DNA of 64,000 bases from Escherichia phage vB_EcoM_G4498: the sequence record NC_054918.1. The stretch is one strand, 5' to 3'. Positions 1 through 64,000 of the stretch are shown here, one piece after another. How positions within the stretch are numbered: the first letter of the stretch is position 1; every line of letters begins with the position of its first letter. A program made the translations under genes and the position numbers. Below the pieces are notes generated by a model that saw nothing but the letters and a program-made list of their open reading frames with translations, made no database searches and had not been told where the DNA came from.

Positions 1-1025
1 TCTTCCAGGAAACTGGTACAGTATATCTGCAAGCTACAGCAGCTAAACAAATTGATTCAGGCGCATCTGACGCAGACAAATTAGATGCTGAAATTAAGAA
101 ACAAATGGAAGCTGGTGTACTGGTAGAAATCGCTGAAGGTATGGCTACTTCTATCGCTGAACTTCAGGAAGGTTTCAACGGTTCTACCGATAACCCATGG
201 AATGAAATGGGCTTCCGTATCGATAAACAAGTTATCGAAGCTAAATCTCGTCAGCTGAAAGCTGCTTACTCTATTGAATTAGCACAAGACCTTCGCGCTG
301 TTCACGGTATGGATGCTGATGCTGAACTGTCTGGTATTCTGGCTACCGAAATTATGCTGGAAATCAACCGCGAAGTTGTTGATTGGATTAACTACTCCGC
401 TCAGGTTGGTAAATCTGGTATGACCCTGACTCCGGGTTCTAAAGCTGGTGTATTTGACTTCCAGGACCCAATCGATATTCGTGGTGCTCGCTGGGCAGGT
501 GAATCCTTTAAAGCTCTGTTGTTCCAGATTGACAAAGAAGCAGTTGAAATTGCTCGTCAGACTGGTCGCGGCGAAGGTAACTTCATTATCGCTTCCCGTA
601 ACGTAGTTAACGTTCTGGCTTCAGTTGATACCGGCATTTCTTATGCTGCACAAGGTCTGGCTACTGGCTTTAACACTGATACTACCAAGTCAGTATTTGC
701 TGGTGTTCTGGGTGGTAAATACCGTGTATATATCGACCAGTATGCTAAACAGGATTATTTCACCGTAGGTTATAAAGGTCCGAACGAAATGGATGCTGGT
801 ATTTACTATGCTCCATATGTAGCTCTGACTCCGCTGCGTGGTTCTGATCCGAAGAACTTCCAACCGGTAATGGGATTCAAAACTCGTTACGGTATCGGTA
901 TCAACCCATTTGCAGAATCCGCTGCTCAGGCTCCGGCTTCTCGCATCCAGAGCGGTATGCCTTCTATTCTGAATAGCCTTGGTAAAAACGCTTACTTCCG
1001 CCGTGTATATGTTAAAGGTATCTAA
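1..1025 (+). CDS. 23: Major capsid protein gp23, C-terminal part (5' end lies outside the window)
   Basis: Open frame from window edge; translation ...FQETGTVYLQATAAKQIDSG...RRVYVKGI matches T4 gp23 C-terminus from memory. Confidence 0.95.
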   Translation, partial: FQETGTVYLQATAAKQIDSGASDADKLDAEIKKQMEAGVLVEIAEGMATSIAELQEGFNGSTDNPWNEMGFRIDKQVIEAKSRQLKAAYSIELAQDLRAVHGMDADAELSGILATEIMLEINREVVDWINYSAQVGKSGMTLTPGSKAGVFDFQDPIDIRGARWAGESFKALLFQIDKEAVEIARQTGRGEGNFIIASRNVVNVLASVDTGISYAAQGLATGFNTDTTKSVFAGVLGGKYRVYIDQYAKQDYFTVGYKGPNEMDAGIYYAPYVALTPLRGSDPKNFQPVMGFKTRYGIGINPFAESAAQAPASRIQSGMPSILNSLGKNAYFRRVYVKGI

Positions 1026-1040
1026 TCTTTGACGATTTAA

Positions 1041-1070
1041 GGGACCTTCGGGTCCCTTTAGTTGTTTTTA
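1041..1070 (+). terminator. Intrinsic terminator after gene 23
   Basis: GGGACCTTCGGGTCCC hairpin (UUCG loop) followed by T-rich tract. Confidence 0.7.
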
Positions 1071-1073
1071 TGG

Positions 1074-1081
1074 TATAAATA
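1074..1081 (+). promoter_or_regulatory. T4-type late promoter for gene 24
   Basis: Exact TATAAATA about 27 nt upstream of gene 24 ATG. Confidence 0.6.
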
Positions 1082-1108
1082 AATCATATAAACTGAAAGG
1101 AAAGCGCA

Positions 1109-2392
1109 ATGGCTAAAATCAACGAACTTCTGCGCGAATCAACCACAACGAATAGCAACTCAATCGGTCGCCCAAATCTCGTTGCTTTGACTCGCGCTAC
1201 CACTAAATTAATATATTCTGACATTGTAGCAACGCAAAGAACTAATCAACCTGTTGCTGCTTTTTATGGTATCAAATACCTTAACCCGGATAACGAATTT
1301 ACATTTAAAACTGGTGCTACTTACGCCGGCGAAGCTGGATATGTAGACCGAGAACAAATCACAGAATTAACAGAAGAGTCTAAATTAACTCTCAATAAGG
1401 GCGATTTATTCAAATATAATAATATCGTTTATAAAGTATTAGAAGATACACCATTTGCTGATATTGAAGAAAGCGATTTAGAATTAGCTCTTCAGATTGC
1501 AATTGTTCTTTTAAAGGTTCGTCTATTTTCTGACGCAGCGTCAACAAGCAAATTTGAAAGCTCTGATAGTGAAATTGCGGATGCTAGATTCCAGATTAAT
1601 AAATGGCAAACCGCAGTTAAATCTCGTAAACTTAAAACTGGTATCACAGTTGAATTAGCACAAGATTTAGAAGCAAATGGATTCGATGCTCCTAATTTCT
1701 TGGAAGATTTGCTTGCAACTGAAATGGCAGATGAAATCAATAAAGATATTCTGCAGTCTTTGATTACAGTGTCAAAACGCTATAAAGTTACAGGAATTAC
1801 TGATACTGGATTCATCGATTTGAGTTATGCATCTGCACCTGAAGCTGGTCGTTCATTATACCGAATGGTATGTGAAATGGTTTCGCATATCCAAAAAGAA
1901 TCAACTTATACAGCAACGTTCTGTGTTGCTTCAGCTCGTGCTGCTGCGATTCTTGCTGCATCAGGTTGGTTAAAACATAAACCAGAAGATGATAAATATC
2001 TTTCACAAAATGCCTATGGGTTCTTAGCTAATGGTTTACCGCTTTATTGCGATACTAACAGCCCATTAGATTATGTAATCGTTGGTGTAGTAGAAAATAT
2101 CGGTGAAAAAGAAATTGTTGGATCAATTTTCTATGCTCCGTATACAGAAGGTCTTGACTTAGATGACCCTGAACATGTAGGTGCATTTAAAGTTGTAGTT
2201 GACCCAGAAAGTTTGCAGCCATCTATCGGTTTATTAGTTAGATATGCTTTATCAGCAAATCCTTACACTGTAGCAAAAGATGAAAAAGAAGCAAGAATAA
2301 TTGATGGTGGAGACATGGATAAAATGGCGGGTCGTTCAGATTTGTCTGTTTTATTAGGTGTTAAGCTACCAAAAATTATCGTTGATGAATAA
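1109..2392 (+). CDS. 24: Capsid vertex protein gp24
   Basis: 427-aa ORF, MAKINELLRESTTT..., gp23 paralog, position after 23. Confidence 0.95.
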   Translation: MAKINELLRESTTTNSNSIGRPNLVALTRATTKLIYSDIVATQRTNQPVAAFYGIKYLNPDNEFTFKTGATYAGEAGYVDREQITELTEESKLTLNKGDLFKYNNIVYKVLEDTPFADIEESDLELALQIAIVLLKVRLFSDAASTSKFESSDSEIADARFQINKWQTAVKSRKLKTGITVELAQDLEANGFDAPNFLEDLLATEMADEINKDILQSLITVSKRYKVTGITDTGFIDLSYASAPEAGRSLYRMVCEMVSHIQKESTYTATFCVASARAAAILAASGWLKHKPEDDKYLSQNAYGFLANGLPLYCDTNSPLDYVIVGVVENIGEKEIVGSIFYAPYTEGLDLDDPEHVGAFKVVVDPESLQPSIGLLVRYALSANPYTVAKDEKEARIIDGGDMDKMAGRSDLSVLLGVKLPKIIVDE

Positions 2393-2398
2393 AACAAA

Positions 2399-2420
2399 GG
2401 GACCTTTCGGTCCCTTTTTA
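2399..2420. terminator. Bidirectional hairpin terminator between gene 24 and rnlB
   Basis: GGGACCTTTCGGTCCC palindromic hairpin flanked by A/T runs on both strands. Confidence 0.7.
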
Positions 2421-2421
2421 T

Positions 2422-3426
2422 TTAACTTACCAATTCAATCCAAGCCGGACGAAGTACATCTTGTACCATTTTAACTAATTCCTTTTTAACCAAAGAAGGA
2501 TTATCTGCTCGAGTTAGAGTAATACCTTCACGAGAAGTTTCTTCCAAAATATCTTGAACAGTTAGTCCCATCACCTTTCCAAAATCCTTCGGACCAATTT
2601 CACCAATTTTAGAAATAACGTTATTTACTCGGTTCAGTGTAACGTAGCAAGCTAAAATTCCCACCAATTTGTTATCAGCTTCTGATAGTTCAACTTTAGC
2701 TTTAATAGGCTTATCAGACTTTTTCTTTTCACTAAATTTGGAATTCTTGCATTTGATGGCTACACGATTTCCATTATGAAGCCAAGAAGGATAACAAGGT
2801 TTCAATACATATCCTTCAGCGGTAAATACTTCGCCTTTGGCTTCAGCTTTCCAAACACATTTGTTAGCGTCAACTAATCCAGCATGGTCTACTGTAAAAT
2901 TATAATCTTGGACGACAGAATCTAAATCATTTGGCAATTTAATAAGTTCTTCAAATTTACCACGACCTAAAAGTGGAGCCATTTTAAATTTAAATGTATT
3001 ACAAAATGATTCCATCATATAATCATCGACATAAGTCACATCACCACTTTCTGTAGTGACAATAATGTCAAATACATAAAAATCTTTATCGCCATAATCG
3101 ACATTCTTCTGAATGCCAGGTCCAGCGAATTCGCCAAAGACTTGATAAGATACAACCGCTGAGGTTTCCATAATATCTTGTACTGCTTTAATAGAATCTT
3201 CGTAATTCTTTAGAATAATTTCATACCCAAAGAAATCTTCAGCAGGAAGAATCGGTCCAGTACGTTTAGCGCAAGTTACTTTATCACGCTCAATAATCAA
3301 TGAGAAATTTGTGCCGTGAATCTTTTCACGAGCTACCCACTCCCCACCAGTCAATCCCAAGCTATAAAGTTTTTCAATAAATTTAGAGTTGTAATGATTT
3401 TCAAGACTGCTATACTTTTTAAACAT
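2422..3426 (-). CDS. rnlB: RNA ligase 2 (Rnl2)
   Basis: 334-aa [27 protein letters not shown]...; matches T4 Rnl2; KxHGxN ligase motif (KIHGTN). Confidence 0.95.
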
Positions 3427-3435
3427 AATTAATCC

Positions 3436-3714
3436 TCAAAATGTAATTTCTAACCAATCACCATCACGCTGATCACTATTGACTTTAAAGCTGAATCCTT
3501 CTTTTCTCAGCCAATCACCAATTTCTTCAGTAATCAATTTATCACGAGCAATACAATAATAACTAAAATGTGTTTTACCTTGTTCAGCTGCTTTATTAGC
3601 AAGTTCCGAAAAATCTTTAATAAAACACTCTAGCTTAAACTGTTTACTTTTAAGTGCTTTTTCGCGCAATTGATTAGCAAAAGATTCATTTTCATAAAGA
3701 TCATACTGTTCCAT
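3436..3714 (-). CDS. Hypothetical protein, positional equivalent of T4 24.2
   Basis: 92-aa ORF in syntenic position. Confidence 0.6.
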   Translation of the reverse strand: MEQYDLYENESFANQLREKALKSKQFKLECFIKDFSELANKAAEQGKTHFSYYCIARDKLITEEIGDWLRKEGFSFKVNSDQRDGDWLEITF

Positions 3715-3916
3715 TTTTCACCTTTTTATTGATATGTCTTTTTCTATAGACGACTTTTTCTCGAGTTTCAAATTTATTTTTAGCAGTCATAGCTCGAGCC
3801 CATAATACAGCCACTTCTTTTGCCTGTAAGTTTAATTCACGAGCAATTTCAATGAATGACTTTCCAGACTCATGAAGAGTAAACACCACAACCTCAGTTC
3901 TCATAATCAATCTCAT
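3701..3916 (-). CDS. Hypothetical small protein with HTH-like segment, positional equivalent of T4 24.3 (start uncertain)
   Basis: 71-aa ORF; no clear SD at first ATG. Confidence 0.5.
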   Translation of the reverse strand: MRLIMRTEVVVFTLHESGKSFIEIARELNLQAKEVAVLWARAMTAKNKFETREKVVYRKRHINKKVKNGTV

Positions 3917-3984
3917 GTTATCGAGTTGGTGCCATTATATACATCATTTTCTGATTGTGTTTTGTGTGCTTTCAAAATGAAGAA

Positions 3985-4000
3985 AGGGGCCGAAGCCCCT
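3985..4000 (-). terminator. Hairpin terminator downstream of hoc
   Basis: AGGGGCCGAAGCCCCT hairpin followed on minus strand by TTCTTCATTTT. Confidence 0.6.
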
Positions 4001-4005
4001 TATGA

Positions 4006-5424
4006 TTATGGATAGGTATAGATGATACCAGTTTCTAAAGCAGTTTTATGAATGATGTATCCATTACGCGATTCTTGAACATCAACTTCTGGATAGTCTT
4101 TCATCATCTTCTGAAGAGTGTAACGATGTAGGTAATATTTACTATCTGGGTCGTCAGTTTTCCAATCTTTACCTTCTTCGGTCATTTTTTGGATTTCATC
4201 CATAACCCACCAACCGCACCAGATATAAGCTGAAGTACGATGTGGAAGAGGATGAACATAAGGTAGTTCACCTTCTGGTTCTGGAGCAACTTTATCAGTT
4301 ACCTGAACTTGACCTTCTGCTGTAATAGTTTTGCTATCGTAATCAGTTGCAGTAACGACAGCAGTAACTTCAATAGTTTGACTTCCAACAGATGAGGTAT
4401 CGACAGTATATACGTTAGTTGACCCTTCTACAGGAGAAGAATCTTTCTTCCATGAGTAAGTAATTTGTGCTTCTTCTGGAGCACCCGTAACATTAGCCGT
4501 AAATGTAGCCGAAGCATCTTGCTGAACATTAATAGAAGGAGGAGTCAATGTAACCTGTGGATTCATTGTCTTCTTATTAACTGTCAATGATACTTCATTA
4601 GAAGTAACTTCCTTTTCATTGTAATTTTCAGCAGTTACTTGGGCTACGCATTTAATTCTTTTTACTCCACTTGTAGTTGGAGTATAGCTAAATGTAGAGT
4701 TAGTTTCTCCACCAACTTGTGAATCATCTACATACCACTGATACGTAGCAGACGCTCCATCAGGTTGAGAAGCTAAGGCAGCAGTAAATTGAACTGGGGT
4801 TCCGATTACTCCCGCTGGAGGACTATCAGGAGTTACTGCCAAAGTAGTTGTCTGCGTCTTTTTATTAACAGTCAGTGACACTTCATTGGAAGTAACTTCC
4901 TTTGTATCATAATCTGTCGCGGTTACTTGAGCTACGCACTTAATTGTTTTAACTCCGCTTGCGTCAGGAGTGTAATTGAATGTAGTGCTAGTTGCTTCGC
5001 CCACAGGAGAACCGTCAACGTACCATTGATACGTAGCGTTTGCACCTGATGGCTGTGAAGCTAAGGCAGCGGTAAATTCAATTGGAGTTCCAATCACTCC
5101 AGCATCAGGGCTACCAGGAGTTACTGCCAAAGTAGTTGTTTGTGTCTTATTTTGAACTGTGATAGTTGTACTAATTTCAGCTGTTTCAGGTTCAGATTCT
5201 GCAACTTGATTGGTTGCAACTACTTTAATAGTCTTTTGACCGGCAGGTCCTTTTAGTACATAACTAAAAGTTGCTGACGTTTCTTCCTGTGGAGCGTCGT
5301 CTACAGTCCAAGCATATGTAATAGTTCCGCCTCCAGTTTCACCACTGGGTGTAGCAGTAAACTGCTTAGTTTCATCAATAACCCCTGTCGGTGTTTTAGG
5401 AGTTATATCAACTGTAAAAGTCAT
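4006..5424 (-). CDS. hoc: Hoc, highly immunogenic outer capsid protein, 472 aa with four Ig-like repeats
   Basis: N- and C-termini match T4 Hoc (MTFTVDITPKTPTG... / ...HKTALETGIIYTYP); one extra 96-aa repeat relative to the 376-aa T4 protein. Confidence 0.9.
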   Translation of the reverse strand: MTFTVDITPKTPTGVIDETKQFTATPSGETGGGTITYAWTVDDAPQEETSATFSYVLKGPAGQKTIKVVATNQVAESEPETAEISTTITVQNKTQTTTLAVTPGSPDAGVIGTPIEFTAALASQPSGANATYQWYVDGSPVGEATSTTFNYTPDASGVKTIKCVAQVTATDYDTKEVTSNEVSLTVNKKTQTTTLAVTPDSPPAGVIGTPVQFTAALASQPDGASATYQWYVDDSQVGGETNSTFSYTPTTSGVKRIKCVAQVTAENYNEKEVTSNEVSLTVNKKTMNPQVTLTPPSINVQQDASATFTANVTGAPEEAQITYSWKKDSSPVEGSTNVYTVDTSSVGSQTIEVTAVVTATDYDSKTITAEGQVQVTDKVAPEPEGELPYVHPLPHRTSAYIWCGWWVMDEIQKMTEEGKDWKTDDPDSKYYLHRYTLQKMMKDYPEVDVQESRNGYIIHKTALETGIIYTYP

Positions 5425-5433
5425 AAGTTATCC

Positions 5434-6114
5434 TTATTTTAATGTTACGAAAGAAGAGTTGCGTGTTTCACGAATTAGAACTGATCCGTCACGGTTAATG
5501 TAATAAATTAAGCTAAATAAAGTTTGGTGTGCTGACGCATGTTCAAAACTAGTTGGGTGAGATTTCCAATCAGGAGTTTCAGCAATCCATTGATAAATCC
5601 ACCAAGGAACAGTACAGAATCCTGGATTTTTTCCAATCAACTGAAGATTCGGGCTAAAGTTTTCCGGAAGAGTAAATACAGACGGCTTTTCAGATTCAAT
5701 AATCTCAGCTACAGCCTGTTCAAATTTTTCTTCAACAAATGGAGTATCTTCAATCAAAACATCGGTATTTTCAGGAATTTTATCTGTTTCTACTACTTCA
5801 ATTTTAATGTCAGATTTAACCGGAGAATCAATCAAAAGTGCTGCTTCTGGATTGACTTCTTCATCGTCATATTTTAACCCCTCTGCAGCATCAGCAGCAT
5901 CAATTAAGTCTTTAATAGATAACCCATCAGTCTCCGGCATAGGTTCACTAGCGAGCTTCTGGAGAGCTTCTTCAATATCATTAACGATATTATCAAAAGA
6001 TTTATTCTTTTTGACCTTTATACCAAACTGTTCAGCATATTCAGCTAATTTAGCTTTAGCTTCTTTATTATCATCAAGAGCCTTCAGCTCTGCAATATAA
6101 TCTTTATCTATCAT
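5434..6114 (-). CDS. inh: Inh, inhibitor of prohead protease
   Basis: 226-aa ORF in the syntenic position between hoc and uvsW. Confidence 0.8.
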   Translation of the reverse strand: MIDKDYIAELKALDDNKEAKAKLAEYAEQFGIKVKKNKSFDNIVNDIEEALQKLASEPMPETDGLSIKDLIDAADAAEGLKYDDEEVNPEAALLIDSPVKSDIKIEVVETDKIPENTDVLIEDTPFVEEKFEQAVAEIIESEKPSVFTLPENFSPNLQLIGKNPGFCTVPWWIYQWIAETPDWKSHPTSFEHASAHQTLFSLIYYINRDGSVLIRETRNSSFVTLK

Positions 6115-6127
6115 AATATTTCCTCAG

Positions 6128-6135
6128 TATAAATA
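6128..6135 (+). promoter_or_regulatory. Late promoter upstream of uvsW
   Basis: TATAAATA 30 nt upstream of uvsW ATG. Confidence 0.5.
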
Positions 6136-6164
6136 TAGATATATTTATTACATGGTATTTAGAC

Positions 6165-7676
6165 ATGACTGACATTAAAGTACATTTTTATGATTTTAGT
6201 CACGTGAGAATTGATTGCGAAGAAAGTACATTTCATGAACTCCGTGATTTCTTTAGCTTTGAAGCTGATGGGTATCGTTTTAATCCGAAGTACAAATATG
6301 GCCACTGGGATGGACGAATTCGTCTTTTAGATTATAATCGCCTTCTTCCATTCGGTTTAGTCGGGCAAATTAAAAAGTTCTGCGATAACTTTGGCTATAA
6401 AGCCTGGATTGACCCACAGATTAACGAAAAAGAAGAATTATCAAGAAAAGATTTTGATGAATGGCTTTCTAAATTAGAAATCTATTCAGGAAATAAAAGA
6501 ATTGAACCGCATTGGTATCAAAAAGATGCAGTGTTCGAAGGATTAGTTAATCGTCGTAGAATTCTTAATCTTCCAACATCCGCTGGTAAATCGTTAATTC
6601 AAGCTTTGCTTGCGCGATATTATTTGGAAAATTATGAAGGTAAAATTCTTATCATTGTTCCAACAACTGCTCTAACAACTCAGATGGCTGATGACTTCGT
6701 TGACTATCGTTTATTCAGTCATGCAATGATAAAGAAAATTGGTGGCGGAGCATCAAAAGATGATAAATATAAAAATGATGCACCAGTCGTTGTTGGTACA
6801 TGGCAAACTGTAGTAAAACAACCGAAAGAATGGTTCTCACAGTTTGGAATGATGATGAATGATGAATGCCATCTTGCTACAGGAAAAAGTATTTCATCTA
6901 TCATATCAGGTTTAAATAACTGCATGTTCAAATTTGGTCTATCTGGTTCATTACGTGATGGCAAAGCCAATATCATGCAGTATGTTGGAATGTTTGGTGA
7001 AATATTTAAGCCAGTAACGACTTCTAAGTTAATGGAAGATGGACAAGTAACTGAGCTAAAAATTAATAGTATTTTTCTTCGCTATCCCGATGAGTTCACT
7101 ACTAAATTAAAGGGAAAAACTTATCAAGAAGAAATAAAAATTATTACGGGGCTTAGTAAAAGAAATAAATGGATCGCTAAATTGGCTATTAAGCTTGCAC
7201 AAAAAGATGAAAACGCTTTTGTCATGTTTAAACATGTATCACATGGTAAAGCTATTTTCGATTTAATTAAAAATGAATACGATAAAGTTTATTACGTATC
7301 AGGGGAAGTTGATACCGAAACCCGCAATATAATGAAAACCTTAGCTGAAAATGGTAAAGGAATAATTATAGTAGCTAGTTATGGTGTATTTTCTACTGGT
7401 ATTTCAGTTAAAAATCTGCATCACGTTGTTTTAGCGCACGGTGTTAAATCAAAAATCATTGTATTACAAACAATCGGTCGTGTATTACGTAAGCATGGTT
7501 CTAAAACAATCGCAACAGTCTGGGACCTCATAGATGACTGTGGTGTCAAGCCAAAATCTGCTAATACTAAAAAGAAATATGTTCACTTGAACTATCTTTT
7601 AAAACACGGCATTGATCGTATTCAGCGCTACGCAGATGAAAAATTTAATTACGTAATGAAAACAGTTAATTTATAA
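6165..7676 (+). CDS. uvsW: UvsW RNA-DNA and DNA-DNA helicase
   Basis: 503-aa ORF; Walker A (LPTSAGKS), DECH box (NDECH); matches T4 UvsW. Confidence 0.95.
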   Translation: MTDIKVHFYDFSHVRIDCEESTFHELRDFFSFEADGYRFNPKYKYGHWDGRIRLLDYNRLLPFGLVGQIKKFCDNFGYKAWIDPQINEKEELSRKDFDEWLSKLEIYSGNKRIEPHWYQKDAVFEGLVNRRRILNLPTSAGKSLIQALLARYYLENYEGKILIIVPTTALTTQMADDFVDYRLFSHAMIKKIGGGASKDDKYKNDAPVVVGTWQTVVKQPKEWFSQFGMMMNDECHLATGKSISSIISGLNNCMFKFGLSGSLRDGKANIMQYVGMFGEIFKPVTTSKLMEDGQVTELKINSIFLRYPDEFTTKLKGKTYQEEIKIITGLSKRNKWIAKLAIKLAQKDENAFVMFKHVSHGKAIFDLIKNEYDKVYYVSGEVDTETRNIMKTLAENGKGIIIVASYGVFSTGISVKNLHHVVLAHGVKSKIIVLQTIGRVLRKHGSKTIATVWDLIDDCGVKPKSANTKKKYVHLNYLLKHGIDRIQRYADEKFNYVMKTVNL

Positions 7677-7701
7677 GGGCTTCGGCCCTTTGGAGAAAAA
7701 G

Positions 7702-7932
7702 ATGTTACTAGAATTTAAACAATTTCTTTATGAAGCTTCTATTGATGAATTTATGGGTAAAATTGCCTCTTGTCAAACATTAGAAGGTTTAGAAGAACTT
7801 GAAGCTTATTATAAGAAAAGAGTTAAAGAAACTGAATTAAAAGATACTGATGACATCTCAGTCAGAGATGCTTTGGCAGGAAAAAGAGCTGAATTAGAAG
7901 ATTCAGACGATGAAGTAGAAGAAAGCTTTTAA
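7702..7932 (+). CDS. uvsW.1: UvsW.1 small acidic protein
   Basis: 76-aa ORF MLLEFKQFLYEAS...; GGAG SD 7 nt upstream; the ORF-track start at 7690 is a TTG. Confidence 0.8.
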   Translation: MLLEFKQFLYEASIDEFMGKIASCQTLEGLEELEAYYKKRVKETELKDTDDISVRDALAGKRAELEDSDDEVEESF

Positions 7933-7987
7933 ATTAAAAAAGGCCCAACCAAAAAGGAAGGGCCAAAACTATAGACTAAAGGTCACA

Positions 7988-8155
7988 CTATAGCAAAAGT
8001 TGGGTTTCATTTAATTGTTCTTCCGAACTTTCTGAAACTGGTAGTTCTTTAATGTAATTATAGCAAGGCCCAGGATGTACAGGACCTTTGTCTGTTTCAA
8101 CAACCAATGCAGAATCGATTGGAGTTTTACAGACAACACAAATCTTATCTGACAT
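7988..8155 (-). CDS. Small Cys-containing protein, positional equivalent of uvsY.-2
   Basis: 55-aa ORF MSDKICVVCKTPIDSALVVETDKGPVHPGPCYNYIKEL... preceded by AGGAG; below the ORF-track size cutoff. Confidence 0.6.
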   Translation of the reverse strand: MSDKICVVCKTPIDSALVVETDKGPVHPGPCYNYIKELPVSESSEEQLNETQLLL

Positions 8156-8183
8156 GATTGTCTCCTCTGAATTATATATCTAT

Positions 8184-8408
8184 TTATACAACTCTCATAT
8201 GCATATCAATGCCCATATCTTTAGAATAAAAATATTCATCAAGATATCCGGCAAATTTTCCTTTAATATAAAGAACATCTTCACCGCACGGGTGGTCGGC
8301 CAGGATACGAATATCCTGACGCTTAAGATTATGCTTTTTCATTAAGAATTGAATTTCCGTTTCAAATTCTTCTTCATAATTAAAAGCATCATCAATGTTA
8401 TATCTCAT
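8184..8408 (-). CDS. Hypothetical protein, positional equivalent of uvsY.-1
   Basis: 74-aa ORF; start overlaps uvsY stop. Confidence 0.65.
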   Translation of the reverse strand: MRYNIDDAFNYEEEFETEIQFLMKKHNLKRQDIRILADHPCGEDVLYIKGKFAGYLDEYFYSKDMGIDMHMRVV

Positions 8409-8821
8409 TATTTTCCAGCCTCAAATGCTCGCATGTCTTGAATATGCTTAATAGCAAATCCACGTGATTTAATAGCATCAAGAGCTCCGCTACAGAAATC
8501 TAATAAAATCCCCCAATACTGTAACGAGGTATCAACCTTTAAAACATCCTTATCAGCTGATAGAACTGTCTTCATTTCTGATTTCTCGTAACGATCCATA
8601 CTAAATTCATCACCATCTCCTCGTCCCGAGTAGTAGTCTAATTTAGCTTTAAGAGCAACTTTTTTCTGTGCTTCAATTCTAAGCATTTCCTTTTTAATAC
8701 TTGAATGCTTATTAAGCCATTTACTATATAACATCACATTATTAGCTGCTTCATACTGTAATTTAGTCGAATCTATAAACACATCTTTCTTCAATTCTTC
8801 TTGAAGATCTTCTAATCTCAT
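8408..8821 (-). CDS. uvsY: UvsY recombination mediator
   Basis: 137-aa ORF MRLEDLQEELKKDVFIDSTKLQYEAANNVMLYSKW...; matches T4 UvsY. Confidence 0.9.
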   Translation of the reverse strand: MRLEDLQEELKKDVFIDSTKLQYEAANNVMLYSKWLNKHSSIKKEMLRIEAQKKVALKAKLDYYSGRGDGDEFSMDRYEKSEMKTVLSADKDVLKVDTSLQYWGILLDFCSGALDAIKSRGFAIKHIQDMRAFEAGK

Positions 8822-8861
8822 ATTGTTCTCTATTCAATTGTTATTGGATGGACTTAGATTC

Positions 8862-8889
8862 ATTATACCACGTTTATACGTGAAGCATT
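8862..8889 (-). promoter_or_regulatory. MotA-dependent middle promoter upstream of uvsY
   Basis: Minus strand reads AATGCTTCA (MotA box), 13 nt, TATAAT. Confidence 0.55.
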
Positions 8890-9286
8890 ATACTCTATTA
8901 CTGGAAGCCAGTTGTAGTTTTATCTGCTCAATATCATCAGGGTTATCGATGACTGAAAAGCGTATTTCTACTATCAAAGTATAATCATCATAAACCGGTA
9001 TTACATTAACTGCTAATTTATCAATACGTGGCTCATAGTTTCTTACTGCGCTTTCGATATTACGCTCAACCGTGTCAGCAGTAAGAGGAGTCATATTCTC
9101 AAAAAGTTGGTCAGATAAATCGCATCCAAATTCAGGGTCAAACGGTCTTGAACCTTTTCTTGTTGTAATAATTCCTAAAAGACTATTTTTAATTGACCTT
9201 AATCCAAGTGATCTTGAAACGTCTTTGTTCCAATCCATTTTCATCTCTGGGTCAATATCAGAATAAAGCTTATTAATATTTGCCAT
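8888..9286 (-). CDS. 25: Baseplate wedge protein gp25
   Basis: 132-aa [38 protein letters not shown]...; matches T4 gp25. Confidence 0.9.
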   Translation of the reverse strand: MANINKLYSDIDPEMKMDWNKDVSRSLGLRSIKNSLLGIITTRKGSRPFDPEFGCDLSDQLFENMTPLTADTVERNIESAVRNYEPRIDKLAVNVIPVYDDYTLIVEIRFSVIDNPDDIEQIKLQLASSNRV

Positions 9287-9912
9287 TACAATAGCTCAAA
9301 GAATTCTTTGAGTCCTCTTATTACATGAGCGTGAGTTTTTCCACACTCTGGACATTTAATTGGAACAGCCAAATAAACAGTAGGCTTTAAAAGCATATCT
9401 TTTATAGCTACAATATCTGACTCTGTGATGATAGAATATAAATCTTCTAGTTCCTTTTCATTTAAGTCTTCAACTGGAATGCTTTCCCCGTTAGCATGAA
9501 TCGTTTCTATACATGATACTATCATGTGGGCTATATTTTTATCATCAAAAATTTTAGGGTATCGGAATTTAATTTTAATGTCACCCAGTGTATACCAAAG
9601 GTCTTCTGGTGCATCTATTTGTGTATGTAATAGATTTATATGGGTTGGTATTTCAGTTCCGCAGGTGCACTTCCAGGAGTTTTCGTGATTAACTTCTCCA
9701 AGAGAATGCGCCCATAAATGAATCAACAATAGTTCTGATTCTTGGCGATTTAAATCTTTTGCATTTGTGCAGTCTTTGATTAGCTTTTTAACAATTACTT
9801 CTACAGAACCATTATTTTTGGCAGTAATAAGTTCTAGATATTCTTTAAGAGTAAATGCGCGACAGTTGATTATTTTAGAACCAACTCTCACATCAAATTT
9901 GTATTCATACAT
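9286..9912 (-). CDS. 26: Baseplate hub protein gp26
   Basis: 208-aa ORF upstream of 25 and divergent from 51; AAGGAG SD. Confidence 0.85.
9287..9320 (-). promoter_or_regulatory. Gene 25 split ribosome-binding site (SD separated from ATG by a hairpin)
   Basis: Minus strand reads AAGAGGA-CTCAAAGAATTCTTTGAG-CTATTGTA-ATG; matches the described T4 gene 25 arrangement. Confidence 0.6.
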
Positions 9913-9933
9913 ATTTAGCTCCTTTATTTATCA

Positions 9934-9945
9934 TATTTATAAATA
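9934..9945. promoter_or_regulatory. Divergent overlapping late promoters for gene 26 (minus) and gene 51 (plus)
   Basis: TTTATAAATA core reads TATAAATA on both strands; each is followed by AAGGAG and an ATG. Confidence 0.6.
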
Positions 9946-9962
9946 GAATAAAAGGAGCATCT

Positions 9963-10712
9963 ATGGCAAACATTATTCGTTGTAAATTACCAGATGGTGT
10001 TCATCGTTTTAAACCATTTACGGTAGAAGATTATCGAGATTTTTTGTTAGTTCGAAACGATATAGAGCATCGGTCACCACAAGAACAAAAAGAAATAATT
10101 ACTGATTTAATTGATGATTATTTTGGAGACTATCCGAAGACTTGGCAACCATTTATATTTTTGCAGGTATTTGTAGGTTCAATAGGTAAAACTAAAGTAC
10201 CAGTCACATTTGTATGTCCAAAATGTAAAAAAGAAAAGACAGTTCCATTTGAAATATATCAAAAAGAATTAAAGGAACCTATTTTTGATGTAGCTAATGT
10301 TAAAATTAAATTAAATTTTCCTTCTGAGTTTTATGAAAATAAAGCAAAGATGATTACTGAAAATATTCATTCTGTTCAAGTAGATGAAATGTGGTATGAT
10401 TGGAAGGAAATTAGTGAATCGAGTCAAATAGAACTTGTTGACGCCATCGAGATAGAAACATTAGAAAAAATTCTCGATGCAATGAATCCTATTAATTTAA
10501 CATTGCACATGTCGTGTTGTGATAAGTACATTAAAAAATACACTGATATAGTAGATGTGTTTAAGCTATTAGTTAATCCAGATGAGATATTTACTTTTTA
10601 TCAAATTAATCACACGCTTGTAAAAAGTAATTATAGCTTAAATTCAATAATGAAAATGATTCCTGCCGAGCGCGGATTCGTATTAAAACTGATTGAGAAG
10701 GATAAACAATAA
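9963..10712 (+). CDS. 51: Baseplate hub assembly catalyst gp51
   Basis: 249-aa ORF in syntenic position; Cys pairs (CPKCKK). Confidence 0.85.
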
Positions 10713-11884
10713 TGAGTATGTTGCAACGCCCCGGATATCCAAATCTCAGCGTTAAATTATTTGAGAGTTATGACGCTTGGAGTAATAATAGATTTGTTGA
10801 ATTAGCTGCTACTATTACCACATTAACTATGCGGGATTCTCTTTATGGTCGAAATGAAGGAATGCTACAATTTTATGATTCTAAAAATATCCATACAAAA
10901 ATGGATGGAAATGAAATAATTCAGATTTCTGTAGCTAATGCAAACGATATTAATAATGTTAAAACAAGAATTTATGGATGTAAGCATTTTTCTGTATCTG
11001 TAGATTCAAAAGGTGATAACATCATTGCTATTGAATTGGGAACTATTCATTCTATAGAAAATCTTAAATTTGGTAGACCATTTTTCCCTGATGCAGGTGA
11101 ATCTATAAAAGAAATGCTTGGTGTCATTTATCAAGACCGCACATTATTAACTCCAGCAATAAATGCTATAAATGCTTATGTTCCTGATATTCCATGGACT
11201 AGCACATTTGAAAACTATTTGTCATATGTAAGAGAAGTTGCTCTAGCGGTAGGAAGCGATAAGTTCGTATTTGTATGGCAAGACATCATGGGAGTTAACA
11301 TGATGGACTATGATATGATGATAAATCAAGAACCATATCCAATGATTGTAGGTGAGCCAACTTTAATAGGTCAATTCGTCCAAGAATTGAAATATCCATT
11401 AGCATATGATTTTGTTTGGTTGACTAAATCAAACCCGCATAAACGTGATCCAATGAAAAATGCTACTATCTATGCTCATTCATTTTTAGATTCTTCATTA
11501 CCAATGATTACTACAGGAAAGGGTGAAAACTCTATTGTAGTGTCAAGGTCAGGTGCTTATTCTGAAATGACTTATAGAAATGGATATGAAGAAGCTATTC
11601 GTCTTCAGACTATGGCGCAATATGACGGCTATGCTAAATGTTCTACTGTCGGTAATTTTAACTTGACTCCTGGCGTTAAAATTATTTTTAATGATAGTAA
11701 AAACCAATTTAAAACAGAATTTTACGTTGATGAAGTTATTCACGAATTATCAAATAATAATTCCGTAACTCATCTATATATGTTCACTAATGCAACGAAA
11801 CTGGAAACAATCGACCCAGTTAAGGTTAAAAATGAATTTAAAACTGATACTACCACTGAAGAAAGTAGTTCTTCCGATAAGTAA
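10712..11884 (+). CDS. 27: Baseplate hub protein gp27
   Basis: 390-aa ORF; matches T4 gp27 in size and position. Confidence 0.9.
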
Positions 11885-12365
11885 TAAAGAAGTTTCTATT
11901 CCTAAGATGGGTCTTAAACATTATAACATTTTAAAAGATGTTAAAGGTCCTGATGAAAATTTAAAGCTTCTTATTGATTCTATTTGTCCAAATTTATCAC
12001 CGGCAGAAGTTGATTTCGTTTCTATTCATTTATTGGAATTTAATGGAAAGATTAAATCTCGTAAAGAAATAGATGGCTATACTTATGACATTAATGATGT
12101 TTATGTATGCCAAAGATTAGAATTTCAATACCAAGGAAATACATTTTATTTTAGACCTCCTGGAAAATTTGAACAATTTTTAACGGTGAGCGATATGTTA
12201 TCTAAATGCTTGCTTAAGGTCAACGATGAAGTTAAAGAAATTAATTTTCTTGAGATGCCAGCATTCGTTTTAAAATGGGCAAATGATATTTTTACAACTT
12301 TAGCAATTCCTGGCCCTAATGGTCCAATAACTGGAATTGGCAATATTATTGGATTATTTGAATGA
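11832..12365 (+). CDS. 28: Baseplate hub distal subunit gp28 (start inside the 3' end of gene 27)
   Basis: 177-aa ORF from ATG at 11832 preceded by AAGG; the ORF-track start at 11790 gives an N-terminal extension. Confidence 0.75.
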
Positions 12366-14134
12366 AAAAGCCACAAGAAATGCAAACGATGCGTAGAAAA
12401 GTTATTTCAGATAATAAACCAACACAGGAAGCGGCTAAATCCGCTTCCAATACTTTATCTGGACTTAATGACATTTCTACAAAATTGGATGATGCTCAAG
12501 CTGCTTCTGAATTAATAGCTCAAACCGTTGAAGAAAAATCGAATGAAATAATTGGAGCAATTGACAATGTAGAAAGCGCAGTGAGTGATACTACTGCTGG
12601 TTCTGAGTTAATTGCTGAAACTGTCGAAATTGGCAATAATATTAATAAAGAAATCGGTGAATCGCTCGGAAGTAAATTAGATAAATTAACGAGTTTACTC
12701 GAGCAAAAAATCCAGACAGCCGGAATTCAACAAACAGGAACTAGTTTAGCTACGGTTGAAAGCGCTATTCCTGTTAAAGTTGTTGAGGACGATACAGCTG
12801 AATCCGTGGGTCCTTTATTACCAGCTCCTGAAGCAGTTAATAATGATCCTGACGCTGATTTTTTCCCTGCCCCTCAACCAGTTGAACCTAAGCGAGAGTC
12901 ACCGGAAGAAAAACAGAAAAAAGAAGCATTTAATTTAAAATTATCTCAAGCTTTAGATAAATTAACAAAGACTGTTGATTTTGGATTTAAAAAATCCATT
13001 TCAATTACTGATAAAATATCAAGCATGCTATTTAAGTATACTGTCAGTGCTGCTATTGAAGCTGCTAAAATGGTTGCATTAATAATGGCTGTTGTTATTG
13101 GAATAGACCTACTGATGGTTCATTTTAAATATTGGTCAGATAAATTTTCAAAAGCCTGGGATTTGTTTAGCACTGATTTTAAAACTTTTTCAAGCGAAAC
13201 CGGAACTTGGGGTCCTTTATTACAGAGCATCTTTGAATCTATTGATGAAATTAAAAAGTTCTGGGAAGCGGGAGATTGGGGCGGTTTGACGGTAGCTATT
13301 GTAGAAGGGCTTGGAAAGGTTCTTTATAATTTAGGAGAACTTATTCAGCTTGGAATGGCTAAATTATCAGCAGCAATTCTTCGAGTTATTCCTGGTATGA
13401 AAGATACTGCTGACGAAGTAGAAGGAAGAGCACTGGAAAATTTCCAAAATTCTACTGGAGCATCTCTCAATAAAGAAGACCAGGAAAAAGTTGCGAATTA
13501 TCAAGATAAACGAATGAATGGAGACCTTGGTCCGATAGCAGAAGGACTAGACAAAATTGCGAACTGGAAAACTCGTGCATCTAACTGGATTCGTGGTGTT
13601 GATAATAAAGAAGCATTGACAACTGATGAAGAACGCGCAGCAGAAGAAGAAAAATTAAAGCAGCTTTCACCAGAAGAAAGAAAAAATGCTTTAATGAAGG
13701 CTAATGAAGCCCGTGCCGCGATGATTCGTTTTGAAAAATATGCTGATTCAGCTGATATGAGTAAAGACTCAACGGTTAAATCAGTTGAAGCTGCCTATGA
13801 AGACCTTAAAAAACGAATGGATGACCCGGATTTAAATAATTCACCGGCAGTTAAAAAAGAACTTGCTGCTAGATTTTCTAAAATTGATGCTACTTATCAA
13901 GAGCTCAAGAAAAATCAGCCTAATGCCAAACCTCAAACTTCTGCTAAATCGCCAGAAGCAAAACAAGTCCAGGTAATAGAAAAGAACAAAGCACAGCAAG
14001 CTCCTATTCAACAAGCATCTCCTTCAATCAATAATACTAATAATGTTATTAAGAAAAATACTGTCGTTCATAATATGACACCCGTAACGAGCACGACTGC
14101 TCCTGGTGTATTTGATGCGACTGGAGTTAATTAA
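12362..14134 (+). CDS. 29: Baseplate hub / tail length determinator gp29
   Basis: 590-aa ORF in syntenic position, ATGA overlap with gene 28. Confidence 0.9.
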   Translation: MKKPQEMQTMRRKVISDNKPTQEAAKSASNTLSGLNDISTKLDDAQAASELIAQTVEEKSNEIIGAIDNVESAVSDTTAGSELIAETVEIGNNINKEIGESLGSKLDKLTSLLEQKIQTAGIQQTGTSLATVESAIPVKVVEDDTAESVGPLLPAPEAVNNDPDADFFPAPQPVEPKRESPEEKQKKEAFNLKLSQALDKLTKTVDFGFKKSISITDKISSMLFKYTVSAAIEAAKMVALIMAVVIGIDLLMVHFKYWSDKFSKAWDLFSTDFKTFSSETGTWGPLLQSIFESIDEIKKFWEAGDWGGLTVAIVEGLGKVLYNLGELIQLGMAKLSAAILRVIPGMKDTADEVEGRALENFQNSTGASLNKEDQEKVANYQDKRMNGDLGPIAEGLDKIANWKTRASNWIRGVDNKEALTTDEERAAEEEKLKQLSPEERKNALMKANEARAAMIRFEKYADSADMSKDSTVKSVEAAYEDLKKRMDDPDLNNSPAVKKELAARFSKIDATYQELKKNQPNAKPQTSAKSPEAKQVQVIEKNKAQQAPIQQASPSINNTNNVIKKNTVVHNMTPVTSTTAPGVFDATGVN

Positions 14135-14142
14135 GGAATAAT

Positions 14143-15237
14143 ATGGCAATTGTTAAAGAAATAACTGCTGATTTAATTAAAAAGTCCGGTGAGAAAATTT
14201 CAGCCGGACAGAGTACTAAATCAGAAGTAGCAACTAAAACATACACTGCCCAGTTTCCAACTGGGCGTGCTAGTGGTAATGACACTACAGGGGACTTCCA
14301 GGTAACAGATCTATATAAGAATGGATTATTATTTACTGCATACAATATGTCATCTAGGGATTCTGGAAGTCTTAGAACGATGAGATCTAACTACTCTTCT
14401 TCATCTTCGAGTATTTTACGTACAGCCAGAAACACTATCAGTAATACAGTATCAAAACTATCAAATGGACTAATATCAGATAATAATTCAGGAACAATAA
14501 GTAAAGTTCCTGTTGCAAATATTCTTTTACCTAGATCTAAATCTGACGTCGATACGTCATCACATAGATTTAATGATGTTCAAGATAGTCTTATTACAAA
14601 AGGTGGAGGTACTGCTACTGGTGTGCTAAGCAATATGGCTTCAACCGCAGTATTTGGAGCGCTGGAAAGTATAACACAAGGTATAATGGCTGATAATAAT
14701 GAACAGATTTATACGACAGCCAGAAGCATGTACGGCGGTGCTGAAAATAGAACTAAAGTGTTCACTTGGGATTTGACTCCGCGCTCAACAGAAGATTTAA
14801 TGGCTATTATTAATATCTATCAGTATTTTAACTATTTTTCTTACGGTGAAACTGGTAAATCTCAATATGCTGCTGAAATAAAAGGATATCTAGATGAGTG
14901 GTACCGTTCTACTTTTATTGAGCCGTTAACTCCAGAAGATGCAGTTAAAAATAAGACGTTATTTGAGAAAATGACATCGAGTTTAACTAACGTTCTTGTA
15001 GTTTCAAACCCGACAATTTGGATGGTGAAAAACTTTGGTGCAACATCTAAGTTTGATGGAAAAACGGAAATATTCGGTCCATGTCAAATCCAGAGTATCA
15101 GATTTGATAAAACACCTAATGGTAACTTTAACGGATTAGCTATTGCTCCAAATCTCCCTAGTACATTTACTCTCGAGATTACTATGAGAGAAATTATCAC
15201 GTTAAACCGTGCTTCTTTATATGCGGGGACTTTTTAA
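14143..15237 (+). CDS. 48: Baseplate tail-tube junction protein gp48
   Basis: 364-aa ORF in syntenic position. Confidence 0.9.
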   Translation: MAIVKEITADLIKKSGEKISAGQSTKSEVATKTYTAQFPTGRASGNDTTGDFQVTDLYKNGLLFTAYNMSSRDSGSLRTMRSNYSSSSSSILRTARNTISNTVSKLSNGLISDNNSGTISKVPVANILLPRSKSDVDTSSHRFNDVQDSLITKGGGTATGVLSNMASTAVFGALESITQGIMADNNEQIYTTARSMYGGAENRTKVFTWDLTPRSTEDLMAIINIYQYFNYFSYGETGKSQYAAEIKGYLDEWYRSTFIEPLTPEDAVKNKTLFEKMTSSLTNVLVVSNPTIWMVKNFGATSKFDGKTEIFGPCQIQSIRFDKTPNGNFNGLAIAPNLPSTFTLEITMREIITLNRASLYAGTF

Positions 15238-16202
15238 TGTATTCTTTAGAGGAATTTAATAATCAAGCAATAAACGCAGATTTCCAACGTAATAATATGT
15301 TCAGCTGTGTTTTTGCTACAACTCCATCAACTAAAAGCTCTTCGTTGATAAGTTCAATTAGCAACTTTTCTTATAATAACTTGGGCCTAAATTCAGATTG
15401 GTTAGGATTAACTCAAGGCGATATTAATCAGGGAATTACTACGCTAATTACAGCTGGCACACAAAAACTGATAAGAAAATCAGGGGTTAGTAAATATCTT
15501 ATTGGTGCCATGAGTCAACGTACAGTTCAAAGTTTATTAGGCTCATTTACAGTTGGTACATATTTAATTGACTTCTTTAACATGGCATATAACTCATCTG
15601 GATTGATGATATACTCTGTAAAAATGCCAGAGAATAGATTATCCTATGAAACTGACTGGAACTATAATTCTCCTAATATTCGTATAACTGGGAGAGAATT
15701 AGACCCTTTGGTTATTTCATTCAGAATGGATTCAGAAGCTTGTAACTATCGTGCAATGCAAGACTGGGTTAACGCTGTTCAAGACCCAGTAACTGGATTG
15801 CGTGCTTTGCCGCAAGATGTCGAGGCTGATATTCAGGTTAATCTTCATTCTCGCAATGGATTACCACATACTGCGGTGATGTTCACTGGATGCATTCCAG
15901 TGTCCGTAAGCGCTCCTGAGTTATCATATGATGGAGATAACCAAATAACTACATTTGATGTTACTTTTGCGTATAGAGTCATGCAGGCTGGAGCAGTTGA
16001 TAGACAAGCTGCGCTTGAATGGCTTGAATCTGCTGCTATAAATGGTATTCAAAGCGTTCTCGGAAATAGTGGAGGTGTCACTGGACTATCTAATTCGCTT
16101 TCACGACTTAGTAGATTAGGGGGAACTGCAGGAAGCATTTCAAATATTAACACTATGACAGGAATTGTCAATTCGCAAAGTAAAATATTAGGAGCAATAT
16201 AA
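15237..16202 (+). CDS. 54: Baseplate tail-tube initiator gp54
   Basis: 321-aa ORF; overlapping start with gene 48 stop. Confidence 0.9.
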   Translation: MYSLEEFNNQAINADFQRNNMFSCVFATTPSTKSSSLISSISNFSYNNLGLNSDWLGLTQGDINQGITTLITAGTQKLIRKSGVSKYLIGAMSQRTVQSLLGSFTVGTYLIDFFNMAYNSSGLMIYSVKMPENRLSYETDWNYNSPNIRITGRELDPLVISFRMDSEACNYRAMQDWVNAVQDPVTGLRALPQDVEADIQVNLHSRNGLPHTAVMFTGCIPVSVSAPELSYDGDNQITTFDVTFAYRVMQAGAVDRQAALEWLESAAINGIQSVLGNSGGVTGLSNSLSRLSRLGGTAGSISNINTMTGIVNSQSKILGAI

Positions 16203-16206
16203 CAAT

Positions 16207-16236
16207 GGGGACCTTTCGGTCCCCATATTTTTATTT
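16207..16236. terminator. Bidirectional hairpin terminator between gene 54 and the alt.-3-like ORF
   Basis: GGGGACCTTTCGGTCCCC followed by T-run. Confidence 0.7.
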
Positions 16237-16521
16237 ACGGAATGAAATGAAAGCAGCAACTGAAGCAACTAAACTGTCTTCAATATAAACTTCAATTTTT
16301 ACCGGAGCTTCTGACTCAAATTTACCTGTTACTACACCCTGAAAAATACTTTCAGTCTGTTCTGGCTTTGAAAAATTTTCAGAAGGAAAAATTCCGAACT
16401 TTTTATCTGTTCCAAAAATTTTGATAAATTCATCGTAAACTGCTTCATTAAAAGCATTATCAGCAGGAATAACGCCTTCAACTACAAGTTCTTGACCTAA
16501 AAAGCGCAAAGAAGATTTCAT
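16231..16521 (-). CDS. Hypothetical protein, positional equivalent of alt.-3
   Basis: 96-aa ORF with GAGGAA SD; early promoter immediately upstream. Confidence 0.6.
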   Translation of the reverse strand: MKSSLRFLGQELVVEGVIPADNAFNEAVYDEFIKIFGTDKKFGIFPSENFSKPEQTESIFQGVVTGKFESEAPVKIEVYIEDSLVASVAAFISFRK

Positions 16522-16552
16522 TTTGTGTTCCTCATGTTATGTCAGTAAGACT

Positions 16553-16582
16553 ACTATAACACAACACGAGGGACTTGTAAAC
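16553..16582 (-). promoter_or_regulatory. T4-type early promoter
   Basis: Minus strand GTTTAC, 18 nt, TATAGT; near-identical copy at 32477..32506. Confidence 0.6.
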
Positions 16583-18639
16583 TACATCTTGAACTTTTTA
16601 GACATTCCGTTGATGTTAACCAAAGAAGCTAAGATTTGAGAAACTTCGTTTTCCTCTTCTTTTGATTCTTCTACAAGGAATTGATTAAATCCAGCCATTG
16701 GACGAACTTCACCAGTTTCCATTAGATGGTCGCCATCATATACTGATTCTTCTAATTGTTCAGAAGGAGGAACGATTGTACCTTCGATTAGATACTTGTT
16801 ATAAGCAGTTTCTTTCATAAAGTAAGTACTTACTTTATTAATCTTCAGTAAAATTCCACGTGGTAGAATAACTTCAGCTTCTGACGGAAATCCTGATAAA
16901 TGACCCGGAACGATAACTTTGATTCGCTCAGCTCCTTTAATTACCATACCCACGCTAGTTTCAGCATCTTCATTAGCATATGTAGAATGACTACCCATAT
17001 GCATCAAATCTTCTGCATCAACGGAACCTTCTCCTTCACCAGAAAATACTGCGCCGGAATCATCTAGAGCCATATAGTTTTTACCATGCTCACCGAAGAT
17101 ATTTGGTTTAAGCGATGTGGATACGAAGTTCTTGAAATAGAACATTTTATTTTCAATGTTATGACGCAAAGTTTTAAAGGTAACTTCTTGTCCACGGTAA
17201 AGTGTAGTTCCTGGAGGAAGAACTGAACCTTTAGCGAATGCAGAATCAAGCGTCTCAATATGTTTAATAGCTCGTTCCATATATTCTTCACGGGTAGAAT
17301 CTGGTTTACCCAAAAGGAACGAGTTCATTTCAACATATGAATCTGCACAATAATCTTCAATTACATCAGATTCAGCTTGAGTTAATCCTTTTGGAGTTAC
17401 TTCAGTGCTTGCGTATTCATATGCCTGAGCAGCAGATTCATTAATCAATTTATAAATGCCATTCATGACAAATTGAATAATAGCTGTCTTTTCATCTGGC
17501 GTAGCTTTAGAACCTTTAACCAAATCATTGATAATTTTCTTAATAACATCAAAGCTATTAGAAATATTAATATCAGCAAGATCGCTTAAAATTTTATCAG
17601 TCTTATAATCAAAGAATTCTTTATTCTTTAAATATTCTTGAGAACCTTGATATGTTATATCGCTCTGTAACTTGATAGATGGATCACGTAAACGTGCATG
17701 GGCTAATGCAATATGATTTCGGAAGCTTTCGAGTTCATAATCACTAGATTTAAAACGAGAAGCGCTTCTCATACCGCCTATAGCTCCTTTGCTGAAGTTT
17801 GAACCAATTTGAATAACGCCAGAGTTCATTGGTCCTTCTGCTTTATACACCGGAACTTTAGATTCAAACTCTTGATATTTCTTAGCAGCGAAGCTATCAC
17901 CCTGAAGTGAAGCATCAACAGTAGAATATTGAGCTTGTGCTGCTAATCGACGACTAATTTTAGTTTTCTGAATAACAGCTTGGTCCGTGCGCTTATCATT
18001 TTCTAAAGCAATAGAAGCAGCAACAGCAACAGCTTTAGGAACAGCATTACCTGTTTTAACATCTACATAAACATCACCAACCTTTGATTCAACTTTTGTG
18101 AATAACTCAGTTGAAATAGGAGGTACACCTGGAATGTCTTCTAAATTGGCATTTTTACGATAAACCATAATATATGCGTACTTTTTATCATAATCCCAGA
18201 TTTCCTTTAAAAGAACATATCGACCTGCTCCTTTAGTACGTACTAAACGGTCAGCAATAACTTGCATTTGACGAGCAGCGCCATTTGTTTTACTCTTTAG
18301 TACGCGGAATAAGCATGCATCAATTTTATACTGTTTCATTGTTTGAAGAGCAGTATCAAAAACAGCGTTAATGACGCCAATTGGATTTCCACCCAAGTTT
18401 CTAAGTTTAACCAGTGATAATTTCTCGTTGACACCTATCATTACGATATGCATCATTTTATCGCCCGGCTTAACGTTTTTATTTGTATCACCTCCAGAGG
18501 TGTATGTACAAAATCTAAATCCAGGAAGCACGCTTTCTTCGCCGGCTTGAATAGCAAAAATTTGAGGTATTTTATGCTTAGGATTTAAGTTAACAACCGG
18601 CGCCGAAGCGCCGTCAAATAATTCTGTAATAAGTTCCAT
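16582..18639 (-). CDS. Alt-like ADP-ribosyltransferase paralog (685 aa)
   Basis: N-terminus MELITELFD... closely similar to Alt; retains R (TLYRGQ), STS (FVSTSL) and ExE (EAEVILPRG) motifs; AGGA SD inside the alt 3' end. Confidence 0.85.
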   Translation of the reverse strand: MELITELFDGASAPVVNLNPKHKIPQIFAIQAGEESVLPGFRFCTYTSGGDTNKNVKPGDKMMHIVMIGVNEKLSLVKLRNLGGNPIGVINAVFDTALQTMKQYKIDACLFRVLKSKTNGAARQMQVIADRLVRTKGAGRYVLLKEIWDYDKKYAYIMVYRKNANLEDIPGVPPISTELFTKVESKVGDVYVDVKTGNAVPKAVAVAASIALENDKRTDQAVIQKTKISRRLAAQAQYSTVDASLQGDSFAAKKYQEFESKVPVYKAEGPMNSGVIQIGSNFSKGAIGGMRSASRFKSSDYELESFRNHIALAHARLRDPSIKLQSDITYQGSQEYLKNKEFFDYKTDKILSDLADINISNSFDVIKKIINDLVKGSKATPDEKTAIIQFVMNGIYKLINESAAQAYEYASTEVTPKGLTQAESDVIEDYCADSYVEMNSFLLGKPDSTREEYMERAIKHIETLDSAFAKGSVLPPGTTLYRGQEVTFKTLRHNIENKMFYFKNFVSTSLKPNIFGEHGKNYMALDDSGAVFSGEGEGSVDAEDLMHMGSHSTYANEDAETSVGMVIKGAERIKVIVPGHLSGFPSEAEVILPRGILLKINKVSTYFMKETAYNKYLIEGTIVPPSEQLEESVYDGDHLMETGEVRPMAGFNQFLVEESKEEENEVSQILASLVNINGMSKKFKM

Positions 18640-18642
18640 GAT

Positions 18643-20691
18643 TTATCCTTGAACGAACTTGTAAGGCATGTTTGTAATATCTATGCAAGACGCAATAATT
18701 CCAAGAGATGATTCTACTTTCTGTTTAACATTTGATGAAACAAATGATGCAAAGTCAACTCTATCTTCTATATCACCTGTCATTGTAACTACTTCGCCGG
18801 TTTCCATTAAACGGTCACCGTCATAAATTACTGATTCGGTGAGTTCTTCGGTGGTCATAACTTCAGCTTGAATAAGCTTGTTGTTAGTTTTGACTGTTCC
18901 ATCATTGTAAGATGCATCAGTTATTTTATTAACTTTGACCATTAATCCACGTGGCAAAATGACTTCCATTTCATTTGAAGGCGCTAAACTTCCACCGGGT
19001 AAAACAACATTGACTTTATCAGCCCCAGTAATAACCCATCCAATTCCGACTAAATTATCGCTAGAATTAACAAGCCCTTCATCATTTTTATCGATAGAAA
19101 TGTTTAGACGCTTTTCATCTGGTAAAACACCAACAGCTGAATCAGTCATCCAAGTACCAAAAATGTTTGGATATAATGATGTTGATACAAAATTTCTAAA
19201 ATAAAAAACTCGATTTTTTACCATTGCTTCGTATATTGAAGGTAACATTCGTTGTGAACGATACAAAGTAATACCTTTTGGTAATCGTTCACCATTTTTA
19301 AAGGCTGAATCTAAATTATCAATAGCTTTTTCTATGTCAGATGCTGTCAAAATACTTGTACGCTCATCTGGATTATATAATCCCAAAAGAGCATTATTTA
19401 TGTCTACATATCCTGAACCTACGTATTCACGAATTCCGCGTTTTTGTGCTGGTGTGTATTTAGATGAATCTTTATTTTCGACTATAGGATGTAATGACCA
19501 TCCAGCTGTAAGAGCATATCCACGTAATTCTCTTCGAATAATCTTTGTTTTTATTGCATTCCAAGAATTTTGTACTAACTCATTTGCAGCATCTTGGTTT
19601 AAATGCGAATGTTTGTTAATATTTCTTTCAAACCAAGCACCTTTATATTTTTCTAAAGTATCATCGACGATAGAAGCAATAGTTTCTAAAGTTTTTATTG
19701 AAGTAATAGATTCTTTTCGTAATTTTTCTAAAGCTTTATTTTTTATTTCTGCATTAATAATGGATTCTTTATCTTCAGGAATTATAGAAGCTTCTCTGAA
19801 TGCCATCCCAGCTGTAACACTGCTAAGAGCATTCTCTAGTGCAAATCCTGAAGTAGAAATTACCGTTAATTCATTAGAATCAGAAATTAAAGGCGCATCA
19901 GCGGGTTTATTTAATTCTGCTGCTGAAGCCTCAAATTTTTGAAACATCGGTGTTTCAAATCTAGAAGATTCCAATGACTGACTTTGTGCAATTGCTCTAC
20001 GGGAAATTTTAACTTTAACGATTACAGCTTGGTCAGAACGTTTATCATTTTCTTGTGCAATAGATGCTGCAATTGCCTCATTTTTGGTTACTTGAGCTCC
20101 GGTATCTTTATTGATATAAACATCACCGACCTTCGATTCAACTTTAGTAAAGAGCTCGGTACTAATTTCCGGAACTCCTGGAATGTCTTCTAGTGATACA
20201 TTTTTGCGATGTATAAGAATATATGCATACTTTTTATCATAATCCCAGAGTTCCTTAAGAAGGACGTATCTGCCACCTGAACGACTACGGATAAGTCTAT
20301 CAGCAATAACTTGAATTTGTCGAGCTTGACCAGCGGTTTTAGACTTAAGAATACGAAGCATACAAGCATCAATTTTATACTGACGCATTGTTTGCATTGC
20401 AACAGTAAAAACTGAATTGATATAATTAATTGGGCTTGGACCAAGACCTTTTAATTTAGCAATTGAACCTTTAGCGGTTAATGTAAAAGGAACAATATGC
20501 ATCATTTTATCGCCCATTTTTAAATCGCGATTAGTATCACCTCCAGATGTATAGGTACATAAACGAAAGCCTGGTTGTTCAATTGCATCATCAACATGAA
20601 CTGAAAAAATTTGCGGTATTTTCTTCTTTGGATTTAAGTTTGTAATCGGAAGAGTAGTATCTTCGTCAAATAATTCTGTAATAAGTTCCAT
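18643..20691 (-). CDS. alt: Alt, packaged ADP-ribosyltransferase
   Basis: 682-aa ORF from second ATG; MELITELFDEDTTLPITNLNPKKKIPQIF... matches T4 Alt; R / STS / ExE motifs. Confidence 0.95.
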   Translation of the reverse strand: MELITELFDEDTTLPITNLNPKKKIPQIFSVHVDDAIEQPGFRLCTYTSGGDTNRDLKMGDKMMHIVPFTLTAKGSIAKLKGLGPSPINYINSVFTVAMQTMRQYKIDACMLRILKSKTAGQARQIQVIADRLIRSRSGGRYVLLKELWDYDKKYAYILIHRKNVSLEDIPGVPEISTELFTKVESKVGDVYINKDTGAQVTKNEAIAASIAQENDKRSDQAVIVKVKISRRAIAQSQSLESSRFETPMFQKFEASAAELNKPADAPLISDSNELTVISTSGFALENALSSVTAGMAFREASIIPEDKESIINAEIKNKALEKLRKESITSIKTLETIASIVDDTLEKYKGAWFERNINKHSHLNQDAANELVQNSWNAIKTKIIRRELRGYALTAGWSLHPIVENKDSSKYTPAQKRGIREYVGSGYVDINNALLGLYNPDERTSILTASDIEKAIDNLDSAFKNGERLPKGITLYRSQRMLPSIYEAMVKNRVFYFRNFVSTSLYPNIFGTWMTDSAVGVLPDEKRLNISIDKNDEGLVNSSDNLVGIGWVITGADKVNVVLPGGSLAPSNEMEVILPRGLMVKVNKITDASYNDGTVKTNNKLIQAEVMTTEELTESVIYDGDRLMETGEVVTMTGDIEDRVDFASFVSSNVKQKVESSLGIIASCIDITNMPYKFVQG

Positions 20692-20714
20692 CATAGCCTC
20701 TCTAGTGTTTATTC

Positions 20715-20722
20715 TATTTATA
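20715..20722 (-). promoter_or_regulatory. Late promoter for alt
   Basis: TATAAATA on minus strand about 25 nt upstream of the alt ATG. Confidence 0.6.
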
Positions 20723-20728
20723 AAATTA

Positions 20729-20747
20729 AAGGCCCGAAGGCCTTTAG
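20729..20747 (-). terminator. Hairpin terminator downstream of gene 30 / small ORF
   Basis: AAAGGCCTTCGGGCCTTT followed by TTTAATTTT on minus strand. Confidence 0.65.
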
Positions 20748-20932
20748 TAATCTAGTGGTAAGAGAGTACGATATATTTCAAACTTTGGTCCTTTTTCATA
20801 GGCATCAAATGTTTCTGTAAATTTATTATAAGCGTATGCATCTACAAATTCGAGAATGACTTGTGATACAGAAGTAGAAACATCTCCACCTTCTTTTTGA
20901 GCAATGACAATTGTTTCTAAGTAAGCTTTCAT
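20744..20932 (-). CDS. Hypothetical 62-aa protein coupled to gene 30
   Basis: ORF start overlaps gene 30 stop (ATGA); its stop lies inside the terminator hairpin. Confidence 0.45.
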   Translation of the reverse strand: MKAYLETIVIAQKEGGDVSTSVSQVILEFVDAYAYNKFTETFDAYEKGPKFEIYRTLLPLDY

Positions 20933-22392
20933 AAACCAGTTACCTCATGAAAATCACCAAATACATCCTCGAATGTATTAGCTTTAGTTTTATCTTCACG
21001 TAAACGAATCGCAATCGGAAGAAATAATTTAACGTAATCAGTGCGGCCATCAGATTTTAACCAACCGTTGCATTCGCACTCTAGAATTTTTCCAATATAA
21101 TAATTTTGGTTTTCCATAATGCGAGTACGGTCAAGTTCATGCGATTTTACACCGGCTTTATCTTTTAAGCCTGAACCAGCATTTACCTTAATTTTTCCAC
21201 ACTCTGATTCAAGAATAAATCCACCCGCTTTAGTAGGGTCTTTACGGTGAGGATAAATTCCTACAATTTTTAAATCAACATCAATTACTTCTTTAAATTT
21301 ATAGAGATTTTTTGAACGAGCATTTTCCCACAATCCATCGGTATTTTTGAGAATAATACCTTCAAGACCTTGGTCAATATACTTTTTATAAATTACCTTA
21401 GCTTCATCTAGGTTATTTACTACCTGGTTTTCAATTAAAATTACTTTATCATAACCTGATGTCATTTGTTCTAGTTTAGAAAAACGTACATCATATTTCA
21501 AACGAAATGCAGGAAGACCGTATATTTCTACCAACGGGACATAATCCCAGACCTGAAACTTCATGCATTGAGCTTCTTTTTCAGAAATGGTTCCCTTTAA
21601 AGATTTATTGGCGATGCCATTAGATGCAGTACGTGATTCAGCTACTTCGGCGAATTCTTTAGCTTTACTAATTTCAGGATAAGCATCAAAAAGAAAATCT
21701 AGGCCTTCTGGCTCCTTTTCAACTTGCTCATGGTATACCAATTCGCCATCAATTAACACACCTTCTGGATGAATCTGGCGAGCTTCTGCAGTCATTTTGA
21801 TTAACTCTTCCTTAAGAAGATCTAATCCTAGATATTCATTACCAGCTCGTGATAAAAGACGAACATCATCTAATTCATCACCTCTGACTTCAGCAAAACA
21901 CCGAGCTCCATCAGCTTTTAACTGGGCAAAGGCTGGAAATTTGATATTCTTATTAATGCCTTTTTCATCATAAGAACTTGCAAGCATTTGAGGTTGTTCA
22001 GGAATTAAACCTGGCCAAACTTTGTTTGCAATAGATACTGAAGCACCGCATTCAAGGTCTCGCATCATCACCCGACGCAAAACTTCAACATCATCTTTTT
22101 TACCGTCAGTAATATATCCAGTTAATTCCTCAATTGCCGCATTTCCAGTCAATTTCCGAGTAGCTAACGTGAATTCAATGAAGTCAAGCATATCGGTAAG
22201 AGTCAACATTCCAAAACTCTGGGTAGCAATACCTGGTTTAGGCCATTTCTTGATATAATACTGTAACCCACGAGAATAAGTCAGACGATATACTCGTTTA
22301 AGCAATTCATTATCTTTATTCTTTTCAAGAATTGCTTGCTTCTGCTTAGTTGAACCAATAGATGCTATTTCGTTCAGAATTTTAAGAATCAT
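20929..22392 (-). CDS. 30: ATP-dependent DNA ligase gp30
   Basis: 487-aa ORF MILKILNEIASIGSTKQKQAILEKNKDNELL...; matches T4 DNA ligase; adenylation lysine motif (KADGAR). Confidence 0.97.
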   Translation of the reverse strand: MILKILNEIASIGSTKQKQAILEKNKDNELLKRVYRLTYSRGLQYYIKKWPKPGIATQSFGMLTLTDMLDFIEFTLATRKLTGNAAIEELTGYITDGKKDDVEVLRRVMMRDLECGASVSIANKVWPGLIPEQPQMLASSYDEKGINKNIKFPAFAQLKADGARCFAEVRGDELDDVRLLSRAGNEYLGLDLLKEELIKMTAEARQIHPEGVLIDGELVYHEQVEKEPEGLDFLFDAYPEISKAKEFAEVAESRTASNGIANKSLKGTISEKEAQCMKFQVWDYVPLVEIYGLPAFRLKYDVRFSKLEQMTSGYDKVILIENQVVNNLDEAKVIYKKYIDQGLEGIILKNTDGLWENARSKNLYKFKEVIDVDLKIVGIYPHRKDPTKAGGFILESECGKIKVNAGSGLKDKAGVKSHELDRTRIMENQNYYIGKILECECNGWLKSDGRTDYVKLFLPIAIRLREDKTKANTFEDVFGDFHEVTGL

Positions 22393-22658
22393 TGTTCATC
22401 CTTTAGAGTTTGGTTTACAGCTCTATTATAAATCAATTCATCATTAAGCTCAGTCAAAGACCTGTGGTACGTGGTTCTAACTTTATTTCCTTGCATCCAG
22501 TGCTTGACGTAAATGAAACCTTGCTCTACACATTTTTTAAAAATTCGTTCGTCTTTTTGAGCTCGGAATTCTGGATTGCATCTAAAAAATTGATTTACGT
22601 GACCGTAATCACGTGTAGTATTACCTTCATTTTCATAAATAGTATGAACAACAAACAT
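22389..22658 (-). CDS. Hypothetical protein, positional equivalent of 30.1
   Basis: 89-aa ORF, overlapping stop/start with neighbours. Confidence 0.55.
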   Translation of the reverse strand: MFVVHTIYENEGNTTRDYGHVNQFFRCNPEFRAQKDERIFKKCVEQGFIYVKHWMQGNKVRTTYHRSLTELNDELIYNRAVNQTLKDEQ

Positions 22659-23497
22659 TAGAATGCTCCTTGGAAAATATTATCACCACTAGTAGGTCTA
22701 TTATACAAATACTCTATGCCACCAGGTTTAATATAGTTCCATGTCTGAAACGGATGTGTCTGATATGGATGATATAGATGATTATAAGGATTAAATCCAG
22801 GAGTTCTCCAGGTAGTGTTCCAAGGAAAAGAATCGTTTTTGATCATCTTCTCAATTACATCTTTTATAGCTTTTTCACTATCAAAACTTTCTTTATTTTC
22901 CTTTGGTGAAAAAAGCTTATTTTCTACATCATTCCATGTATAAACTCGCTGTGCAGTTTTTGGAATATTGTCACGCTCTCCTCGAGCCATCCAATAAACA
23001 GGAACATTTAATATTTCACTCGCGTGATCGCAGTGGTGAGCGAGATCGTCAATATAACAAATTACGTTATATTTCTCTTTTGCCTTTTTGAACAACTCTT
23101 CTTTTGAAGAATCATGACCACACATCAATACTTCTGAGAAGGCACCAGGAAAAAGAGCATTCAAATTAAATTGACGATTCAGCAGAGCGTCAATAGAATC
23201 ACCCAATGCTGTAACAGCTACAAAATTATAATCTTCTTTTAATTTGTTAATTACACACAGGGCATCTTTATATGGAGACAAGTAACGAATAAAATCTGAA
23301 CGATTGTATTTTTCAATTAACTTGACGCCAAGTTCTTCATCACAATTAAAGAGTTTACCAGGAGAAATAAATTTCTCATCTTGGATCATTTTTAAAATAT
23401 GTTCTAACGGAAGATTATATTTCTGAGCAAAATAAGGAAGGCCTGATTGCCAGCTTAAACATACTCCATCAATATCAGTTAAAATAGTAGGCTTCAT
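22658..23497 (-). CDS. HAD-superfamily hydrolase-like protein, positional equivalent of 30.2
   Basis: 279-aa ORF; N-terminal ILTDIDGV (DxDG phosphatase motif). Confidence 0.65.
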   Translation of the reverse strand: MKPTILTDIDGVCLSWQSGLPYFAQKYNLPLEHILKMIQDEKFISPGKLFNCDEELGVKLIEKYNRSDFIRYLSPYKDALCVINKLKEDYNFVAVTALGDSIDALLNRQFNLNALFPGAFSEVLMCGHDSSKEELFKKAKEKYNVICYIDDLAHHCDHASEILNVPVYWMARGERDNIPKTAQRVYTWNDVENKLFSPKENKESFDSEKAIKDVIEKMIKNDSFPWNTTWRTPGFNPYNHLYHPYQTHPFQTWNYIKPGGIEYLYNRPTSGDNIFQGAF

Positions 23498-23958
23498 AGA
23501 GAGTCTCTTAATAGGTTTAACACATCAATAAATTCAGCTTCGGTTAATATTGTATCATCTTTTGTTAGACCACTAGCCATGCTGTGCTTCAAAACTTTTC
23601 CTTTCGAGGCGTGTAATGCATCACGAAAGCCCTTGTTTTGGATCGCTGCTTCAAAATATGCATTTGTGTATAATTCTTTCCATGCTGGGGAGTATCTTGA
23701 AAACGGAACTCCAAGCCAGAAGAGGGTCCCACGGTCCTGAGCTCTAGCATAAGACCTTCCAGCTTGTTGGGCGGCAAGCCCGGATAACCCAAATATACGA
23801 CGTTGTTGTTCAGCATTTTTCACCTTGCATCCTTGGAGGAATCCTTCAAGACCTCCGAATTGAATACCATCCATGACGAAAGGCCATTGGGCGAAATTAC
23901 TTAATGCACACGATGGCCATCTAAAATTGCTTCTAATCTCTAACTCAGACATTTTCAA
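23494..23958 (-). CDS. NADAR/YbiA-like protein, positional equivalent of 30.3
   Basis: 154-aa ORF with ...LSNFAQWPFVMDG... and E-x-F-L-Q-G-x-K resembling the YbiA/NADAR signature (by eye). Confidence 0.55.
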   Translation of the reverse strand: MKMSELEIRSNFRWPSCALSNFAQWPFVMDGIQFGGLEGFLQGCKVKNAEQQRRIFGLSGLAAQQAGRSYARAQDRGTLFWLGVPFSRYSPAWKELYTNAYFEAAIQNKGFRDALHASKGKVLKHSMASGLTKDDTILTEAEFIDVLNLLRDSL

Positions 23959-24151
23959 TACTTATAATTTCAACATCAGCCCAATGACCATAGCAAGGAA
24001 GACGAAATTCAACTGGCCAGTTAGGGTCCTTTTCTAATATAATAGACTTAACTTGTGGTTCTTCATGTTCATCAGTATATGGATTTTTATCTGTTACTTT
24101 ATATGTGACCTTAATGTACTGAATTCCAAAAATCTTATTAATTATATTCAT
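23945..24151 (-). CDS. Hypothetical protein (30.x series)
   Basis: 68-aa ORF, overlapping neighbours. Confidence 0.5.
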   Translation of the reverse strand: MNIINKIFGIQYIKVTYKVTDKNPYTDEHEEPQVKSIILEKDPNWPVEFRLPCYGHWADVEIISIENV

Positions 24152-24345
24152 ACTAATTCCTTTAATCCGTAGATAGGAGATAATTCATCGCCCATACGAA
24201 GGTCTTCATTTCCATCTACCCAAGAAACAATATAAGCCTCTTTTATTTGAATACCACTCCATTTAAACGGAGGTAGAACTTTAGAAATTAATCCAGGTAT
24301 ACCAACTCCCTTTAATTCAACAGTTTGACCTAAAAAGAATTTCAT
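24148..24345 (-). CDS. Hypothetical protein (30.x series)
   Basis: 65-aa ORF, ATGA-type coupling. Confidence 0.5.
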   Translation of the reverse strand: MKFFLGQTVELKGVGIPGLISKVLPPFKWSGIQIKEAYIVSWVDGNEDLRMGDELSPIYGLKELV

Positions 24346-24632
24346 TAAAACCTCATCTGAAAACCGTGCGATTTAACATTACCGCCATTAATATCAGAAC
24401 TATTAATTTCACGTGCAATTGAGGGATCAATGTCAATTTCGCGATTGAGTTTAGTGATAGCTAAAGTATCGCGCCCATTTACAGTACGGAACTCTAAAGG
24501 GCAGACTACATTAACGTAGTTTTTAATCGATTCACTGGTAGGTTGCAAATGTGCAGGAAGGTCTTTAGGCGCCTTTGAGAAAACTACTTCGCAGAAGTTT
24601 TTACGGGTATCAAAATAAGTAGTCATAAACAT
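24345..24632 (-). CDS. Hypothetical protein (30.x series), start reassigned to ATG at 24632
   Basis: GAGGAA SD 8 nt upstream of ATG; the ORF-track start is a TTG inside the upstream hairpin. Confidence 0.5.
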   Translation of the reverse strand: MFMTTYFDTRKNFCEVVFSKAPKDLPAHLQPTSESIKNYVNVVCPLEFRTVNGRDTLAITKLNREIDIDPSIAREINSSDINGGNVKSHGFQMRF

Positions 24633-24645
24633 AACATTTTCCTCA

Positions 24646-24662
24646 GTAAGGGGCCAAAGCCC
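24646..24662 (-). terminator. Tetraloop hairpin immediately upstream of an SD (hairpin-RBS cassette)
   Basis: GGGGCTTTGGCCCC followed by TTACTGAGGAAAATGTTATG. Confidence 0.45.
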
Positions 24663-24672
24663 CTCATTTATT

Positions 24673-25038
24673 TTAAATATCAAATTCGTTAAGAACTACA
24701 TCAAAGATTGCTTCAAGATGCTCAGGTTTAGCTCTGTTACTCAGAATATGACGAATCCAAGTTTTAACCAAAAGCTTGCGATTAACGCCATTCCAGCAAG
24801 GATGAGTCCCTAAATCGCGTTCACGGAAATCATCATCCAGAGCGATTTTAAAGTTGGAACCTTCCATCGTGATTGAAACCGTGATACCGTTTTCAAATCG
24901 CATATAAACGTAATTAGGAGTCATATACTGCTCAATTTCGCATACTGATCCATTTTGATGTTTCCAAAGGCAAATAGTATCAATAGAACCTGCACTACCA
25001 TTAGAAACATATTTACGTTCAAAGTTGATGTAGTTCAT
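24673..25038 (-). CDS. Hypothetical protein (30.x series)
   Basis: 121-aa ORF from ATG at 25038 with GGAG SD. Confidence 0.55.
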   Translation of the reverse strand: MNYINFERKYVSNGSAGSIDTICLWKHQNGSVCEIEQYMTPNYVYMRFENGITVSITMEGSNFKIALDDDFRERDLGTHPCWNGVNRKLLVKTWIRHILSNRAKPEHLEAIFDVVLNEFDI

Positions 25039-25105
25039 TTTATTCTCCAAGATGTTTAATTGCGGTACAGGTATATAATATCATATCCTGTACCAAAGTA
25101 AACAA

Positions 25106-25438
25106 TTATTTTACTACTTTCCAATGCTGCATGTCAAGTTTACCAACTTTTTTCATCTTCTCAATTAAGCGTTCGGCACGTTGGCGAGCTGTAACATAAT
25201 ACCATTCACCTAATTCATTTTGTTCAATTTTTCCAACGATTACTGTATTCAATTCATAAATCCAACCAGTAAAGAAATTATGAACTTGAATTGTAAAGGT
25301 GAAATCTGTTCCCATACCTTCTGTTGTTTCTACTTCAATAATATCACCTTCAACTGCCGTTAAGAACCACATAGTTTCATCATATTTACCATTGAAGCAT
25401 TTAGTTTTAACTGCAGCGTTCAGATTAATCGTTTTCAT
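25106..25438 (-). CDS. Hypothetical protein (30.x series)
   Basis: 110-aa ORF; AAGGAG SD; early promoter upstream. Confidence 0.55.
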   Translation of the reverse strand: MKTINLNAAVKTKCFNGKYDETMWFLTAVEGDIIEVETTEGMGTDFTFTIQVHNFFTGWIYELNTVIVGKIEQNELGEWYYVTARQRAERLIEKMKKVGKLDMQHWKVVK

Positions 25439-25465
25439 TTTATTCTCCTTTGTTTGTGTAAGATA

Positions 25466-25495
25466 ATACTATCACAAAGGAACCATACTGTAAAC
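25466..25495 (-). promoter_or_regulatory. T4-type early promoter
   Basis: Minus strand GTTTAC, 18 nt, TAGTAT. Confidence 0.55.
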
Positions 25496-25520
25496 AACTT
25501 TATGCAATCTTTGGAAAATA

Positions 25521-25545
25521 AAAAGGACTCCCGAAGGAGTCCTCA
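25521..25545 (-). terminator. Strong intrinsic terminator
   Basis: GGACTCCTTCGGGAGTCC followed by TTTTTATTTT on minus strand. Confidence 0.7.
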
Positions 25546-25547
25546 AC

Positions 25548-25724
25548 TTATGCTTTCTGCTTACCAAAACGAGAAGCATCATCTCGAAGAACCGCACGTG
25601 CTCGGCGCATGATCTTCTCAACAGTTTGATTGATACGAGAGTTCGACCCACGCTTGTAGCCAGCGCGTTTAGAATCACCAACTTTCTTTTCAACTGCTTT
25701 CTTTGCTTTAGCTTGTTTTGCCAT
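25548..25724 (-). CDS. Small Lys/Arg-rich protein (58 aa)
   Basis: ATG at 25724 (MAKQAKAKKAVEKKVGDSKRAGYKRG...) with AAGAGAA SD; the ORF-track start further upstream is non-ATG. Confidence 0.5.
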   Translation of the reverse strand: MAKQAKAKKAVEKKVGDSKRAGYKRGSNSRINQTVEKIMRRARAVLRDDASRFGKQKA

Positions 25725-26122
25725 TATAAATTCTCTTTTAAATGAAAATGCAGGACTTATTGGCATTGCCTGCGCAAGCCCTCAAGGGGAACATAGGTTT
25801 TTTGATATTTAACGACCAGGATAACCATAAACCCGTCATCATACCTTATAGCTCTTATCTGTTGCACACCGTTAGCTTAAAGGTTCCGGGTTCGATTTCT
25901 CGAGGATAAGATATATACTGATGGATATATAGGCCTTGAGGCGTACTCCCGATTGGCCATCACCTCGGGGTAGCATGCACTTGCCGCTATAAGAATAACA
26001 TTCAAGAGGTACACCGTAAAACTGCCGGGGTCTTAAAACTATAATGATTCGCAAATCATTAATCAGACAGTTCGACGGCTCCTCGTTTTAACTTCACACT
26101 AAGGCAGTGAATCTCCAATAAA

Positions 26123-26371
26123 TTACTTCAGTGTTACCACAAAGTGACGAACTGCTTTTCGTGCAGCAGAAGCCAGAGGCTTAGCATATTTAAGTTCATC
26201 TTTTTCCTGAAGCTCAGCAGCTAATGCAGTTTGAGCAGGATTCAGATGTTTGAAATAACGCAGGATTTCAAGAGCTTCGGCTTCAACATCAATAGATGCG
26301 CCATAGTTTTCGTGACCATTATTCCATGCGTTTCGTTGCAGTTCAAGAGCGTGTTGTAATTGTTTAATCAT
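26123..26371 (-). CDS. rIII: rIII lysis-inhibition accessory protein
   Basis: 82-aa ORF MIKQLQHALELQRNAWNNGHENYG... adjacent to gene 31. Confidence 0.85.
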   Translation of the reverse strand: MIKQLQHALELQRNAWNNGHENYGASIDVEAEALEILRYFKHLNPAQTALAAELQEKDELKYAKPLASAARKAVRHFVVTLK

Positions 26372-26518
26372 TTAAAAATTCTCGTTAGAGATTAAAACTC
26401 GGTAGTCACGTTCTTCTGAATTTCATCTTCTTTCGACAGATCTCTCAGTTGTAGACTACCACATAGAATTGTTCGGTTAACTTATTATTCCGACACCAAA
26501 TTCATATTATTATTTATA

Positions 26519-26854
26519 TCACTTATAAAGACACGGAATAGCTTTATAGTGACAGGTAACGAATTTTTGTTTAATTTCTTTTGGCTGCTTAAGACCCAGA
26601 GCTACAAAAGGGTGTGGAACGTTTCGAATTTGACCAACTGGAAGAGAAGTCAAATCACCAACTTCACAGAAACCTTCAGGAACATCAGGACCGACAGAGT
26701 GAACTACACACAGTTCAGGAACTTCACCTTGAACACGTTTACCGATAATAAGTCCTGATTCTGTAACTTCTTCATCACCGGCTTGTGCAGGTTCAGAAAC
26801 TAAAATAACATATTCACCGACAGCACGAATTGGTAGCTGTTGTACTTCAGACAT
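26519..26854 (-). CDS. 31: gp31 co-chaperonin (GroES functional analogue)
   Basis: 111-aa [33 protein letters not shown]...; matches T4 gp31. Confidence 0.9.
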
Positions 26855-26910
26855 CGTTTTTCCTTTTTGTTAACAGATGAATTAATAATAACAAATAATT
26901 CTTAAAGCAT

Positions 26911-27219
26911 TTATTTACCAATAAATTGGAGCAAATGCTCAACTTTCATACCATTAACGGAAATCAATTTGTCAATAGAAAAACCTCGCCATGCACCAAG
27001 TTCAACATCAAATACTGGAATCATATCAGTAGATTCTTTCCGAGTAGATTCAGTCAATTTACCAGTTTGCATGGTTGGCATAAAGTCAGCATCGCGAGTA
27101 CCTTTCATAACACGAATAGTACCATCAGACTTTTCAAAAACTACGTTTGAAACACCCATGGACAATTTAGTTTTCAAAATTTCACGAATTGCTACTTTTT
27201 GTTCAGTCGTCAGTTTCAT
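26911..27219 (-). CDS. Hypothetical protein, positional equivalent of 31.1
   Basis: 102-aa ORF. Confidence 0.6.
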   Translation of the reverse strand: MKLTTEQKVAIREILKTKLSMGVSNVVFEKSDGTIRVMKGTRDADFMPTMQTGKLTESTRKESTDMIPVFDVELGAWRGFSIDKLISVNGMKVEHLLQFIGK

Positions 27220-27456
27220 TTATTTACCTATTACAGTTTTAATATGAGTTGTTCCACGTTCTTTAAGAGTGGAAAGTAATTTTTGGCATTTTTCTAAATC
27301 AGATTTCCAACTATGTGGTCTATCAATACAAACCCAGTTTGACTTATAATACTGCTTCCATTTAGAGAAAAAATACTTCTTATACTCTACAGCAAATGAA
27401 ATGTTCTCGTTGGAATAAGAACTAATTGCTGTGAGCTGTACCAAACGAAATTTCAT
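27220..27456 (-). CDS. Hypothetical protein, positional equivalent of 31.2
   Basis: 78-aa ORF; start overlaps cd region. Confidence 0.6.
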   Translation of the reverse strand: MKFRLVQLTAISSYSNENISFAVEYKKYFFSKWKQYYKSNWVCIDRPHSWKSDLEKCQKLLSTLKERGTTHIKTVIGK

Positions 27457-28037
27457 TATTCACCACAGAATTCGTTGATATTTTCCCAGTTTAACTTATT
27501 TAAGTTTTTCTTAGGAACATTAAACACTTCAATACCTGCATTTCGCAGAATATCATCCCAGCCAGGTTTATTTTTATCGTATGTTTCACAATAAACCAGC
27601 TTTTTAATTCCAGATTGAGCTATTGCTTTTGCACAATCTGGGCAAGGAGAAAGTGTTACATACATAGTAGCACCTTCAATTGAAGAACCGTTTCGTGCAG
27701 CAAACAAAATCGCATTTAGTTCAGCATGAATTTCATTTTTAGACGACCATTCAGAGTGCGCGCTACGATGTTCTTTCGCCAATACAAAACGATCAGTTGA
27801 ACCAAACGATACACATTCAGGCTTATGACCTTGAATGATAGTATGTTTAGGCTTATTCAGCAACCAACCTTGCTCAGCAGCATAATCACAGCAGTTCACA
27901 CCACCTGCAGGTGAACCATTATATCCAGTAGAAATAATACGTCCATTCTTTTCAATTACTGCTCCTACTTTCCAGGAGCAACATTTTGATTCTTGTGATA
28001 CTAAATATGCAATTTGAAGTACTGTACTCGCTTTCAT
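27456..28037 (-). CDS. cd: dCMP deaminase
   Basis: 193-aa ORF; zinc motifs HAELNAI and PCPDC; matches T4 Cd. Confidence 0.95.
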   Translation of the reverse strand: MKASTVLQIAYLVSQESKCCSWKVGAVIEKNGRIISTGYNGSPAGGVNCCDYAAEQGWLLNKPKHTIIQGHKPECVSFGSTDRFVLAKEHRSAHSEWSSKNEIHAELNAILFAARNGSSIEGATMYVTLSPCPDCAKAIAQSGIKKLVYCETYDKNKPGWDDILRNAGIEVFNVPKKNLNKLNWENINEFCGE

Positions 28038-28372
28038 TTCATAATCACCAGATAAGCAGATTTAGCAGTTTCAACACGATAAATTTCGTGACGAAGTTTA
28101 GTTATACTTTTAATAACAGAACTAATTATATTCTGCCCATCTTTAAAGCGGTTTTTCTTATCAATAAAAATTGCACCAGCCATCTTTTTGTGAAGCTCAA
28201 CTGGATACTTCGTCACAATAATAGCATCATACACAGAAGGATGAATACTATTCACTAGAGTATCGTTCATTAAAGTTATTCTAATGAACTGTGCTGTTTC
28301 AGAGTCAAGCGCTCTATGATCGCCAGTATCATTTTCAAGACAATTATCAATTATATCAGTTAAATTCATCAT
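28034..28372 (-). CDS. Hypothetical protein, positional equivalent of cd.1
   Basis: 112-aa ORF, ATGA coupling. Confidence 0.6.
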   Translation of the reverse strand: MMNLTDIIDNCLENDTGDHRALDSETAQFIRITLMNDTLVNSIHPSVYDAIIVTKYPVELHKKMAGAIFIDKKNRFKDGQNIISSVIKSITKLRHEIYRVETAKSAYLVIMK

Positions 28373-28605
28373 AGTACGCCATACACCCTTTGTGCTTCAA
28401 CTAATCCATCAAAATCCAATTTGAGATGTGTTATTTGGTCACCATCACCTGGATTCACAATTACTAATACCGAACGAGGAGTTTCGGTAATAACACGAAC
28501 CGACGTTTCAGGAAATCGTTCAGAAACCTTATTTACCAATTCTTGAGCAAATAGTTTAACTTTTTCTTGGAATTCTTTAACAGTAATTGGTTTTTCGCTT
28601 AGCAT
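28369..28605 (-). CDS. Hypothetical protein, positional equivalent of cd.2
   Basis: 78-aa ORF. Confidence 0.6.
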   Translation of the reverse strand: MLSEKPITVKEFQEKVKLFAQELVNKVSERFPETSVRVITETPRSVLVIVNPGDGDQITHLKLDFDGLVEAQRVYGVL

Positions 28606-29126
28606 GTTGATCCTAGCTCCTTACTTTCAACATTTTTAACTAATTTGACAGAAACTAATTCAGCATCTTGGGTAATCATTACCGGACCTTCTTCATGCTC
28701 TTCAAGATATTCTAGAGCTTTCTTTTTAGCTTCTTCCTTCGTATCAGTTTGAGCATAGATATAGAACATACAACCAGTAATACCTACTACTTTCCACTTA
28801 ATTTCTTTATCAGTTTTAATTTCAAATTTACTTACAGAATCATCTTTTTGAACTTCTTCGAAAAAAGAATATTCTAACATATAAGCAATTGAAAATAACG
28901 GGCTAACTTTATAGGATTCACCCATTACATCAACAGCTTTATACCAACAATCATCAATTTCACGTTTAATGCTAATAACATTTTTCGCAGGATCTATTTT
29001 TACTTTAAATGAATTTTCCCCAATAAACTGGGCAATTCGTTTATTGGCCCCGCAAGTTTCATTAAAAATATCTTTATATCCAGCTTTAAAGCGATAAACC
29101 TTATCTTCTTCAAACCATTCGCTCAT
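28599..29126 (-). CDS. Hypothetical protein, positional equivalent of cd.3
   Basis: 175-aa ORF with GAGGAA SD. Confidence 0.6.
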   Translation of the reverse strand: MSEWFEEDKVYRFKAGYKDIFNETCGANKRIAQFIGENSFKVKIDPAKNVISIKREIDDCWYKAVDVMGESYKVSPLFSIAYMLEYSFFEEVQKDDSVSKFEIKTDKEIKWKVVGITGCMFYIYAQTDTKEEAKKKALEYLEEHEEGPVMITQDAELVSVKLVKNVESKELGSTC

Positions 29127-29156
29127 TTCAATTTCCTCATTTGTTTTGGTAGAGCT

Positions 29157-29186
29157 ATAATATCACAACTCTACCGTAAAGTAAAC
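29157..29186 (-). promoter_or_regulatory. T4-type early promoter upstream of the cd.3-like ORF
   Basis: Minus strand GTTTAC, 18 nt, TATTAT. Confidence 0.5.
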
Positions 29187-29188
29187 TA

Positions 29189-29464
29189 TTAAATTGCTTT
29201 GAATTCTGATGTCTGTGATTCAAAGCGAATGTCGCCTTTGATAACTAGCTCAGCATCAAGACCAAATACAACAATGATATGCGCGGAACCTGGATACAAC
29301 GTAATGGCAATAGAATCCACCTGGTCTGGAAGCAAAGCGTTCAATACATGAGTCACTTGAGCGTGGATTCGAAGTTCAGCTGCATTATCAAGCTTTTCAA
29401 ACATGTTATTAGCGATAATTTGGCTAAACACTACTTCTACGATTTTAGAGTAAGTCGGAAACAT
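29189..29464 (-). CDS. Hypothetical protein, positional equivalent of cd.4 (start reassigned)
   Basis: ATG at 29464 (MFPTYSKIVEV...) with GAGGT SD; avoids a 28-nt overlap with the upstream ORF. Confidence 0.5.
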   Translation of the reverse strand: MFPTYSKIVEVVFSQIIANNMFEKLDNAAELRIHAQVTHVLNALLPDQVDSIAITLYPGSAHIIVVFGLDAELVIKGDIRFESQTSEFKAI

Positions 29465-29466
29465 AT

Positions 29467-29667
29467 TTACCTCACATAATTTTCTTCGAGCCAATCAATA
29501 ACATCCAAAGCGTTATCAAAAGTTGCGCCATCTACTTTGTCTTCTGTTTCATAATCAAGAACATCTAGGCCTACTCTTCCGTCAACAATAGGCCATAGAC
29601 AAAATAGATATTTCTTTTCTTTTTCAATTTTATCACAAAGACGATAAATCTTTTCTAGGTTATTCAT
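29467..29667 (-). CDS. Hypothetical protein, positional equivalent of cd.5
   Basis: 66-aa ORF. Confidence 0.55.
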   Translation of the reverse strand: MNNLEKIYRLCDKIEKEKKYLFCLWPIVDGRVGLDVLDYETEDKVDGATFDNALDVIDWLEENYVR

Positions 29668-29855
29668 ACGTTTTCCATGGTAAAGGCAGTTTAGTTTTCT
29701 TTACTACTAGTTCAACATCAGGATTCTTTTCTCTTAATTTAAGGCATTCCTCCCATGCTCTATTTTCACTAGTAAATACACAAAATTGCCCATTACTAGT
29801 ACCAACTAAACCGCTATTTACAATAACAAAGCCCAAGTTTCATGGTGCCAAGCCA

Positions 29856-31074
<1,219 letters not shown>

Positions 31075-31078
<4 letters not shown>

Positions 31079-31305
31079 TTATTTTTCTCAACTAATGATT
31101 GAATATAATCATGCAAGTCTTTAGATGCTTTACCCCACTTATTTTGATATTCATTTTTGAGATTAGCACGTGATTGAGCTAATAAAACATCATTAGTTGG
31201 AGGTAAAGATTCTAACCGCTGAATCTGGCGTCCATAAATCATTGCAGCCATCTCGGATTCATAAATCAATCCTTTGAGATGTTCAAATTGATGCCATGAA
31301 ATCAT
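31075..31305 (-). CDS. Hypothetical protein (pseT.x series)
   Basis: 76-aa ORF. Confidence 0.55.
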
Positions 31306-31601
31306 TTACATTTATCCTCTTTTAACTCTTGACGATAATAACATATCATAGTTTTTTGGTCATGTACATATCGTTTTACATCATTAAGCCAAATACGAAA
31401 TTCCTGGGAATCTTCAAATGGCATACCGACCCAAGCTTTACCATCAATAACTTTAACTTGCCAAGATAGTTTAGCTTCATCATATGACTTTATCTGTACA
31501 GGCCAATTAGGATGAACTGTTTCTTTCTTTACTTCTAGAGGCTTTGTCGAACAACCAGCTAGAAGACCGATAGATAATATTACTGCTGATAGTCTAATCA
31601 T
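31302..31601 (-). CDS. Putative lipoprotein (pseT.x series)
   Basis: 99-aa ORF; N-terminus MIRLSAVILSIGLLAGCSTK has signal peptide plus lipobox-like LAGC. Confidence 0.55.
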   Translation of the reverse strand: MIRLSAVILSIGLLAGCSTKPLEVKKETVHPNWPVQIKSYDEAKLSWQVKVIDGKAWVGMPFEDSQEFRIWLNDVKRYVHDQKTMICYYRQELKEDKCK

Positions 31602-31951
31602 TTAGAAAGGTCCTGGATGTCTTCTGCGAACTTGTTGAAGGAGTTGTTGATTTGTTTTTCAACCAATCCTGGCTTACGAGCCACCACATCCGCCTTCTTT
31701 GCATCTTTGCGCAGTTTTTCATTTTCACGCTCAATAGCAGCAATCGCCTCACGATTTTTATTATTCATCGCATCAATATAATTATACTGAATTCGCAAAT
31801 TATTTAATGCTAAGGCGTTTTCATTGGCTGTTTTTGTAATTTCAGTAACTGATGTTTCTAATCTTTCTACCTTATTTTTTAAAATAATAGATGTTCCGCC
31901 AAATGCTATTACAAGTAATAGCAATCCAGCTGTAAAATTACTTAATTGCAT
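31598..31951 (-). CDS. Hypothetical membrane-anchored protein
   Basis: 117-aa ORF; N-terminal hydrophobic helix. Confidence 0.5.
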   Translation of the reverse strand: MQLSNFTAGLLLLVIAFGGTSIILKNKVERLETSVTEITKTANENALALNNLRIQYNYIDAMNNKNREAIAAIERENEKLRKDAKKADVVARKPGLVEKQINNSFNKFAEDIQDLSK

Positions 31952-32448
31952 AAAGTTTTAATAACCTCTATAATATCGTCTTGAGAAAGACCGTTAATTA
32001 AAATATGATGTTCAGCCGGAGATTTAGAAATTTTAAAGCATGCCTCAACATCTTCTGCCATATCCGATGCGCTACGGTTTGGATTACTAATTCCAAGACG
32101 ATGTTTTCCCGTTAAAGGATTAACGATGATATAGCATTTACAGTTGTTAATATGAACATTAGGTTGAGTCTGATTAATGAACACATCGCAATCATATTTC
32201 GCAAGCTGATTTTCTAAAAAGACTTTCATCTCTTCAACCGCATCAGGAAGCATATCACGGGCTTGCTCAAGACGACGATTTCGATATTCTTTAATGGTCG
32301 TTTTCCGCTTGACTTGCTTAGCTAAATCTTTCTTAAGATCGGTGATATATCCAACTCGACGGTTTCCTTTAAATACAGAAATCCCATCTGTAGTATCACC
32401 GTATGCTTCAACGACCATTTCAGTAGTAATGAGCTGCAAATCCATCAT
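31942..32448 (-). CDS. alc: Alc, inhibitor of host transcription on cytosine-containing DNA
   Basis: 168-aa ORF in the syntenic position between pseT block and rnlA; size matches T4 Alc. Confidence 0.7.
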   Translation of the reverse strand: MMDLQLITTEMVVEAYGDTTDGISVFKGNRRVGYITDLKKDLAKQVKRKTTIKEYRNRRLEQARDMLPDAVEEMKVFLENQLAKYDCDVFINQTQPNVHINNCKCYIIVNPLTGKHRLGISNPNRSASDMAEDVEACFKISKSPAEHHILINGLSQDDIIEVIKTLCN

Positions 32449-32476
32449 AAAGTCCTCATGTTATGTCAGTAAGACT

Positions 32477-32506
32477 ACTGTAACACAACACGAGGGACTT
32501 GTAAAC
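32477..32506 (-). promoter_or_regulatory. T4-type early promoter upstream of alc
   Basis: Minus strand GTTTAC, 18 nt, TACAGT; about 50 nt near-identical to the 16553..16582 promoter. Confidence 0.55.
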
Positions 32507-32509
32507 AGC

Positions 32510-34097
<1,588 letters not shown>

Positions 34098-34100
34098 AAT

Positions 34101-34120
34101 AAAATGGGCCTTGCGGCCCA
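34101..34120 (-). promoter_or_regulatory. Hairpin between nrdB stop / SD-like GGAG and the denA ATG
   Basis: Minus strand TAA-GGAG-TGGGCCGCAAGGCCCA-TTTTATT-ATG. Confidence 0.5.
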
Positions 34121-34124
34121 CTCC

Positions 34125-35303
34125 TTAAAAGTATTTTTTAAAACTCATCATAACTTTATCATCAACATCATTATCAATCTGTGCAACAAGATAAGATGAC
34201 AGTTCTACTTCTTGTGGCGCTGATTGAACATTATCAGAATTAAGATATTCACGAATCCAAGGATATGGATGTTTAACCGGAGCATCGGTAATTGGGCATG
34301 GAAGACCGCACTGTTTCATACGAGATACAGTTAAGTAATCAATAAAGCTCCACATGCTATTTGTATTTAATCCAGGAACATCGCCATCTTTAAATAAATG
34401 AACTGCCCAATCTTTTTCTTGGCGGTTAACTTCCATGAAAATATCAACTGCTTCTTGTTCACACTCTTGAGCAATTTTAACCCATTGATCGCCATCAGTA
34501 CCAGATTGAAGTTGACGAATAATATATTGTGTACCTTTAAGATGAAGCTGCTCATCACGTGCAATGAACTTCATAATCTTGGCATTACCTTCCATGATTT
34601 CCATGTTTTTATGGAAGTTAAAGGTACACGCAAAGGATACATAAAAACGAATAGCTTCTAATGCATTAATAACGTGCAAACAGAGGTAAAGAGATTTCAT
34701 TAGCTCACGCTTCCAATATGTCTCATGCTCAATAGCATCTTCAATAACGTCTTCGTCTGCATTAATTTCTTTTTGGTATTCGATATCAGCTTTAGCGTTT
34801 TCCCAATAACGAGTTTTAATCAGAACATCATCATAATAACGTCCAATGGATTCAGCACGTTTCATAATAGCTTCATCTAATACAATTTCATCAAATACCT
34901 TCGATGGATCAGTATAAAGATTTCGCATGATATGAGTATATGAACGACTGTGAATAGTTTCACTAAAAGTCCATGTAGCAACCCATGTATCAAGGCTTGG
35001 GTCTGAAATTAATGACATAAGTACAGCAGATGGCGCGCGACCCTGAATGCTATCTAAAAGTGATTGATACTTCAAGTTGTTAGTAAAAATATTTTGCTGA
35101 TACTGAGGAAGCTTATTAAACTGTGCAGCATCCATCATCAAGTTTACTTCTTCAGGACGCCAGAAAAATGATAATTGCTTTTCGGTTAAATCTTCAAAAA
35201 CTTTATGACGTTGAATATCATAACGCGCAATACCAAGACCTGAACCAAAAAACATAGGTTCTTTTAAAACATCAACTGGATTTGTATTAAAAACTGTGCT
35301 CAT
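34125..35303 (-). CDS. nrdB: Ribonucleotide reductase small subunit NrdB, uninterrupted
   Basis: 392-aa continuous ORF; di-iron ligand motifs. Confidence 0.95.
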   Translation of the reverse strand: MSTVFNTNPVDVLKEPMFFGSGLGIARYDIQRHKVFEDLTEKQLSFFWRPEEVNLMMDAAQFNKLPQYQQNIFTNNLKYQSLLDSIQGRAPSAVLMSLISDPSLDTWVATWTFSETIHSRSYTHIMRNLYTDPSKVFDEIVLDEAIMKRAESIGRYYDDVLIKTRYWENAKADIEYQKEINADEDVIEDAIEHETYWKRELMKSLYLCLHVINALEAIRFYVSFACTFNFHKNMEIMEGNAKIMKFIARDEQLHLKGTQYIIRQLQSGTDGDQWVKIAQECEQEAVDIFMEVNRQEKDWAVHLFKDGDVPGLNTNSMWSFIDYLTVSRMKQCGLPCPITDAPVKHPYPWIREYLNSDNVQSAPQEVELSSYLVAQIDNDVDDKVMMSFKKYF

Positions 35304-35354
35304 AAATTTTCCGCTTAGTTAATAGTTGGTGACTCGTCCGTGAGTCAAATTATA

Positions 35355-37619
35355 TCATAATTTACAGGATGAACAATCTTCAGCTTTTGGAGTTTCTATT
35401 TCATAATCATCAGTACCAGAACCATCGCGGGTATTATGATAATAGAAATTTTTTCCGCCAAAATACCAAAAATACAAAAGGTCATCAATCATTATTGACA
35501 TTGGAACCTTGCCTTTAGGGAAGATTTGGGGGTCATAGTATGTATTCGCCGAAGCTGATTGACAAACCCATTTCAGCATAATAGCTACTTGCGTAAGATA
35601 AGGTTTATTACCTTTCTTAGCTAATTTCCATGTATAATCATATAGGTCTATGTTATGTTCAATATTGGGCACGACTTGATTAAAGGAACCCTCTTTTGAT
35701 TCTTTAACAGAGACTGGTCCACGTGGAGGCTCGATACCGTTTGTACTGTTAGAAACTTGGGAAGATGACTCACATGGCATAAGTGCTGATAGTGTGCTAT
35801 TACGGATGCCAAAGAGCTTAAGGTCTTCCCGCAGCGACGACCAGTCACAAACGTATTTTGGAGCTGCGATTTGGTCAATCTTTTTATTGTACCAGTCGAT
35901 AGGTAATTCGCCTCGAGACCAACGAGTGTCTGAATAATATTCGCAAGGTCCTTTTTCTTTGGCGAGCTTAATGGATGCTTTAATGAGTCCATACTGTAAT
36001 CTCTCAAATAGTTCATGTGTTAAATCGTTAGCATCTTCATAAGAAGCAAAGTTACTTGCCAGCCAAGCTGCATAGTTGGTAACACCTACACCGAGGTTAC
36101 GACGCTTTTTAGCTTTTTCTGCTTCAGGAACTGGATATCCTTGGTAATCCAAAAGATTATCAAGAGCACGAACTTGAACTTCTGCCAATTCATTAATTTT
36201 ATCTTGGTCTTGCCAGTCAAAATTATCTAGTACGAATGCAGAGAGAGTACACAATCCAATTTCAGCATCAGGACTATTCACATCATTTGTTGGAATAGCA
36301 ATTTCACAGCACAAGTTACTCTGACGAATAGGTGCCTTTTCACGAATAAACGGAGTATAGTTATTCGTATTATCAATGAACTGTACATAAATTCTTGCTG
36401 TTCCTGAACGTTCAGTCATGAGCAATTCAAATAGTTCACGGGCTTTAATACGCTTTTTACGAATATTAGGGTCTTTTTCTGCTGCTTCGTATAATTCACG
36501 GAAACGGTCTTGGTCTTTAAAATAAGAATAATAAAGCTCTCCACCCATTTCATGCGGACTGAACAAAGTAATGTAATCGTTCTTTCCGAATCGTTCCATC
36601 ATCAAATCATTCAGTTGAACACCATAATCCATATGACGAATGCGGTTTTCTTCTACGCCTTTGTTATTTTTCAAAACGAGAAGATTTTCAACTTCCAAAT
36701 GCCAAATAGGATAATAAGCAGTAGCAGCGCCGCCACGAATTCCACCCTGTGAACATGATTTAACTGCAGTCTGAAAATGTTTCCAAAAAGGAATAACACC
36801 AGTATGGCGTACTTCACCCATGCCAATCTTAGAACCTTCGGCACGAATCATACCAACGTTAATACCAATTCCAGCGCGTTTAGAGATATATTCAACAATC
36901 GAAGCGGAAGCCTTATTGATAGACTTCAGCGAATCACCTGCCTCAATAACAACACATGAACTAAACTGTCGAGTCGGAGTACGACAACCAGCCATAATAG
37001 GAGTTGGTAATGAAATCTGTCGAGTAGATACTGCTTCATAAAAACGAATAACATGTTTTAATCTATCAACAGGTTCATCTTGATGCAATGCCATTCCAAT
37101 AGTCATAAATGCAAACTGCGGAGTTTCATAAATTTGACCAGTGGTTTTATCTTTAACGAGATATTTTTCTTTTAATTGCATCGCCCCGGAATAAGTAAAT
37201 TCCATATCCCGTTCGTGCTTAATTTTTGATTCTAAAAATGTAATTTCTTCTGCTGAATATTTTGACAACAATTCAGGGTCATATTTACCTTCATTTACAC
37301 AGTAAGAAATATGGTCAATAAATGAACGCGGTTCATACTGCCCATAAACATGCTTACGAAGAGCGAACATTAGACAACGTGCAGCTACATATTGATAATC
37401 AGGCTCTTCAACCGAAATAGAATTCGCAGCGGCCTTAATGACAATAGTCTGAATATCATCAGTTGTCATTCCATCACGGAGATAAGATTTAATATTTTCA
37501 TATAATTCATAAGGATCTACTGATGTTCCCTCAGCTGCCCAAGATAAAACTTTAATAATTTTTTGTGGGTCAAAGCTCTGAGAAACACCACTACTTTTGA
37601 TAACATTAATTAATTGCAT
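35355..37619 (-). CDS. nrdA: Ribonucleotide reductase large subunit NrdA
   Basis: 754-aa ORF; C-terminal Cys pair (CSSCKL). Confidence 0.95.
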   Translation of the reverse strand: MQLINVIKSSGVSQSFDPQKIIKVLSWAAEGTSVDPYELYENIKSYLRDGMTTDDIQTIVIKAAANSISVEEPDYQYVAARCLMFALRKHVYGQYEPRSFIDHISYCVNEGKYDPELLSKYSAEEITFLESKIKHERDMEFTYSGAMQLKEKYLVKDKTTGQIYETPQFAFMTIGMALHQDEPVDRLKHVIRFYEAVSTRQISLPTPIMAGCRTPTRQFSSCVVIEAGDSLKSINKASASIVEYISKRAGIGINVGMIRAEGSKIGMGEVRHTGVIPFWKHFQTAVKSCSQGGIRGGAATAYYPIWHLEVENLLVLKNNKGVEENRIRHMDYGVQLNDLMMERFGKNDYITLFSPHEMGGELYYSYFKDQDRFRELYEAAEKDPNIRKKRIKARELFELLMTERSGTARIYVQFIDNTNNYTPFIREKAPIRQSNLCCEIAIPTNDVNSPDAEIGLCTLSAFVLDNFDWQDQDKINELAEVQVRALDNLLDYQGYPVPEAEKAKKRRNLGVGVTNYAAWLASNFASYEDANDLTHELFERLQYGLIKASIKLAKEKGPCEYYSDTRWSRGELPIDWYNKKIDQIAAPKYVCDWSSLREDLKLFGIRNSTLSALMPCESSSQVSNSTNGIEPPRGPVSVKESKEGSFNQVVPNIEHNIDLYDYTWKLAKKGNKPYLTQVAIMLKWVCQSASANTYYDPQIFPKGKVPMSIMIDDLLYFWYFGGKNFYYHNTRDGSGTDDYEIETPKAEDCSSCKL

Positions 37620-37936
37620 AAGTCCTCAACTTGAAAATCGTCTTTAAACAATCGGTTAACTATATGAGCTATTATATCACCATGACACGGCTTTGGTTTA
37701 CATGTGCATCCTAGCCTCATTCCACGTAAAGGCTCTAAATGTGCTTTAGTTATTTCTCCGGATTTAATTCGACGTATAAAATCTTTTTTGAATAATTCAA
37801 TGGCAGCCTCCCGGCTGCCAGCATCTTTACCGACGTAATTTCCCCAAAATGTACCACGGTGAATATTAACATCAAAGTCGGATTTGTATTTATTCACTAC
37901 CCGACATAGACGGCCCGCGCGGTGATAATTCGGCAT
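37610..37936 (-). CDS. Hypothetical Cys/His-motif protein, positional equivalent of nrdA.1
   Basis: 108-aa ORF with [11 protein letters not shown] motif. Confidence 0.55.
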
Positions 37937-38153
37937 ATTGTTTTTCCGTTAAAACAGTAATATCGTAGTAACAGTCAGAAGAAGTTTTAACTGTGGAAAT
38001 TTTATTATCAAAATACTCACGAGTCATTTTATGAGTATAATATTTTTTGCCATAAATGATAATAGGCTGATTTGGTCCTGGAACTTCTAGCTCACTTGGA
38101 TTAGGAAGTGTAAAAAGAACTACACCAGAAGTATCTTTAAATCGTAAAATCAT
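37890..38153 (-). CDS. Hypothetical protein, positional equivalent of nrdA.2
   Basis: 87-aa ORF; 3' end overlaps the downstream ORF by 47 nt. Confidence 0.5.
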
Positions 38154-39010
38154 ATTGCCATTTTCCCTTTAATTGCTGGATGCGATTCATAATTTTCAAG
38201 GATAAAATCTTTCGGTTTCATGTATTCAGTTAACCAGTAAAGCTGTGTTTCGGTGTCACAATTTCCAAACTCTATAGGCCAATCAATTTTAAGTTCACAT
38301 AGTTCTTTAGGCTCACGACGTAAAATTTCTTTACATTGCTCAGTATGATTCATATAGATGTGAGTATTACCACCAGAAAATATCAAATCTCCTGGGATAA
38401 GATTACACATCTTAGCCACAATATGCGTCAAGGCAGCGTACGAGGCAATGTTGAATGGCAATCCCAAGAAAACATCTACACTTCTTTGGTACCATTGTAA
38501 ATCAAGATAACCATTACGCACATTAAACTGATAGAACATATGACAGGGCGGTAATGCCATTTGATTGATTTCAGCTGGATTCCATGCTGAAACGATTTGA
38601 CGTCGATCAGTTGGTAATTTTTTAATACGATCAATAGTTTCAACTAATTGATCCACACCGCCGAAATCACGCCATTGTTTACCGTATATAGGACCAAGTT
38701 CACCACTATGATATCCTAGGTCTTTAGCCTGGTTTTCATAGTTATCGTCCCAAATAGTTTTACCTTGAATAAGACTACCATGTGTGCGAAGACGTAAATC
38801 ATTAACATTGGTAGAACCGGAAATAAACCATAGAAGCTCAGCAATGCATGCATTCCACGCAAGCTTCTTAGTTGTTACCGCAGGAAAACCTTTAGTTAAA
38901 TCCCAACGTAATTTAGTACCGAACAAAGCAATTGTTCCTGTGCCTGTTCGGTCATCGGTTTCATAGCCATTTTCAAAAATGTCTTTAATTAAATCTTGGT
39001 ATTGTTTCAT
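38150..39010 (-). CDS. td: Thymidylate synthase, uninterrupted
   Basis: 286-aa continuous ORF; catalytic Cys motif (ALPPCH). Confidence 0.95.
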
Positions 39011-39055
39011 TTAGTACCTTATATAAATTATAATACATTTTATGAAGCTAAATAA

Positions 39056-39403
39056 TCAATACGGTTTAGCATCAAATTTTCTCTCAATTTCAGGCGTGAA
39101 ATATAATTCTTTACCGCGTTTGGAAAAGCGACCAATAATATGATAATTATTCTCATCAAACGTGATATTACCAATATCCATAGCTTTCAACCAAATATCG
39201 ATATTTCTATCCAGCTTTATGTCAAAATTCCAATACGGAGAACTATTACCGAAAATACTGCAAGCGGATTCAGTGAAACAACTGCTATAAATCTTGTCTT
39301 TAGGAACTACTAATTGATAGACACCTTTAATAAACTGAGGACCCTGCCACTTTGGCTGTTTCGTGTCTTTTTCTAATAGAATAGGGTAATAATTAAAATT
39401 CAT
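39056..39403 (-). CDS. Hypothetical 115-aa protein between frd and td
   Basis: ORF MNFNYYPILLEKDTKQPKW...; not recognised; sits where I recall frd and td being directly adjacent in T4. Confidence 0.55.
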   Translation of the reverse strand: MNFNYYPILLEKDTKQPKWQGPQFIKGVYQLVVPKDKIYSSCFTESACSIFGNSSPYWNFDIKLDRNIDIWLKAMDIGNITFDENNYHIIGRFSKRGKELYFTPEIERKFDAKPY

Positions 39404-39422
39404 ATTTCCGCCACGCGTTATT

Positions 39423-40249
<827 letters not shown>

Positions 40250-40260
40250 ATTGCCTCCTA

Positions 40261-40593
40261 TTAAAAAGGATCAGTAACATATCCGCTAGCTTTAATCATT
40301 TTAATTAACGTTAACATTCCTTTGTTAACTGCTCGTGAGATTTCATCAAAAACTTCATCACTAAAAAGTTCTAACACGCCCTTCTGAACTTTTAATTTAC
40401 AGCCAACAATTTCGTCATCTCCTATAGTAAATTCGCTTCCGCCAATTCCGCCGAAAAACTTAATTACGCCAGTTAACTGTCTTCCACGAGAATATGGGTC
40501 GTGTGATAAAGTAATATGAGTCACCCCAGGTACAGTTTTAAATTGGCAGCGGATGTTTACTTGAGCAATTCCAGTTACATGAATGTCAGACAT
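40261..40593 (-). CDS. Hypothetical protein (frd.x series)
   Basis: 110-aa ORF. Confidence 0.55.
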   Translation of the reverse strand: MSDIHVTGIAQVNIRCQFKTVPGVTHITLSHDPYSRGRQLTGVIKFFGGIGGSEFTIGDDEIVGCKLKVQKGVLELFSDEVFDEISRAVNKGMLTLIKMIKASGYVTDPF

Positions 40594-40603
40594 ATTATTT
40601 TCC

Positions 40604-40846
40604 TCAAACAGACTTTTTCACAATTTTCCAATCAGCTTTAAACTGATCAACATCAGAATGATAAATCCAGAATCCTGCGCTTTCTCCGTCTTCATAAAGA
40701 GGACATCCATCACATTCATCTTCCCATCCCATGTCACGTAAAAGATGTTCAGCTTTTTCAACAAGTTCAGAATCTTTACCGATGATATTAAAATACCATT
40801 TACCTCTAACTTCTGAATCTTTGATGCTCTGGCGTTGTAATCTCAT
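40604..40846 (-). CDS. Hypothetical protein (frd.x series)
   Basis: 80-aa ORF with AAGGAG SD. Confidence 0.55.
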   Translation of the reverse strand: MRLQRQSIKDSEVRGKWYFNIIGKDSELVEKAEHLLRDMGWEDECDGCPLYEDGESAGFWIYHSDVDQFKADWKIVKKSV

Positions 40847-40955
40847 TTTATTCTCCTTAGCAAGCTTTAATCAAAAGATATAAACAGACCAACATAACTG
40901 CTGCCATAATATAAGGTGCGAACATTTTCTTTTCTCCATTAGTTTTGATAGGGTA

Positions 40956-40985
40956 ATAGTATCACACTACTACCCTGTTGTAAAC
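40956..40985 (-). promoter_or_regulatory. T4-type early promoter
   Basis: Minus strand GTTTAC, 18 nt, TACTAT, then conserved ACCCTATC box. Confidence 0.55.
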
Positions 40986-41350
40986 TACTTTTTGAAAGTT
41001 TTTCGCAAAAGTTCAATGATTTCATCTACATTATTTTCGTCAACAATGCAGTGAATTTTTGTTACGCCAGAAACTATGTCTTCGGCTCCATCTTCTTCAG
41101 AAGTCGGTTCTTTATACTCACGAAAACAATGAAATTCGTCTTCACAAACGTTAAAGTAAAAATGCTTTCCATTTGCGCATTCAATGTGTTTTATTACTCT
41201 AAATCCATCAACAAAGAAAGCTTCTTTAACTTCAAACCATCCACCATTTTCTTGAATAATTTTAACTATCGATGAATTAGAACGTGGGCGATAATTAATA
41301 AATGTATCAATAAGTCTTGGAACAAGCTCATACTTTTTGCCAATATACAT
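40985..41350 (-). CDS. Hypothetical 121-aa protein
   Basis: ORF; not recognised. Confidence 0.5.
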   Translation of the reverse strand: MYIGKKYELVPRLIDTFINYRPRSNSSIVKIIQENGGWFEVKEAFFVDGFRVIKHIECANGKHFYFNVCEDEFHCFREYKEPTSEEDGAEDIVSGVTKIHCIVDENNVDEIIELLRKTFKK

Positions 41351-41395
41351 TACGTTTTCCTCATTTTAACGGGGCTTGTAATAGCCCCTTGATAA

Positions 41396-41626
41396 TTATT
41401 GTTCAATCAATCCCATGTAAAATTCTGCGTCTTCAGAATCCATACCATCACAATATTCATTAGCCATAAAGCGGGTGAGGTCTTCAAGAGGACCTTCAAT
41501 GACAATAGAAAAATTGCAATAATTGGGATCATCGTGAATACTTGTGATACTAAGTTCAGGATAACGATTACGAATAATTTCTTCAATATATTCAAAATCA
41601 ACGATGTCAATATCAACTTTAGCCAT
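41396..41626 (-). CDS. Hypothetical acidic 76-aa protein
   Basis: ATG at 41626 ([13 protein letters not shown]...) with AAAGAGGAAA SD. Confidence 0.5.
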
Positions 41627-41669
41627 ATTATTTTCCTCTTTAATTATCAGCAGTATTGCCGATAGTTGT

Positions 41670-41699
41670 ATAGTACCATGGAAGGACAAGGATGTAAAC
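41670..41699 (-). promoter_or_regulatory. T4-type early promoter
   Basis: Minus strand GTTTAC, 18 nt, TACTAT, ACAACTATC box. Confidence 0.55.
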
Positions 41700-41730
41700 A
41701 GTTTTGTGAAAAAATTTTTGAAATAAAAAA

Positions 41731-41749
41731 GGGGACCTCTAGGGTCCCC
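41731..41749 (-). terminator. Intrinsic terminator downstream of gene 32
   Basis: GGGGACCCTAGAGGTCCCC followed by TTTTTTATTT on minus strand. Confidence 0.7.
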
Positions 41750-41771
41750 AATTAATTAGTAATATAATCTG

Positions 41772-42680
41772 TTAAAGGTCATTCAAAAGGTCATCTAGAT
41801 CCGTGTCATCAGCACTAGATGAACTGCCAGAGCTTGAGCTCATAAAATCATCTTCAGTTTTTGTTTTGAAGTCATCAACATTGAATGCATCCAAATCATC
41901 AGCAACTTTATCAGCTTTCTTAGCGGCAGTTGCAGCGGCACCACCCATTGCAGCAGTTCCCATAACTTGACTGAACTTAGTGCTCAGTTCTTCAAATGAT
42001 TTGAATTTATCTTTAGAAGTCATTTCAGAAAGGTCAACCATTTGTTCGAACAGTTCTTTCTGGAAAGATTCATCGTCAATGTTTGGAATCGCAGATTGAT
42101 TCAGGAATTTAGATTCGTCGTAGTTACTAAAACCAGAAACTTGTTTAACTTTCAGTACAAAGTTAGCACCTTCCCACGGACAAGTTACATCAACCGGAGT
42201 TTCACCCATTTCAACATCAACCGCAATCATCGCGTTGATTTTATCCCAGATTTTCTTACCGAAACGATATTTAAATACTTTACCTTCGTTTTCTGGAGCA
42301 GCTGGGTCTTTTACAACAAGAATGTTAGCCCAGTAAGAAGTTTTACGTTTAACAAGACTGTACTCTTTATTGTCAGTGTTGTACAAATCATTTTTACTGA
42401 TGTACTGACATACTGGACAAGAATCGTAATCACCGTAGGTAGATGAGCATGTTTCGATATACCATTTACCATTTTTCTTGAAACCGTGATTTACAAGAAG
42501 TGCGAATGGTGCTTGTTCATCATTTTTAGACGGAAGAAAACGAATTACTGCTTGGCCGTTACCCGCATTGTCGAGTTTCAGTTTCCACTCGCCTTTATCT
42601 TCAGAAGAAAAACCACCTTTATTTCCAGCCAGTTTAGCCATTTGCGCAGCGAGTTCAGCAGTAGATTTACGTTTAAACAT
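41772..42680 (-). CDS. 32: gp32 single-stranded DNA-binding protein
   Basis: 302-aa [27 protein letters not shown]...; matches T4 gp32; acidic C-terminal tail. Confidence 0.95.
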
Positions 42681-42750
42681 TTTTATTTCCTTTTTAATTT
42701 AATTAACAGTTGGTGCTATGACGATGTATGACCTCATAGCTGGTCAGTGA
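42681..42750 (-). promoter_or_regulatory. Gene 32 autoregulatory translational operator (pseudoknot plus A/U-rich leader)
   Basis: Minus strand GCTGACCAGCTATGAGGTCATACATCGTCATAGCAC followed by TTAATTAAATTAAAAAGGAAATAAAA-ATG, matching the T4 operator as I recall it. Confidence 0.7.
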
Positions 42751-42764
42751 GATAATTATAATCT

Positions 42765-42772
42765 TATTTATA
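42765..42772 (-). promoter_or_regulatory. Late promoter upstream of gene 32
   Basis: TATAAATA on minus strand. Confidence 0.5.
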
Positions 42773-42780
42773 ATAAGCAA

Positions 42781-43434
42781 TTAATACTTGCAAGATTTCA
42801 CAGTTTCAATGAAAACATTTTTAGCTTTCTGTGAATCAATATTTAAAATTTTTCTATAAGCCTTTAACTTTATAGAATAATTATTCCAGACTAAATTATC
42901 AGTCTGTTCATCATGTTTATCAATTATATTTAAAAACGAATCAAGCAAGATAAACGTTTCAAACGAAATTATATTCGATTGAAGTAGTTTAAAAATATAA
43001 CTTGATTGAACTTTTGGATTATACTCAAAGATTTCTTTAAAAGCAGAAACTTCAACTTTTTTACTAAAATAGTAAATATTGCGAATATCTTCTTCAAACT
43101 TAAATTTAATTTGCTTTAAGCGTCCGATATATTCACGATAAAACACAAGTGCATCAGCGTCAGAGATGTCACCAATCCAAGCATCTTGGTTAGCAACCAA
43201 ATTACTTATAAAAATTAAAGCAAGTTCCTTTAATTTATATTTTTCTGATAACTTCTGGAAAAAATACTTATCCCTTCGCTTTTGATAAGCGGCATCAGAC
43301 ACCCGCATGCACCAATTATACTTAATTACATCATACTTTCCATTCATATGCTGTTTTATCATTAAGTATAATTTATAAACTGATTTACCATCAATGTATC
43401 TTTCACCACCAGCAGGCATGCGGAGTTTAATCAT
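42781..43434 (-). CDS. 59: gp59 helicase loader
   Basis: 217-aa ORF MIKLRMPAGGERYIDGKSVYKLYLMIKQH...; matches T4 gp59. Confidence 0.9.
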   Translation of the reverse strand: MIKLRMPAGGERYIDGKSVYKLYLMIKQHMNGKYDVIKYNWCMRVSDAAYQKRRDKYFFQKLSEKYKLKELALIFISNLVANQDAWIGDISDADALVFYREYIGRLKQIKFKFEEDIRNIYYFSKKVEVSAFKEIFEYNPKVQSSYIFKLLQSNIISFETFILLDSFLNIIDKHDEQTDNLVWNNYSIKLKAYRKILNIDSQKAKNVFIETVKSCKY

Positions 43435-43769
43435 AGTAGAAAATCTAATGTATTAGTTTTTTCACAACGAACAACAGAAGGACGTAAAAGATTTTCGTCA
43501 ATGGCTTCTGACTGAATTTTTTCAATTATACCCGAAGGAATAAATTTAGCAAATTGAGTTTCAGGAATAGAGTTTTCTTCCAAGAATGCTGTCGTAGCTT
43601 CAAGATAACTCATTCCAAACTCTTCTACCATTTTTTCAATGATAAATCCATTTTCTTGACGATCGAGAAGCTTTGCTATTTCATCCTTTTCTTTCTTGAT
43701 TGAAAGTTCTTTTTCTGAAAGACCGGTCTCATCGACCGGACGAATATCATTTAGAGAAAACTGTGTCAT
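43431..43769 (-). CDS. 33: gp33 late transcription co-activator
   Basis: 112-aa ORF from ATG at 43769 (MTQFSLNDIRPVD...). Confidence 0.85.
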   Translation of the reverse strand: MTQFSLNDIRPVDETGLSEKELSIKKEKDEIAKLLDRQENGFIIEKMVEEFGMSYLEATTAFLEENSIPETQFAKFIPSGIIEKIQSEAIDENLLRPSVVRCEKTNTLDFLL

Positions 43770-44016
43770 AAAGTTCAACTACCTCTTCAGTTTCAGCTTC
43801 AAACACATCACGATTATCTTTATGATACAAAGCTAATAGACGATTAAACATCTTACCATCAACGCCAAGTTCATCTTTAGCACGAATTCGAATATCTTTA
43901 ATCAGTTCATTATAACCGGAAATTTTCAGTTTATGATCAGATGCTTCTTTAATAAATTTAGCCAAGTCTTCGCCATGGATAGCTTCATCAAATTCAACCA
44001 TTTCTTTTTTAGCCAT
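43747..44016 (-). CDS. dsbA: DsbA double-stranded DNA-binding protein
   Basis: 89-aa ORF in the syntenic position between rnh and 33. Confidence 0.8.
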   Translation of the reverse strand: MAKKEMVEFDEAIHGEDLAKFIKEASDHKLKISGYNELIKDIRIRAKDELGVDGKMFNRLLALYHKDNRDVFEAETEEVVELYDTVFSK

Positions 44017-44024
44017 TATTCACC

Positions 44025-44942
44025 TCAAAATTCATTAATGCTATTAGTTAATTTAGAAAGACCCGCTTTTACAAAATATGAATAAATTTTGCCACGCGGT
44101 GGTAATTTATATGAATTATAGTAATTCACAATGTTTGAAGCAATATTATCAGGAATATAATCAAAATCAATTAGAACTAAATTTTCTTTATAACGATTAT
44201 ATTCAGATTCTGTGAGAAGCACCTTAGCTTGCTCACGGTCATTAGCAATAGCTTCAACGATTGAAGTTTTCATTGAAGGAGTTCGTTCACCTTCAACTCT
44301 GGTAAACCAAAAGTCAGATCGTACTTTAACTGAAGCAACGTTATCCTTTTTGTCGCCTTTAAGGATTTTAGTCATACAGTCAATTTCAGCAGAACCGCTT
44401 TTAATTTTAACCCATTTCTTATGCATCGGTGACCATTGCTTAACATTTGGATATTTGTGAAGCTGTGTAAAGTCACCATCCGATGAAATGATTAAAATCT
44501 TATGTCCTTCTAAAGAGAACTTTTTAACAAGAACAGCAATGTGGTCATCTGCTTCATACTTATCAATATCCATAACAATGTATGGCATATAAGCTTTCAA
44601 TTCATCTATAACTTTATGGCTGGATTCAAAATAACCTTCCCAGTCCCAAGTAGATTCTTCTCGTGCTTTTCCACGGTTTTTCTTGTAATAGTAAGCGAAA
44701 TCACGACGCCAGTATCCAGATTTCGCGTTATCAATACATAGTACAATTTTAGTGTATCCAAGCGTTTTTGCTTTTTTGACATTAAACTTAATTGAGTTCA
44801 ATATCAAATGACGAACCATCGATAAATTAATTTTTTCTTTATCTGGGAAGTTTACCAGAGCAGTTGAAAGAGCAATTTGACTAAAGTCAATAAAGCAAAT
44901 TCCTTCTTTGTAATCTTCATCCAGCATCATTTCTAAATCCAT
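44025..44942 (-). CDS. rnh: RNase H (5'-3' exonuclease, FEN family)
   Basis: 305-aa ORF from ATG at 44942 (MDLEMMLDEDYKEG...) with GAGG SD; matches T4 RNase H. Confidence 0.95.
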   Translation of the reverse strand: MDLEMMLDEDYKEGICFIDFSQIALSTALVNFPDKEKINLSMVRHLILNSIKFNVKKAKTLGYTKIVLCIDNAKSGYWRRDFAYYYKKNRGKAREESTWDWEGYFESSHKVIDELKAYMPYIVMDIDKYEADDHIAVLVKKFSLEGHKILIISSDGDFTQLHKYPNVKQWSPMHKKWVKIKSGSAEIDCMTKILKGDKKDNVASVKVRSDFWFTRVEGERTPSMKTSIVEAIANDREQAKVLLTESEYNRYKENLVLIDFDYIPDNIASNIVNYYNSYKLPPRGKIYSYFVKAGLSKLTNSINEF

Positions 44943-45004
44943 ATGAACCTCGTTCAATTAGTGAGATTTCTATTATATACTATCTAAATCTTAAAGTAAA
45001 CAGG

Positions 45005-45012
45005 TATAAATA
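45005..45012 (+). promoter_or_regulatory. Late promoter for gene 34
   Basis: TATAAATA 35 nt upstream of gene 34 ATG, then GGAG SD. Confidence 0.6.
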
Positions 45013-45046
45013 CTTATTATTGAAAACACAATAGGAGCCCGGGAGA

Positions 45047-48000
45047 ATGGCCGAGATTAAAAGAAAGTTCAGAGCAGAAGATGGTCTGGACGCAGGTGGC
45101 GATAAAATAATCAACGTAGCTTTAGCTGACCGTACCGTAGGAACTGACGGTGTTAACGTTGATTACTTAATTCAAGAAAACACAGTTCAGCAATATGATC
45201 CAACTCGTGGATATTTAAAAGATTTTGTAATCATTTATAATAATCGTTTTTGGGCAGCAACGGATAATATTCCAAAACCTGCTGGAAATTTTAATAGAAT
45301 TCGTTGGAAAGCATTACGTACTGATGCCGTATATACAACCGTATCATCTGGACCATATCAATTAAAATCCGGAGAAGCAATTTCAGTAGATACATCAGTT
45401 GGCAATGACATTGAGTTTACTTTACCACCTTCTCCGCTTGATGGAGAAACCGTAATAATTCAAGATATCGGTGGAAAACCTGGCATAAATCAGGTTAAAA
45501 TAAATTCTTCAAATCAGAGTATTGTCAATTTTAGAGGTGAACAGGTACGTTCAGTTTTAATGACTCATCCAAAGTCACAGATGATATTCATTTTTAATAA
45601 TCGTTTGTGGCAAATGTATGTTGCTGATTATAGCAGAGAAGCTGCGATTGTTACTCCATCGACTGCGTATCAAGCACAATCTAATGATTTTATCGTACGT
45701 AGATTTACTTCTGCTGCACCAATTAATGTTAAACTTCCGAGATTTGCTAATCATGGCGATATTATTAATTTCGTTGATTTAGATAAACTGAATCCACTTT
45801 ATCATACAATTGTTACTACATACGATGAAACGACTTCAGTACAAGAAGTTGGAACTCATTCCATTGAAGGCCGTACATCGATTGACGGTTTCTTGATGTT
45901 TGACGATAATGAGAAATTGTGGAGATTGTTTGACGGGGATAGTAAAGCACGTTTACGCATTATAACAACTAATTCAAATATTCGTCCAAATGAAGAAGTC
46001 ATGGTATTTGGCGCGAATAATGGAACAACCCAAACAATTGAACTTCAGCTTCCGACTGATATTTCTGTTGGTGATACTGTTAAAATTTCCATGAATTACA
46101 TGAGAAAAGGACAAACAGTTAAAATCAAAGCTGCTGGTGAAGATAAAATTGCTTCTTCAGTTCAATTGCTGCAATTCCCAAAACGTTCAGAATATCCGCC
46201 TGAAGCTGAATGGGTAACAGTTCAAGAATTAGTTTTTAACGGTGAAACTAATTATGTTCCAGTTTTACAACTTGCTTATATAGAAGATTCTGATGGAAAA
46301 TACTGGGTTGTACAGCAAAACGTTCCAACTGTAGAAAGAGTAGACTCTTTAAATGCTTCTACTAGAGCAAGATTAGGCGTAATTGCTTTAGCTACACAAG
46401 CTCAAGCAAATGCTGATTTAGAAAATTCTCCGCAAAAAGAATTGGCAATTACTCCAGAAACGTTAGCTAATCGTACTGCTACTGAAACTCGCAGAGGTAT
46501 TGCAAGAATAGCAACTACTGCTCAAGTAAATCAGAACACCACATTCTCTTTTGCAGATGACCTTATCATCACTCCTAAAAAGCTGAATGAAAGAACTGCT
46601 ACAGAAACTCGTAGAGGTGTCGCTGAAATTGCTACGCAGCAGGAAACTAATACAGGTACTGATGATACTACAATCATCACTCCTAAAAAGCTTCAAGCTC
46701 GTCAAGGTTCTGAATCATTATCTGGTATTGTAACTTTTGTATCTACCGCAGGAGCTACTCCAGCTTCTAGTCGTGAATTAAATGGTACGAATGTTTATAA
46801 TAAAAACACTAATAATTTAGTTGTTTCACCTAAAGCTTTGGATCAGTATAAAGCTACTCCAACGCAACAAGGCGCAGTAATTTTAGCAGTTGAAAGTGAA
46901 GTAATTGCTGGACAAAGCCAAGAAGGATGGGCAAATGCGGTTGTAACACCAGAAACGTTACATAAAAAGACATCAACTGATGGAAGAATTGGTTTAATTG
47001 AAATTGCTACGCAAAGCGAAGTTAATACAGGAACTGATTATACTCGCGCAGTCACTCCTAAAACTTTAAATGACCGTAGAGCAACTGAAAGTTTAAGTGG
47101 TATAGCTGAAATTGCTACGCAAGTTGAATTCGACGCAGGCGTCGACGATACTCGTATCTCTACACCATTAAAAATTAAAACCAGATTTAATAGTACTGAT
47201 CGTACTTCTGTTGTTGCTCTATCTGGATTAGTTGAATCAGGAACTCTCTGGGGCCATTATACCCTTAATATTCTTGAAGCAAATGAGACACAGCGTGGTA
47301 CACTTCGTGTAGCTACACAAGTTGAAGCTGCTGCAGGAACATTAGATAATGTTTTAATAACTCCTAAAAAGCTTTTAGGTACTAAATCTACCGAATCGCA
47401 AGAAGGTGTTATTAAAGTTGCAACTCAGTCTGAAACTGTGACTGGAACGTCAGCAAATACTGCTGTATCTCCAAAAAATTTAAAATGGATTGTGCAGAGT
47501 GAACCAACTTGGGCAGCAACTACTCTGATAAGAGGGTTTGTTAAAACTTCTTCTGGTTCATTAACGTTTGTTGGTAATGATACGGTAGGTTCAACACAGC
47601 CATTAGAATCATATGAGAAAAATGGTTATGCAGTATCACCATATGAATTAAATCGCGTATTAGCAAATTATTTGCCATTAAAAGCAAAAGCTGTAGATAG
47701 TAATTTATTAGATGGTCTAGATTCGCTCCAGTTCATTCGTAGGGACATTGCACAAACAGTTAATGGTTCACTAACCTTAACCCAACAAACGAATCTGGGT
47801 GCCCCTCTTGTATCATCTAGTACTGCTACATTCGGTGGATCAGTTTCAGCAAATAGTACATTAACTATTTCTAATACTGGAACGGCAACTCGTCTGATTT
47901 TTGAGAAAGGACCTCAAACTGGAACAAACCCGGCTCAAACGATGACAGTCAGAGTGTGGGGAAATCAATTTAGCGGGGAATCAGACACAACACGTTCTAC

Positions 48001-48916
48001 CGTATTTGAAGTTAGTGATGAAACGTCTAGTCATTTTTATTCTCAGCGTAATAAAGCTGGAAATATAACATTTAATATCAACGGTACAGTAACACCGATA
48101 AATGTTAATGCTTCAGGAACATTGAATGCAAATGGTGTAGCAACATTTGGTAATTCAGTCACTGCAACTGGTGAAATTATTTCTCGAAGCGCAAATGCTT
48201 TCCGTGCTATTAACGGAAATTATGGTTTCATTGTTCGCAATGATGGATCAGTAACGAATTTTATGCTTACTGCATCGGGTGATCAGACTGGTGGATTTAA
48301 TGGATTACGTCCTTTAGCTATTAATAATGCATCTGGCCAAGTAACGATTGGTGAAAGCTTAATCATTGCCAAAGGTGCTACTATAAATTCAGGCGGTTTG
48401 ACTGTTAACTCGAGAATTCGTTCTCAGGGCACTAAAACATCTGATTTATACACCCGCGCTCCAACATCTGATACTGTAGGATTCTGGTCAATTGATATTA
48501 ACGATTCAGCCACTTATAACCAGTTCCCGGGTTATTTTAAAATGGTTGAAAAAACTAATGAAGTGACTGGGCTTCCATACTTAGAACGTGGCGAAGAAGT
48601 TAAATCTCCTGGTACATTGACTCAGTTTGGTAACACACTTGATTCGCTTTACCAAGATTGGATTACTTATCCAACGACCCCAGAAGCACGTACCACTCGC
48701 TGGACGCGTACATGGCAGAAAACTAAAAATTCTTGGTCAAGTTTTGTTCAGGTATTTGATGGAGGTAACCCTCCTCAACCTTCGGATATAGGAGCAATCC
48801 CATCTGATAATGGAATAATAGGTAATCTTACTATTCGTGATTTCTTACGAATTGGTAATGTTCGCATTATTCCTGACCCAGTGAATAAAACTGTTAAATT
48901 TGAATGGGTTGAATAA
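45047..48916 (+). CDS. 34: Long tail fibre proximal subunit gp34
   Basis: 1289-aa ORF; repeated TPKxL-type fibre repeats. Confidence 0.95.
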   Translation: MAEIKRKFRAEDGLDAGGDKIINVALADRTVGTDGVNVDYLIQENTVQQYDPTRGYLKDFVIIYNNRFWAATDNIPKPAGNFNRIRWKALRTDAVYTTVSSGPYQLKSGEAISVDTSVGNDIEFTLPPSPLDGETVIIQDIGGKPGINQVKINSSNQSIVNFRGEQVRSVLMTHPKSQMIFIFNNRLWQMYVADYSREAAIVTPSTAYQAQSNDFIVRRFTSAAPINVKLPRFANHGDIINFVDLDKLNPLYHTIVTTYDETTSVQEVGTHSIEGRTSIDGFLMFDDNEKLWRLFDGDSKARLRIITTNSNIRPNEEVMVFGANNGTTQTIELQLPTDISVGDTVKISMNYMRKGQTVKIKAAGEDKIASSVQLLQFPKRSEYPPEAEWVTVQELVFNGETNYVPVLQLAYIEDSDGKYWVVQQNVPTVERVDSLNASTRARLGVIALATQAQANADLENSPQKELAITPETLANRTATETRRGIARIATTAQVNQNTTFSFADDLIITPKKLNERTATETRRGVAEIATQQETNTGTDDTTIITPKKLQARQGSESLSGIVTFVSTAGATPASSRELNGTNVYNKNTNNLVVSPKALDQYKATPTQQGAVILAVESEVIAGQSQEGWANAVVTPETLHKKTSTDGRIGLIEIATQSEVNTGTDYTRAVTPKTLNDRRATESLSGIAEIATQVEFDAGVDDTRISTPLKIKTRFNSTDRTSVVALSGLVESGTLWGHYTLNILEANETQRGTLRVATQVEAAAGTLDNVLITPKKLLGTKSTESQEGVIKVATQSETVTGTSANTAVSPKNLKWIVQSEPTWAATTLIRGFVKTSSGSLTFVGNDTVGSTQPLESYEKNGYAVSPYELNRVLANYLPLKAKAVDSNLLDGLDSLQFIRRDIAQTVNGSLTLTQQTNLGAPLVSSSTATFGGSVSANSTLTISNTGTATRLIFEKGPQTGTNPAQTMTVRVWGNQFSGESDTTRSTVFEVSDETSSHFYSQRNKAGNITFNINGTVTPINVNASGTLNANGVATFGNSVTATGEIISRSANAFRAINGNYGFIVRNDGSVTNFMLTASGDQTGGFNGLRPLAINNASGQVTIGESLIIAKGATINSGGLTVNSRIRSQGTKTSDLYTRAPTSDTVGFWSIDINDSATYNQFPGYFKMVEKTNEVTGLPYLERGEEVKSPGTLTQFGNTLDSLYQDWITYPTTPEARTTRWTRTWQKTKNSWSSFVQVFDGGNPPQPSDIGAIPSDNGIIGNLTIRDFLRIGNVRIIPDPVNKTVKFEWVE

Positions 48917-48924
48917 GAGGTATT

Positions 48925-50040
48925 ATGGAAAAATTTATGGCAGAGTTTGGACAAGGATACGTCCAAACGCCATTTTTATCGGAAAGTAATTCAGTAAGAT
49001 ACAAAATAAGCATAGCGGGTTCTTGCCCGCTTTCTACTGCGGGGCCATATGTTAAATTTCAGGATAATCCCGTTGGAAATCAAACATTTAGTGCAGGTCT
49101 TCATTTAAGAGTTTTTGACCCTTCTACGGGAGCATTAGTTGATAGCAAGTCATATGCTTTTTCTGCTTCAAACAATACAACATCTGCCGCTTTTGTCAGT
49201 TTCATGAATTCTTTGTCAAACAATAGACTTGTTGCTATATTAACTAGCGGAAAGGTTAATTTTCCTCCTGAAGTGGTATCTTGGTTAAGGGGAGCAGGAA
49301 CTTCAGTTTTTCCATCAGATTCAGTATTGTCAAGATTTGACGTATCATATGCTGCTTTTTATACTTCTTCTAAAAGAGCTATTGCATTAGAGCATGTTAA
49401 ACTAAGTAATAGAAAAAGCACAGATGATTATCAAACTATTTTAGATGTTGTATTTGATAGTTTAGAAGACGTCGGAGCGACAGGATTTCCAAAAAGAACT
49501 TATGAAAGTGTAGAGCAATTCATGTCAGCAGTTGGTGGAACTAATAACGAAATTGCGCGATTGCCAACTTCAGCTGCTATAAGTAAACTTTCTGACTATA
49601 ATTTAATTCCTGGTGATGTTCTTTATCTTAAAGCACAGTTATATGCTGATGCTGATTTACTTGATCTTGGAACTACAAACATATCCATTCGTTTTTATGA
49701 TGCATCAAATGGATATATTTCCTCGACCCAATCTGAGTTTACTGGGCAAGCTGGGTCTTGGGAATTAAAAGAAGACTATGTAGTTGTTCCAGAAAACGCC
49801 GTAGGATTTACGATATATGCACAAAGAACTGCTCAAGCAGGTCAAGGCGGCATGAGAAATTTAAGTTTTTCTGAAGTATCAAGAAATGGCGGCATTTCAA
49901 AACCTGCCGAATTTGGCGTCAACGGTATTCGCGTTAATTATGTCTGTGAATCGGCTTCACCTCCAGATATAATGGTACTTCCTACACAAGCCTCTTCTAA
50001 AACTGGCAAAGTGTTTGGACAGGAATTTAGAGAAGTTTAA
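48925..50040 (+). CDS. 35: Long tail fibre hinge protein gp35
   Basis: 371-aa ORF MEKFMAEFGQGYVQTPFLSESNSVRYK... Confidence 0.9.
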   Translation: MEKFMAEFGQGYVQTPFLSESNSVRYKISIAGSCPLSTAGPYVKFQDNPVGNQTFSAGLHLRVFDPSTGALVDSKSYAFSASNNTTSAAFVSFMNSLSNNRLVAILTSGKVNFPPEVVSWLRGAGTSVFPSDSVLSRFDVSYAAFYTSSKRAIALEHVKLSNRKSTDDYQTILDVVFDSLEDVGATGFPKRTYESVEQFMSAVGGTNNEIARLPTSAAISKLSDYNLIPGDVLYLKAQLYADADLLDLGTTNISIRFYDASNGYISSTQSEFTGQAGSWELKEDYVVVPENAVGFTIYAQRTAQAGQGGMRNLSFSEVSRNGGISKPAEFGVNGIRVNYVCESASPPDIMVLPTQASSKTGKVFGQEFREV

Positions 50041-50044
50041 ACTG

Positions 50045-50070
50045 AGGGAGCCTTCGGGTTCCCTTTTTCT
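50045..50070 (+). terminator. Intrinsic terminator after gene 35
   Basis: GAGGGAGCCTTCGGGTTCCCTTTTTCTTT. Confidence 0.65.
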
Positions 50071-50071
50071 T

Positions 50072-50079
50072 TATAAATA
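50072..50079 (+). promoter_or_regulatory. Late promoter for gene 36
   Basis: TATAAATA 24 nt upstream of gene 36 ATG. Confidence 0.6.
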
Positions 50080-50102
50080 ATATTAAAATAAAGGGGCATA
50101 TA

Positions 50103-50753
50103 ATGGCTGATTTAAAAGTAGGTTCAACTGTGGGTGGATCTGTCATTTGGCATCAAGGAAATTTTCCATTGAATTCAGCCGGTGACGATGTACTCTACAA
50201 ATCATTTAAAATATATTCAGAATATAATAAACCACAGGCAGCTGATAACGATTTCGTTTCTAAAGCTAATGGTGGTACTTACGCCGGTCCAATTACTATT
50301 AATTACGGGGTAAATAGTTATCTTCAATTAAGTAATAATGAAACCCCTATCCGAATTCGTTCTGGTGGCGGCACTGGTAATACTCTTGTAGTTGGCGGCT
50401 CTTCCGGTGGTATTAGTTTTAGACCTGCAGGTAGTGAAATCACTACTGGACAAATTACTATTACGCCAGAAGGTTTGACAACATTTACCAGGGCTGTAAC
50501 GGCTCCATCGGTAACTGTTACATCTACTCCTTCCGCAGCATCTGATGTTACTCGCAAAGATTATGTTGATGGAGCAATAAATACTGTTACAGCAAATGCA
50601 AACTCTAGGGTATTACGCTCTGGAGACACTATGACAGGAAATTTAACTGCGCCAAACCTTTTTTCACAGAATCCTGCATCTCAACCTTCACACGTTCCAC
50701 GATTTGACCAAATCGTAATTAAGGATTCTGTTCAAGATTTCGGCTATTATTAA
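50103..50753 (+). CDS. 36: Long tail fibre distal connector gp36
   Basis: 216-aa ORF in syntenic position. Confidence 0.9.
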
Positions 50754-50761
50754 GAGGACTT

Positions 50762-53707
50762 ATGGCTACTTTAAAACAAATACAATTTAAAAGAAGTAAA
50801 ACTGCAGGTCAACGTCCTGCTGCTTCAGTATTAGCCGAAGGTGAATTGGCTATAAACTTAAAAGATAAAACAATTTTCACAAAAGATGACTCAGGTAGTG
50901 TTATAGAATTAGGTTTAAAATATGGAGGAACAATTGATGGTTCTTTAACTGTTAATGGAAACATAATTGGAAATTTAACAGGTAACGCTGCAACTGCAAC
51001 GAAATTAAAAACAGCACGAAAAATTAATGGTATATCCTTTGATGGGTCAAAAGATATCACGCTAACTCCATCTGACATAAATGTCAATAGCACAACGTTT
51101 ATAAAAAATAACGGCGAATTACCTGTTGATGCTAATTTAGATGAGTATGGGCCTGTTGAAGAATATCTTGGAGTTTGGTCGAAAGCAACTTCAACCAACG
51201 CTCAACCAGCAAATAAATTTCCAGAAGAAAATGCTGTAGGTGTTCTAGAAGTATTTGTGGCCGGTCAATTTGCTGGTACTCAGAGATATACAACTAGATA
51301 CGGAAATGTTTATATTCGTTCCTTGACTGCTACATGGAACGGAGTAAACGGTCCGTGGAGTGCGTGGCGAAATATTCAATCTGGTACTCGTCCACTGTCA
51401 ACAACGATTGATCTTAATGATCTAGGAGGCGCTGAACACCTTGGTTTGTGGCGAAATAGTTCAAATTCCATTGCTACCTTTGACAGAAATTTCCCAGAAG
51501 AAGGATCGTCCGCTCAAGGACTTTTAGAAGTATATGAAGGTGGAAACTATTCTCGCACACAGAGATATACGACCAGATTTGGTGTTGTTTATACTCGTTG
51601 TCTTGCTGCTGCGTGGGATGCTTCTGCGCCTAAATGGGGACCTTGGCAACAAGTCGGTAATGTCACACCGGCGACTTTCTATGACGGAGATCTGAATGAT
51701 TTTAAAACTCCTGGGTTATATAATATTTTAGGCACTGATGCCGTTATTAACTGTCCTACCGGTGAAGGTTTACCAGCCGTTATTGTTGGTTTGCTGGAAG
51801 TTAAACAGCGTGCTTCTGGCGGTGCTATTTTCCAAAAATTTACTACTGCCGGAACGGGTGCAACTACTCGCGATCGTATTTTTGAGCGTGCATATACTGG
51901 TGGTGTGTGGGGTGCATGGAACGAAGTATATACATCTTATTCCCTGCCAATTACTTTGGGTATGGGTGGTATTAAAACTCAATTAGCGGAGTTAGATTGG
52001 CAAACCTTTGATTTTGTCCCTGGTAGTATGTTTAGTGTTCCTTTGAACAAAATAAAGAATATGCCAGCAAATATGGATTGGGGCACGATTGATGGAAACC
52101 TGGTTATGTTTTCCGTTGGTCCTAGCGAACACACTAGCACAGGACGTACTGTTCAGATTTGGCGCGGCACCGTATCCCAGACAAACTACCGTTATTTCGT
52201 TGTTCGTATCGCTGGTAATCCAGGAAGTAGGACTAATACTTGTCGCCGTGTTGTTCTTGAAGACGGATCACATACTTGGACTGCTCAACAAAACTTTAGG
52301 GGATTGCTGAATATCACTGCTGCTGTTAATCTTGGTGCTAATCAGAAAATTTCACTTGCTCCAGGAGCATATATTCAAGCCCCTGCTAGCGGTTCTGGTT
52401 CTAATACTTACGCAAATCAGAATACTACCATTGCGCCATTATATCAGGCTATTGACGATTCAAATAAAAACCAGTTTGCGCCAATTGTTAAACAGAAAAA
52501 TACTGTAAGTAATATCACCTTTGCCACTGGTATGGCTATAGGTACATCCGAATATAAGATCATTGCTCAGGGTGATTTATCCGCTGATGGAACAGCAGAT
52601 GGGTTAAAACAGTGGACTTTCATGCCGTCAGGTTATTTTAAATCTCCAGGGCGTGTATATGTCGGTGATGCGTTCCTTAATACAGATGGTAATATTGCCG
52701 GTTCAATCTGGAAGAAATATAACAATGCGACAAATTTAGATGCTGCCTTGAATACTCGCGTAGGTAAAGGCGGTGATACGATGACAGGTCGGTTAACAAT
52801 CAATGCACCTAATGATTCTATTGTATTATCAACGACTGCTAGTAATTCTTTGCATATTCGTGGTGACATAGACGGGACTGGTAACTGGTATATTGGTAAG
52901 GGTGGTGCTGATAATTCGCTAGCATTTTATAGCTATGCTTCTCAGGCGGCAGTACATATCACAAACAATGGTGAGATTGCGTTAAACCCGCAAAATACCG
53001 CAATGGTTAACGTTAACCGTGACCGTGTACACATTAACGGTTCTGGATGGATTGCTAGACAACCGGGTGATTGGGGCAACCAATGGCGAGTAGAAGCTCC
53101 ATTATTCGTTGATCATGGTTATGTTTCACAGGATTGTTATTATCCTATTCTTAAAGCAAGAAGCGTTATAACCAATCAAGGATATAGCACCGCTGTTGAC
53201 TTTGGTATGCGTCGTATTCCATCACAGTGGGGGCAAGCAATCATTCGTGTCGGATCCACGGAGGCTTCTCCTGATGCTGGACACCCACAAGCTGTGTTTG
53301 AATTCCATCATGATGGATTCTTTTATACACCAGGAAATGGTAGCTTTAGCGATGTGTATATTCGTTCTGACTCCCGTCTCAAGATTAATAAAGAAGAATT
53401 AGAATATGGAGCGGTCGAAAAAGTTTGCCGACTGAAAGTTTATATTTACGATAAAGTTAAGTCTATTAAAGACCGTAGTGTTATTAAACGTGAAGTTGGT
53501 ATTATTGCTCAGGACCTTGAAAAGGAATTACCGGAAGCTGTATCTAAAGTTGAAGTTGATGGATCTGATGTTCTGACAATTTCTAACTCTGCTGTGAATG
53601 CTCTTTTAATTAAGGCTATTCAGGAAATGAGTGAAGAAATTAAAGAATTGAAAACGCCTCTCTTTACTAAAATTGCTCGCAAAATTAGTAAATATTTTAA
53701 ATTCTAA
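50762..53707 (+). CDS. 37: Long tail fibre distal subunit gp37, T2-type with C-terminal intramolecular chaperone domain
   Basis: 981-aa ORF; N-terminus [22 protein letters not shown]...; C-terminal SDSRLK fits the S-D-x-x-x-K autoproteolysis signature. Confidence 0.9.
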
Positions 53708-53713
53708 CAACAA

Positions 53714-53728
53714 GGGGGAAATGCCCCC
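53714..53728 (+). terminator. Hairpin after gene 37 (weak terminator candidate)
   Basis: GGGGGAAATGCCCCC followed by TTTGG. Confidence 0.4.
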
Positions 53729-53743
53729 TTTGGAGTATAAATT

Positions 53744-54526
53744 ATGGCAGTAGTTGGTGTTCCTGGTTGGATTGGAAGTTCAGCCGCAAATGAAACAGGA
53801 CAACGCTGGATGAGTCAAGCGGCTGGTCAATTAAGATTGGGTGTTCCTTGCTGGATGAGTCAATTTGCAGGTCGCTCACGAGAAATTATTCACACGCTTG
53901 GAGCAGACCATAACTTCAATGGTCAATGGTTCCGAGATAGATGTTTTGAGGCAGGTAGTGCACCTATAGTGTTTAATATTACAGGTGATTTAGTATCATA
54001 TTCTAAAGATGTTCCTTTATTCTTCATGTACGGAGATACACCAAATGAATATGTTCAGTTAAATATACATGGCGTAACGATGTATGGTCGTGGAGGTAAT
54101 GGTGGTAGCAATAGTCCTGGCTCAGCTGGGGGTCATTGTATTCAAAACGATATTGGTGGGAGACTAAGAATTAATAATGGCGGAGCTATTGCAGGTGGCG
54201 GCGGAGGCGGTGGCGGCGGATATTATTCTCCTTTTTCACAAATGAGATTGACCTTTGGCGGCGGTGGCGGTCGTCCTTTTGGTGCGCCAGGCGGATCTAT
54301 TGATATGCAATCAGGCGCGACTGGTGGTACTATTTCTGCACCTGGCTCAGGATCCGTGAATGGTATCTATAATGGCGGAAACGGTGGTGAAGTAGGTTCC
54401 GCGGGAGGTAGATGCAATATTCGCGGTCAAGGATCTGAATATGATGGCGGTGCTGCTGGTTATGCTGTCATAGGGTCCGCTCCAACATGGCAAAATGTTG
54501 GAGCAATATATGGTCCAAGAGTATAA
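53744..54526 (+). CDS. 38: gp38 receptor-recognising adhesin (T2 type, glycine-rich)
   Basis: 260-aa ORF with poly-Gly tracts (GGGGGGGGG, GGGGG) separating short variable segments. Confidence 0.85.
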
Positions 54527-54556
54527 TGTGAATAAATACCCTTAAAAGGAGGGTCT

Positions 54557-55213
54557 ATGGCAGCACCTAGAATATCATTTTCGCCCTCTGATATTCTATT
54601 TGGTGTTCTAGATCGCTTGTTCAAAGATAATGCTACCGGGAAAGTTCTTGCTTCCCGGGTAGCTGTCGTAATTCTTTTGTTTATAATGGCGATTGTTTGG
54701 TATAGGGGAGATAGTTTCTTTGAGTACTATAAGCAATCAAAGTATGAAACATACAGCGAAATTATTGAAAAGGAAAGAAATGCACGCTTTGAATCTGTCG
54801 CCCTGGAACAACTCCAGATAGTTCATATATCATCTGAGGCAGACTTTAGTGCGGTATATTCTTTCCGCCCTAAAAACTTAAACTATTTTGTTGATATTAT
54901 AGCATACGAAGGAAAATTACCTTCAACAATAAGCGAAAAATCACTTGGAGGATATCCTGTTGATAAAACTATGGATGAATATGCAGTTCATTTAAATGGA
55001 CGTCATTATTATTCCGACTCAAAATTTGCTTTTTTACCAACTAAAAAGCCTACTCCCGAAATAAATTACATGTACAGTTGTCCATATTTCAATTTGGATA
55101 ATATCTATGCTGGAACAATAACCATGTACTGGTATAGAAATGATCATATAAGTAATGACCGCCTTGAATCAATATGTTCTCAGGCGGCCAGAATATTAGG
55201 AAGGGCTAAATAA
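54557..55213 (+). CDS. t: Holin T
   Basis: 218-aa ORF; single N-terminal TM segment (VAVVILLFIMAIVWY); position after 38. Confidence 0.9.
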   Translation: MAAPRISFSPSDILFGVLDRLFKDNATGKVLASRVAVVILLFIMAIVWYRGDSFFEYYKQSKYETYSEIIEKERNARFESVALEQLQIVHISSEADFSAVYSFRPKNLNYFVDIIAYEGKLPSTISEKSLGGYPVDKTMDEYAVHLNGRHYYSDSKFAFLPTKKPTPEINYMYSCPYFNLDNIYAGTITMYWYRNDHISNDRLESICSQAARILGRAK

Positions 55214-55486
55214 TTATTTGTTTGTATACATCTCTAGATATCGATATACACCCTCAAAACCCTCGTTGAATTCGTCGATGAGGGTTTTCTTATCTTCTTG
55301 GGTTAATTCAGAAACAATTTTACGGAATGAATTCTGATTTAACTTTCTACCTTCATGCGTTACTCCAATCTCATTCAGAAATGCAATAAAATTAGCACGA
55401 TTCTCAACAATATCTTCTCTGGAAAATTTAATCAAAATAGACGCAACAGTAATAATTTCACGAACTGTATCAATGTTTTTATTCAT
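55214..55486 (-). CDS. asiA: AsiA anti-sigma-70 factor
   Basis: 90-aa ORF MNKNIDTVREIITVASILIKFSREDIVENRANFIAFLNEIGV...; matches T4 AsiA. Confidence 0.9.
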   Translation of the reverse strand: MNKNIDTVREIITVASILIKFSREDIVENRANFIAFLNEIGVTHEGRKLNQNSFRKIVSELTQEDKKTLIDEFNEGFEGVYRYLEMYTNK

Positions 55487-55498
55487 TAACTATACCAC

Positions 55499-55651
55499 TC
55501 AATTAGTTGACTTTATTATAATATCATCAGACGCTTGATTTGTAAACTGGTCTGTGTTATTTTCTTCAAAAATTTTTTCTACGAATTCCTTGAACGACTC
55601 GCGTTCCTGAGCTACATTATGCTCGATTACTTTTTCAAGATTATGACTCAT
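55499..55651 (-). CDS. Candidate 50-aa ORF between arn and asiA
   Basis: ATG overlaps arn stop (ATGA); weak SD; contains the asiA early promoter. Confidence 0.35.
   Translation of the reverse strand: MSHNLEKVIEHNVAQERESFKEFVEKIFEENNTDQFTNQASDDIIIKSTN
55518..55547 (-). promoter_or_regulatory. T4-type early promoter for asiA
   Basis: Minus strand GTTTAC, 18 nt, TATTAT. Confidence 0.5.
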
Positions 55652-55926
55652 TCGAAATAATCTTCAATTTCATAATCATGGACATAAATCATTATAGTTT
55701 TTAATACATCATCAATACTTTTTCCTGGAGCTGGAATTACGTAAAAATATCCTGCTTTTGAGAGGTCTTTATAAGTTCCAACCAAGAAATCATTATTCTC
55801 GAGATGTAATTCTTCAACTAATTCATTAACAATTGAATGGTATAAATTTGGTAGAAACTTATATAGCTTTTCTAGAATATCAATTTTGATTGTATATTGA
55901 ACCACAGATTGAGAATCAATAATCAT
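55648..55926 (-). CDS. arn: Arn anti-restriction nuclease (McrBC inhibitor)
   Basis: 92-aa acidic ORF in the syntenic position next to asiA. Confidence 0.75.
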   Translation of the reverse strand: MIIDSQSVVQYTIKIDILEKLYKFLPNLYHSIVNELVEELHLENNDFLVGTYKDLSKAGYFYVIPAPGKSIDDVLKTIMIYVHDYEIEDYFE

Positions 55927-56009
55927 AGACCTTCCCCTTATGTTTCTGTTTGCGATTAGATTCTTTAAACGCTTTCTTCTTATCCTTATGAACAGAAGCT
56001 TTATTAAAA

Positions 56010-56228
56010 TTATGTTTTGCGACTAAATTGTTCATAGTGCTGAATTACCTCTCTCAAACATTTGCATGTGAATGAAAACTTTTTAGCTACACCACATTCA
56101 AATATATGTTCTCTTAAATCACGTGTGTCAGTATATCCCATCTCAACAATAAAATGTCGTATTAGATTTTTATCTTTATCATTGAGAGAATTAAAATAAT
56201 CGGATTTTGAATTAATTTCCCTGGCCAA
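56010..56228 (-). CDS. Hypothetical protein (arn.x series)
   Basis: 72-aa ORF. Confidence 0.5.
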   Translation of the reverse strand: MAREINSKSDYFNSLNDKDKNLIRHFIVEMGYTDTRDLREHIFECGVAKKFSFTCKCLREVIQHYEQFSRKT

Positions 56229-56508
56229 ATTGAATCACCTTCAGTTGACGTTTTAGTTCTTTTATCATTTCTTCATTCATCGCAATATAAAGATCGCGTA
56301 AAGCGGGTTTTAACATTCCATTTACTGGAGAACTAAATGGACATACATAATCTTTTCCTACGAGCTTTTTAGTGAATTCCATATTACAGAACTGAAATGC
56401 CGGTTCATTAGCATAAATTCCCCAATTGGTTGACATCATTTTATTGGCATATTCCAATGCTTGGATTTGATTAGTAATTCCATCAATTTGAAACTTTTTA
56501 ATATTCAT
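56212..56508 (-). CDS. Hypothetical protein (arn.x series)
   Basis: 98-aa ORF. Confidence 0.5.
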   Translation of the reverse strand: MNIKKFQIDGITNQIQALEYANKMMSTNWGIYANEPAFQFCNMEFTKKLVGKDYVCPFSSPVNGMLKPALRDLYIAMNEEMIKELKRQLKVIQFGQGN

Positions 56509-56975
56509 TAGTAAAGGTCCTCGGAGTAAAGTTCTTTTTCACTACCACCACGTTCAATACGCACTTGTCCAGCGTAAGTTGCAATAATCATTGCTTCTTC
56601 ACGTGTCCAGTAATTGCTATACTGGTCAATAAATCCTTGGTCTTCACCACAAACATGGTCTGATACAAGTTTATCACTTACCTGGTCAAGAACTTCAGCC
56701 ATATCTTTAGAATAATGACGAGCACCAGGAATAACCAGAGTCCCACCATCTTTTAACTTAAAGCGGTTGGCTGCACACACAATTCGACGTTGATATTTTT
56801 CATTATTGTTCCAATGAGCTACTTGCCAACAGATTTCAGGAACCTCTTCTAAAACATCCTCTTCCGTATATTCGGTGTAGTCGCCATAGGCCTGTAATTT
56901 AGCTGCTAGACTTTCTGGAGTTTCACGTAATAAAGCCAGGTCTAATAATTCAAGACGCTCTTTGAAGGTTTTCAT
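56508..56975 (-). CDS. Hypothetical 155-aa protein
   Basis: ORF with ATGA coupling on both sides. Confidence 0.55.
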
Positions 56976-57127
56976 TTGGTTTCCTCAACACTTTTAATTT
57001 TTATAGCTTGTTTAGAACTTTCAAAGCATTGACAATATACTCTTACCGCATCAAACTGGTTGGCCGCTTTAAGATGGACTACACCTTCGTCGTTATAAAA
57101 TTCTACGACAATTTTAAATGTTTTCAT
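56972..57127 (-). CDS. Small 51-aa ORF
   Basis: [51 protein letters not shown]; ATGA overlaps at both ends; below ORF-track cutoff. Confidence 0.45.
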
Positions 57128-57453
57128 TTAAACCATCCTTTAATACGTTGCCATAAAGTTTTCTGTTGAGCTTTGTTAACACCAATTGAACGAATAACTG
57201 GTTGAGATTCCTGAAATTCTTTATAATCAGCAAGGTAAATTTCGTAAGCTGCATCCGTAAATGAACTTATCGCTGCCATAAAATTATTGCGAATACCTAC
57301 TGAAGCATCTTTACTTTCACGAATAATCATGTATTTACCAGTCTTAATCTTTACGATAGTTCCAAGATAAGCTCCATGGTACCAGATGTCCCAACCCTCT
57401 TGAGTAGGTTCTACACAACGACGAAGTTCATTGACAATTTCTAACTTGTTCAT
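57124..57453 (-). CDS. Hypothetical 109-aa protein
   Basis: ORF downstream of motA. Confidence 0.55.
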   Translation of the reverse strand: MNKLEIVNELRRCVEPTQEGWDIWYHGAYLGTIVKIKTGKYMIIRESKDASVGIRNNFMAAISSFTDAAYEIYLADYKEFQESQPVIRSIGVNKAQQKTLWQRIKGWFK

Positions 57454-57463
57454 TATTTATTCC

Positions 57464-58099
57464 TCACAGTTCAGATGCTACAGTGATTACAACTTCAATG
57501 TTTTCTGCCGAGCGTTTAATGTCAAGATACACATTACCGTTTTTAGCGATTTTACATGACATTCCGATATCAGTAAATTTCTGAATATGATGTTCCATCA
57601 TTTTGTATCCAAAAATTCGCATATTTCCATTATTGTTAATTTCAAAATTACGAATTCCGTGAGTGCGTTTTTCTAAAATGGCAAGATAATTACTACGATA
57701 AGTTTCAACCTTTTTAAGAACAAATCCATTTTCATCTAAAAGTTTTAACATGAGGTCTTTATCTTCTTCCATATCAGAAGTAATCTCACGAGCTTTACGA
57801 GTTGCTCGTTTTTTCAGTAGTTCAGGAGCATTTTCCTGTGCATATAAAGTTGCCGCATTTGAAATAATATCCTGAGCTTCACCAGTAATGATTAATCCAT
57901 CACCAGATTTCTCCACCAGGCCTTTTTTAATCAATACCCCAATATTACTATTAACTACTGCGTTACCTAAATCTGGATGCACCTCACGAACTTCTGCGGC
58001 TGTAATGAAATCTTTCTTAGCAATGGTAATTAAAATCGCAGCAGTTTTTTCATTCAGAACATCGTTAGAAGCTTTGATGATGTAAGTTACTTTAGACAT
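57464..58099 (-). CDS. motA: MotA middle-transcription activator
   Basis: 211-aa ORF MSKVTYIIKASNDVLNEKTAAILITIAKKDFITAAEVREV...; matches T4 MotA. Confidence 0.9.
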   Translation of the reverse strand: MSKVTYIIKASNDVLNEKTAAILITIAKKDFITAAEVREVHPDLGNAVVNSNIGVLIKKGLVEKSGDGLIITGEAQDIISNAATLYAQENAPELLKKRATRKAREITSDMEEDKDLMLKLLDENGFVLKKVETYRSNYLAILEKRTHGIRNFEINNNGNMRIFGYKMMEHHIQKFTDIGMSCKIAKNGNVYLDIKRSAENIEVVITVASEL

Positions 58100-58136
58100 T
58101 TTAATCTCCGTTTCAGTTCATTTATTTGATAGGTCT

Positions 58137-58165
58137 ATAGTATCATGTTTAAAGCAGAAGTAAAC
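58137..58165 (-). promoter_or_regulatory. T4-type early promoter for motA
   Basis: Minus strand GTTTAC, 17 nt, TACTAT, conserved leader CTATCAAATAAATGAACTGAAAC. Confidence 0.55.
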
Positions 58166-58204
58166 ACTTTTTTGCACTCTTTTTCAAGAGCTCTAATAAA
58201 GTAC

Positions 58205-58432
58205 TTACTTAATGTTCAGATTACGAACTTCGATTTCGTCTTCATGGGCAAAATCAAACTGTTTGAATTCTGTGTCACCTTTAAATTTAAAAATCATTGT
58301 GAAGAAAGTCAGAACACCAGGTTTTTCTTCACGAACTCCACAGATATCATATTCAATACCATCTACAACCAGTTTGTTAGCAGTCAGAGCATTTTTAGCT
58401 TTAACGATTTCGTTTTCGATTTTAAATTTCAT
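58205..58432 (-). CDS. Hypothetical protein, positional equivalent of motA.1
   Basis: 75-aa ORF with its own copy of the motA promoter/leader. Confidence 0.55.
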   Translation of the reverse strand: MKFKIENEIVKAKNALTANKLVVDGIEYDICGVREEKPGVLTFFTMIFKFKGDTEFKQFDFAHEDEIEVRNLNIK

Positions 58433-58481
58433 TTTTTGTATCTCCGGGTTGTTTGTTTCAGTTCATTTATTTGATAGTTGT

Positions 58482-58511
58482 ATAGTACCACAGTATGCTT
58501 TGGTTGTAAAC
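58482..58511 (-). promoter_or_regulatory. T4-type early promoter (duplicate of the motA promoter/leader)
   Basis: Minus strand GTTTAC, 18 nt, TACTAT plus the same leader. Confidence 0.55.
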
Positions 58512-58542
58512 CGTTTTGTGAAAAAATTTTTGAAATAAAAAA

Positions 58543-58562
58543 GGGAGAGCCTCGGCTCTCCC
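58543..58562 (-). terminator. Intrinsic terminator
   Basis: GGGAGAGCCGAGGCTCTCCC followed by TTTTTTATTT on minus strand. Confidence 0.7.
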
Positions 58563-58567
58563 TAAAA

Positions 58568-58717
58568 TTACTGCATGACTGTGATAACTGTCATGATAAC
58601 ACGTTGAATTCCGAACGCAAGAAGACCTCCTGCTACGGCAGGAACAACACCTAAACCCGCCAGTAAAATGCCACCAGATACTAATGCAGCGCTTGTGATA
58701 CCAATGAATGGACTCAT
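58568..58717 (-). CDS. Small hydrophobic 49-aa protein downstream of gene 52
   Basis: MSPFIGITSAALVSGGILLAGLGVVPAVAGGLLAFGIQRVIMTVITVMQ; ATG overlaps gene 52 stop; below ORF-track cutoff. Confidence 0.45.
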   Translation of the reverse strand: MSPFIGITSAALVSGGILLAGLGVVPAVAGGLLAFGIQRVIMTVITVMQ

Positions 58718-60042
58718 TTGATTTCCTCTAAATCTTTGGTGTATTCTGTAACTACATCAGTAGTTTTCCAATATTCGTTTTCTTCTTTTTTGGCTTTAGC
58801 TTCTTCAGCAAGTTTCTTTGCTTCGTCGGAAGTCATATGAAAAATGTTCATTCCAACTAGTTTATCAACATAAGAAGAATACATATCAATTTTAGAAAGT
58901 TCTTCGGTCAGTTCTTTGCGAGTTTTACCTTGTACAACAATTTCACCTGAAATTACTTTCTTAATGAAATGTGCCTTGGCAAAAGCTAAACGAAATGCTG
59001 ATTCAGTTTCTTTGATTTTGTTATCAATTCGTTTTTGGACATAAGTTTTACGAACTTCAACGAAGTCTTTGATTAAATCAACTACATTATCGTAAACTTG
59101 CAGCTTTCCTTTCTCATTAATGACGGTAATATTCTGGGAACGACGCTCAATCAACCCGAAGTCTTTCATAATTTTTGCATGGCGTTCTTCTTCATTATCG
59201 CTCAAAGAGTATTCTTTTCGGAATTTAACTTTGAATCCAAAACCATGCTCACCACAAGCATCATCCCATGTAATGAAGCCTTTATCTTCAAGCGGGTCTA
59301 AGATTTTACTCACATAAGTTTCACGATCATACTTATATGGAATCTCAGTGATATGCATTTGAGTTCGTGAAGTAAACTTATATGTTCCACGAATTTCATA
59401 TTGCCCATCAATTTCAACGACTTCACCACGAAATTCTGGGAATTCTACCTTCGGTTTAGTTACTTTCTTTCCTTGAAGAGCTTGCAGTACAGCTTTCTTG
59501 ACAGAAGAAACACTATGAGGAAGAATGTAAGTTGCATAACCAGTTGCAATACCGGAAACGCCATTAAGAAGAACAGTAGGAATAATAGGCAAATAGAAAG
59601 CAGGCGGAATGTGTTCTTTATCTTGATGTACTGGAGCATATTCAGTATCTTTATATACGTTATAGAAATTTTTACTTACACGAGCAAAAATATAACGACT
59701 TGCTGCTGCCTTTTGGACAGTACGAGAACCAAAGTTTCCTTGACCGTCTAACAGAGGAAAGTTATTATTCCAAGTGTTAGCCATCAAAGCACCTGCGTCT
59801 TGCGCAGAGTTTTCACCATGATGATATCCAAGGTCCGCTACACCGCCTGCGATAGAAGCGAGTTTGTGAAACTTATCTTTATTTCCTCGTGCCAAATCAA
59901 GAGCTCGAGCAATAACAAATCGTTGAACTGGCTTAAATCCGTCAATCATATTTGGAATGGCACGATTTTCAACCGTGTACATAGCATAAGCCAATGCTTC
60001 ATTATCAATGATACTTTTTAAATCACGATTATTCAGTTGCAT
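58714..60042 (-). CDS. 52: DNA topoisomerase II medium subunit gp52 (GyrA-like)
   Basis: 442-aa ORF; matches T4 gp52. Confidence 0.95.
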   Translation of the reverse strand: MQLNNRDLKSIIDNEALAYAMYTVENRAIPNMIDGFKPVQRFVIARALDLARGNKDKFHKLASIAGGVADLGYHHGENSAQDAGALMANTWNNNFPLLDGQGNFGSRTVQKAAASRYIFARVSKNFYNVYKDTEYAPVHQDKEHIPPAFYLPIIPTVLLNGVSGIATGYATYILPHSVSSVKKAVLQALQGKKVTKPKVEFPEFRGEVVEIDGQYEIRGTYKFTSRTQMHITEIPYKYDRETYVSKILDPLEDKGFITWDDACGEHGFGFKVKFRKEYSLSDNEEERHAKIMKDFGLIERRSQNITVINEKGKLQVYDNVVDLIKDFVEVRKTYVQKRIDNKIKETESAFRLAFAKAHFIKKVISGEIVVQGKTRKELTEELSKIDMYSSYVDKLVGMNIFHMTSDEAKKLAEEAKAKKEENEYWKTTDVVTEYTKDLEEIK

Positions 60043-60046
60043 AAAT

Positions 60047-60187
60047 TTACCATACTAGTGAATGTAGTGCCATAATAACATCAGAAATGAAAAGCACGAC
60101 TTGAATTAATCCGAACATTATTCCGTAATATAATGCTATCAATAAAATAGCAAGGGCTAATGAATAGCCCAAGATTTTCTTAATCAT
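60047..60187 (-). CDS. Small hydrophobic 46-aa protein, positional equivalent of 52.1
   Basis: MIKKILGYSLALAILLIALYYGIMFGLIQVVLFISDVIMALHSLVW. Confidence 0.4.
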   Translation of the reverse strand: MIKKILGYSLALAILLIALYYGIMFGLIQVVLFISDVIMALHSLVW

Positions 60188-60338
60188 TAGTAGATAACAA
60201 CACAAATGTTAAATATGCACACATACCCTGAGCTAAAGCTTGCGAAAACACACTGCTGGCATCAATACAGATAGTTAAAACACATGCTACTATCCAACAA
60301 ATAAATGAAATAACTCCTAATAATTTTGCGATATTCAT
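60180..60338 (-). CDS. Small membrane 52-aa protein, positional candidate for ac
   Basis: MNIAKLLGVISFICWIVACVLTICIDASSVFSQALAQGMCAYLTFVLLSTND; GAGGAAAA SD; located between stp and gene 52. Confidence 0.45.
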   Translation of the reverse strand: MNIAKLLGVISFICWIVACVLTICIDASSVFSQALAQGMCAYLTFVLLSTND

Positions 60339-60345
60339 ATTTTCC

Positions 60346-60426
60346 TCACTGGCGTCCGAAGACGCCTTTAGTTTTAAGATTATTACGATAGAACTGCATC
60401 ACGTGTTCGTTGTGGAAATTACTCAT
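60346..60426 (-). CDS. stp: Stp peptide (26 aa)
   Basis: [26 protein letters not shown]; position between ndd and the ac-like ORF. Confidence 0.75.
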
Positions 60427-60884
60427 TAATATGCCTGCAAAACGAATTTAAAATTATCAGCCAACATACGGTTCATTTCTTCAAGTGTTTGATACTCAGA
60501 ATGATGATTACGAGTAAACGCTAAAGCTAACTGTCCTTTTCCAAATCCCGTCGTCAGAGGTTTCATCTTAGAAGCAGGCAGATAAAATACTGCGTATGGA
60601 ACATTGTTATTTGCAATAGTACGTGCAAGCTGAGACCGACGTTGACGAATATGACTTAGAACTGCACTGAATCCTTGCTTAGAACGCTGATTACCTACAT
60701 AAAATCGTGCAGACACGCATGGATTACTAAATGGACGACCATCTAATTTACTCACTAAAAAGTAAAATCCAGGTTTAGATAAAAAGTCTTTATGCGGAGT
60801 TCCCAAAAACCATTCACCGTTCTTGATTGTACCAATAACGGTAGCGCCCGCATTATTCAGATCAGTAGCAGTCATGTATTTCAT
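60426..60884 (-). CDS. ndd: Ndd nucleoid disruption protein
   Basis: 152-aa ORF from ATG at 60884 ([16 protein letters not shown]...) with GAGGAA SD. Confidence 0.8.
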
Positions 60885-60944
60885 ATTAATTTCCTCTAAA
60901 TTATTTTCTACTCCAAGGCCGCATGAATACACGCGGCCATTAAA

Positions 60945-61160
60945 TTAATCGTCGCAGTCGACGCTCAATTCCCAAAACTCTTCTACGGTATAAGTTTCAG
61001 TATCATTTTCAATACAGAAACGTTCATTACTGTTATTTGCTAAAGTAGCATTAACTGTCGGTTTCTCGCTAGTGCTCTTAAGAGGTGAAATACGAATTAA
61101 CTGATCACCATTATCTAAACAAAAAATTTCACCAACTTTTACATCTTTAAAACTTTTCAT
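60945..61160 (-). CDS. Hypothetical 71-aa protein (ndd.x series)
   Basis: ORF with AGGTGA SD. Confidence 0.5.
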   Translation of the reverse strand: MKSFKDVKVGEIFCLDNGDQLIRISPLKSTSEKPTVNATLANNSNERFCIENDTETYTVEEFWELSVDCDD

Positions 61161-61275
61161 AATTCACCTCAAGGAGTATAAAATCCAAACGCAGTTGTTG
61201 ACCATCCCATCCAATATGGAAAATTTGCACCAATGTAAAACATAAGAATATAAAACCAACCGCTCAGCAAATTCA

Positions 61276-61473
61276 TCATTTTACACCATTCCAAATTGTT
61301 TCAACCACGGATTTTAAACCATTTTGATGAATATCAATTCCGACTACTGTCATCAAATAGATTCCAACTACAACTGAACCTAAGGCAAAAATCAGCATGA
61401 AAATGAATAAAGCCGGAAAAATATTATCGAAAAACCATTCAATAAATGTAAAAGCACTGCGTTTACGCTTCAT
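61276..61473 (-). CDS. Small membrane protein (65 aa)
   Basis: ATG at 61473 (MKRKRSAFTFIEWFFDNIFPALFIFMLIFALG...) with GAGGAA SD. Confidence 0.45.
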   Translation of the reverse strand: MKRKRSAFTFIEWFFDNIFPALFIFMLIFALGSVVVGIYLMTVVGIDIHQNGLKSVVETIWNGVK

Positions 61474-61480
61474 ATTTTCC

Positions 61481-61594
61481 TCACATAAATCCAAAGTAAG
61501 CGTTTAATACATCAATCATTAAAACGATTGGGAATATACTCAAAACTACTAGTATTATAACTACATTCCATATAGCTTTAACAATCTTTTTCAT
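61481..61594 (-). CDS. Small membrane protein (37 aa)
   Basis: MKKIVKAIWNVVIILVVLSIFPIVLMIDVLNAYFGFM; GGAGG SD; early promoter directly upstream. Confidence 0.4.
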   Translation of the reverse strand: MKKIVKAIWNVVIILVVLSIFPIVLMIDVLNAYFGFM

Positions 61595-61622
61595 TTTCTG
61601 TTCCTCCGTAGTTGATAGGGTA

Positions 61623-61652
61623 ATAGTACCACGGAAGAACAGTCTTGTAAAC
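61623..61652 (-). promoter_or_regulatory. T4-type early promoter
   Basis: Minus strand GTTTAC, 18 nt, TACTAT, ACCCTATC box. Confidence 0.55.
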
Positions 61653-61839
61653 AACTTTTTTTTAAAAATATTCGTAATAAATGTGAATACCAACTACTAC
61701 CGCTGAAACCTGTGCAACCCACCACGCACAAGCAATAAGTACAGAATTCAAAATTTTCATAATAACCTCATTACAAAAGTAAATGTTAAACAAATTAATG
61801 GAATACTAATTAACCAAACAAAACACCACCATAATGAAC

Positions 61840-62103
61840 TCATAGTTCAATCTCAGCGATTTTCATTTCATTATTGTTAATAGCATTTTTAAGACTATCT
61901 GAAAGAATTACATTCCAGTGGTCATTCATATGACCATTAACTAAGCGTGTAATTTCTTCGGGAGTTGAAAAATAAGGCGTATCAGACTCCCAATGCGATA
62001 ATCCTAAGCGAGTATAAATCATGCCTTCATCATCGCTAGAATATTCAACTGACACAAACTCATCAGTTATTTTATGTTTAGCGTAATAAAATTTAAATTT
62101 CAT
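61840..62103 (-). CDS. Hypothetical 87-aa protein
   Basis: ATG at 62103 (MKFKFYYAKHK...) with GGAGAG SD, downstream of the early promoter; the longer ORF-track start would lie upstream of the promoter. Confidence 0.5.
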   Translation of the reverse strand: MKFKFYYAKHKITDEFVSVEYSSDDEGMIYTRLGLSHWESDTPYFSTPEEITRLVNGHMNDHWNVILSDSLKNAINNNEMKIAEIEL

Positions 62104-62137
62104 TTTACTCTCCAAATCCTTATCAGTTGATAGTTGT

Positions 62138-62167
62138 ATAGTACCACGGTCCTTGTGGTATGTAAAC
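62138..62167 (-). promoter_or_regulatory. T4-type early promoter
   Basis: Minus strand GTTTAC, 18 nt, TACTAT, ACAACTATC box. Confidence 0.55.
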
Positions 62168-62183
62168 CATTTTGTGAAATTTT

Positions 62184-62741
62184 TTAAATGGAAAGATACC
62201 ATCCGCTGTAGTTGCTTTTTCTTACAACCTTACGAAGGTCTTCTCTATCACCGATGAACTTCGGAGTGTATTGGATGACACCTGGATGAATTTCTTTAGT
62301 GTTGAATATAATTATACAGTCAGCGACTTGATGATTTAGAATGGGCCCTAGATTTATTCCAGAACCATATGGATACTCTCCGCTGCATCCTGTTGTCACC
62401 GAAATCCAACGTGAGTCAGTTTGATGTGTCTTAACTTCTACACGAAGCCCGCAGTATCTTGGATGCGCCAATACATCCCATGCATATGTGTACGGATCAT
62501 CGACATCTTCTTGACCTTTGTTAACATACCCGCTCAGCCAATCTGCCACAAAAAACTCTGCGTACACAGCGATACGACATCTTTCAATAACTTCTATTTT
62601 ATCCTGGTTCGGATTTTGTTTTAAAGAGTATCTTGCAGTATCAGCAATTTTGGCCTTCATTTCACTAGTCAAGTCATTGTTTGATAGGGTAAATGACGGA
62701 ATCTGAAATAGTCTCTGCAAACCCGGATTCGTTTTCTGCAT
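62184..62741 (-). CDS. denB: Endonuclease IV
   Basis: 185-aa ORF in the syntenic position between ndd and rIIB; size matches T4 DenB. Confidence 0.7.
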   Translation of the reverse strand: MQKTNPGLQRLFQIPSFTLSNNDLTSEMKAKIADTARYSLKQNPNQDKIEVIERCRIAVYAEFFVADWLSGYVNKGQEDVDDPYTYAWDVLAHPRYCGLRVEVKTHQTDSRWISVTTGCSGEYPYGSGINLGPILNHQVADCIIIFNTKEIHPGVIQYTPKFIGDREDLRKVVRKSNYSGWYLSI

Positions 62742-62808
62742 TTAAACTTTCCTTTTATGTCTGAATCACTGGTATTCATATAATAAATCATAATTTCTCT
62801 TAAAACAA

Positions 62809-62824
62809 AAGGGCCGAAGCCCTT
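62809..62824. terminator. Hairpin terminator
   Basis: AAGGGCCGAAGCCCTT flanked by T/A runs. Confidence 0.6.
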
Positions 62825-62827
62825 ATT

Positions 62828-63022
62828 TTATTTGAATTGTGCAATTCTTTTCTCTAGACATTCAGCATAAGATTTCATTGAGATAAACTGCGAAAGTAAC
62901 AGTTCTTGCTCAACTGCATTAACTGTTAGAAACTTTGCGCTTTCTAAAAATTTGCTCAGTGCATTAATTTTGAGCATTAATTGATCGTATTCTTCTTTTA
63001 CTCGTGCTTGATAACCTAACAT
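62828..63022 (-). CDS. Hypothetical 64-aa protein between rIIB and denB
   Basis: ORF with GAGGAAAAT SD immediately after a hairpin. Confidence 0.5.
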   Translation of the reverse strand: MLGYQARVKEEYDQLMLKINALSKFLESAKFLTVNAVEQELLLSQFISMKSYAECLEKRIAQFK

Positions 63023-63037
63023 AATTTTCCTCAGTTA

Positions 63038-63053
63038 AGGGCCGAAGCCCTTA
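63038..63053 (-). terminator. Hairpin overlapping the rIIB stop, followed by an SD (hairpin-RBS cassette)
   Basis: AAGGGCTTCGGCCCTT followed by AACTGAGGAAAATTATG. Confidence 0.45.
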
Positions 63054-63989
63054 TTTAAATTGTTCAGTAACGTCTTCAACTACTTCGTATTGGCAGGTAC
63101 GCATTTTAGCATCGTTGTAATCAATCGGAATTGATACTACATCACGCGGATGTACTTTAACTTTTACAACTCGGCTAGTTGAACTGCCAAAGTGACGAAT
63201 ATAAGATTTAGAACACACATGCAGACCGCGAGAACAAGTTTGTGTATCATCGTCATTCACACGAGTACGTGGCATTTTAACTACTTTACCAGGGCTGTTA
63301 TCAAAAGTATTTGAATGACAGTCAAAGTAATTGCTGCGAACTACTTTCCAAGCATAGAAGTAACCGTCTTCTGTAATTTCAATATCGTTTGCTACCAAGA
63401 AATCAAAGAGTCGAGATACCGCTTTTTGGCTTGGGTTTTCCAACAGATTTTCCAAGAACGGAAAATAGAATTCAAAGTTTTCGCCTTTTTCCATCGAGTC
63501 AAGAATACGATCAACCAAACCAGATCGCAATTCAATATTTTGATAGAACAAGCTTCCACCTTCAATTCGAACATCGCCGGAAATATATTTTTCAACAGCG
63601 CGACGAACATTAATTTTTTGTGCCGCTTCTTCCAACTTATCCGCTACAAGCAGATTAAGAATTTCCTGGAAGTTTGAATGAGTATTAGGAGTTGCGTTAT
63701 AAGTTACACCGTCAACAGTAATTGAAATGAATTTTTTAGATGCATTCCAAATAATGTCAGATTTAGCAACTGGAGCAATAACTGCATCGCTATTAACTTT
63801 AACTGTAATGTCACCGCTAATAGTAACTTTAGAGCGTTCTGCTTCTTCAGCATTTTTCAAAACACGACGGATTGTGTCAACCGATACACCTTGCCAATCA
63901 GCCAATTCCTGCTGGGTGTAATTACCACTTGAATACAGTTTAACAATTTCAGCTTGTTCGTTTTTGGTCAGGCATTTAATATTGTACAT
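63051..63989 (-). CDS. rIIB: rIIB
   Basis: 312-aa ORF MYNIKCLTKNEQAEIVKLYSSGNYTQQELADWQGVS...; matches T4 rIIB. Confidence 0.95.
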   Translation of the reverse strand: MYNIKCLTKNEQAEIVKLYSSGNYTQQELADWQGVSVDTIRRVLKNAEEAERSKVTISGDITVKVNSDAVIAPVAKSDIIWNASKKFISITVDGVTYNATPNTHSNFQEILNLLVADKLEEAAQKINVRRAVEKYISGDVRIEGGSLFYQNIELRSGLVDRILDSMEKGENFEFYFPFLENLLENPSQKAVSRLFDFLVANDIEITEDGYFYAWKVVRSNYFDCHSNTFDNSPGKVVKMPRTRVNDDDTQTCSRGLHVCSKSYIRHFGSSTSRVVKVKVHPRDVVSIPIDYNDAKMRTCQYEVVEDVTEQFK

Positions 63990-64000
63990 AATTTTCCTTA

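Follow-up and report, generated by a model that had tools for sequence, protein, structure and literature searches.

Two diverged copies of an Ig-like domain unit in the hoc gene of Escherichia phage vB_EcoM_G4498

Background

Does the hoc gene of Escherichia phage vB_EcoM_G4498, which encodes one Ig-like domain more than that of T4, record a recent event in this lineage, or is it an ordinary form of the gene? hoc is a non-essential head-decoration gene of the T4-like phages. The DNA analysed here, referred to as the window, is a stretch of 64,000 nucleotides from sequence record NC_054918.1, and a reading made from its letters alone had described the gene as a length variant that arose by in-frame duplication of a domain. 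Our analysis makes it very probable that the window hoc is an ordinary two-unit Tequatrovirus (T4-like) allele, derived from an old in-frame duplication of domain 2. By this explanation, domain 2, an Ig-like module of 96 aa, would have been duplicated long ago in tandem and in frame, and the copies would have diverged into unit types (A, B and C); present hoc genes would carry one, two or three units, corresponding to proteins of 376, 472 or 568 aa, with A followed by B in the window. Unequal homologous recombination at short identical stretches would collapse or expand the array while keeping the reading frame.

The hoc gene and its neighbours

The gene and the features immediately beside it are the following.

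4006..5424, minus strand: hoc coding sequence, 472 aa plus a TAA stop (4006-4008), from the ORF listing and the match to T4 Hoc
5434..6114, minus strand: inh (prohead protease inhibitor), the ORF directly upstream of hoc, whose homologue is so annotated in ESCO58 and ASO78A
3984..4001, minus strand: terminator-like hairpin AAGGGGCTTCGGCCCCTT with a T-run, immediately past the hoc stop; a terminator is annotated at the same spot in D5505 and ASO78A

In a protein alignment, T4 Hoc (PDB 5vf3_Z, 376 aa) matched the window protein with an E-value of 1.7e-222. The gene order in the window (rnlB, 24.2, 24.3, hoc and inh, followed by uvsW on the opposite strand) is of the T4 type and agrees with that of D5505, APTC-EC-2A, T4, ESh16 and ASO78A; hoc thus occupies its customary position between inh and 24.3/24.2/rnlB, near uvsW. 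Both the match and the conserved position bear out the earlier identification of the gene. Over the first 25 kb of the window, two Escherichia phages, Ptacy1496 and ESCO58, show 99.3% identity; for G29, G9062 and APTC-EC-2A the value is 97.9-99.1%, and all of these phages belong to Tequatrovirus.

The gap between inh and uvsW (6115-6164, with uvsW at 6165-7676) is only 50 nt long and contains no segE. At this site T4 has segE and ESh16 has a homing endonuclease, whereas RB30, the classical segE-less recipient (PMC2330249), resembles the window in having no segE beside hoc/inh. The late-promoter motif TATAAATA occurs in the gap on the plus strand (6128-6135); the count of this motif showed no excess over the chance level, the sigma-70 promoter scan gave scores no higher than those of shuffled sequences, and tRNA and Rfam scans of the 64-kb window returned no matches.

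Anatomy of the repeat

The repeat lies in the part of hoc that encodes aa 94-285, and consists of two units with a few identical runs in common.

4858..5145, minus strand: repeat unit 1, type A (aa 94-189), the extra Ig-like domain relative to T4, with the Pfam Ig_2 and BiPBP_C matches
4570..4857, minus strand: repeat unit 2, type B (aa 190-285), the counterpart of T4 domain 2, with the Pfam PKD match at 195-267
5115..5139, minus strand: 25-nt run ACAACTACTTTGGCAGTAACTCCTG in unit 1, unit positions 7-31, a putative crossover site
4827..4851, minus strand: the same 25-nt run ACAACTACTTTGGCAGTAACTCCTG in unit 2, identical to the unit-1 run
Unit positions 243-257: 15-nt identical run, common to both units

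Tandem Repeats Finder reported a tandem array at 4568-5148 with a period of 288, 2.0 copies, 78% matches and a score of 708, and a repeat search likewise gave two 288-nt copies at 77% identity. No other tandem repeat in the 64 kb of the window scores 60 or more, so the array lies far outside what chance would give. Units 1 and 2 are identical at 76 of 96 amino acids (79%) and at 221 of 288 nucleotides (77%), in frame and with no indels, and their differing codons comprise 35 synonymous and 20 non-synonymous ones. Identical runs of at least 12 nt common to both units number only three, the longest being that of 25 nt and another that of 15 nt.

The alignment with T4 Hoc falls into two blocks, one joining residues 1-114 of the window protein to residues 1-114 of T4 and the other, with 574 bits, joining residues 189-472 to T4 residues 93-376. 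The blocks surround an insertion of 96 aa, so T4 has one unit and the window two. Unit 2 aligns with T4 Hoc residues 93-188, and at the nucleotide level the T4 unit is 90% identical to unit 2 and 78% identical to unit 1. The sequence-only reading therefore stands in its description of the repeat: two 96-aa units about 80% identical at 4570-5145 (the coordinates are exact), nucleotide sequences that also align, one unit more than in T4 (472 against 376 aa) and, by repeat finding and parsing of the translation, an extra unit that copies domain 2 in tandem and in frame.

Predicted domain architecture

Three further domains flank the two units.

5146..5424, minus strand: Ig-like domain 1 (aa 1-93), all-beta, AlphaFold2 pLDDT about 85-93; carries E29 and G33
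4297..4569, minus strand: Ig-like domain 3 (aa 286-376), Pfam Ig_3 and I-set at 289-373, T4 residues 189-280; a beta domain in the AlphaFold2 model
4009..4296, minus strand: C-terminal capsid-binding domain (aa 377-472), almost invariant in 29 homologues; T4 residues 281-376

Matches above the Pfam cut-offs in the window Hoc are PKD (44.8 bits, with a cut-off of 23.5), Ig_2, BiPBP_C and PKD_3. AlphaFold2, run on a 29-sequence alignment, produced four all-beta domains with a pLDDT of about 90 over residues 1-377. The C-terminal domain was modelled with low confidence (pLDDT 31-62), a probable consequence of the shallow, nearly invariant alignment, and the model was left unused there. The best Foldseek matches in the PDB were fragments of four Ig domains, namely Dscam, Sidekick and ICAM-5 D1-D4, together with an ice adhesin. 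For the last 96 aa, the comparison of the window with T4 Hoc showed one differing position, and the C-terminal region of T4 Hoc is the capsid-binding domain (Fokine 2023, PMC10385173). The window Hoc is thus predicted to consist of four beta-sandwich Ig-like domains and a conserved capsid-binding C-terminus, an architecture that had been proposed from the sequence and that the four modelled domains and the T4 alignment support. T4 Hoc is the product of the same gene in the same genomic position and has the same domain 1, domain 3 and C-terminal capsid-binding domain; it differs from the window Hoc in having one unit (a mosaic, see below) instead of two, and Q29 instead of E29.

Multi-unit hoc genes are common

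The 1419-nt window hoc, with its two tandem 288-nt copies of domain 2, is a two-unit allele of the RB30 type. It is 100% identical to the genes of Yersinia phage PYps5T and Salmonella phage UAB_60, and 99.8-99.9% identical to those of G9062 (including the RefSeq record NC_054920, 99.9%), Ptacy1496 and JK23; identical hoc genes are found in phages whose isolation hosts were Yersinia, Salmonella, Escherichia and Shigella. With unit 1 as the query, blastn matched 888 places across 615 phage records. Units were counted as places per record for this query, and by such a count, in 60 records spread evenly down the ranking rather than in a full census, two places were found in 23 records and three in one, so that 24 of 60 (about 40%) are multi-unit. 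RB27 and ime09 have two places each and RB30 is also multi-unit, and the hoc genes of T4, T2, T6 and RB3 have a single unit. We had also tried a 120-nt query spanning the junction as a means of counting two-unit genes; its half-matches merge in single-unit genes, and coverage did not discriminate between the two.

The protein lengths give a similar picture. Of the best 120 protein clusters, 79 are 376 aa long, 29 are 472 aa and seven are 568 aa, with a few near-variants, and in the 122 homologues analysed with a unit HMM the length tracks the unit count exactly (one unit for 376 aa, two for 472 aa and three for 568 or 570 aa). Two-unit proteins account for 31 of the 122. The three-unit Hocs (568-570 aa), for example those of Shigella phage ESh16 and the Escherichia phages UGKSEcP1 and UGKSEcP2, have the same architecture and 96-aa family as the window Hoc; their first two units are A-like and B-like, and a third unit, of type C or A, brings the number of Ig-like domains to five. 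The ESh16 gene is 1707 nt long.

Some database entries deserve mention. Record MG010123.1, a 32-kb sequence titled 'Staphylococcus phage SAJK-IND', includes a two-unit hoc of T4-like type at about 88% identity, and is probably mislabelled or contaminated. A cluster of 472-aa Hocs with 58 members (P0014) carries the source name 'endonuclease [Shigella sonnei]', which is likely a misannotation. In another 472-aa Hoc cluster (P0049), the second unit is only 56% identical to the first and represents a divergent type outside A, B and C.

A close named precedent is RB30 (AY101183, protein AAM52483), whose hoc, like that of the window, is a 1419-nt coding sequence for 472 aa; its two Ig-like units of 288 nt stand in tandem where those of the window gene do. 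At the nucleotide level these two alleles are 88.5% identical over domain 1, 86.8% over unit 1, 93.4% over unit 2 and 94.0% over the remainder. The GenBank record lists five domain features and a repeat_region with the note 'intragenic repeat led to appearance of additional immunoglobulin-like domain'. Our literature search found no paper describing the RB30 hoc repeat, which the GenBank annotation alone documents. Variation in the number of Ig-like domains in Hoc has also been published (PMC11150434), and the Hoc homologues discussed by Fokine et al. (2023) have one to ten (PMC10385173). That of Serratia phage Muldoon, a distant phage, has 10 with the same C-terminal anchor (PMC10385173). Fu et al. 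(2024) described a Hoc without domain 3 (PMC11853027); the PNJ-9 Hoc (PMC11853027) has three domains, domain 3 being lost, the same C-terminal anchor and, in domain 2, NEVSLT as in the window. Unlike that of the window, the domain counts of PNJ-9 and Muldoon arose by other events.

The sequence-only reading itself held that the feature would be ordinary if reference Hocs of the same lineage already had four domains, and RB30, RB27, ime09 and G9062 (NC_054920) have such Hocs. The variant is old and widespread, reference genomes of its lineage carry it and it had been annotated before; it is an ordinary one, and the implication of that reading that it is notable or recent is not supported, given the share of multi-unit genes in the Tequatrovirus sample and an inter-unit dS of about 1.0. 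An extra Ig-like domain in Hoc is already known from public genomes, the RB30 annotation and the published variation in domain number. The 376-aa Hoc of T4 is not the sole normal form in the genus, since two or three domain 2 units occur in about 40% of the sampled records; the practical value of the observation is a caution against taking T4 Hoc as the default form, and it carries little weight as a discovery. What is added here (the typing of units as A, B and C, unit types predating their flanks, and the exact deletion in ESCO58) amounts to minor refinements of a known polymorphism.

Unit types and their age

Clustering of 170 units from the 122 proteins yielded three main types, A, B and C, and the units group by type rather than by phage. 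The arrangements are A in 36 proteins, B in 35, AB in 24, C in 10, ABC in four, AA and AC in three each, AAC and ABA in two each and BC in one. Within a protein the units are 56-85% identical (median 79%) and never near-identical. Each window unit has a counterpart in other phages that is 99-100% identical; unit 1, for example, is 99% identical to the sole unit of the D5505 Hoc and 99.7% identical to that of ASO78A.

By the Nei-Gojobori method, the two window units differ by a dS of 1.02, a saturated value, and a dN of 0.14 (dN/dS = 0.14); between the window and T4, domain 1, unit 2 and the C-terminal part give dS values of 0.19-0.27. The units of RB30 and of ESh16 have diverged to a similar degree. 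Both window units are under purifying selection, and 14 of their 20 amino-acid differences fall in predicted loops (Fisher p = 0.02).

These values bear on the possibility that domain 2 was duplicated in frame only recently, in the G4498 phage's own lineage. The units are indeed tandem, in frame and of equal length, and T4, T2, T6 and RB3 have only one, as such an event would have it. However, the inter-unit dS is roughly five times the divergence of the flanks between the window and T4, nearly identical counterparts of each unit exist separately in other phages, the whole gene recurs in phages of four host genera with RB30, RB27 and ime09 also two-unit, and no multi-unit Hoc among the 40 clusters listed has units more than 85% identical. 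A recent duplication is hardly credible on these grounds.

A comparison of two single-unit genes points further back. Between ASO78A (single-unit A) and T4 (single-unit B) dS is 0.92 in the unit and 0.20-0.24 in the flanks, and hence the unit types are much older than the surrounding gene. Because of this discrepancy (about 0.9 against about 0.2), single-unit A and single-unit B Hocs are not simple orthologues. The pattern suggests that the unit types are old paralogues with differential loss; the alternative is that the flanks have been homogenised by recombination.

T-even phages recombine freely, and the A-B array might instead have been made by unequal crossover, during co-infection, between diverged single-unit A (ASO78A-like) and single-unit B (T4-like) alleles. 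Single-unit A genes with different flanks do exist (ASO78A), as do single-unit B genes (T4), and the arrangements AC, BC, AAC and ABA show that cassettes have been reshuffled. Such a crossover, however, would have to fuse one unit's end with another's start, and homology there is poor, both between the ends of domain 1 and a unit and between the starts of a unit and domain 3. The contrast in dS between unit and flanks suits old paralogues with differential loss at least equally, and the nearest single-unit genes resemble hybrid deletion products, not parents. We regard this origin as unlikely, and retain the old duplication of domain 2 as the more probable source of the two units.

Single-unit relatives and changes in unit number

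One such single-unit gene is that of ESCO58 (OM386666; hoc at 301-1431 of the extracted locus). In a simulated deletion, its 1131-nt hoc equals the window hoc minus exactly 288 nt with no mismatches, and the junction can lie anywhere in unit positions 6-31, in the 25-nt run. The same deletion model and junction apply to the APTC-EC-2A hoc with two mismatches. In the D5505 hoc, unit-1 sequence runs to position 242 and gives way to a mostly unit-2-like tail, which puts the junction close to the unit's 3' end; the 564 nt downstream match the window at 100% identity. The mark of a deletion product is that unit-1 sites head a unit-2 body, or that unit-2 sites tail a unit-1 body, and, judged from a small number of informative sites at the junctions, the single-unit genes of ESCO58, APTC-EC-2A and D5505 look like products of unequal homologous recombination between the units of a window-like gene. 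On parsimony, and on only two informative junction sites, the difference between ESCO58 and the window looks like a loss and not a gain. The converse, that the window hoc came from ESCO58-like and D5505-like parents, was considered and is less parsimonious, as both of these show the pattern of deletion products.

Since the window and ESCO58 share 99.3% identity across 25 kb, the copy-number change is either very recent or a collapse in assembly. The one-unit forms of ESCO58 and APTC-EC-2A could have come from a short-circuit at the 25-nt run in a short-k-mer assembler: their junction falls exactly in this longest run, and a de Bruijn assembler with k of 25 or less could short-circuit there. 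As a general account, in which the repeat or the one-unit forms of its close relatives would be expansions or collapses made in assembly, this is very improbable. The window units differ at 67 of 288 positions, so that reads map uniquely, the identical 1419-nt gene was independently assembled in at least six records, the one-unit form of T4 is experimentally established (the 376-aa chain of PDB 5vf3), and the D5505 junction is a different one. For the window gene in particular an artefact is unlikely, as the identical gene recurs in independent isolates.

The single unit of T4 (KJ477684, hoc nt 280-567) is itself a mosaic of sites like those of window units 1 and 2, its head and positions 225-242 being unit-1-like and its centre and tail unit-2-like. 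This hints that the canonical T4 allele, too, passed through recombination between unit types. One could go further and suppose that the copy number of domain 2 is a fast, reversible length polymorphism, with recurrent unequal recombination at the 25-nt and 15-nt runs, preserved within units that have otherwise diverged by 23%, and with selection keeping forms of one to three units; we consider this possible but rather doubtful. If it were true, many 376-aa Hocs, possibly including the T4 mosaic, would be collapsed descendants of multi-unit genes, the array would change about as quickly as strains diverge (the window and ESCO58 being an example), and selection on adhesion or fibre length would preserve the forms in populations.

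A different change was seen in G29 (MK327940), where a perfect 55-nt tandem duplication lies within unit 1 (nt 355-409 again at 410-464). It shifts the frame and thereby splits hoc into two annotated ORFs, which is either a knockout of a non-essential gene or an error of sequencing or assembly.

Possible functions of the additional domain

In T4 the string of Ig-like domains of Hoc forms a fibre of 180 Å (PMC10385173). By analogy, the C-terminal domain of the window Hoc would dock one Hoc at the centre of each gp23 hexamer, a mode of capsid binding that we infer from the near-identity of the binding domain, and the Ig-like string would form a fibre pointing away from the capsid and adhering to glycans or cell surfaces. 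The fourth Ig module should then lengthen the fibre by one module. In phage display and in studies of mucus adherence, isogenic Hocs with one, two and three units would form a natural series for relating fibre length or domain dosage to adhesion.

Residues implicated in mucin binding are also present. In domain 2 of the PNJ-9 Hoc, S183, L184 and T185 of the segment N180-T185 (NEVSLT) are needed for binding to MUC2 and fucose (PMC11853027); since all three belong to the final beta strand of the domain, mutating them might do no more than destabilise the fold. NEVSLT occurs twice in the window Hoc, at aa 180-185 and 276-281, the additional domain accounting for the second copy. E29 and G33 have been reported as essential MUC2-binding residues in the PNJ-6 Hoc (PMC11150434), and the window Hoc has both, E29 at 5338-5340 and G33 at 5326-5328, whereas T4 has Q29. 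As sequence correlates of mucin binding by mucus-adherent (BAM-type) Ig-like capsid decorations, the window Hoc has E29, G33 and the two copies of NEVSLT.

Follow-up and report, generated by a model that had tools for sequence, protein, structure and literature searches.

An intact second alt-type gene next to alt in Escherichia phage vB_EcoM_G4498 and its probable product, a head-packaged ADP-ribosyltransferase

In Escherichia phage vB_EcoM_G4498 the gene alt is followed by an intact, selectively maintained paralogue, here termed alt2, which, judged from its sequence, probably encodes a second head-packaged and injected ADP-ribosyltransferase (ART) with partly different host targets. The analysis covered a stretch of 64,000 nucleotides (sequence record NC_054918.1), referred to as the window. 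The tandem pair is already known, being annotated in hundreds of genomes ('Alt-like ... x2'; alta/altb of phage IME08) and mentioned in papers, so alt2 as a genome feature is no discovery in its own right. The alt genes of T2, T4 and T6 were reportedly compared by Koch and Rüger in 1994.

Two adjacent minus-strand ORFs were listed in the window, alt at 18643-20691 and then alt2 at 16582-18639, and the locus has the following parts.

20727-20746, minus strand: terminator-like hairpin TAAAGGCCTTCGGGCCTTTA with a T-run, from the hairpin scan, closing the upstream early unit (gene 30/alt.1)
20715-20722, minus strand: match to the T4 late-promoter consensus, TATAAATA, 23 nt before the alt ATG
18643-20691, minus strand: alt, an allele of the T4 type, 682 aa, with 98.5% identity to T4 Alt
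18646-18650, minus strand: alt2 Shine-Dalgarno (SD) AAGGA, within the last two alt codons and 6 nt ahead of the alt2 ATG
16582-18639, minus strand: alt2, full-length Alt paralogue, 685 aa, 76.0 kDa
16553-16581, minus strand: early-type promoter-like site (TTTACA, 17 nt, TATAGT with TG), by motif only
16231-16521, minus strand: alt.-3, 96 aa, DUF5498, conserved downstream neighbour
16205-16226, no strand assigned: bidirectional terminator hairpin between alt.-3 (minus) and gene 54 (plus), from the hairpin scan

The ATG at 20691, which gives the 682-aa product, is the annotated start of T4 Alt; counted from the upstream in-frame ATG, the alt ORF spans 18643-20694 (683 aa). At the alt/alt2 junction the coding strand reads CAA GGA TAA atc ATG, with the alt stop at 18643-18645, a 3-nt spacer and the alt2 ATG at 18637-18639, which confirms the claim of an earlier sequence-only reading that a second 685-aa ORF starts 3 nt after the alt stop with its SD inside the alt end. 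This placement of the SD suggests translational coupling of alt2 to alt. The TATAAATA motif occurs only once on the minus strand between 9941 and 26511 and would, as a consensus match, be the late promoter of alt; T4 alt is a late gene (PMC9697503). No strong terminator or promoter was found in the alt-alt2 interval by motif and hairpin scanning. A weak terminator-like hairpin inside alt2 (18363-18379) was judged a chance occurrence (5 sites in the scan, 2.9 expected). In phage G4507 a terminator is annotated at the place matching the hairpin at 20727-20746. The early-type promoter-like site lies directly 3' of the alt2 stop, in front of alt.-3, and the hairpin at 16205-16226 is the predicted end of the alt-alt2-alt.-3 transcription unit. 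A tRNA scan of the window returned no tRNA genes.

The protein alignment of the two ORFs proposed in the sequence-only reading was performed using BLASTP and gave 41% identity with E = 2e-157; the resemblance is homology and not chance. Neither Alt nor Alt2 had a significant BLASTP match to T4 ModA or ModB (E of at least 1), and Alt2 was rejected as a Mod relative. ModA and ModB have the R-S-E type of catalytic logic in common with Alt2 (R-G and E-Q-E motifs), but are unpackaged early proteins of 200 aa that lack the N-terminal module. The regions used in the comparison were as follows.

17926-18639, minus strand: alt2 N-terminal module, codons 1-238, AF2 pLDDT 84.7, precomputed Pfam family PF26846
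17380-17925, minus strand: alt2 divergent middle region, codons 239-420, mostly helical
16765-17379, minus strand: alt2 ADP-ribosyltransferase domain, codons 421-625
16585-16755, minus strand: alt2 C-terminal region, with the L-E-E631 motif at 16747-16755 and then a predicted 54-residue propeptide
17194-17196 (R482), 17113-17121 (S507-T-S509) and 16873-16881 (E587-A-E589), minus strand: Alt2 catalytic codons
19258-19260 (R478), 19177-19185 (S-T-S 503-505) and 18964-18972 (E-M-E 574-576), minus strand: Alt catalytic codons

In a three-sequence alignment Alt and Alt2 were 67.5% identical over residues 1-238, about 24% over the middle region 239-420 (18% in a twelve-sequence alignment), 36% over residues 421-625 and 42% over the C-terminal tail; the earlier description of an N-terminal part of about 230 residues close to Alt and a divergent middle thus holds. 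The two proteins diverge most in three places, namely the helical middle, the loop that follows S-T-S and the ARTT loop preceding E-x-E, and these may be the different target-recognition regions that the same reading had proposed. The N-terminal module is presumed to be a head-targeting or core-binding module, and a GNAT-type acetyltransferase fold with an acetyl-CoA-binding motif A was considered for it. Used alone as a query, it retrieved only 6 proteins, all of them Alt-family fragments or truncated forms, and no fusion to a non-ART effector.

Alt2 carries the catalytic set TLYRGQ (R482), FVSTSL (S507-T508-S509) and EAEVILPRG (E587/E589), and on alignment the R / S-T-S / E-x-E residues are kept in both copies, each full length, as had been noticed from the sequence. 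Pfam PF03496 (ADPrib_exo_Tox; cut-off 23.4 bits) matched Alt with 125 bits and Alt2 with 71.9 bits (E = 5.8e-20, residues 416-620), phrog_802 'Alt-like' covered Alt2 residues 1-685 with E = 2e-256, and the precomputed Pfam assignment for Alt2 is PF26846 plus PF03496; no NCBIfam model matched Alt or Alt2. Searched as a single sequence, Alt2 had no match in the PDB at E ≤ 0.01, and a family profile was needed. The profile aligned Y481-R482 ('itlYR') with Y-R of BECa, iota Ia and CDTa, and E587-A-E589 with E-Y-E of BECa and Q-Y-E of C3; the profile-to-PDB alignments did not span the S-T-S segment. The catalytic Arg is invariant in A1 and A2; S507 and S509 are likewise invariant and T508 nearly so (one Ala, in IME08 altb). 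The E-x-E of Alt2 matches the Alt residue at which an E-to-A change (E577A) abolishes activity (PMC11404850). The ARTT loop reads G-F-P-S-E-A-E in Alt2 and A-P-S-N-E-M-E in Alt, with the canonical aromatic residue of Alt2 (F584) three positions ahead of E-x-E and a proline at that place in Alt, and the loop after S-T-S (residues ~514-558) is acidic in Alt2, unlike in Alt, and of low confidence in the AF2 model, which is of moderate confidence overall (pLDDT 73). The fold predicted for Alt2 is an ART fold, and by sequence profile and predicted fold Alt2 belongs among the arginine-specific C3/VIP2/Vis-type enzymes. Compared with C3, VIP2, iota-Ia, CDTa and Vis, it has an insertion of ~50 residues after S-T-S and identities of only 14-26%; those R-S-E toxins depend on secretion or a binding component, whereas Alt-type delivery is via the phage capsid.

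T4 Alt (gpAlt, NP_049811) is a head-packaged, injected Arg-specific mono-ADP-ribosyltransferase, and Alt2 matches it in length class, architecture and transcription unit as well as in the PF03496 R / S-T-S / E-x-E domain, the ITE-6 motif and a YDGDxLMETGE block, which in Alt2 lies within the predicted propeptide. The gp21 cleavage sites of T4 Alt are ITE-6 and LTE-619 (PMC5694885), and the alt of the window carries both (LTE-619 at 18835-18843). The N-terminus of Alt2, MELITE with L after the cut, is identical to that of Alt, i.e. ITE-6 is kept, and L-E-E631 aligns with LTE-619; each protein contains several of these short L/I-x-E motifs. Motif conservation points to cleavage of Alt2 at both sites and to its packaging. 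A search of the literature on the second Alt found no virion proteomics, activity assay, target list or biochemistry.

Under the favoured reading, alt2 would be carried on a late transcript shared with alt and started at the TATAAATA promoter, without a promoter of its own, and translated by coupling to alt through the SD inside the alt end and the 3-nt spacer. Alt2 would enter the prohead core through the N-terminal module common to Alt, be trimmed by the prohead protease gp21 at ITE-6 and LEE-631 to a mature protein of ~69 kDa, and be injected with the DNA, and it would then mono-ADP-ribosylate arginines of host proteins, in an NAD+-dependent manner, immediately after infection. Since Alt2 is unlike Alt in the middle region and in both the post-STS and the ARTT loop, it would most likely modify partly different host proteins.

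The sequence-only reading had considered that the interval might be the known alt.-1/alt.-2 arrangement of T4. The window differs, and the T4 interval holds no intact homologue, owing to a 1-nt deletion and a deletion of the following segment.

16602-18300, minus strand: segment deleted in T4, 1,699 bp, codons 114-680, flanked by the near-repeats CTAAAGAGT / CTAAAAAGT

T4 alt.-1 and alt.-2 (NP_049810 and NP_049809) are annotated as 'an old duplication of the first part of gene alt', whereas the gene in the window is intact. They occupy the same position as alt2, between alt and alt.-3, and are orthologous to it at the DNA level, with 92-97% identity over the retained 359 + 102 bp. T4 lost one base at the position equivalent to 18480 (codon 54, in an A5 run), and this loss combined with the 1,699-bp deletion gave rise to alt.-1 and alt.-2; in the window the A5 run is intact and the 16602-18300 segment complete. 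The PHROG families of alt.-1 and alt.-2 scored 138 and 129 bits on Alt2 versus 78 and 70 on Alt. By these comparisons alt.-1/alt.-2 are decayed remnants of alt2 and not a partial duplication. As T4 lost alt2, the gene is not required under all conditions.

Among orthologues, alt2 is under strong purifying selection, with dN/dS of 0.02-0.06 at dS of 0.15-0.24 (0.03-0.04 for the ART domain) and zero or one replacement in the N-terminal module. Intact alt2 was present at ≥ 95% identity in about 400 phage records, T2 and RB14 included, and the T4-type deletion in about 91; alt2 is intact in about four fifths of the sequenced Tequatrovirus records matching the locus. Phages FL08 and G4500 are identical to the window. 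Phage PST apparently has a single alt/alt2 chimera that keeps the alt2 body, which may be an assembly collapse; a common third state of this type was rejected, as PST alone has it. The gene is the intact counterpart of T4 alt.-1/alt.-2 and corresponds to the 'alt.-2' of RB14, and two-gene annotations also include T2 BBF63359 and the RefSeq name 'Alt-like RNA polymerase ADP-ribosyltransferase (x2)'. In the Dhakavirus phages IME08 and JS10, alta and altb form a tandem pair between alt.1 and alt.-3, as in the window, and in IME08 the two abut without a spacer. Overall identity between alt2 and its orthologue, IME08 altb, is 50%, and the acidic loop of altb is much longer than that of Alt2, with a net charge of -17. 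The middle and ART regions follow orthology, whereas relatedness among the N-terminal modules tracks the genus, with 65-68% identity inside a genome and 42-47% between genera.

The shared architecture, catalytic set and processing motifs would also suit a redundant back-up or dosage copy, packaged like Alt and acting on whatever Alt modifies, RNA polymerase alpha Arg265 included. T4 alt is itself non-essential (PMC9026906), T4 lost alt2 without obvious defect and lives without it, as do its close relatives (91 records), and PST appears to retain only the alt2 body, all of which fits redundancy, and partial redundancy with Alt is plausible. We nevertheless regard full redundancy as unlikely, as the catalytic domains are only ~36% and the middle regions ~20% identical and the ARTT and post-STS loops differ. 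Moreover, about 400 genomes maintain alt and alt2 next to each other, both by strong purifying selection, and a second genus has kept the pairing of these effector types (alta/altb of Dhakavirus); such retention would be unexpected under pure redundancy.

Co-transcription with a late gene would also suit an active ART that is made late, left unpackaged and directed at, for example, late host or phage proteins in the infected cell. This seems improbable, given conservation of the N-terminal module, ITE-6 and the aligned C-terminal L-x-E, which make sense mainly in a core-packaged, gp21-processed protein. T4 shows that alt2 can decay, yet a catalytically dead structural or core protein, or a decaying duplicate, is very hard to reconcile with catalytic residues that are all kept, invariant or nearly so across the family, with the low dN/dS of the ART domain and with an ORF intact in about 400 records. 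The preferred reading is therefore still an active, injected Alt2 with partly different targets, which would give two-gene phages four ADP-ribosyltransferases as against three in T4.

A wider, tentative reading, at somewhat less than even chances, is that the T-even alt locus is a two-slot polymorphic effector cassette with exchangeable ART bodies and that Alt2 is a fourth T-even ART acting on host targets of its own. The bodies, possibly exchanged by recombination, would be framed by an N-terminal head-delivery module specific to the lineage and by a C-terminal propeptide that is conserved. When T4-type alt alleles are compared with T2-type ones, identity reaches 99.6% for the N module and 98.5% for the C tail, against 33% for the middle and 65% for the ART domain, and the T2-type ART shares 95.7% identity with the ART of Dhakavirus alta. 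Under the cassette reading Alt2 might act on host proteins involved in defence or on toxins, as with Alt and MazF. Viral ADP-ribosylation has T4 as its reference system, with the three enzymes Alt, ModA and ModB, and if the cassette reading is true, the picture built on these enzymes would be incomplete for most T4 relatives. If Alt2 has its own targets, behavioural differences between T2 and T4 could partly trace to alt2, and natural T-even phages would depart from textbook T4 in host takeover and perhaps in counter-defence.

The locus lies in a segment of a Tequatrovirus (T4-like) genome, in which 16200-20950 was 100% identical to Escherichia phages FL08, G4500, G29 and ESCO58 and was matched by 529 phage records in all. 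Gene order around alt, which encodes the head-packaged, injected ADP-ribosyltransferase Alt, and its paralogue alt2 was as in T4, with genes 29, 48 and 54 on the plus strand and gene 30 (ligase), alt.1, alt, alt2 and alt.-3 on the minus strand. The 683-aa alt ORF returned by the ORF tool was due to an in-frame ATG at 20694.

Features of the alt/alt2 locus
16205-16226, interval from alt.-3 to gene 54, strong hairpin that scores as a terminator on either strand
16553-16581, early-type promoter-like site (TTTACA, 17 nt, TATAGT) right after the alt2 stop, before alt.-3 (DUF5498)
16582-18639, minus strand, second large ORF, alt2, 685 aa
18643-18645, minus strand, alt stop, followed by three bases and the alt2 ATG
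18646-18650, minus strand, AAGGA, within the final two alt codons
18643-20691, minus strand, alt, 682 aa
20692-20694, minus strand, in-frame ATG just 5' of the annotated alt start (MMELITE...)

The coding strand at the junction reads CAA GGA TAA atc ATG, so that alt2 starts 3 nt past the alt stop with its Shine-Dalgarno sequence in the end of alt, as described in the sequence-only reading. Elsewhere in the window, a 75-aa ORF at 23589-23816 (minus strand), in another frame within the gene 30.3 homologue (23494-23958), matches the annotated internal T4 gene 30.3' in position.

Alt of the window was 98.5% identical to T4 Alt. Alt and Alt2 were 41% identical by BLASTP (E = 2e-157), with alignment showing strong variation by region: 67.5% over the N-terminal module (N module, Alt2 residues 1-238), about 24% over the mostly helical middle region (residues 239-420; 18% in a larger alignment), about 36% over the catalytic ADP-ribosyltransferase (ART) domain (residues 421-625) and about 42% over the C-terminal tail. 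The closeness of the first 230 or so residues and the divergence of the middle had both been noted beforehand, and that description of alt2 was right in all details. Pfam PF03496 (ADPrib_exo_Tox, cut-off 23.4 bits) matched Alt with 125 bits and Alt2 with 71.9 bits, and the PHROG family 'Alt-like RNA polymerase ADP-ribosyltransferase' matched both end to end. No significant pairwise similarity to Alt or Alt2 was found for ModA and ModB, the other ADP-ribosyltransferases of T4.

On alignment, Alt2 kept the R, S-T-S and E-x-E elements expected of it as Y481-R482, S507-T508-S509 and E587-A-E589. In a six-member family profile, Y-R and E-x-E aligned to their counterparts in BECa, iota toxin Ia, CDTa and VIP2, and E-x-E to the Q-x-E of C3. 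Residues R482, S507, S509, E587 and E589 were invariant in 21 Alt-family sequences, and T508 nearly so. The E577A substitution abolishes ADP-ribosylation by T4 Alt (PMC11404850). Because the only glutamates near this position are E574 and E576 in the 682-aa numbering (E575 and E577 with the upstream Met counted), E577 is the second E-x-E glutamate, the counterpart of E589 in Alt2; the upstream in-frame ATG probably explains why one paper has E577 for E576. Sequence and fold thus give good support to the prediction that Alt2 is catalytically competent, as both copies had been proposed to be.

The T4 annotation describes alt.-1 and alt.-2, short ORFs between alt and alt.-3, as 'an old duplication of the first part of gene alt'; alignment shows otherwise. 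T4 and the window were collinear at 96-97% identity save for two lesions within alt2, namely the loss, at codon 54, of one base in a run of five A (window 18480) and a 1,699-bp deletion of codons 114-680 (window 16602-18300) with two near-identical 9-mers, CTAAAGAGT and CTAAAAAGT, at its ends. Alt2-specific residues, e.g. GASAPVV, were present in alt.-1 and alt.-2, and the PHROG families of these ORFs scored 138 and 129 bits, respectively, on Alt2 versus 78 and 70 on Alt. The T4 ORFs are therefore the remains of a formerly full-length alt2, and the T4 interval, for which the sequence-only reading had left open whether it encodes an intact homologue, does not encode one; nor does the window have the T4 arrangement. 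No explicit published statement of an origin of alt.-1/alt.-2 by deletion from alt2 was found. The T4-type deletion junction was present in 91 of the 498 records matching the region.

Arrangements of the locus (rough, megablast-based counts)
T4-type alt with alt2, as in the window: about 229 records
Other alt allele with alt2: about 170 records
T4-type deletion: about 91 records

Where intact, alt2 is a live gene. Pairwise dN/dS (Nei-Gojobori) among the orthologues of the window, T2, RB14 and FL34 was 0.02-0.06 (dS 0.15-0.24), with 0.00-0.01 in the N module, 0.03-0.04 in the ART domain and 0.08-0.13 in the middle region, compared with 0.06-0.08 for alt orthologues. In a tblastn search with Alt2 residues 241-646, where it diverges from Alt, 400 phage records carried Alt2 at ≥95% identity, among them several BASEL phages, SHFML-11, T2 and RB14 (gene labelled 'alt.-2 hypothetical protein'). 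Alt2 falls in a protein cluster, built at 90% identity, of 772 member sequences.

A tandem alt pair also occurs in Dhakavirus, annotated alta/altb in IME08. Over the middle and ART regions, identity tracks orthology: 46-56% between alt2 and altb, against 17-39% in cross-comparisons. The N modules, unlike these regions, group by genome (65-68% identity between paralogues within either genus, 42-47% between genera), and the two protein halves have different histories. Such a grouping suggests that the N module has undergone gene conversion or recombination, or that the effector body was replaced. The first slot, alt, is polymorphic within Tequatrovirus, with at least two very different alleles, the 682-aa T4 type found in the window and a 697-aa T2 type; they were compared using window 18643-20691, 684-2777 of the T2 segment, RB14, FL34 and alta at 1639-3729 of the IME08 segment.

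Identity between alt alleles by region
T4-type against T2-type alt: N module 99.6%, middle 33%, ART 65%, C-terminal tail 98.5%
T2-type alt against IME08 alta: N module 46.6%, middle 65%, ART 95.7%, C-terminal tail 53%

This pattern looks like cassette exchange between genera. Metagenomic relatives combined similar N modules with additional types of effector. Yersinia phage PST (NC_027404) had one gene only between alt.1 and alt.-3 (2778-4838 of the PST segment), with Alt-type residues over the first ~100 positions, Alt2-type residues over the remainder and 93% identity to Alt2 overall. Its composition would make it a recombinant of the two N modules with the Alt body removed; the single gene was seen in PST alone and could be an assembly collapse. 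Three proteins of 323-379 aa (P0121, P0122 from Salmonella phage Melville, and P0125) comprised the Alt N-terminal module (PF26846) and part of the middle region without ART, which could reflect truncation, decay or a contig end.

A single match to the late-promoter consensus of T4, TATAAATA, was present on the minus strand in the region (20715-20722), 23 nt 5' of the alt ATG and directly past the terminator hairpin closing the alt.1 unit; in T4, alt belongs to the late genes (PMC9697503). Because neither a late promoter nor a convincing terminator was found between alt and alt2, the simplest reading is that the two would be co-transcribed and translationally coupled. In IME08, alta and altb abut with zero spacer. 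T4 Alt, present at about 40 copies, belongs to the prohead core; cleavage at ITE-6 and LTE-619 by gp21, the prohead protease, yields its mature form of 68.2 kDa (PMC5694885, PMC9026906), in agreement with the 68.2 kDa calculated for Alt residues 7-619. The N-terminus of Alt2, MELITE|L, was identical to that of Alt, and L-E-E631 aligned with LTE-619, followed by a conserved block, YDGDxLMETGE. Cleavage there by gp21 would leave a 69.1-kDa Alt2 and a 54-residue C-terminal propeptide. These putative expression, packaging and processing signals of Alt2 were read at motif level, and no virion proteomics reporting Alt2 was found in the literature.

Besides the middle region, two elements adjoining the active site differ between Alt and Alt2. 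The post-STS loop (40-55 residues, low-confidence in the AlphaFold model) is acidic in Alt2, the net charge from STS to ExE being -7, versus -17 in altb and about -3 to -4 in T2-type Alt and alta. The Alt2 stretch at about residues 514-558 (window about 16966-17100), acidic and of low confidence between S-T-S and the ARTT loop, is probably disordered. The ARTT loop before E-x-E reads G-F584-P-S-E-A-E in Alt2 and E-Y-A-E-E-A-E in altb; in each, an aromatic residue precedes the first Glu by three positions, as in C3 (A-Y-P-G-Q-Y-E) and BECa (G-Y-K-N-E-Y-E), whereas T4-type Alt has proline and T2-type Alt isoleucine at the position of F584. Since the ARTT loop contributes to substrate recognition in C3-like and binary toxins, a target range of Alt2 different from that of Alt is plausible. 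Of the earlier proposal, the divergence of the presumed target-recognition regions stands, in the middle region and both loops; different targets are only plausible.

The pair is named 'Alt-like RNA polymerase ADP-ribosyltransferase (x2)' in RefSeq and alt_1/alt_2 in other records. Among the ORFs that Nolan et al. (2006) listed as paralogues duplicated from alt are T4 alt.-1/alt.-2; the same study noted a full-length alt duplicate in Aeromonas phage 44RR (PMC1524935). According to a 2026 paper, phages 6phi13 and SHFML-11 have two Alt-like paralogues sharing 43% identity, and its authors speculate that the range of targets is thereby widened (PMC13600099). No experiments on the second Alt enzyme were found in the literature. 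The observation and interpretation of the sequence-only reading were correct, and the tandem pair is an already known genomic feature of a known enzyme family. What Alt2 does, and the way the locus behaves like a cassette, can readily be approached by experiment and do not come as a surprise.

Follow-up and report, generated by a model that had tools for sequence, protein, structure and literature searches.

Genes 30.3 (adfN) and 30.2 of a T4-like phage: the anti-DarT NADAR and a predicted NT5C-like phosphatase as candidate partners

Two adjacent open reading frames (ORFs) near the DNA ligase gene of Escherichia phage vB_EcoM_G4498 raise the question of whether this phage pairs an enzyme that handles ADP-ribose with a phosphatase, as parts of one module. 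A preliminary description, made by eye from the 64,000 nucleotides of record NC_054918.1 analysed here (the window), had read the shorter ORF as a NADAR (YbiA-like) domain and the longer as a phosphatase of the HAD superfamily, and had proposed that the pair could act in nucleotide salvage or anti-defence. The motif-level reasoning behind this reading was sound. The shorter ORF is gene 30.3, for which reversal of DarT-type guanine ADP-ribosylation was already published in 2024-2025, so that the core finding adds nothing new. The new leads are a family of bacterial proteins in which the two types of domain are fused, and a signal for the neighbouring protein gp30.4 in published transposon data; the novelty of the fusions was judged without the 2012 paper that defined the NADAR family.

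Gene models and layout of the locus

The window comes from the genome of a T4-like phage (Tequatrovirus). The two ORFs correspond to genes 30.2 and 30.3, and each shares 98% identity with its T4 counterpart. Over the region as a whole, identity is 99.9% to Escherichia phage APTC-EC-2A and about 98% to phages of the T4 type. Homologues of gp30.2 were found by tblastn in 1,438 phage records and of gp30.3 in 1,509, and to judge from this sequence conservation both are real genes and not chance ORFs. The 279-aa ORF was correctly described as starting with a DxDG motif, and opens with MKPTILTDIDGV. The shorter ORF, which holds the NADAR-like pattern in the segments LSNFAQWPFVMDG and EGFLQGCK, has the 154 residues previously given to it (23494-23958, minus strand) if it is read from a TTG codon; the start annotated in T4 is an ATG two codons further in, at 23952, which gives 152 aa and from which the published residue numbers E36 and K43 are counted.

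Placing the pair downstream of the DNA ligase gene, as had been done, is right in plus-strand coordinates and wrong in the direction of transcription, where both genes are upstream of it: along the coding strand the genes run 30.4, 30.3, 30.2, 30.1 and 30 (Table 1). The locus corresponds to the 30.3-30.2 part of the T4-type early-gene string, the last gene of which encodes the DNA ligase. All four junctions in this string overlap (in order ATGTCTGA, ATGA, TAATG and ATGA), and the ATGA shared by 30.3 and 30.2 is therefore not peculiar to this pair. A promoter and terminator scan returned 20 promoter-like sites against a shuffled expectation of 19.3, and so lends no support to an internal promoter.

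Table 1. Positions in the window of the genes, overlaps and catalytic codons discussed in the text
Feature	Position	Strand	Product, motif or basis
Gene 30.4	23945..24151	-	68 aa; phrog_2042; stop overlaps 30.3 start (ATGTCTGA)
Gene 30.3 (adfN)	23494..23952	-	152 aa from ATG; NADAR-fold DNA ADP-ribosylglycohydrolase
gp30.3 E36	23847-23845	-	Catalytic codon, checked in sequence
gp30.3 K43	23826-23824	-	Catalytic codon, checked in sequence
gp30.3 H123	23586-23584	-	Catalytic codon, checked in sequence
30.3'	23589..23816	-	75-aa ORF in another frame within 30.3, intact; internal translation product in T4
30.3 stop/30.2 start overlap	23494..23497	-	ATGA; direct sequence reading
Gene 30.2	22658..23497	-	279 aa; predicted NT5C-like HAD phosphatase
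gp30.2 motif I (D8/D10/G11)	23476-23465	-	Codons verified
gp30.2 motif II (T96)	23212-23210	-	Codon verified
gp30.2 motif III (K132)	23104-23102	-	Codon verified
gp30.2 motif IV (D150/D151)	23050-23045	-	Codons verified
Gene 30.1	22389..22658	-	DUF3045 (PF11243, E 2.9e-64); between 30.2 and the ligase gene; T4 annotation
Gene 30	20929..22392	-	ATP-dependent DNA ligase; T4 annotation

The NADAR protein gp30.3

The protein encoded by gene 30.3 aligns end to end with T4 gp30.3, with 149 of 152 residues identical, and its substitutions relative to T4 (A47V, H114Q and M125I) spare the catalytic positions. Its sole Pfam match is to PF08010 (Phage_30_3, E 1.7e-69), which is treated in the literature as the phage NADAR clade. 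Direct Pfam matches to PF08719 and to a HAD family had been expected for the two window proteins and neither gives one, the support for both folds coming from deeper evidence. A direct Pfam scan of gp30.3 gave no PF08719 match even at E<=1, and NCBIfam and PADLOC scans returned nothing for it; PF08719 matches 3 of 11 relatives weakly, with a best E of 0.0031. When PDB was searched, YbiA was the only or the best match, at E 1.3 with the single sequence, which is non-significant, and 0.055 with a profile. The AF2 model (pLDDT 83, pTM 0.81) found YbiA again as the top Foldseek match in PDB (2b3w, E 2.7e-4, TM 0.59), followed by the NADARs of G. lovleyi and P. nicotianae (8bat and 8bau, prob 0.91-0.92), with all remaining matches at the level of noise (prob <=0.05). 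Residues E36, K43 and H123 are invariant across 11 homologues, at identities down to 40%, and the gp30.3-type phage NADAR clade is recognised by a histidine in the third catalytic position. With PF08010, the structure model and these three residues in agreement, the by-eye assignment stands: gp30.3 is placed in the NADAR superfamily, by way of PF08010 and not PF08719.

In T4 this protein is AdfN, the anti-DarT NADAR (Johannesman et al., Nat Commun 2025, PMC11825919; in vitro work in PMC11125620). It is a guanine-ADP-ribose DNA glycohydrolase, both necessary and sufficient to make T-even phages resistant to DarTG1, and T4 and T2 without adfN form no plaques on DarTG1 hosts (PMC11825919, PMC11125620). 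The same papers describe phage RB69 as DarTG1-sensitive, with a version of the protein that lacks the last 15 residues, and as rescued by ectopic AdfN; the variants E36A and K43A rescue only in part, and AdfN in purified form takes ADP-ribose off DNA and accepts guanosine-ADPr as a substrate in vitro (PMC11825919, PMC11125620). In the window protein the C-terminal helix (residues 138-151, predicted in the AF2 model) is intact. Because it shares 98% identity with T4, is of full length and keeps E36, K43 and H123, we infer that the allele found here is active as AdfN against DarTG1.

The check that had been proposed, namely whether the protein relieves DarT toxicity or removes ADP-ribose from guanine in DNA, has been published for T4 gp30.3 with a divided outcome. 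ADP-ribose is removed from guanine in DNA and DarTG1 is countered during infection, but in uninfected cells AdfN neither relieves DarT1 toxicity nor replaces DarG1. With T5 and Bas25 its effect is weak. That full function is seen only in T-even infection is a puzzle stated by the authors, who postulate a further T-even factor for full AdfN activity.

An alternative would be that gp30.3 is chiefly a small-molecule enzyme, as YbiA is for riboflavin intermediates, with soluble ADP-ribose derivatives as possible substrates and DNA as a secondary one. YbiA is its closest solved structure, soluble ADP-ribose derivatives have been proposed in a comparative-genomics study as the main substrates of phage NADARs, and the fusion to a mononucleotidase-type HAD domain described below would fit; but DNA de-ADP-ribosylation has been shown for T4, and plaquing on DarTG1 hosts is wholly lost without adfN. 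A small-molecule main role is already largely refuted by this, and we give it very little credence.

The predicted phosphatase gp30.2

The gp30.2 protein of the window has no match in Pfam, HAD and NT5C included, nor in NCBIfam or PADLOC, and a single-sequence PDB search gave nothing significant, its top match (RanGAP) being spurious. A literature search whose reach did not extend to the T4 genome review found nothing on the protein, biochemistry included. The assignment draws on the family and on the predicted structure. The protein appears to consist of an NT5C-like HAD core (residues ~1-200), a helical C1 cap (~16-86) and a variable, predicted-disordered tail (~200-279). It carries all four HAD catalytic motifs (DxD, S/T, K and DD): D8, D10 and K132 are invariant in both of our alignments (35 and 103 sequences), D151 is invariant among the 103, and D151, D150 and T96 are each kept by 90% or more of the 35. 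The core, which has the Rossmann-like HAD fold, is modelled by AF2 at pLDDT >90, with the helical insert (16-86, ~70 residues) between motifs I and II, and the ~80-residue low-confidence tail holds a conserved GIEYL..PT motif. The spacing of motifs I-IV, judged by residue numbers, is similar to that of human mdN.

Several lines of comparison lead to the NT5C family. The gp30.2 family profile matches 3bwv over the whole domain (E 9.1e-7) and 2jao at E 0.028; DGV..W.SGL in gp30.2 aligns with DGVLADFESGL in cdN; and NT5C (PF06941) is found in 29 of the 103 family members at E<=0.01, with a best value of 4.2e-10. The general HAD families PF00702 or PF13419 match weakly in 8 of 35 and 17 of 103 relatives; 'HAD-superfamily hydrolase' or '5'(3')-deoxyribonucleotidase' is the label of relatives in some source records; and the best matches in both sequence and structure are mononucleotidases. 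Longer relatives (P0185, P0201, P0127, P0196 and P0106) have no extra Pfam domains and so reveal no fusions, and neither the neighbourhood of P0185 nor the short contig of P0240 was informative. T5 Dmp was considered as a close relative and rejected, since it has no Pfam match and its hhalign alignment, at 1.5% probability, is confined to the motif I region. Family profiles, predicted structure and conserved catalytic residues uphold the earlier call of a HAD phosphatase. In our reading gp30.2 forms a sister family on the border of NT5C, and we infer that it is a Mg-dependent HAD phosphomonoesterase resembling the 5'(3')-deoxyribonucleotidases. Its capped active site implies a small-molecule substrate, most likely a nucleoside monophosphate or a sugar phosphate derived from ADP-ribose.

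A HAD phosphatase so close to a ligase gene could instead be a DNA or RNA 3'-phosphatase that prepares ends for sealing by the ligase, in the manner of the HAD domain in T4 or mammalian PNKP; NADAR, HAD and ligase would then make up a repair string that removes, heals and seals. This would suit the strong linkage of gp30.2 to the ligase gene (below), a weak PHROG match to 'polynucleotide kinase' (E 0.0027), the HAD_PNKP match of one gp30.2 relative, the precedent of a Deinococcus operon that joins a ligase, an ADP-ribose hydrolase and a phosphatase/kinase, and the presence of RNA ligase and HD-kinase genes beside the bacterial fusions. Polynucleotide 3'-phosphatases are, however, capless, whereas the ~70-residue helical cap in the gp30.2 model sets its active site apart from the C0 type of PNKP, and mononucleotidases rather than polynucleotide enzymes are its nearest matches. 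We consider an end-healing role unlikely.

The pair as a module and its closest known counterparts

Published transposon sequencing (Tn-seq) of T4 provides a direct view of what each gene contributes. Under DarTG1 the log2 fold change (log2FC) is -7.25 for 30.3 and -0.12 for 30.2 (p 0.61, adjusted p 1.0; 71 TA sites), only two genes are significant genome-wide, and 30.4 alone among the other non-essential genes is depleted (log2FC -1.79), whether through a requirement for gp30.4 or through polarity on 30.3. For 30.2 the LB versus M9 comparison gives -0.10, and insertions were tolerated at 72 of 72 TA sites. These data show that T4 can dispense with 30.2 for resistance to DarTG1, for growth on K-12 in LB and for growth in M9.

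They also bear on whether gp30.2 might be the T-even-specific factor needed for full AdfN activity. Such a role would account for the failure of AdfN in uninfected cells and its weakness with T5 and Bas25, would supply the extra factor that the AdfN authors postulate, and would agree both with the position of 30.2 directly after adfN, with an overlapping start, and with the joint work of the two activities that the fusions imply. Yet the depletion under DarTG1 that it predicts is absent, though another factor may be redundant with gp30.2, and strong polar effects are argued against by the transposon study itself. A cofactor required by AdfN is rejected on this ground, and we regard gp30.2 as a most improbable candidate for the postulated factor. 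For the puzzle of T-even-only function, Tn-seq argues against gp30.2 and leaves gp30.4.

If 30.2 is unneeded against DarTG1, the two genes could simply be functionally unrelated neighbours, with gp30.2 a nucleotide-pool or ligase-associated enzyme, AdfN acting alone or with another phage factor, and the adjacency no more than conserved T4 gene order. Besides the dispensability of 30.2 and the two significant genes genome-wide, phage neighbourhoods favour this. The most conserved neighbour of gp30.2 is the ligase gene, found no more than 1.6 kb away and on the same strand at 75 of 80 loci; 30.3 is upstream on the same strand within 6 kb at 36 of the 80, abutting at 20, and is absent within 6 kb at 44. 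The ligase link is kept by a 28%-identical relative of gp30.2 at a locus without detectable 30.3, and the majority of distant 30.3 loci lack a 30.2 in their vicinity. In other genera the genes are far apart: the distance is ~55-60 kb in phiR1-RT and Raoultella phage M12a, and the same probably holds for related Klebsiella phages, for which the positions come from two different records (Mexia and Mineola). The adjacency of 30.3 and 30.2 is lineage-specific, and their ATGA overlap is nothing special in this string. A DUF7022 ORF beside one distant gp30.2 was considered as a hidden NADAR and rejected (hhalign probability 7%).

Bacterial fusion proteins speak for the opposite conclusion. Two of them, at loci L103 and L104, are single ORFs with PF08010 and PF06941, and their NT5C parts reach 39-55 bits where the cut-off is 24.8. 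The L104 fusion has 1,831 related clusters; both domains are present in all of the best 120 matches, and each domain keeps its catalytic motifs throughout these best 120 of 1,831. Sixteen of the same 120 also carry an N-terminal KptA domain (PF01885), and these are ~500 aa long. The domain order, NADAR and then NT5C, is the gene order of 30.3 and 30.2. Searched with the profile of the gp30.2 family, the fused NT5C domain is matched at 88% probability (E 3e-6). The fused HAD domain is, however, a canonical NT5C, which the narrower gp30.2 profile A1 detects in only 1 of 120 fusions, so that the kinship is one of family and not of orthology. The neighbours of the fusions include RNA ligase, HD-kinase, methyltransferase, ADP-ribosylglycohydrolase (ARG) and WYL regulator genes, with ARG directly adjoining the L104 and L112 fusions, and the setting is one of RNA-repair or ADP-ribose-processing operons.

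The evidence for the pair as a module, as it had been put forward, is mixed: the overlap of stop and start codons, the 36 of 80 gp30.2 loci with 30.3 upstream, the fusion family and the ARG-centred systems described below argue for a functional link, while 30.2 is unneeded against DarTG1 and its adjacency to 30.3 is lineage-specific. Chance is a poor explanation for a large family of fusions with both active sites conserved and the domains ordered as in T4, and we find it rather unlikely that the two genes are unrelated. That gp30.2 has the type of domain that is fused to gp30.3-type NADARs predicts a shared pathway. Since both domain types are fused, in the same order, in a large bacterial family, we consider it probable that AdfN, which de-ADP-ribosylates DNA, and gp30.2, as an accessory phosphatase, carry out steps of one route. 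The first step of this route is the one shown for T4: the host toxin DarT1 places ADP-ribose on guanine in DNA, AdfN hydrolyses the N-glycosidic bond between guanine and ADP-ribose in the modified DNA, and the template so freed permits phage replication in DarTG1 hosts. The accessory step would be the dephosphorylation by gp30.2 of breakdown products of the ADP-ribose released by the NADAR. Against this step, ADP-ribose has no phosphomonoester, so the phosphatase could act solely after another enzyme has cleaved it, and an intermediate enzyme such as a Nudix hydrolase would be expected to do this before gp30.2 acts.

A bolder version of the shared route, which we hold to be doubtful, is that 30.3 and 30.2 are the split phage form of a widespread bacterial NADAR+NT5C(+KptA) enzyme and that AdfN was recruited from repair, not from DarG1; the bacterial His-type NADARs in RNA-repair operons offer this alternative to the proposed DarG1 origin. 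Were it so, the substrate of gp30.2 would be either a phosphorylated product from the breakdown of the released ADP-ribose or ADP-ribosylated nucleotides, and the string from 30.4 through 30.3, 30.2 and 30.1 to the ligase gene would be a unit to de-ADP-ribosylate, clean up and seal. Its accessory parts would count solely against other defences or in other hosts, and the T-even factor for AdfN would be encoded within the 30.4-ligase string, with gp30.4 as the best Tn-seq candidate.

Among known systems the closest is AdfN of T4, which shares length, E36/K43/H123, genomic position and neighbours with gp30.3 and differs by three non-catalytic substitutions; the two are one gene in sister phages. 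The NADARs associated with DarG1/DarT1, and YbiA (PF08719; 8bat, 8bau and 2b3w), have the fold and the Glu/Lys catalytic pair in common with gp30.3, and specificity for guanine-ADPr has been reported. They differ in that their third catalytic residue is Asp or Glu, in place of the His of gp30.3, which also falls below the PF08719 threshold. The N-terminal extension of DarG1 is missing from gp30.3, which cannot stand in for DarG1 in uninfected cells. The neighbours of gp30.3 are 30.4, 30.2, 30.1 and the ligase gene, with no DarT toxin beside it; this makes it an orphan antitoxin-like gene, as published, and with no PADLOC match for either protein the locus does not belong to the DarTG toxin-antitoxin systems.

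For gp30.2 the nearest counterparts are the NT5C enzymes (PF06941; cdN/mdN 2jao, 2i7d and 1mh9; 3bwv of S. epidermidis), which share with it a HAD core under a helical C1 cap and a DxDGV motif with an aromatic residue at +8 and then SGL. Identity to them is only 16-21%; gp30.2 falls below every Pfam threshold and has in addition the 80-residue tail with GIEYL..PT. The nearest relatives of the pair are the Bacteroidales NADAR (PF08010)+NT5C (PF06941) fusions, some with an N-terminal KptA/Tpt1 domain (PF01885), which like 30.3 and 30.2 have a polynucleotide ligase nearby. The fusions are one polypeptide where the phage has two genes, and their ligase is an RNA ligase in RNA-repair/ADP-ribosylglycohydrolase operons, whereas that of the phage string is a DNA ligase. 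A similar logic is found in the ARG-centred bacterial systems, in which an ADP-ribosylglycohydrolase is coupled to phosphatases that include a HAD 5'-nucleotidase (Iyer et al., Viruses 2022, PMC9503650, section 3.8). There the deconjugating enzyme is ARG and not a NADAR, and the systems are proposed to be host weapons against viral ADP-ribosyltransferases, whereas 30.3 and 30.2 are carried by a phage; common to both is the combination of deconjugation with a phosphatase proposed to act on the released ADP-ribose (PMC9503650).

Genes 30.2 and 30.3 in the window

The genome is, judging by its sequence, that of a T4-type myovirus: the 1.9 kb around genes 30.2 and 30.3 share 99.9% identity with Escherichia phage APTC-EC-2A, and with the RB3/RB5/T4 group the figure is ~98%. 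According to the ORF listing and T4 annotation, the minus strand carries, in this order, alt, alt.1, 30, 30.1, 30.2, 30.3, 30.4 and then continues to rIII, 31 and cd, which identifies the adjacent HAD-phosphatase-like and NADAR-like ORFs of the preliminary description as T4 genes 30.2 and 30.3. Their products share 274/279 (98%) and 149/152 (98%) residues with the T4 proteins. Both ORFs and all motifs quoted for them were found in the sequence; the start of 30.3 had been placed at a TTG (23958), but the accepted start is the ATG at 23952, and the pair had been described as downstream of DNA ligase, whereas along the direction of transcription both genes lie upstream of it.

Stop and start overlap at every junction from 30.4 through the ligase gene. 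The best coding-strand sigma-70-like site (25137-25108, minus strand; TTGACA-18-TAAAAT, 11/12 matches) closely precedes the 30.7 ORF, and terminator-like hairpins are found at 25544-25523 (minus) and, just beyond alt.1, at 20746-20727 (minus). This pattern is consistent with a single transcription unit that starts at 30.7, includes the ligase gene and ends with alt.1, at pattern level at most, as the count of promoter-like sites in the scan equals the shuffled expectation. Some short database proteins (P0013-P0015, P0022, P0037) join a partial PF08010 domain to PF06919, PF06019 or PF11097, the first two presumably, by family name, from other genes of the 30-31 region, and one 302-aa protein joins gp30.2 to DUF3045 (gp30.1). 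These look like natural deletion/fusion variants of a variable region, or assembly or gene-calling artefacts.

Features of the locus and of related fusion proteins (fusion ORFs in coordinates of their own viral contigs)
Feature	Position	Strand	Basis or content
Gene 30, DNA ligase	20929-22392	-	ORF listing and T4 annotation
Gene 30.1	22389-22658	-	ORF listing and T4 annotation
Gene 30.2	22658-23497	-	ORF listing and T4 annotation
gp30.2 tail, residues ~200-279	22658-22900	-	
Gene 30.3	23494-23952	-	ORF listing and T4 annotation
30.3', 75-aa ORF in another frame within 30.3, intact	23589-23816	-	T4 annotation: internal translation product
Gene 30.4, 68 aa	23945-24151	-	ORF listing and T4 annotation
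gp30.2-ligase linkage	20929-23497; loci L002-L081, L110	-	Neighbour survey
L104 fusion ORF	3478-4440		NADAR+NT5C
L103 fusion ORF	5914-6966		NADAR+NT5C
Other fusion entries	loci L112-L114; proteins P0265-P0384		

gp30.3 as the anti-DarT factor AdfN

A direct Pfam scan matched gp30.3 to PF08010 (Phage_30_3, E 1.7e-69) and did not return PF08719, the NADAR profile that had been expected. At the sequence level its kinship to NADAR is only marginal: when the single sequence was searched against the PDB, E. coli YbiA (2b3w) was the sole match (E 1.3), and with the family profile it came top (E 0.055), both matches spanning the motif first noticed by eye, and PF08719 matched weakly in 3/11 relatives. 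The structural evidence, which comes from a predicted model, is clear, as a search with the AlphaFold model (pLDDT 83, pTM 0.81) matched exactly three solved NADARs, the remainder being noise. Glu36, Lys43 and His123 are invariant in homologues down to 40% identity, and a last-strand histidine marks the phage NADAR clade (PMC11125620). The by-eye assignment stands on the modelled fold, these residues and the literature, although not on the direct profile match.

T4 gp30.3 has been identified genetically as AdfN, which T4 and T2 need to plaque on DarTG1 hosts and which suffices to rescue RB69, the E36A and K43A mutants giving partial rescue only (PMC11825919). RB69 is itself DarTG1-sensitive because a frameshift deletes the final 15 residues of its AdfN (PMC11825919); unlike this allele, that of the window is full length. 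Purified AdfN strips ADP-ribose from DarT1-modified DNA (PMC11825919), and an independent study found gp30.3 active on guanosine-ADPr and inactive on thymidine-ADPr (PMC11125620). The gp30.3 of the window is almost certainly AdfN. The anti-defence role suggested for it is borne out by this work on the T4 protein, so that the reading and the proposed experiment were right for gp30.3 and both are already published; removal of ADP-ribose from guanine in DNA came out as anticipated, but AdfN-T4 gives no relief of DarT1 toxicity in uninfected cells. It helps T5 and Bas25 weakly, and its authors postulate an additional T-even factor. In the methods of PMC11125620 the construct named 'E. coli T4 phage NADAR (gp30.3)' spans residues 1-208, against 152 residues in T4 gene 30.3; tags may be included, or the source phage may differ, and the size bears on comparing in-cell rescue between the two studies.

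In T4 transposon sequencing under DarTG1 (2025 preprint), just two genes were significant genome-wide, 30.3 (log2FC -7.25) and 30.4 (log2FC -1.79, adjusted p 0.014), the latter without mention in the preprint's text. Gene 30.4 lies immediately upstream of 30.3 and overlaps it (ATGTCTGA); 30.6 and 30.7, further upstream, were unaffected in the preprint table. The signal reflects either local polarity or lost translational coupling at this overlap, or a gp30.4 that is a T-even factor potentiating AdfN. Homologues of gp30.4 were found in 708 phage records, which belong without exception to enterobacterial T-even-type phages; among the loci surveyed they accompany 30.3 only in T4/RB69-like arrangements.

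gp30.2 as a predicted NT5C-like phosphatase

The HAD-phosphatase call for the 279-aa ORF is upheld by conserved motifs, a capped core model and family matches, although the direct profile match expected for it is missing: gp30.2 had no match in Pfam, NCBIfam or PADLOC, and in PHROGs only an unknown-function family and a weak 'polynucleotide kinase' match. Two alignments, one of 35 and one of 103 relatives, both show D8, D10 and K132 without variation; in the smaller one T96, D150 and D151 are kept in at least 90% of the sequences, and in the larger one D151 does not vary. D8/D10, T96, K132 and D150/D151 correspond to HAD motifs I-IV. The model has a core with pLDDT >90 up to about residue 200 and a helical insert (residues 16-86) between the first two strands, a C1 cap. 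The broad family profile matches the nucleotidase 3bwv across the whole domain (E 9e-7), NT5C is the Pfam family touched by most relatives (29/103, best E 4e-10), and the post-motif-I stretch DGV..W.SGL aligns with DGVLADFESGL of the nucleotidase cdN. As the 445 cluster representatives from an exhaustive search are mostly 190-220 aa, the conserved unit is the core domain. We conclude from sequence and model that gp30.2 is probably an NT5C-like phosphomonoesterase with a small-molecule substrate; it is very probably an active HAD phosphatase, and there is an even chance that the substrate is a nucleotide. A literature search found no paper on gp30.2, and the HAD assignment is present informally in a few database annotations.

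The 80-residue tail of T4-type gp30.2 is variable, predicted disordered, aromatic-rich and modelled with low confidence, and its length varies. Many long homologues from several genera keep a tail motif, G-I-E-Y-L-x-x-(Q/R)-P-T, which looks like a docking peptide for a partner.

The pair as a possible module and bacterial NADAR-NT5C fusions

That the two genes form a module, as the preliminary description proposed, is favoured by the fusion family described below and opposed by genetics and gene neighbourhood. The most direct evidence against it is the T4 transposon table, where 30.2, with 71 TA sites, was unchanged under DarTG1 (log2FC -0.12, p 0.61; 2025 preprint); the gene is also non-essential on K-12 and without effect in M9 medium. 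Of 80 viral-contig loci carrying a gp30.2 homologue, 36 have a gp30.3 homologue at most 6 kb upstream, which directly abuts in 20, whereas 75 have a DNA ligase gene no more than 1.6 kb away on the same strand (downstream in 70; upstream in 5, which are rearranged distant loci). Homologues of gp30.2 are tied far more tightly to the ATP-dependent DNA ligase gene than to 30.3, and the tie to ligase is kept in a relative at only 28% identity. Distant gp30.3 loci mostly have no gp30.2 nearby. GenBank phages carry gp30.2 in 1,438 records and gp30.3 in 1,509, in almost the same genera, but the genes are 55-60 kb apart in phiR1-RT and Raoultella phage M12a, and positions in two related records (Mexia, Mineola) suggest a similar separation in Klebsiella phages; co-occurrence therefore reflects shared family membership, and adjacency is lineage-specific.

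AdfN defeats DarTG1 by taking ADP-ribose off guanine in phage DNA, as shown for the T4 protein. gp30.2 might then dephosphorylate a nucleotide or ADP-ribose-derived phosphoester in the same clean-up route, as an accessory member, as cutting the base-ADP-ribose bond is enough to lift the replication block. Since ADP-ribose carries no phosphomonoester, we infer that a pyrophosphatase step would have to come first; T4 encodes a Nudix enzyme, NudE, reported active on ADP-ribose. A genuine functional link between AdfN and gp30.2 is at best as likely as not.

The core of the finding, an AdfN NADAR acting against DarTG1, is already known. The gp30.4 signal, the linkage to ligase and the family of fusion proteins were not found discussed in the literature searched; as this did not include the 2012 NADAR-defining paper, we claim no priority for the architecture. 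In two viral contigs (L103, L104) distant gp30.3 homologues are single ORFs that begin with a gp30.3-type NADAR and end in an NT5C domain, the latter scoring well over the Pfam threshold. A search with the L104 protein gave 1,831 clusters, and all of the best 120, in which domains were checked, combine PF08010 with PF06941, 16 having KptA/Tpt1 as an additional domain at the N-terminus. Several of the proteins are assigned by name to Bacteroidaceae or Prevotellaceae, on contigs of up to 495 kb. There is a large Bacteroidales family in which a gp30.3-type, His-containing NADAR is fused to an NT5C HAD domain. Both active sites are conserved among these 120 (NADAR: EGFLQSLK in 115, L.HS in 98; HAD: DMD[NGD] in 118, a hydrophobic-DD motif in all), and a comparison of the fused HAD domain with the gp30.2 family profile gave a match at 88% probability (E 3e-6). 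In L103 the second Asp of motif I is replaced by Gly (DMGG), and this HAD copy may be inactive. The family points to a reservoir in bacteria from which phage AdfN may have come, instead of from DarG1.

The NADAR-then-HAD domain order of the fusions is the gene order 30.3 then 30.2 of the phage pair. Fusion operons encode RNA ligase, HD-phosphatase/kinase, methyltransferase, a WYL regulator, further NADARs and ADP-ribosylglycohydrolase. In ARG-centred bacterial systems ADP-ribose-removing enzymes are likewise coupled to phosphatases, including a HAD 5'-nucleotidase, which has been read as further processing of freed ADP-ribose (PMC9503650), and in Deinococcus an operon of ligase, ADP-ribose hydrolase and phosphatase/kinase is known.

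What the first reader, a model, noticed from the sequence alone, without database searches (positions are those of the whole stretch)
25725..26122. ORF-poor ~400-nt segment between rIII and the 30.x cluster
T-even genomes are densely coding, yet here there is no convincing ORF on either strand. The minus-strand transcript from rIII would run through it. It contains several short inverted repeats (for example AATGATTTGCGAATCATT) and a GGTTCGAT-like motif that does not fold into a tRNA. It ends at a strongly terminated small basic-protein gene. It may encode a small RNA, a long structured leader, or a decayed gene.
Basis: seen in the sequence. Interest (0 to 1): 0.45.

Follow-up and report, generated by a model that had tools for sequence, protein, structure and literature searches.

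The report
Unannotated folded RNA in T4-like phages
The "empty" spacer between the phage genes rIII and 30.9 holds a roughly 150-base RNA with a complex, evolutionarily maintained fold, found in about 400 sequenced T4-like phages but missing from T4, T2 and T6; it matches no catalogued RNA family and its job is unknown.

Summary
Window 25725-26122 is a real non-coding spacer inside the rIII-30.9 co-transcript of a Tequatrovirus (100% identical to vB_EcoM_G29).

It is not featureless. Compared with T4, the window carries a ~153-bp insert (about 25844-25996). The insert is a self-contained structured RNA on the minus (gene-sense) strand, 25845-25993.
- A covariance model and pair counts on 24 distinct sequences give 97.7% paired cells, against 28-40% in register-shifted controls.
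- 28 of 48 pairs show compensatory changes.
- There are 50 G-U cells and no A-C cells, which fixes the strand.

The fold is a perfect four-way junction closed by P1. Two hairpin loops are mutually complementary and covary in six cognate versions. About 60 nucleotides are invariant.

The core is 93-95% identical between E. coli and Klebsiella or Edwardsiella phages whose rIII DNA is only 72-76% identical. It also occurs at a second locus (downstream of uvsY in JC221 and Olmo) and in one non-T4-like phage. It was not found in bacterial genomes or plasmids.

Rfam 15 gives no hit at E<=10, ARAGORN finds no tRNA, and I found no paper on it.

Function is unknown. My best guess is an autonomous, partner-binding RNA module. 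Riboswitch and ribozyme remain open rivals. The rest of the spacer is a mosaic of smaller conserved hairpins.

The parts
25845..25993 (-). Structured RNA element, from the P1 5' strand to the P1 3' strand. It is a perfect four-way junction (P1, P2 arm, P3, P4 domain) and is absent from T4, T2 and T6.
   Evidence: The T4 alignment shows a ~153-bp insert. The CM R1 hit at 25847-25989 scores 174 bits. P1 is 8-9 bp here.
25986..25993 (-). P1 5' strand (CUUAUAGC). It pairs with 25845-25852 (GCUAUAAG).
   Evidence: P1 is 4-11 bp long in most lineages, with one internal mismatch in two Karamvirus copies, and its sequence differs in every lineage. All four modelled pairs covary.
25974..25985 (-). Invariant GGCAAG(U/G)GCAUG. 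It forms the P2 5' strand (GGC) and the 5' side of a conserved internal loop.
   Evidence: Invariant columns in A3 and A4.
25957..25962 (-). Loop L2 (UGAUGG) at the tip of the P2 arm. It is complementary to loop L3.
   Evidence: There are six cognate loop pairs with 6-7 Watson-Crick bp each, against 2-5 for non-cognate pairs. Four of the six pairs covary (helix 4). This helix was not part of the CM.
25912..25931 (-). P3 hairpin: a 7-bp stem with the 6-nt loop L3 (CCAUCA, 25919-25924).
   Evidence: Three stem pairs covary. A U-G closing pair is present in 20 of 24 sequences.
25892..25903 (-). P5 hairpin (UCGA-GAAA-UCGA). Its sequence and loop are variable.
   Evidence: All four pairs covary (helix 7). 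The loop is GAAA, GUAA or UAAA, or non-GNRA in PS2, PKM.Lu.22.1 and JC221.
25859..25891 (-). Near-invariant 3' core, ACCCGGA(A/C)CC...GCUAACGGUGUGCAACAG. It comprises P6 plus the junction strand and is the presumed functional centre.
   Evidence: The 18-mer is invariant in all rIII-locus copies and in JC221. The one P6 change, in Olmo, is compensatory: C-G to U-A.
26006..26084 (-). Module C, a long irregular hairpin shared with T4.
   Evidence: MFE fold. Variant sequences with compensatory changes: GCCGU/ACGGU to GCCAU/AUGGU, AACUGUC/GGCAGUU to AAUUGUC/GACAAUU, and AAUGAUU/AAUCAUU to AUCGAUU/AAUCGAU. These were read by eye and not formally counted.
26093..26118 (-). A GGAG motif (26113-26116) 6 nt after the rIII stop, followed by the small module B hairpin with a conserved loop (U(A/G)CCUUAGU).
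   Evidence: Sequence comparison; fold. Reading GGAG as a RegB-type site rests on my own knowledge of T4 RegB specificity and was not tested.
25804..25839 (-). Module D hairpin (loop ..GGUUAUCC) plus the conserved UAAAUAUC tail. It lies downstream of the element here but upstream of it in Klebsiella phages.
   Evidence: module order differs between genera; coordinates.
25750..25789 (-). Module E (CCCCUUGAGGG hairpin, 25779-25789) and module F (GCAGG...CCUGC hairpin, 25750-25773), just ahead of the 30.9 ribosome-binding site.
   Evidence: These hairpins recur in many genera, sometimes upstream of the element (EcS1, EcL8g).
26123..26371 (-). rIII gene (82 aa), the upstream cistron of the transcript that carries the RNA.
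25548..25724 (-). Gene 30.9 (58-aa basic protein, PHROG 1427, function unknown), followed by an intrinsic terminator at 25523-25544.

Best explanation
**Shown**
- The spacer contains an autonomously folding ~150-nt RNA domain read from the gene-sense (minus) strand. It is transcribed as part of the rIII-30.9 message.
- Its two ends pair (P1) and close a perfect four-way junction.
- One arm (P2, P2b, P2a) and the neighbouring hairpin (P3) carry fully complementary 6-7-nt loops that covary.
- The fourth arm (P4) encloses a variable hairpin (P5) and a near-invariant region of about 35 nt (P6 plus a junction strand).

**Inferred**
- The module works as a unit in its own right, most likely as a stable RNA that binds one invariant partner: a host or phage protein, another RNA, or a small ligand. 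The contact surface would be the invariant 3' domain and the P2 internal loop.
- It is probably not a regulator tied to one particular downstream gene.
- P1 insulates the fold from the surrounding mRNA. Flanking AU-rich single strands could allow it to be cut out.
- The loop-loop pairing either locks the two arms together or joins two copies head-to-head. The second reading is favoured by the unequal arm lengths (about 15 bp plus an internal loop, against 7 bp).

The existence of a selected RNA structure is near certain (about 0.95). The functional reading is a best guess; the confidence given below refers to that reading.
For: **Structure**
- 97.7% of 1150 cells are paired, against 28-40% when partners are slid by 1-3 columns.
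- 28 of 48 pairs have changes on both sides, against 6-10 in the slid controls.
- 0 of 500 shuffles reach the observed values.
- P2b, the kissing helix and the outward extension of P1 were not in the covariance model, so they are independent of the model-fitted alignment.

**Strand**
- 50 G-U cells against 0 A-C cells.

**Selection**
- The core is 93-95% identical between the window and Klebsiella RCIP0032 or Edwardsiella PEi26. In the same pairs, rIII DNA is 72-76% identical and gene 31 DNA 69-74%.

**Autonomy**
- The module occurs in three unrelated contexts, always in the sense of the neighbouring genes:
  - between rIII and 30.9, in at least eleven named T4-like genera plus unclassified phages;
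  - downstream of uvsY and uvsY.-2, in JC221 and Olmo;
  - between a PHROG-6599 protein and a sigma factor, in the Grimontviridae phage PKM.Lu.22.1.
- Its order relative to the other spacer hairpins differs between genera.
- It has no promoter or terminator of its own.

**Phage-specific**
- No copy in 185,579 species genomes, in E. coli complete genomes or in plasmids.
Against: - There is no expression, processing or binding data for any phage that carries the element.
- The partner is unidentified, and no neighbouring gene co-occurs with the RNA.
- The element is dispensable: T4, T2, T6 and about 60% of relatives lack it.
- The single-sequence folding energy is unremarkable.
- A closing P1 with an invariant core is also the hallmark of riboswitch aptamers and of ribozymes.
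- The dimer idea rests only on a helix-length argument.
- The sequences are closely related (effective number 1.23 in the CM). Several covariations may therefore be single events inherited by many rows.
Confidence: 0.45

Rival explanations
1. It is a riboswitch-like cis regulator. The invariant core would be an aptamer for a small molecule, and P1 formation would control expression of the downstream cistron (30.9 in this window).
For: - The architecture is typical of an aptamer: a closing P1, a multi-helix junction, a long-range loop-loop contact and about 60 invariant unpaired nucleotides.
- The element lies upstream of 30.9 and in the same sense.
Against: - The downstream genes are unrelated in the three contexts: 30.9, a sigma factor, and a gap with only a 39-aa ORF.
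- About 120 nt containing other independently shuffling hairpins separate P1 from the 30.9 start.
- No terminator or Shine-Dalgarno-sequestering partner of P1 is conserved.
- In Karamvirus the element starts about 11 nt after the rIII stop, and in other genera different modules follow it.
- No Rfam riboswitch model hits, even at E<=10.
Confidence: 0.15
2. It is a new self-cleaving ribozyme or a structured RNA-processing module that cuts the rIII-30.9 polycistronic RNA.
For: - Its distribution is patchy, cassette-like, intergenic and in the sense orientation. From my own knowledge, this matches how small ribozymes are distributed in phages.
- It has a highly conserved core with variable peripheral helices and a tertiary loop-loop contact.
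- A fragment of the T4-type spacer turns up inside a tRNA cluster of another phage, that is, among RNAs that are processed.
Against: - No match to any Rfam ribozyme model.
- At about 150 nt it is larger than most self-cleaving classes.
- No conserved candidate cleavage dinucleotide could be identified.
- Nothing here tests catalysis.
Confidence: 0.15
3. It is a passive mRNA stability or insulator element. It would be one more of the stable hairpins in this spacer that protect the rIII 3' end or the 30.9 5' end from host RNases.
For: - The spacer is a mosaic of conserved hairpins (modules B-F, X) that shuffle between genera.
- The element occupies the same slot as a simple about 48-nt hairpin (module X), or as nothing at all, in close relatives.
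Against: - Nuclease protection needs stable helices, not about 60 invariant unpaired nucleotides, a four-way junction and covarying kissing loops.
- The element's conservation exceeds that of the neighbouring coding DNA.
Confidence: 0.12
4. It is a DNA-level element, for example a recombination or homing site, or single-stranded DNA hairpins of a mobile cassette. The RNA fold would then be incidental.
For: - There is presence/absence polymorphism at one site, with clean boundaries.
- The element occurs at a second locus and in another phage family.
Against: - 50 G-U pairs against 0 A-C make the structure strand-specific, as expected for RNA or a single strand but not for duplex DNA.
- There are no terminal inverted repeats beyond P1, no target-site duplication and no adjacent endonuclease or transposase gene.
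Confidence: 0.04
5. It is a decayed protein gene or a short unannotated ORF (the reader's third option, and the reading implied by the GenBank 'hypothetical protein' annotations).
For: - ORFs of 45-60 aa overlap the region.
- G29_00224 is annotated across it.
Against: - Stops occur in all six frames of the core in every lineage examined, and no open frame spans the whole element in any lineage.
- There is no Pfam or PHROG hit.
- Substitutions come as compensatory pairs in helices, not in a codon pattern.
Confidence: 0.02
6. It is a degenerate tRNA or tRNA-like relic.
For: - It has a four-way junction.
- A GGTTCGAT-like string lies on the + strand.
- A T4-type spacer fragment sits inside a tRNA cluster of another phage.
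Against: - ARAGORN finds nothing and no tRNA clan hit appears in Rfam.
- The T-loop-like string is on the non-RNA strand.
- The junction has no linker nucleotides, and arm lengths and loops are unlike those of a tRNA.
- The CM does not hit T4 tRNAs or rnaC/rnaD.
Confidence: 0.03

Closest known systems
Orphan structured phage or bacterial RNAs that assemble through kissing loops (ROOL, GOLLD, OLE; cryo-EM preprint 10.1101/2024.12.08.627333)
   Same: - It is phage-borne, has an ornate covariation-supported fold and has no known function.
- Loop-loop complementarity might be intermolecular.
- It lies in a locus with a link to tRNA genes: a fragment of the T4-type spacer sits inside another phage's tRNA cluster.
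   Different: - It is four to five times smaller (about 150 nt against about 580-800 nt).
- There is no sequence or CM similarity.
- It is found in virulent enterobacterial T4-like phages.
- Oligomerisation is untested here.
phi29 pRNA (packaging RNA)
   Same: Two loops of one RNA are mutually complementary and covary between related phages.
   Different: - pRNA has a three-way junction and 4-nt interlocking loops, and belongs to the phi29-type packaging motor.
- This RNA has a four-way junction and 6-7-nt loops.
- It sits in phages whose packaging needs no RNA, and it is dispensable (T4 lacks it).
- There is no Rfam hit.
Lysine riboswitch (L box), and more generally the purine and cobalamin riboswitch aptamers
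   Same: - P1 closes a multi-helix junction.
- A long-range kissing interaction joins the loops of two neighbouring arms. In the lysine riboswitch this is a 6-bp L2-L3 kiss, with P2 bent back; that detail is from my own knowledge.
- There are many invariant junction nucleotides.
   Different: - It has a four-way, not a five-way, junction.
- There is no CM match.
- There is no conserved expression platform, and the downstream genes are unrelated.
T4 stable RNAs rnaC and rnaD (species 1 and 2)
   Same: They are phage-encoded RNAs of about 120-140 nt with unknown function, made by processing of a longer transcript.
   Different: - They lie in a different locus (the tRNA cluster).
- There is no similarity by CM (best 7 bits) or by blastn-short.

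Membership tests
Any Rfam 15 family (4227 covariance models) | Score against the family covariance model | tested here: not met
   There is no hit in the gap at E<=10 on 25300-26600, and none at all on 25835-26005 with the laxest filters.
tRNA / tmRNA | Cloverleaf with D, anticodon and T arms, detectable by ARAGORN | tested here: not met
   ARAGORN finds 0 genes in 25300-26600. The GGTTCGAT-like string lies on the strand opposite the RNA.
Riboswitch (generic) | Conserved aptamer closed by P1, with invariant junction nucleotides | tested here: met
Riboswitch (generic) | Consistent association with functionally related downstream genes | tested here: not met
   The downstream gene is 30.9 in the window and a sigma factor in PKM.Lu.22.1. 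In JC221 it is an about 230-nt gap followed by a 39-aa ORF.
Riboswitch (generic) | Expression platform (terminator/antiterminator or SD sequestration) coupled to P1 | tested here: inconclusive
   There is no terminator-like site after the element. The sequences following P1 differ between genera. Alternative pairings were not searched exhaustively.
Riboswitch (generic) | Specific ligand binding | not testable with these tools
   Needs in-line probing or ITC.
Known self-cleaving ribozyme classes (hammerhead, twister, twister-sister, pistol, hatchet, HDV-like, hairpin, VS, glmS) | Class-specific conserved core, as captured by the Rfam models | tested here: not met
   no hit.
Self-cleaving ribozyme (new class) | Site-specific self-scission | not testable with these tools
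   Needs an in vitro transcription and cleavage assay.
phi29-type pRNA | Mutually complementary, covarying loops | tested here: met
   Six cognate loop pairs; four of six pairs covary.
phi29-type pRNA | Three-way junction core and similarity to the pRNA model | tested here: not met
   The core is a four-way junction and there is no Rfam hit.
T4 rnaC / rnaD stable RNAs | Sequence and structure similarity to the T4 species 1 and 2 RNAs | tested here: not met
   CM R1 on the T4 tRNA region with filters off gives a best score of 7.2 bits, and nothing on rnaC or rnaD. blastn-short finds only 7-9-mers.
Protein-coding gene | An open frame conserved across lineages, or a family match | tested here: not met

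The most novel reading that the evidence does not exclude
This would be a new class of functional RNA specific to virulent enterobacterial phages. The other version is a new ribozyme or riboswitch class. Either way, it would be the first complex-fold regulatory or catalytic RNA described in the T4 group beyond tRNAs, introns and rnaC/rnaD.
Probability: 0.3. Interest if true: 0.85.

Novelty: new variant of a known kind. Interest (0 to 1): 0.62.

Why it matters
T4-like phages are among the best-studied viruses and are widely used in phage therapy against E. coli, Klebsiella, Enterobacter and Shigella. Even so, about 400 deposited genomes carry this unannotated RNA, or mis-annotate it as 'hypothetical protein'. 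Its conservation exceeds that of the neighbouring genes.

The classical models T4, T2 and T6 lack it, which explains why it was missed. It also gives ready-made natural controls in which the element is present or absent.

A compact fold of about 150 nt, with a four-way junction, covarying kissing loops and a near-invariant core of about 35 nt, is the signature of an RNA that binds something specific. Identifying that partner could reveal a new RNA-based layer of phage-host interaction. It could also yield a new ribozyme or aptamer class, and a small naturally dimerising RNA scaffold.

More generally, the result shows that the rIII-30.9 spacer is an exchangeable 'RNA cassette' locus rather than junk.

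Tried and rejected
- **Known RNA family.** Two Rfam E-value scans gave nothing in the gap. The only weak hits (Atu_C8, Phe_leader) fall on the 30.9 terminator hairpin and are chance.
- **tRNA or tRNA relic.** ARAGORN was negative.
- **Relation to T4 rnaC/rnaD.** The CM with filters off and blastn-short were both negative.
- **Resemblance to E. coli RNase P RNA.** From memory I noticed shared short words (GUGCAACAGA, GAACCCGG, CAAGGCC). They are not collinear, are about what chance predicts for words of this length, and are unsupported by Rfam. I dropped the idea.
- **Resemblance to SAM-I.** The similarities (CUUAUC...ACCCGGCAACC...GAUAAGA) are not supported by the pairing pattern or by Rfam. 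I dropped this too.
- **Host or plasmid homologues.** There is none in E. coli complete genomes. Plasmids give only 26-30-nt chance hits. Two pattern scans of GTDB genomes found nothing.
- **More distant relatives, 5'-domain pattern.** The scan of IMG/VR returned 9 extra loci. All are high-GC coding chance matches with no CM hit.
- **More distant relatives, metagenomes.** The scan returned only near-identical T4-like copies.
- **Extra pseudoknots.** A search for covariation among unpaired columns was uninformative, because the conserved loops do not vary.
- **Literature.** Searches by gene names, by topic and by the sequence itself found nothing on this element. The large catalogue of viral structured-RNA candidates (PMC10690425) does not discuss it in its text; I did not search its supplementary tables.
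- **Thermodynamic signal.** The z-scores, -1.0 to -2.0, are not significant on their own.

Full report
**What the window is**

Over 25700-26150 the window is 100% identical to Escherichia phage vB_EcoM_G29, a Tequatrovirus. All genes here run on the minus strand:
- gene 31, at 26519-26854;
- rIII, at 26123-26371;
- 30.9, at 25548-25724 in its 58-aa form (72 aa if started at 25766);
- the 30.8 and 30.7 cluster beyond that.

A late-promoter TATAAATA lies at 26511-26518 upstream of rIII. No terminator-like site lies between rIII and 30.9. A strong hairpin with a U-run follows 30.9 at 25523-25544.

**Checking the observation**

- The spacer is real and non-coding. Only ORFs of 60 aa or less overlap it.
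- The one ORF annotated in GenBank (25872-26054) has no Pfam or PHROG match.
- The quoted inverted repeat exists at 26043-26060.
- The GGTTCGAT-like string exists on the + strand. ARAGORN finds no tRNA, and Rfam 15 finds nothing in the gap even at E<=10.
- T4 itself has an unannotated 244-nt gap at this position.

**The key finding**

Aligned with T4, the window carries a ~153-bp insert at about 25844-25996. About 140 nt of that insert are 95% identical to a stretch in Klebsiella T4-like phages. That stretch lies in the same rIII-30.9 gap, while the surrounding spacer does not align.

The insert is present in 409 phage records. About 990 records match the spacer region as a whole, so roughly 40% carry it. 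In IMG/VR, 15 of 40 rIII loci have it. Carriers span Tequatrovirus, the JS10/VR5/VR26 group, Dhakavirus, Karamvirus, the Klebsiella T4-like phages (including Marfavirus), Kanagawavirus, Muldoonvirus and Kagamiyamavirus. T4, T2 and T6 lack it.

Divergent copies lie at a second locus, downstream of uvsY and uvsY.-2, in Yersinia phage JC221 and Klebsiella phage Olmo (Pseudotevenvirus). One copy sits in a 76-kb Grimontviridae phage, PKM.Lu.22.1. There it lies between a PHROG-6599 protein and a sigma-factor gene.

In every case the element is intergenic and in the sense of its neighbours. No copy was found in 185,579 bacterial and archaeal species genomes, in E. coli complete genomes or in plasmids.

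**It is a structured RNA read from the minus strand**

RNAalifold on 18 sequences predicted 38 pairs, 19 of them with compensatory changes. I built a covariance model, R1. It finds exactly one copy in the window, at 25847-25989 on the minus strand, with 174 bits.

On a 25-sequence alignment (24 distinct rows) I refined the structure by eye. I added helix P2b and a loop-loop helix, and then counted pairs:
- 97.7% of 1150 cells are paired, against 28-40% when the 3' partners are slid by 1-3 columns.
- 28 of 48 pairs have changes on both sides, against 6-10 in the slid controls.
- No shuffle out of 500 reaches the observed values.

There are 50 G-U cells and no A-C cells. The structure therefore belongs to the gene-sense strand.

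All six reading frames of the core contain stops in every lineage examined. The core is 93-95% identical between the window and Klebsiella RCIP0032 or Edwardsiella PEi26. In the same pairs rIII DNA is 72-76% identical and gene 31 DNA 69-74%. The RNA is thus more conserved than the flanking coding sequence.

**Anatomy (RNA sense; window coordinates run downwards)**

- **P1.** CUUAUAGC (25993-25986) pairs with GCUAUAAG (25852-25845). P1 is 4-11 bp long in most lineages, with one internal mismatch in two Karamvirus copies, and its sequence is different in each lineage. It closes a four-way junction that has no linker nucleotides.
- **Arm 2.** This arm consists of P2 (GGC/GCC), a conserved internal loop with invariant GGCAAG-GCAUG and CCU, P2b, P2a, a 2-3-bp tip and loop L2 (UGAUGG, 25962-25957).
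- **Arm 3.** This is a 7-bp hairpin, P3, with loop L3 (CCAUCA, 25924-25919).
- **The L2-L3 pairing.** L2 and L3 are perfectly complementary. The pairing is kept in six different versions:
  - UGAUGG / CCAUCA
  - CGAUGG / CCAUCG
  - CUAUGG / CCAUAG
  - CAAUGA / UCAUUG
  - UUGUAUU / AAUACAA
  - UGCAUU / AAUGCA

  Cognate loops give 6-7 Watson-Crick pairs. Non-cognate combinations give 2-5. This helix was not in the model, so it is independent evidence.
- **Arm 4.** P4 (7 bp, 6 of them covarying) encloses a variable hairpin P5 (all 4 pairs covary; the loop is often GAAA but is not conserved). It also encloses the near-invariant stretch ACCCGGA(A/C)CC...GCUAACGGUGUGCAACAG (25891-25859). The one change in helix P6, seen in Olmo, is compensatory.

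**How it probably works**

Two things are shown: an autonomously folding module, and strong selection on about 60 unpaired nucleotides. The rest is inferred.
- The module keeps its fold in three unrelated gene contexts.
- It changes position relative to the other spacer hairpins between genera.
- It has no promoter or terminator of its own.

For these reasons I think it acts as a unit in its own right, probably as a stable RNA that binds one conserved partner through the invariant 3' domain and the P2 internal loop. I think it less likely to be a regulator of one downstream gene.

In a stacked four-way junction, the loops of neighbouring arms can meet only if the arm lengths match. Here one arm is about 15 bp plus an internal loop, and the other is 7 bp. 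A head-to-head C2 dimer, in which L2 of one copy pairs with L3 of the other and vice versa, fits that geometry naturally. An intramolecular kiss would need a sharp bend in the P2 arm. This is a geometric argument only.

I put the existence of a selected RNA structure at about 0.95 and the 'autonomous partner-binding RNA' reading at about 0.45. The rivals are:

| Rival explanation | Confidence |
|---|---|
| Riboswitch | 0.15 |
| New self-cleaving or processing RNA | 0.15 |
| Passive stability element | 0.12 |
| DNA-level element | 0.04 |
| tRNA relic | 0.03 |
| Decayed gene | 0.02 |

**The rest of the spacer**

The remaining sequence is a mosaic of smaller conserved hairpins. In RNA order they are:
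1. A GGAG motif 6 nt after the rIII stop, followed by a small hairpin with a conserved loop (module B, 26093-26118).
2. A long irregular hairpin (module C, 26006-26084).
3. The element itself.
4. Module D with the UAAAUAUC tail (25804-25839).
5. Modules E and F (25750-25789), ahead of the 30.9 ribosome-binding site.

In close relatives the slot between C and D holds one of three things: nothing (T4), the element, or an about 48-nt hairpin with loop AAAAGGUUA (module X). In other genera the modules occur in other orders. The locus behaves like an exchangeable RNA-cassette site.

**Comparison with what is known**

There is no Rfam family match. There is no similarity to the T4 stable RNAs rnaC and rnaD. 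I could find no paper on this element.

In architecture it recalls aptamers with a closing P1 and a kissing pair of neighbouring arms, such as the lysine and purine riboswitches. In its self-complementary, covarying loops it recalls phi29 pRNA and the self-assembling ROOL and GOLLD RNAs. It fails the defining tests of each of these families (see the membership table).

I rate it a new family within the known broad kind of orphan structured phage RNA. I do not call it categorically new, because the function is unknown.

**Limits**

- The sequences are closely related (effective number 1.23), so several covariations may be single events shared by many rows.
- The alignment used for counting was fitted to the model for the helices that the model contained.
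- The thermodynamic z-scores are weak.
- Nothing here tests expression, processing, catalysis, ligand binding or oligomerisation.

Noticed in passing
L081 and L082, about 1329-1640 (IMG/VR contigs of 97 kb and 149.5 kb): A T4-type spacer fragment sits inside a cluster of 12 tRNA genes, in permuted order. It runs from module C through D, E and F to the 30.9 ribosome-binding site and ATG. That ATG is fused in frame to about the last 40 codons of rIII, followed by TAA and TTTATTGGAGATT, which run straight into a tRNA-Gln gene. It looks like a captured recombination product linking this spacer to tRNA cassettes.
   Followed up: partly
window, about 25996/25844 junction; L043, L045, L049-L051, L054, L056, L058 and L060: The same slot between modules C and D holds an about 48-nt hairpin ('module X') in many relatives, instead of the 149-nt RNA. 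It has the conserved loop AAAAGGUUA and a covarying stem (CAGA/UCUG to CAGC/GCUG). It may be a second small structured element.
   Followed up: partly
window 26093-26111; L007 about 1150-1185; L008 about 1150-1190: The small 'module B' hairpin has the conserved loop U(A/G)CCUUAGU and a stem that covaries (CAC/GUG to CGC/GCG). It lies upstream of the RNA in the JS10/VR5/VR26 group and in Klebsiella phages, but immediately downstream of it in JC221 and PKM.Lu.22.1. The two modules therefore tend to travel together.
   Followed up: no
window 25872-26054 (minus): GenBank record MK327940 annotates a 60-aa 'hypothetical protein' (G29_00224) across the RNA. Many other records do the same. It has no family hit and is almost certainly a mis-annotation.
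   Followed up: yes
window 25548-25766 (minus): The 30.9 start is annotated inconsistently. It is 58 aa (MAKQ...) in the T4 reference, in T2 and in G29. It is 72 aa (MPISPAF...) in T6 and in a T4 clone record. The extension is not conserved in other genera, which favours the 58-aa form.
   Followed up: partly
window 26113-26116 (minus): A GGAG motif lies 6 nt after the rIII stop codon. GGAG is the cleavage motif of T4 RegB endoribonuclease (my own knowledge). A paper reports that RIII modulates RegB activation through ribosomal protein S1 (PMC9409239). The JS10/VR5/VR26-group phages have GGUG here instead.
   Followed up: no
window 25509-25592 (minus): There is a weak Rfam hit to the Rhizobiales sRNA Atu_C8 (28.6 bits against a gathering score of 50; E = 0.003). 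It falls on the 30.9 3' end and terminator hairpin. It is driven by the terminator stem-loop and is most likely chance.
   Followed up: no
L007 1189-1338 (minus); L085 1500-1647 (plus): JC221 and Olmo carry the RNA at a second locus, downstream of uvsY and uvsY.-2. Both records annotate short 'hypothetical proteins' across it.
   Followed up: partly
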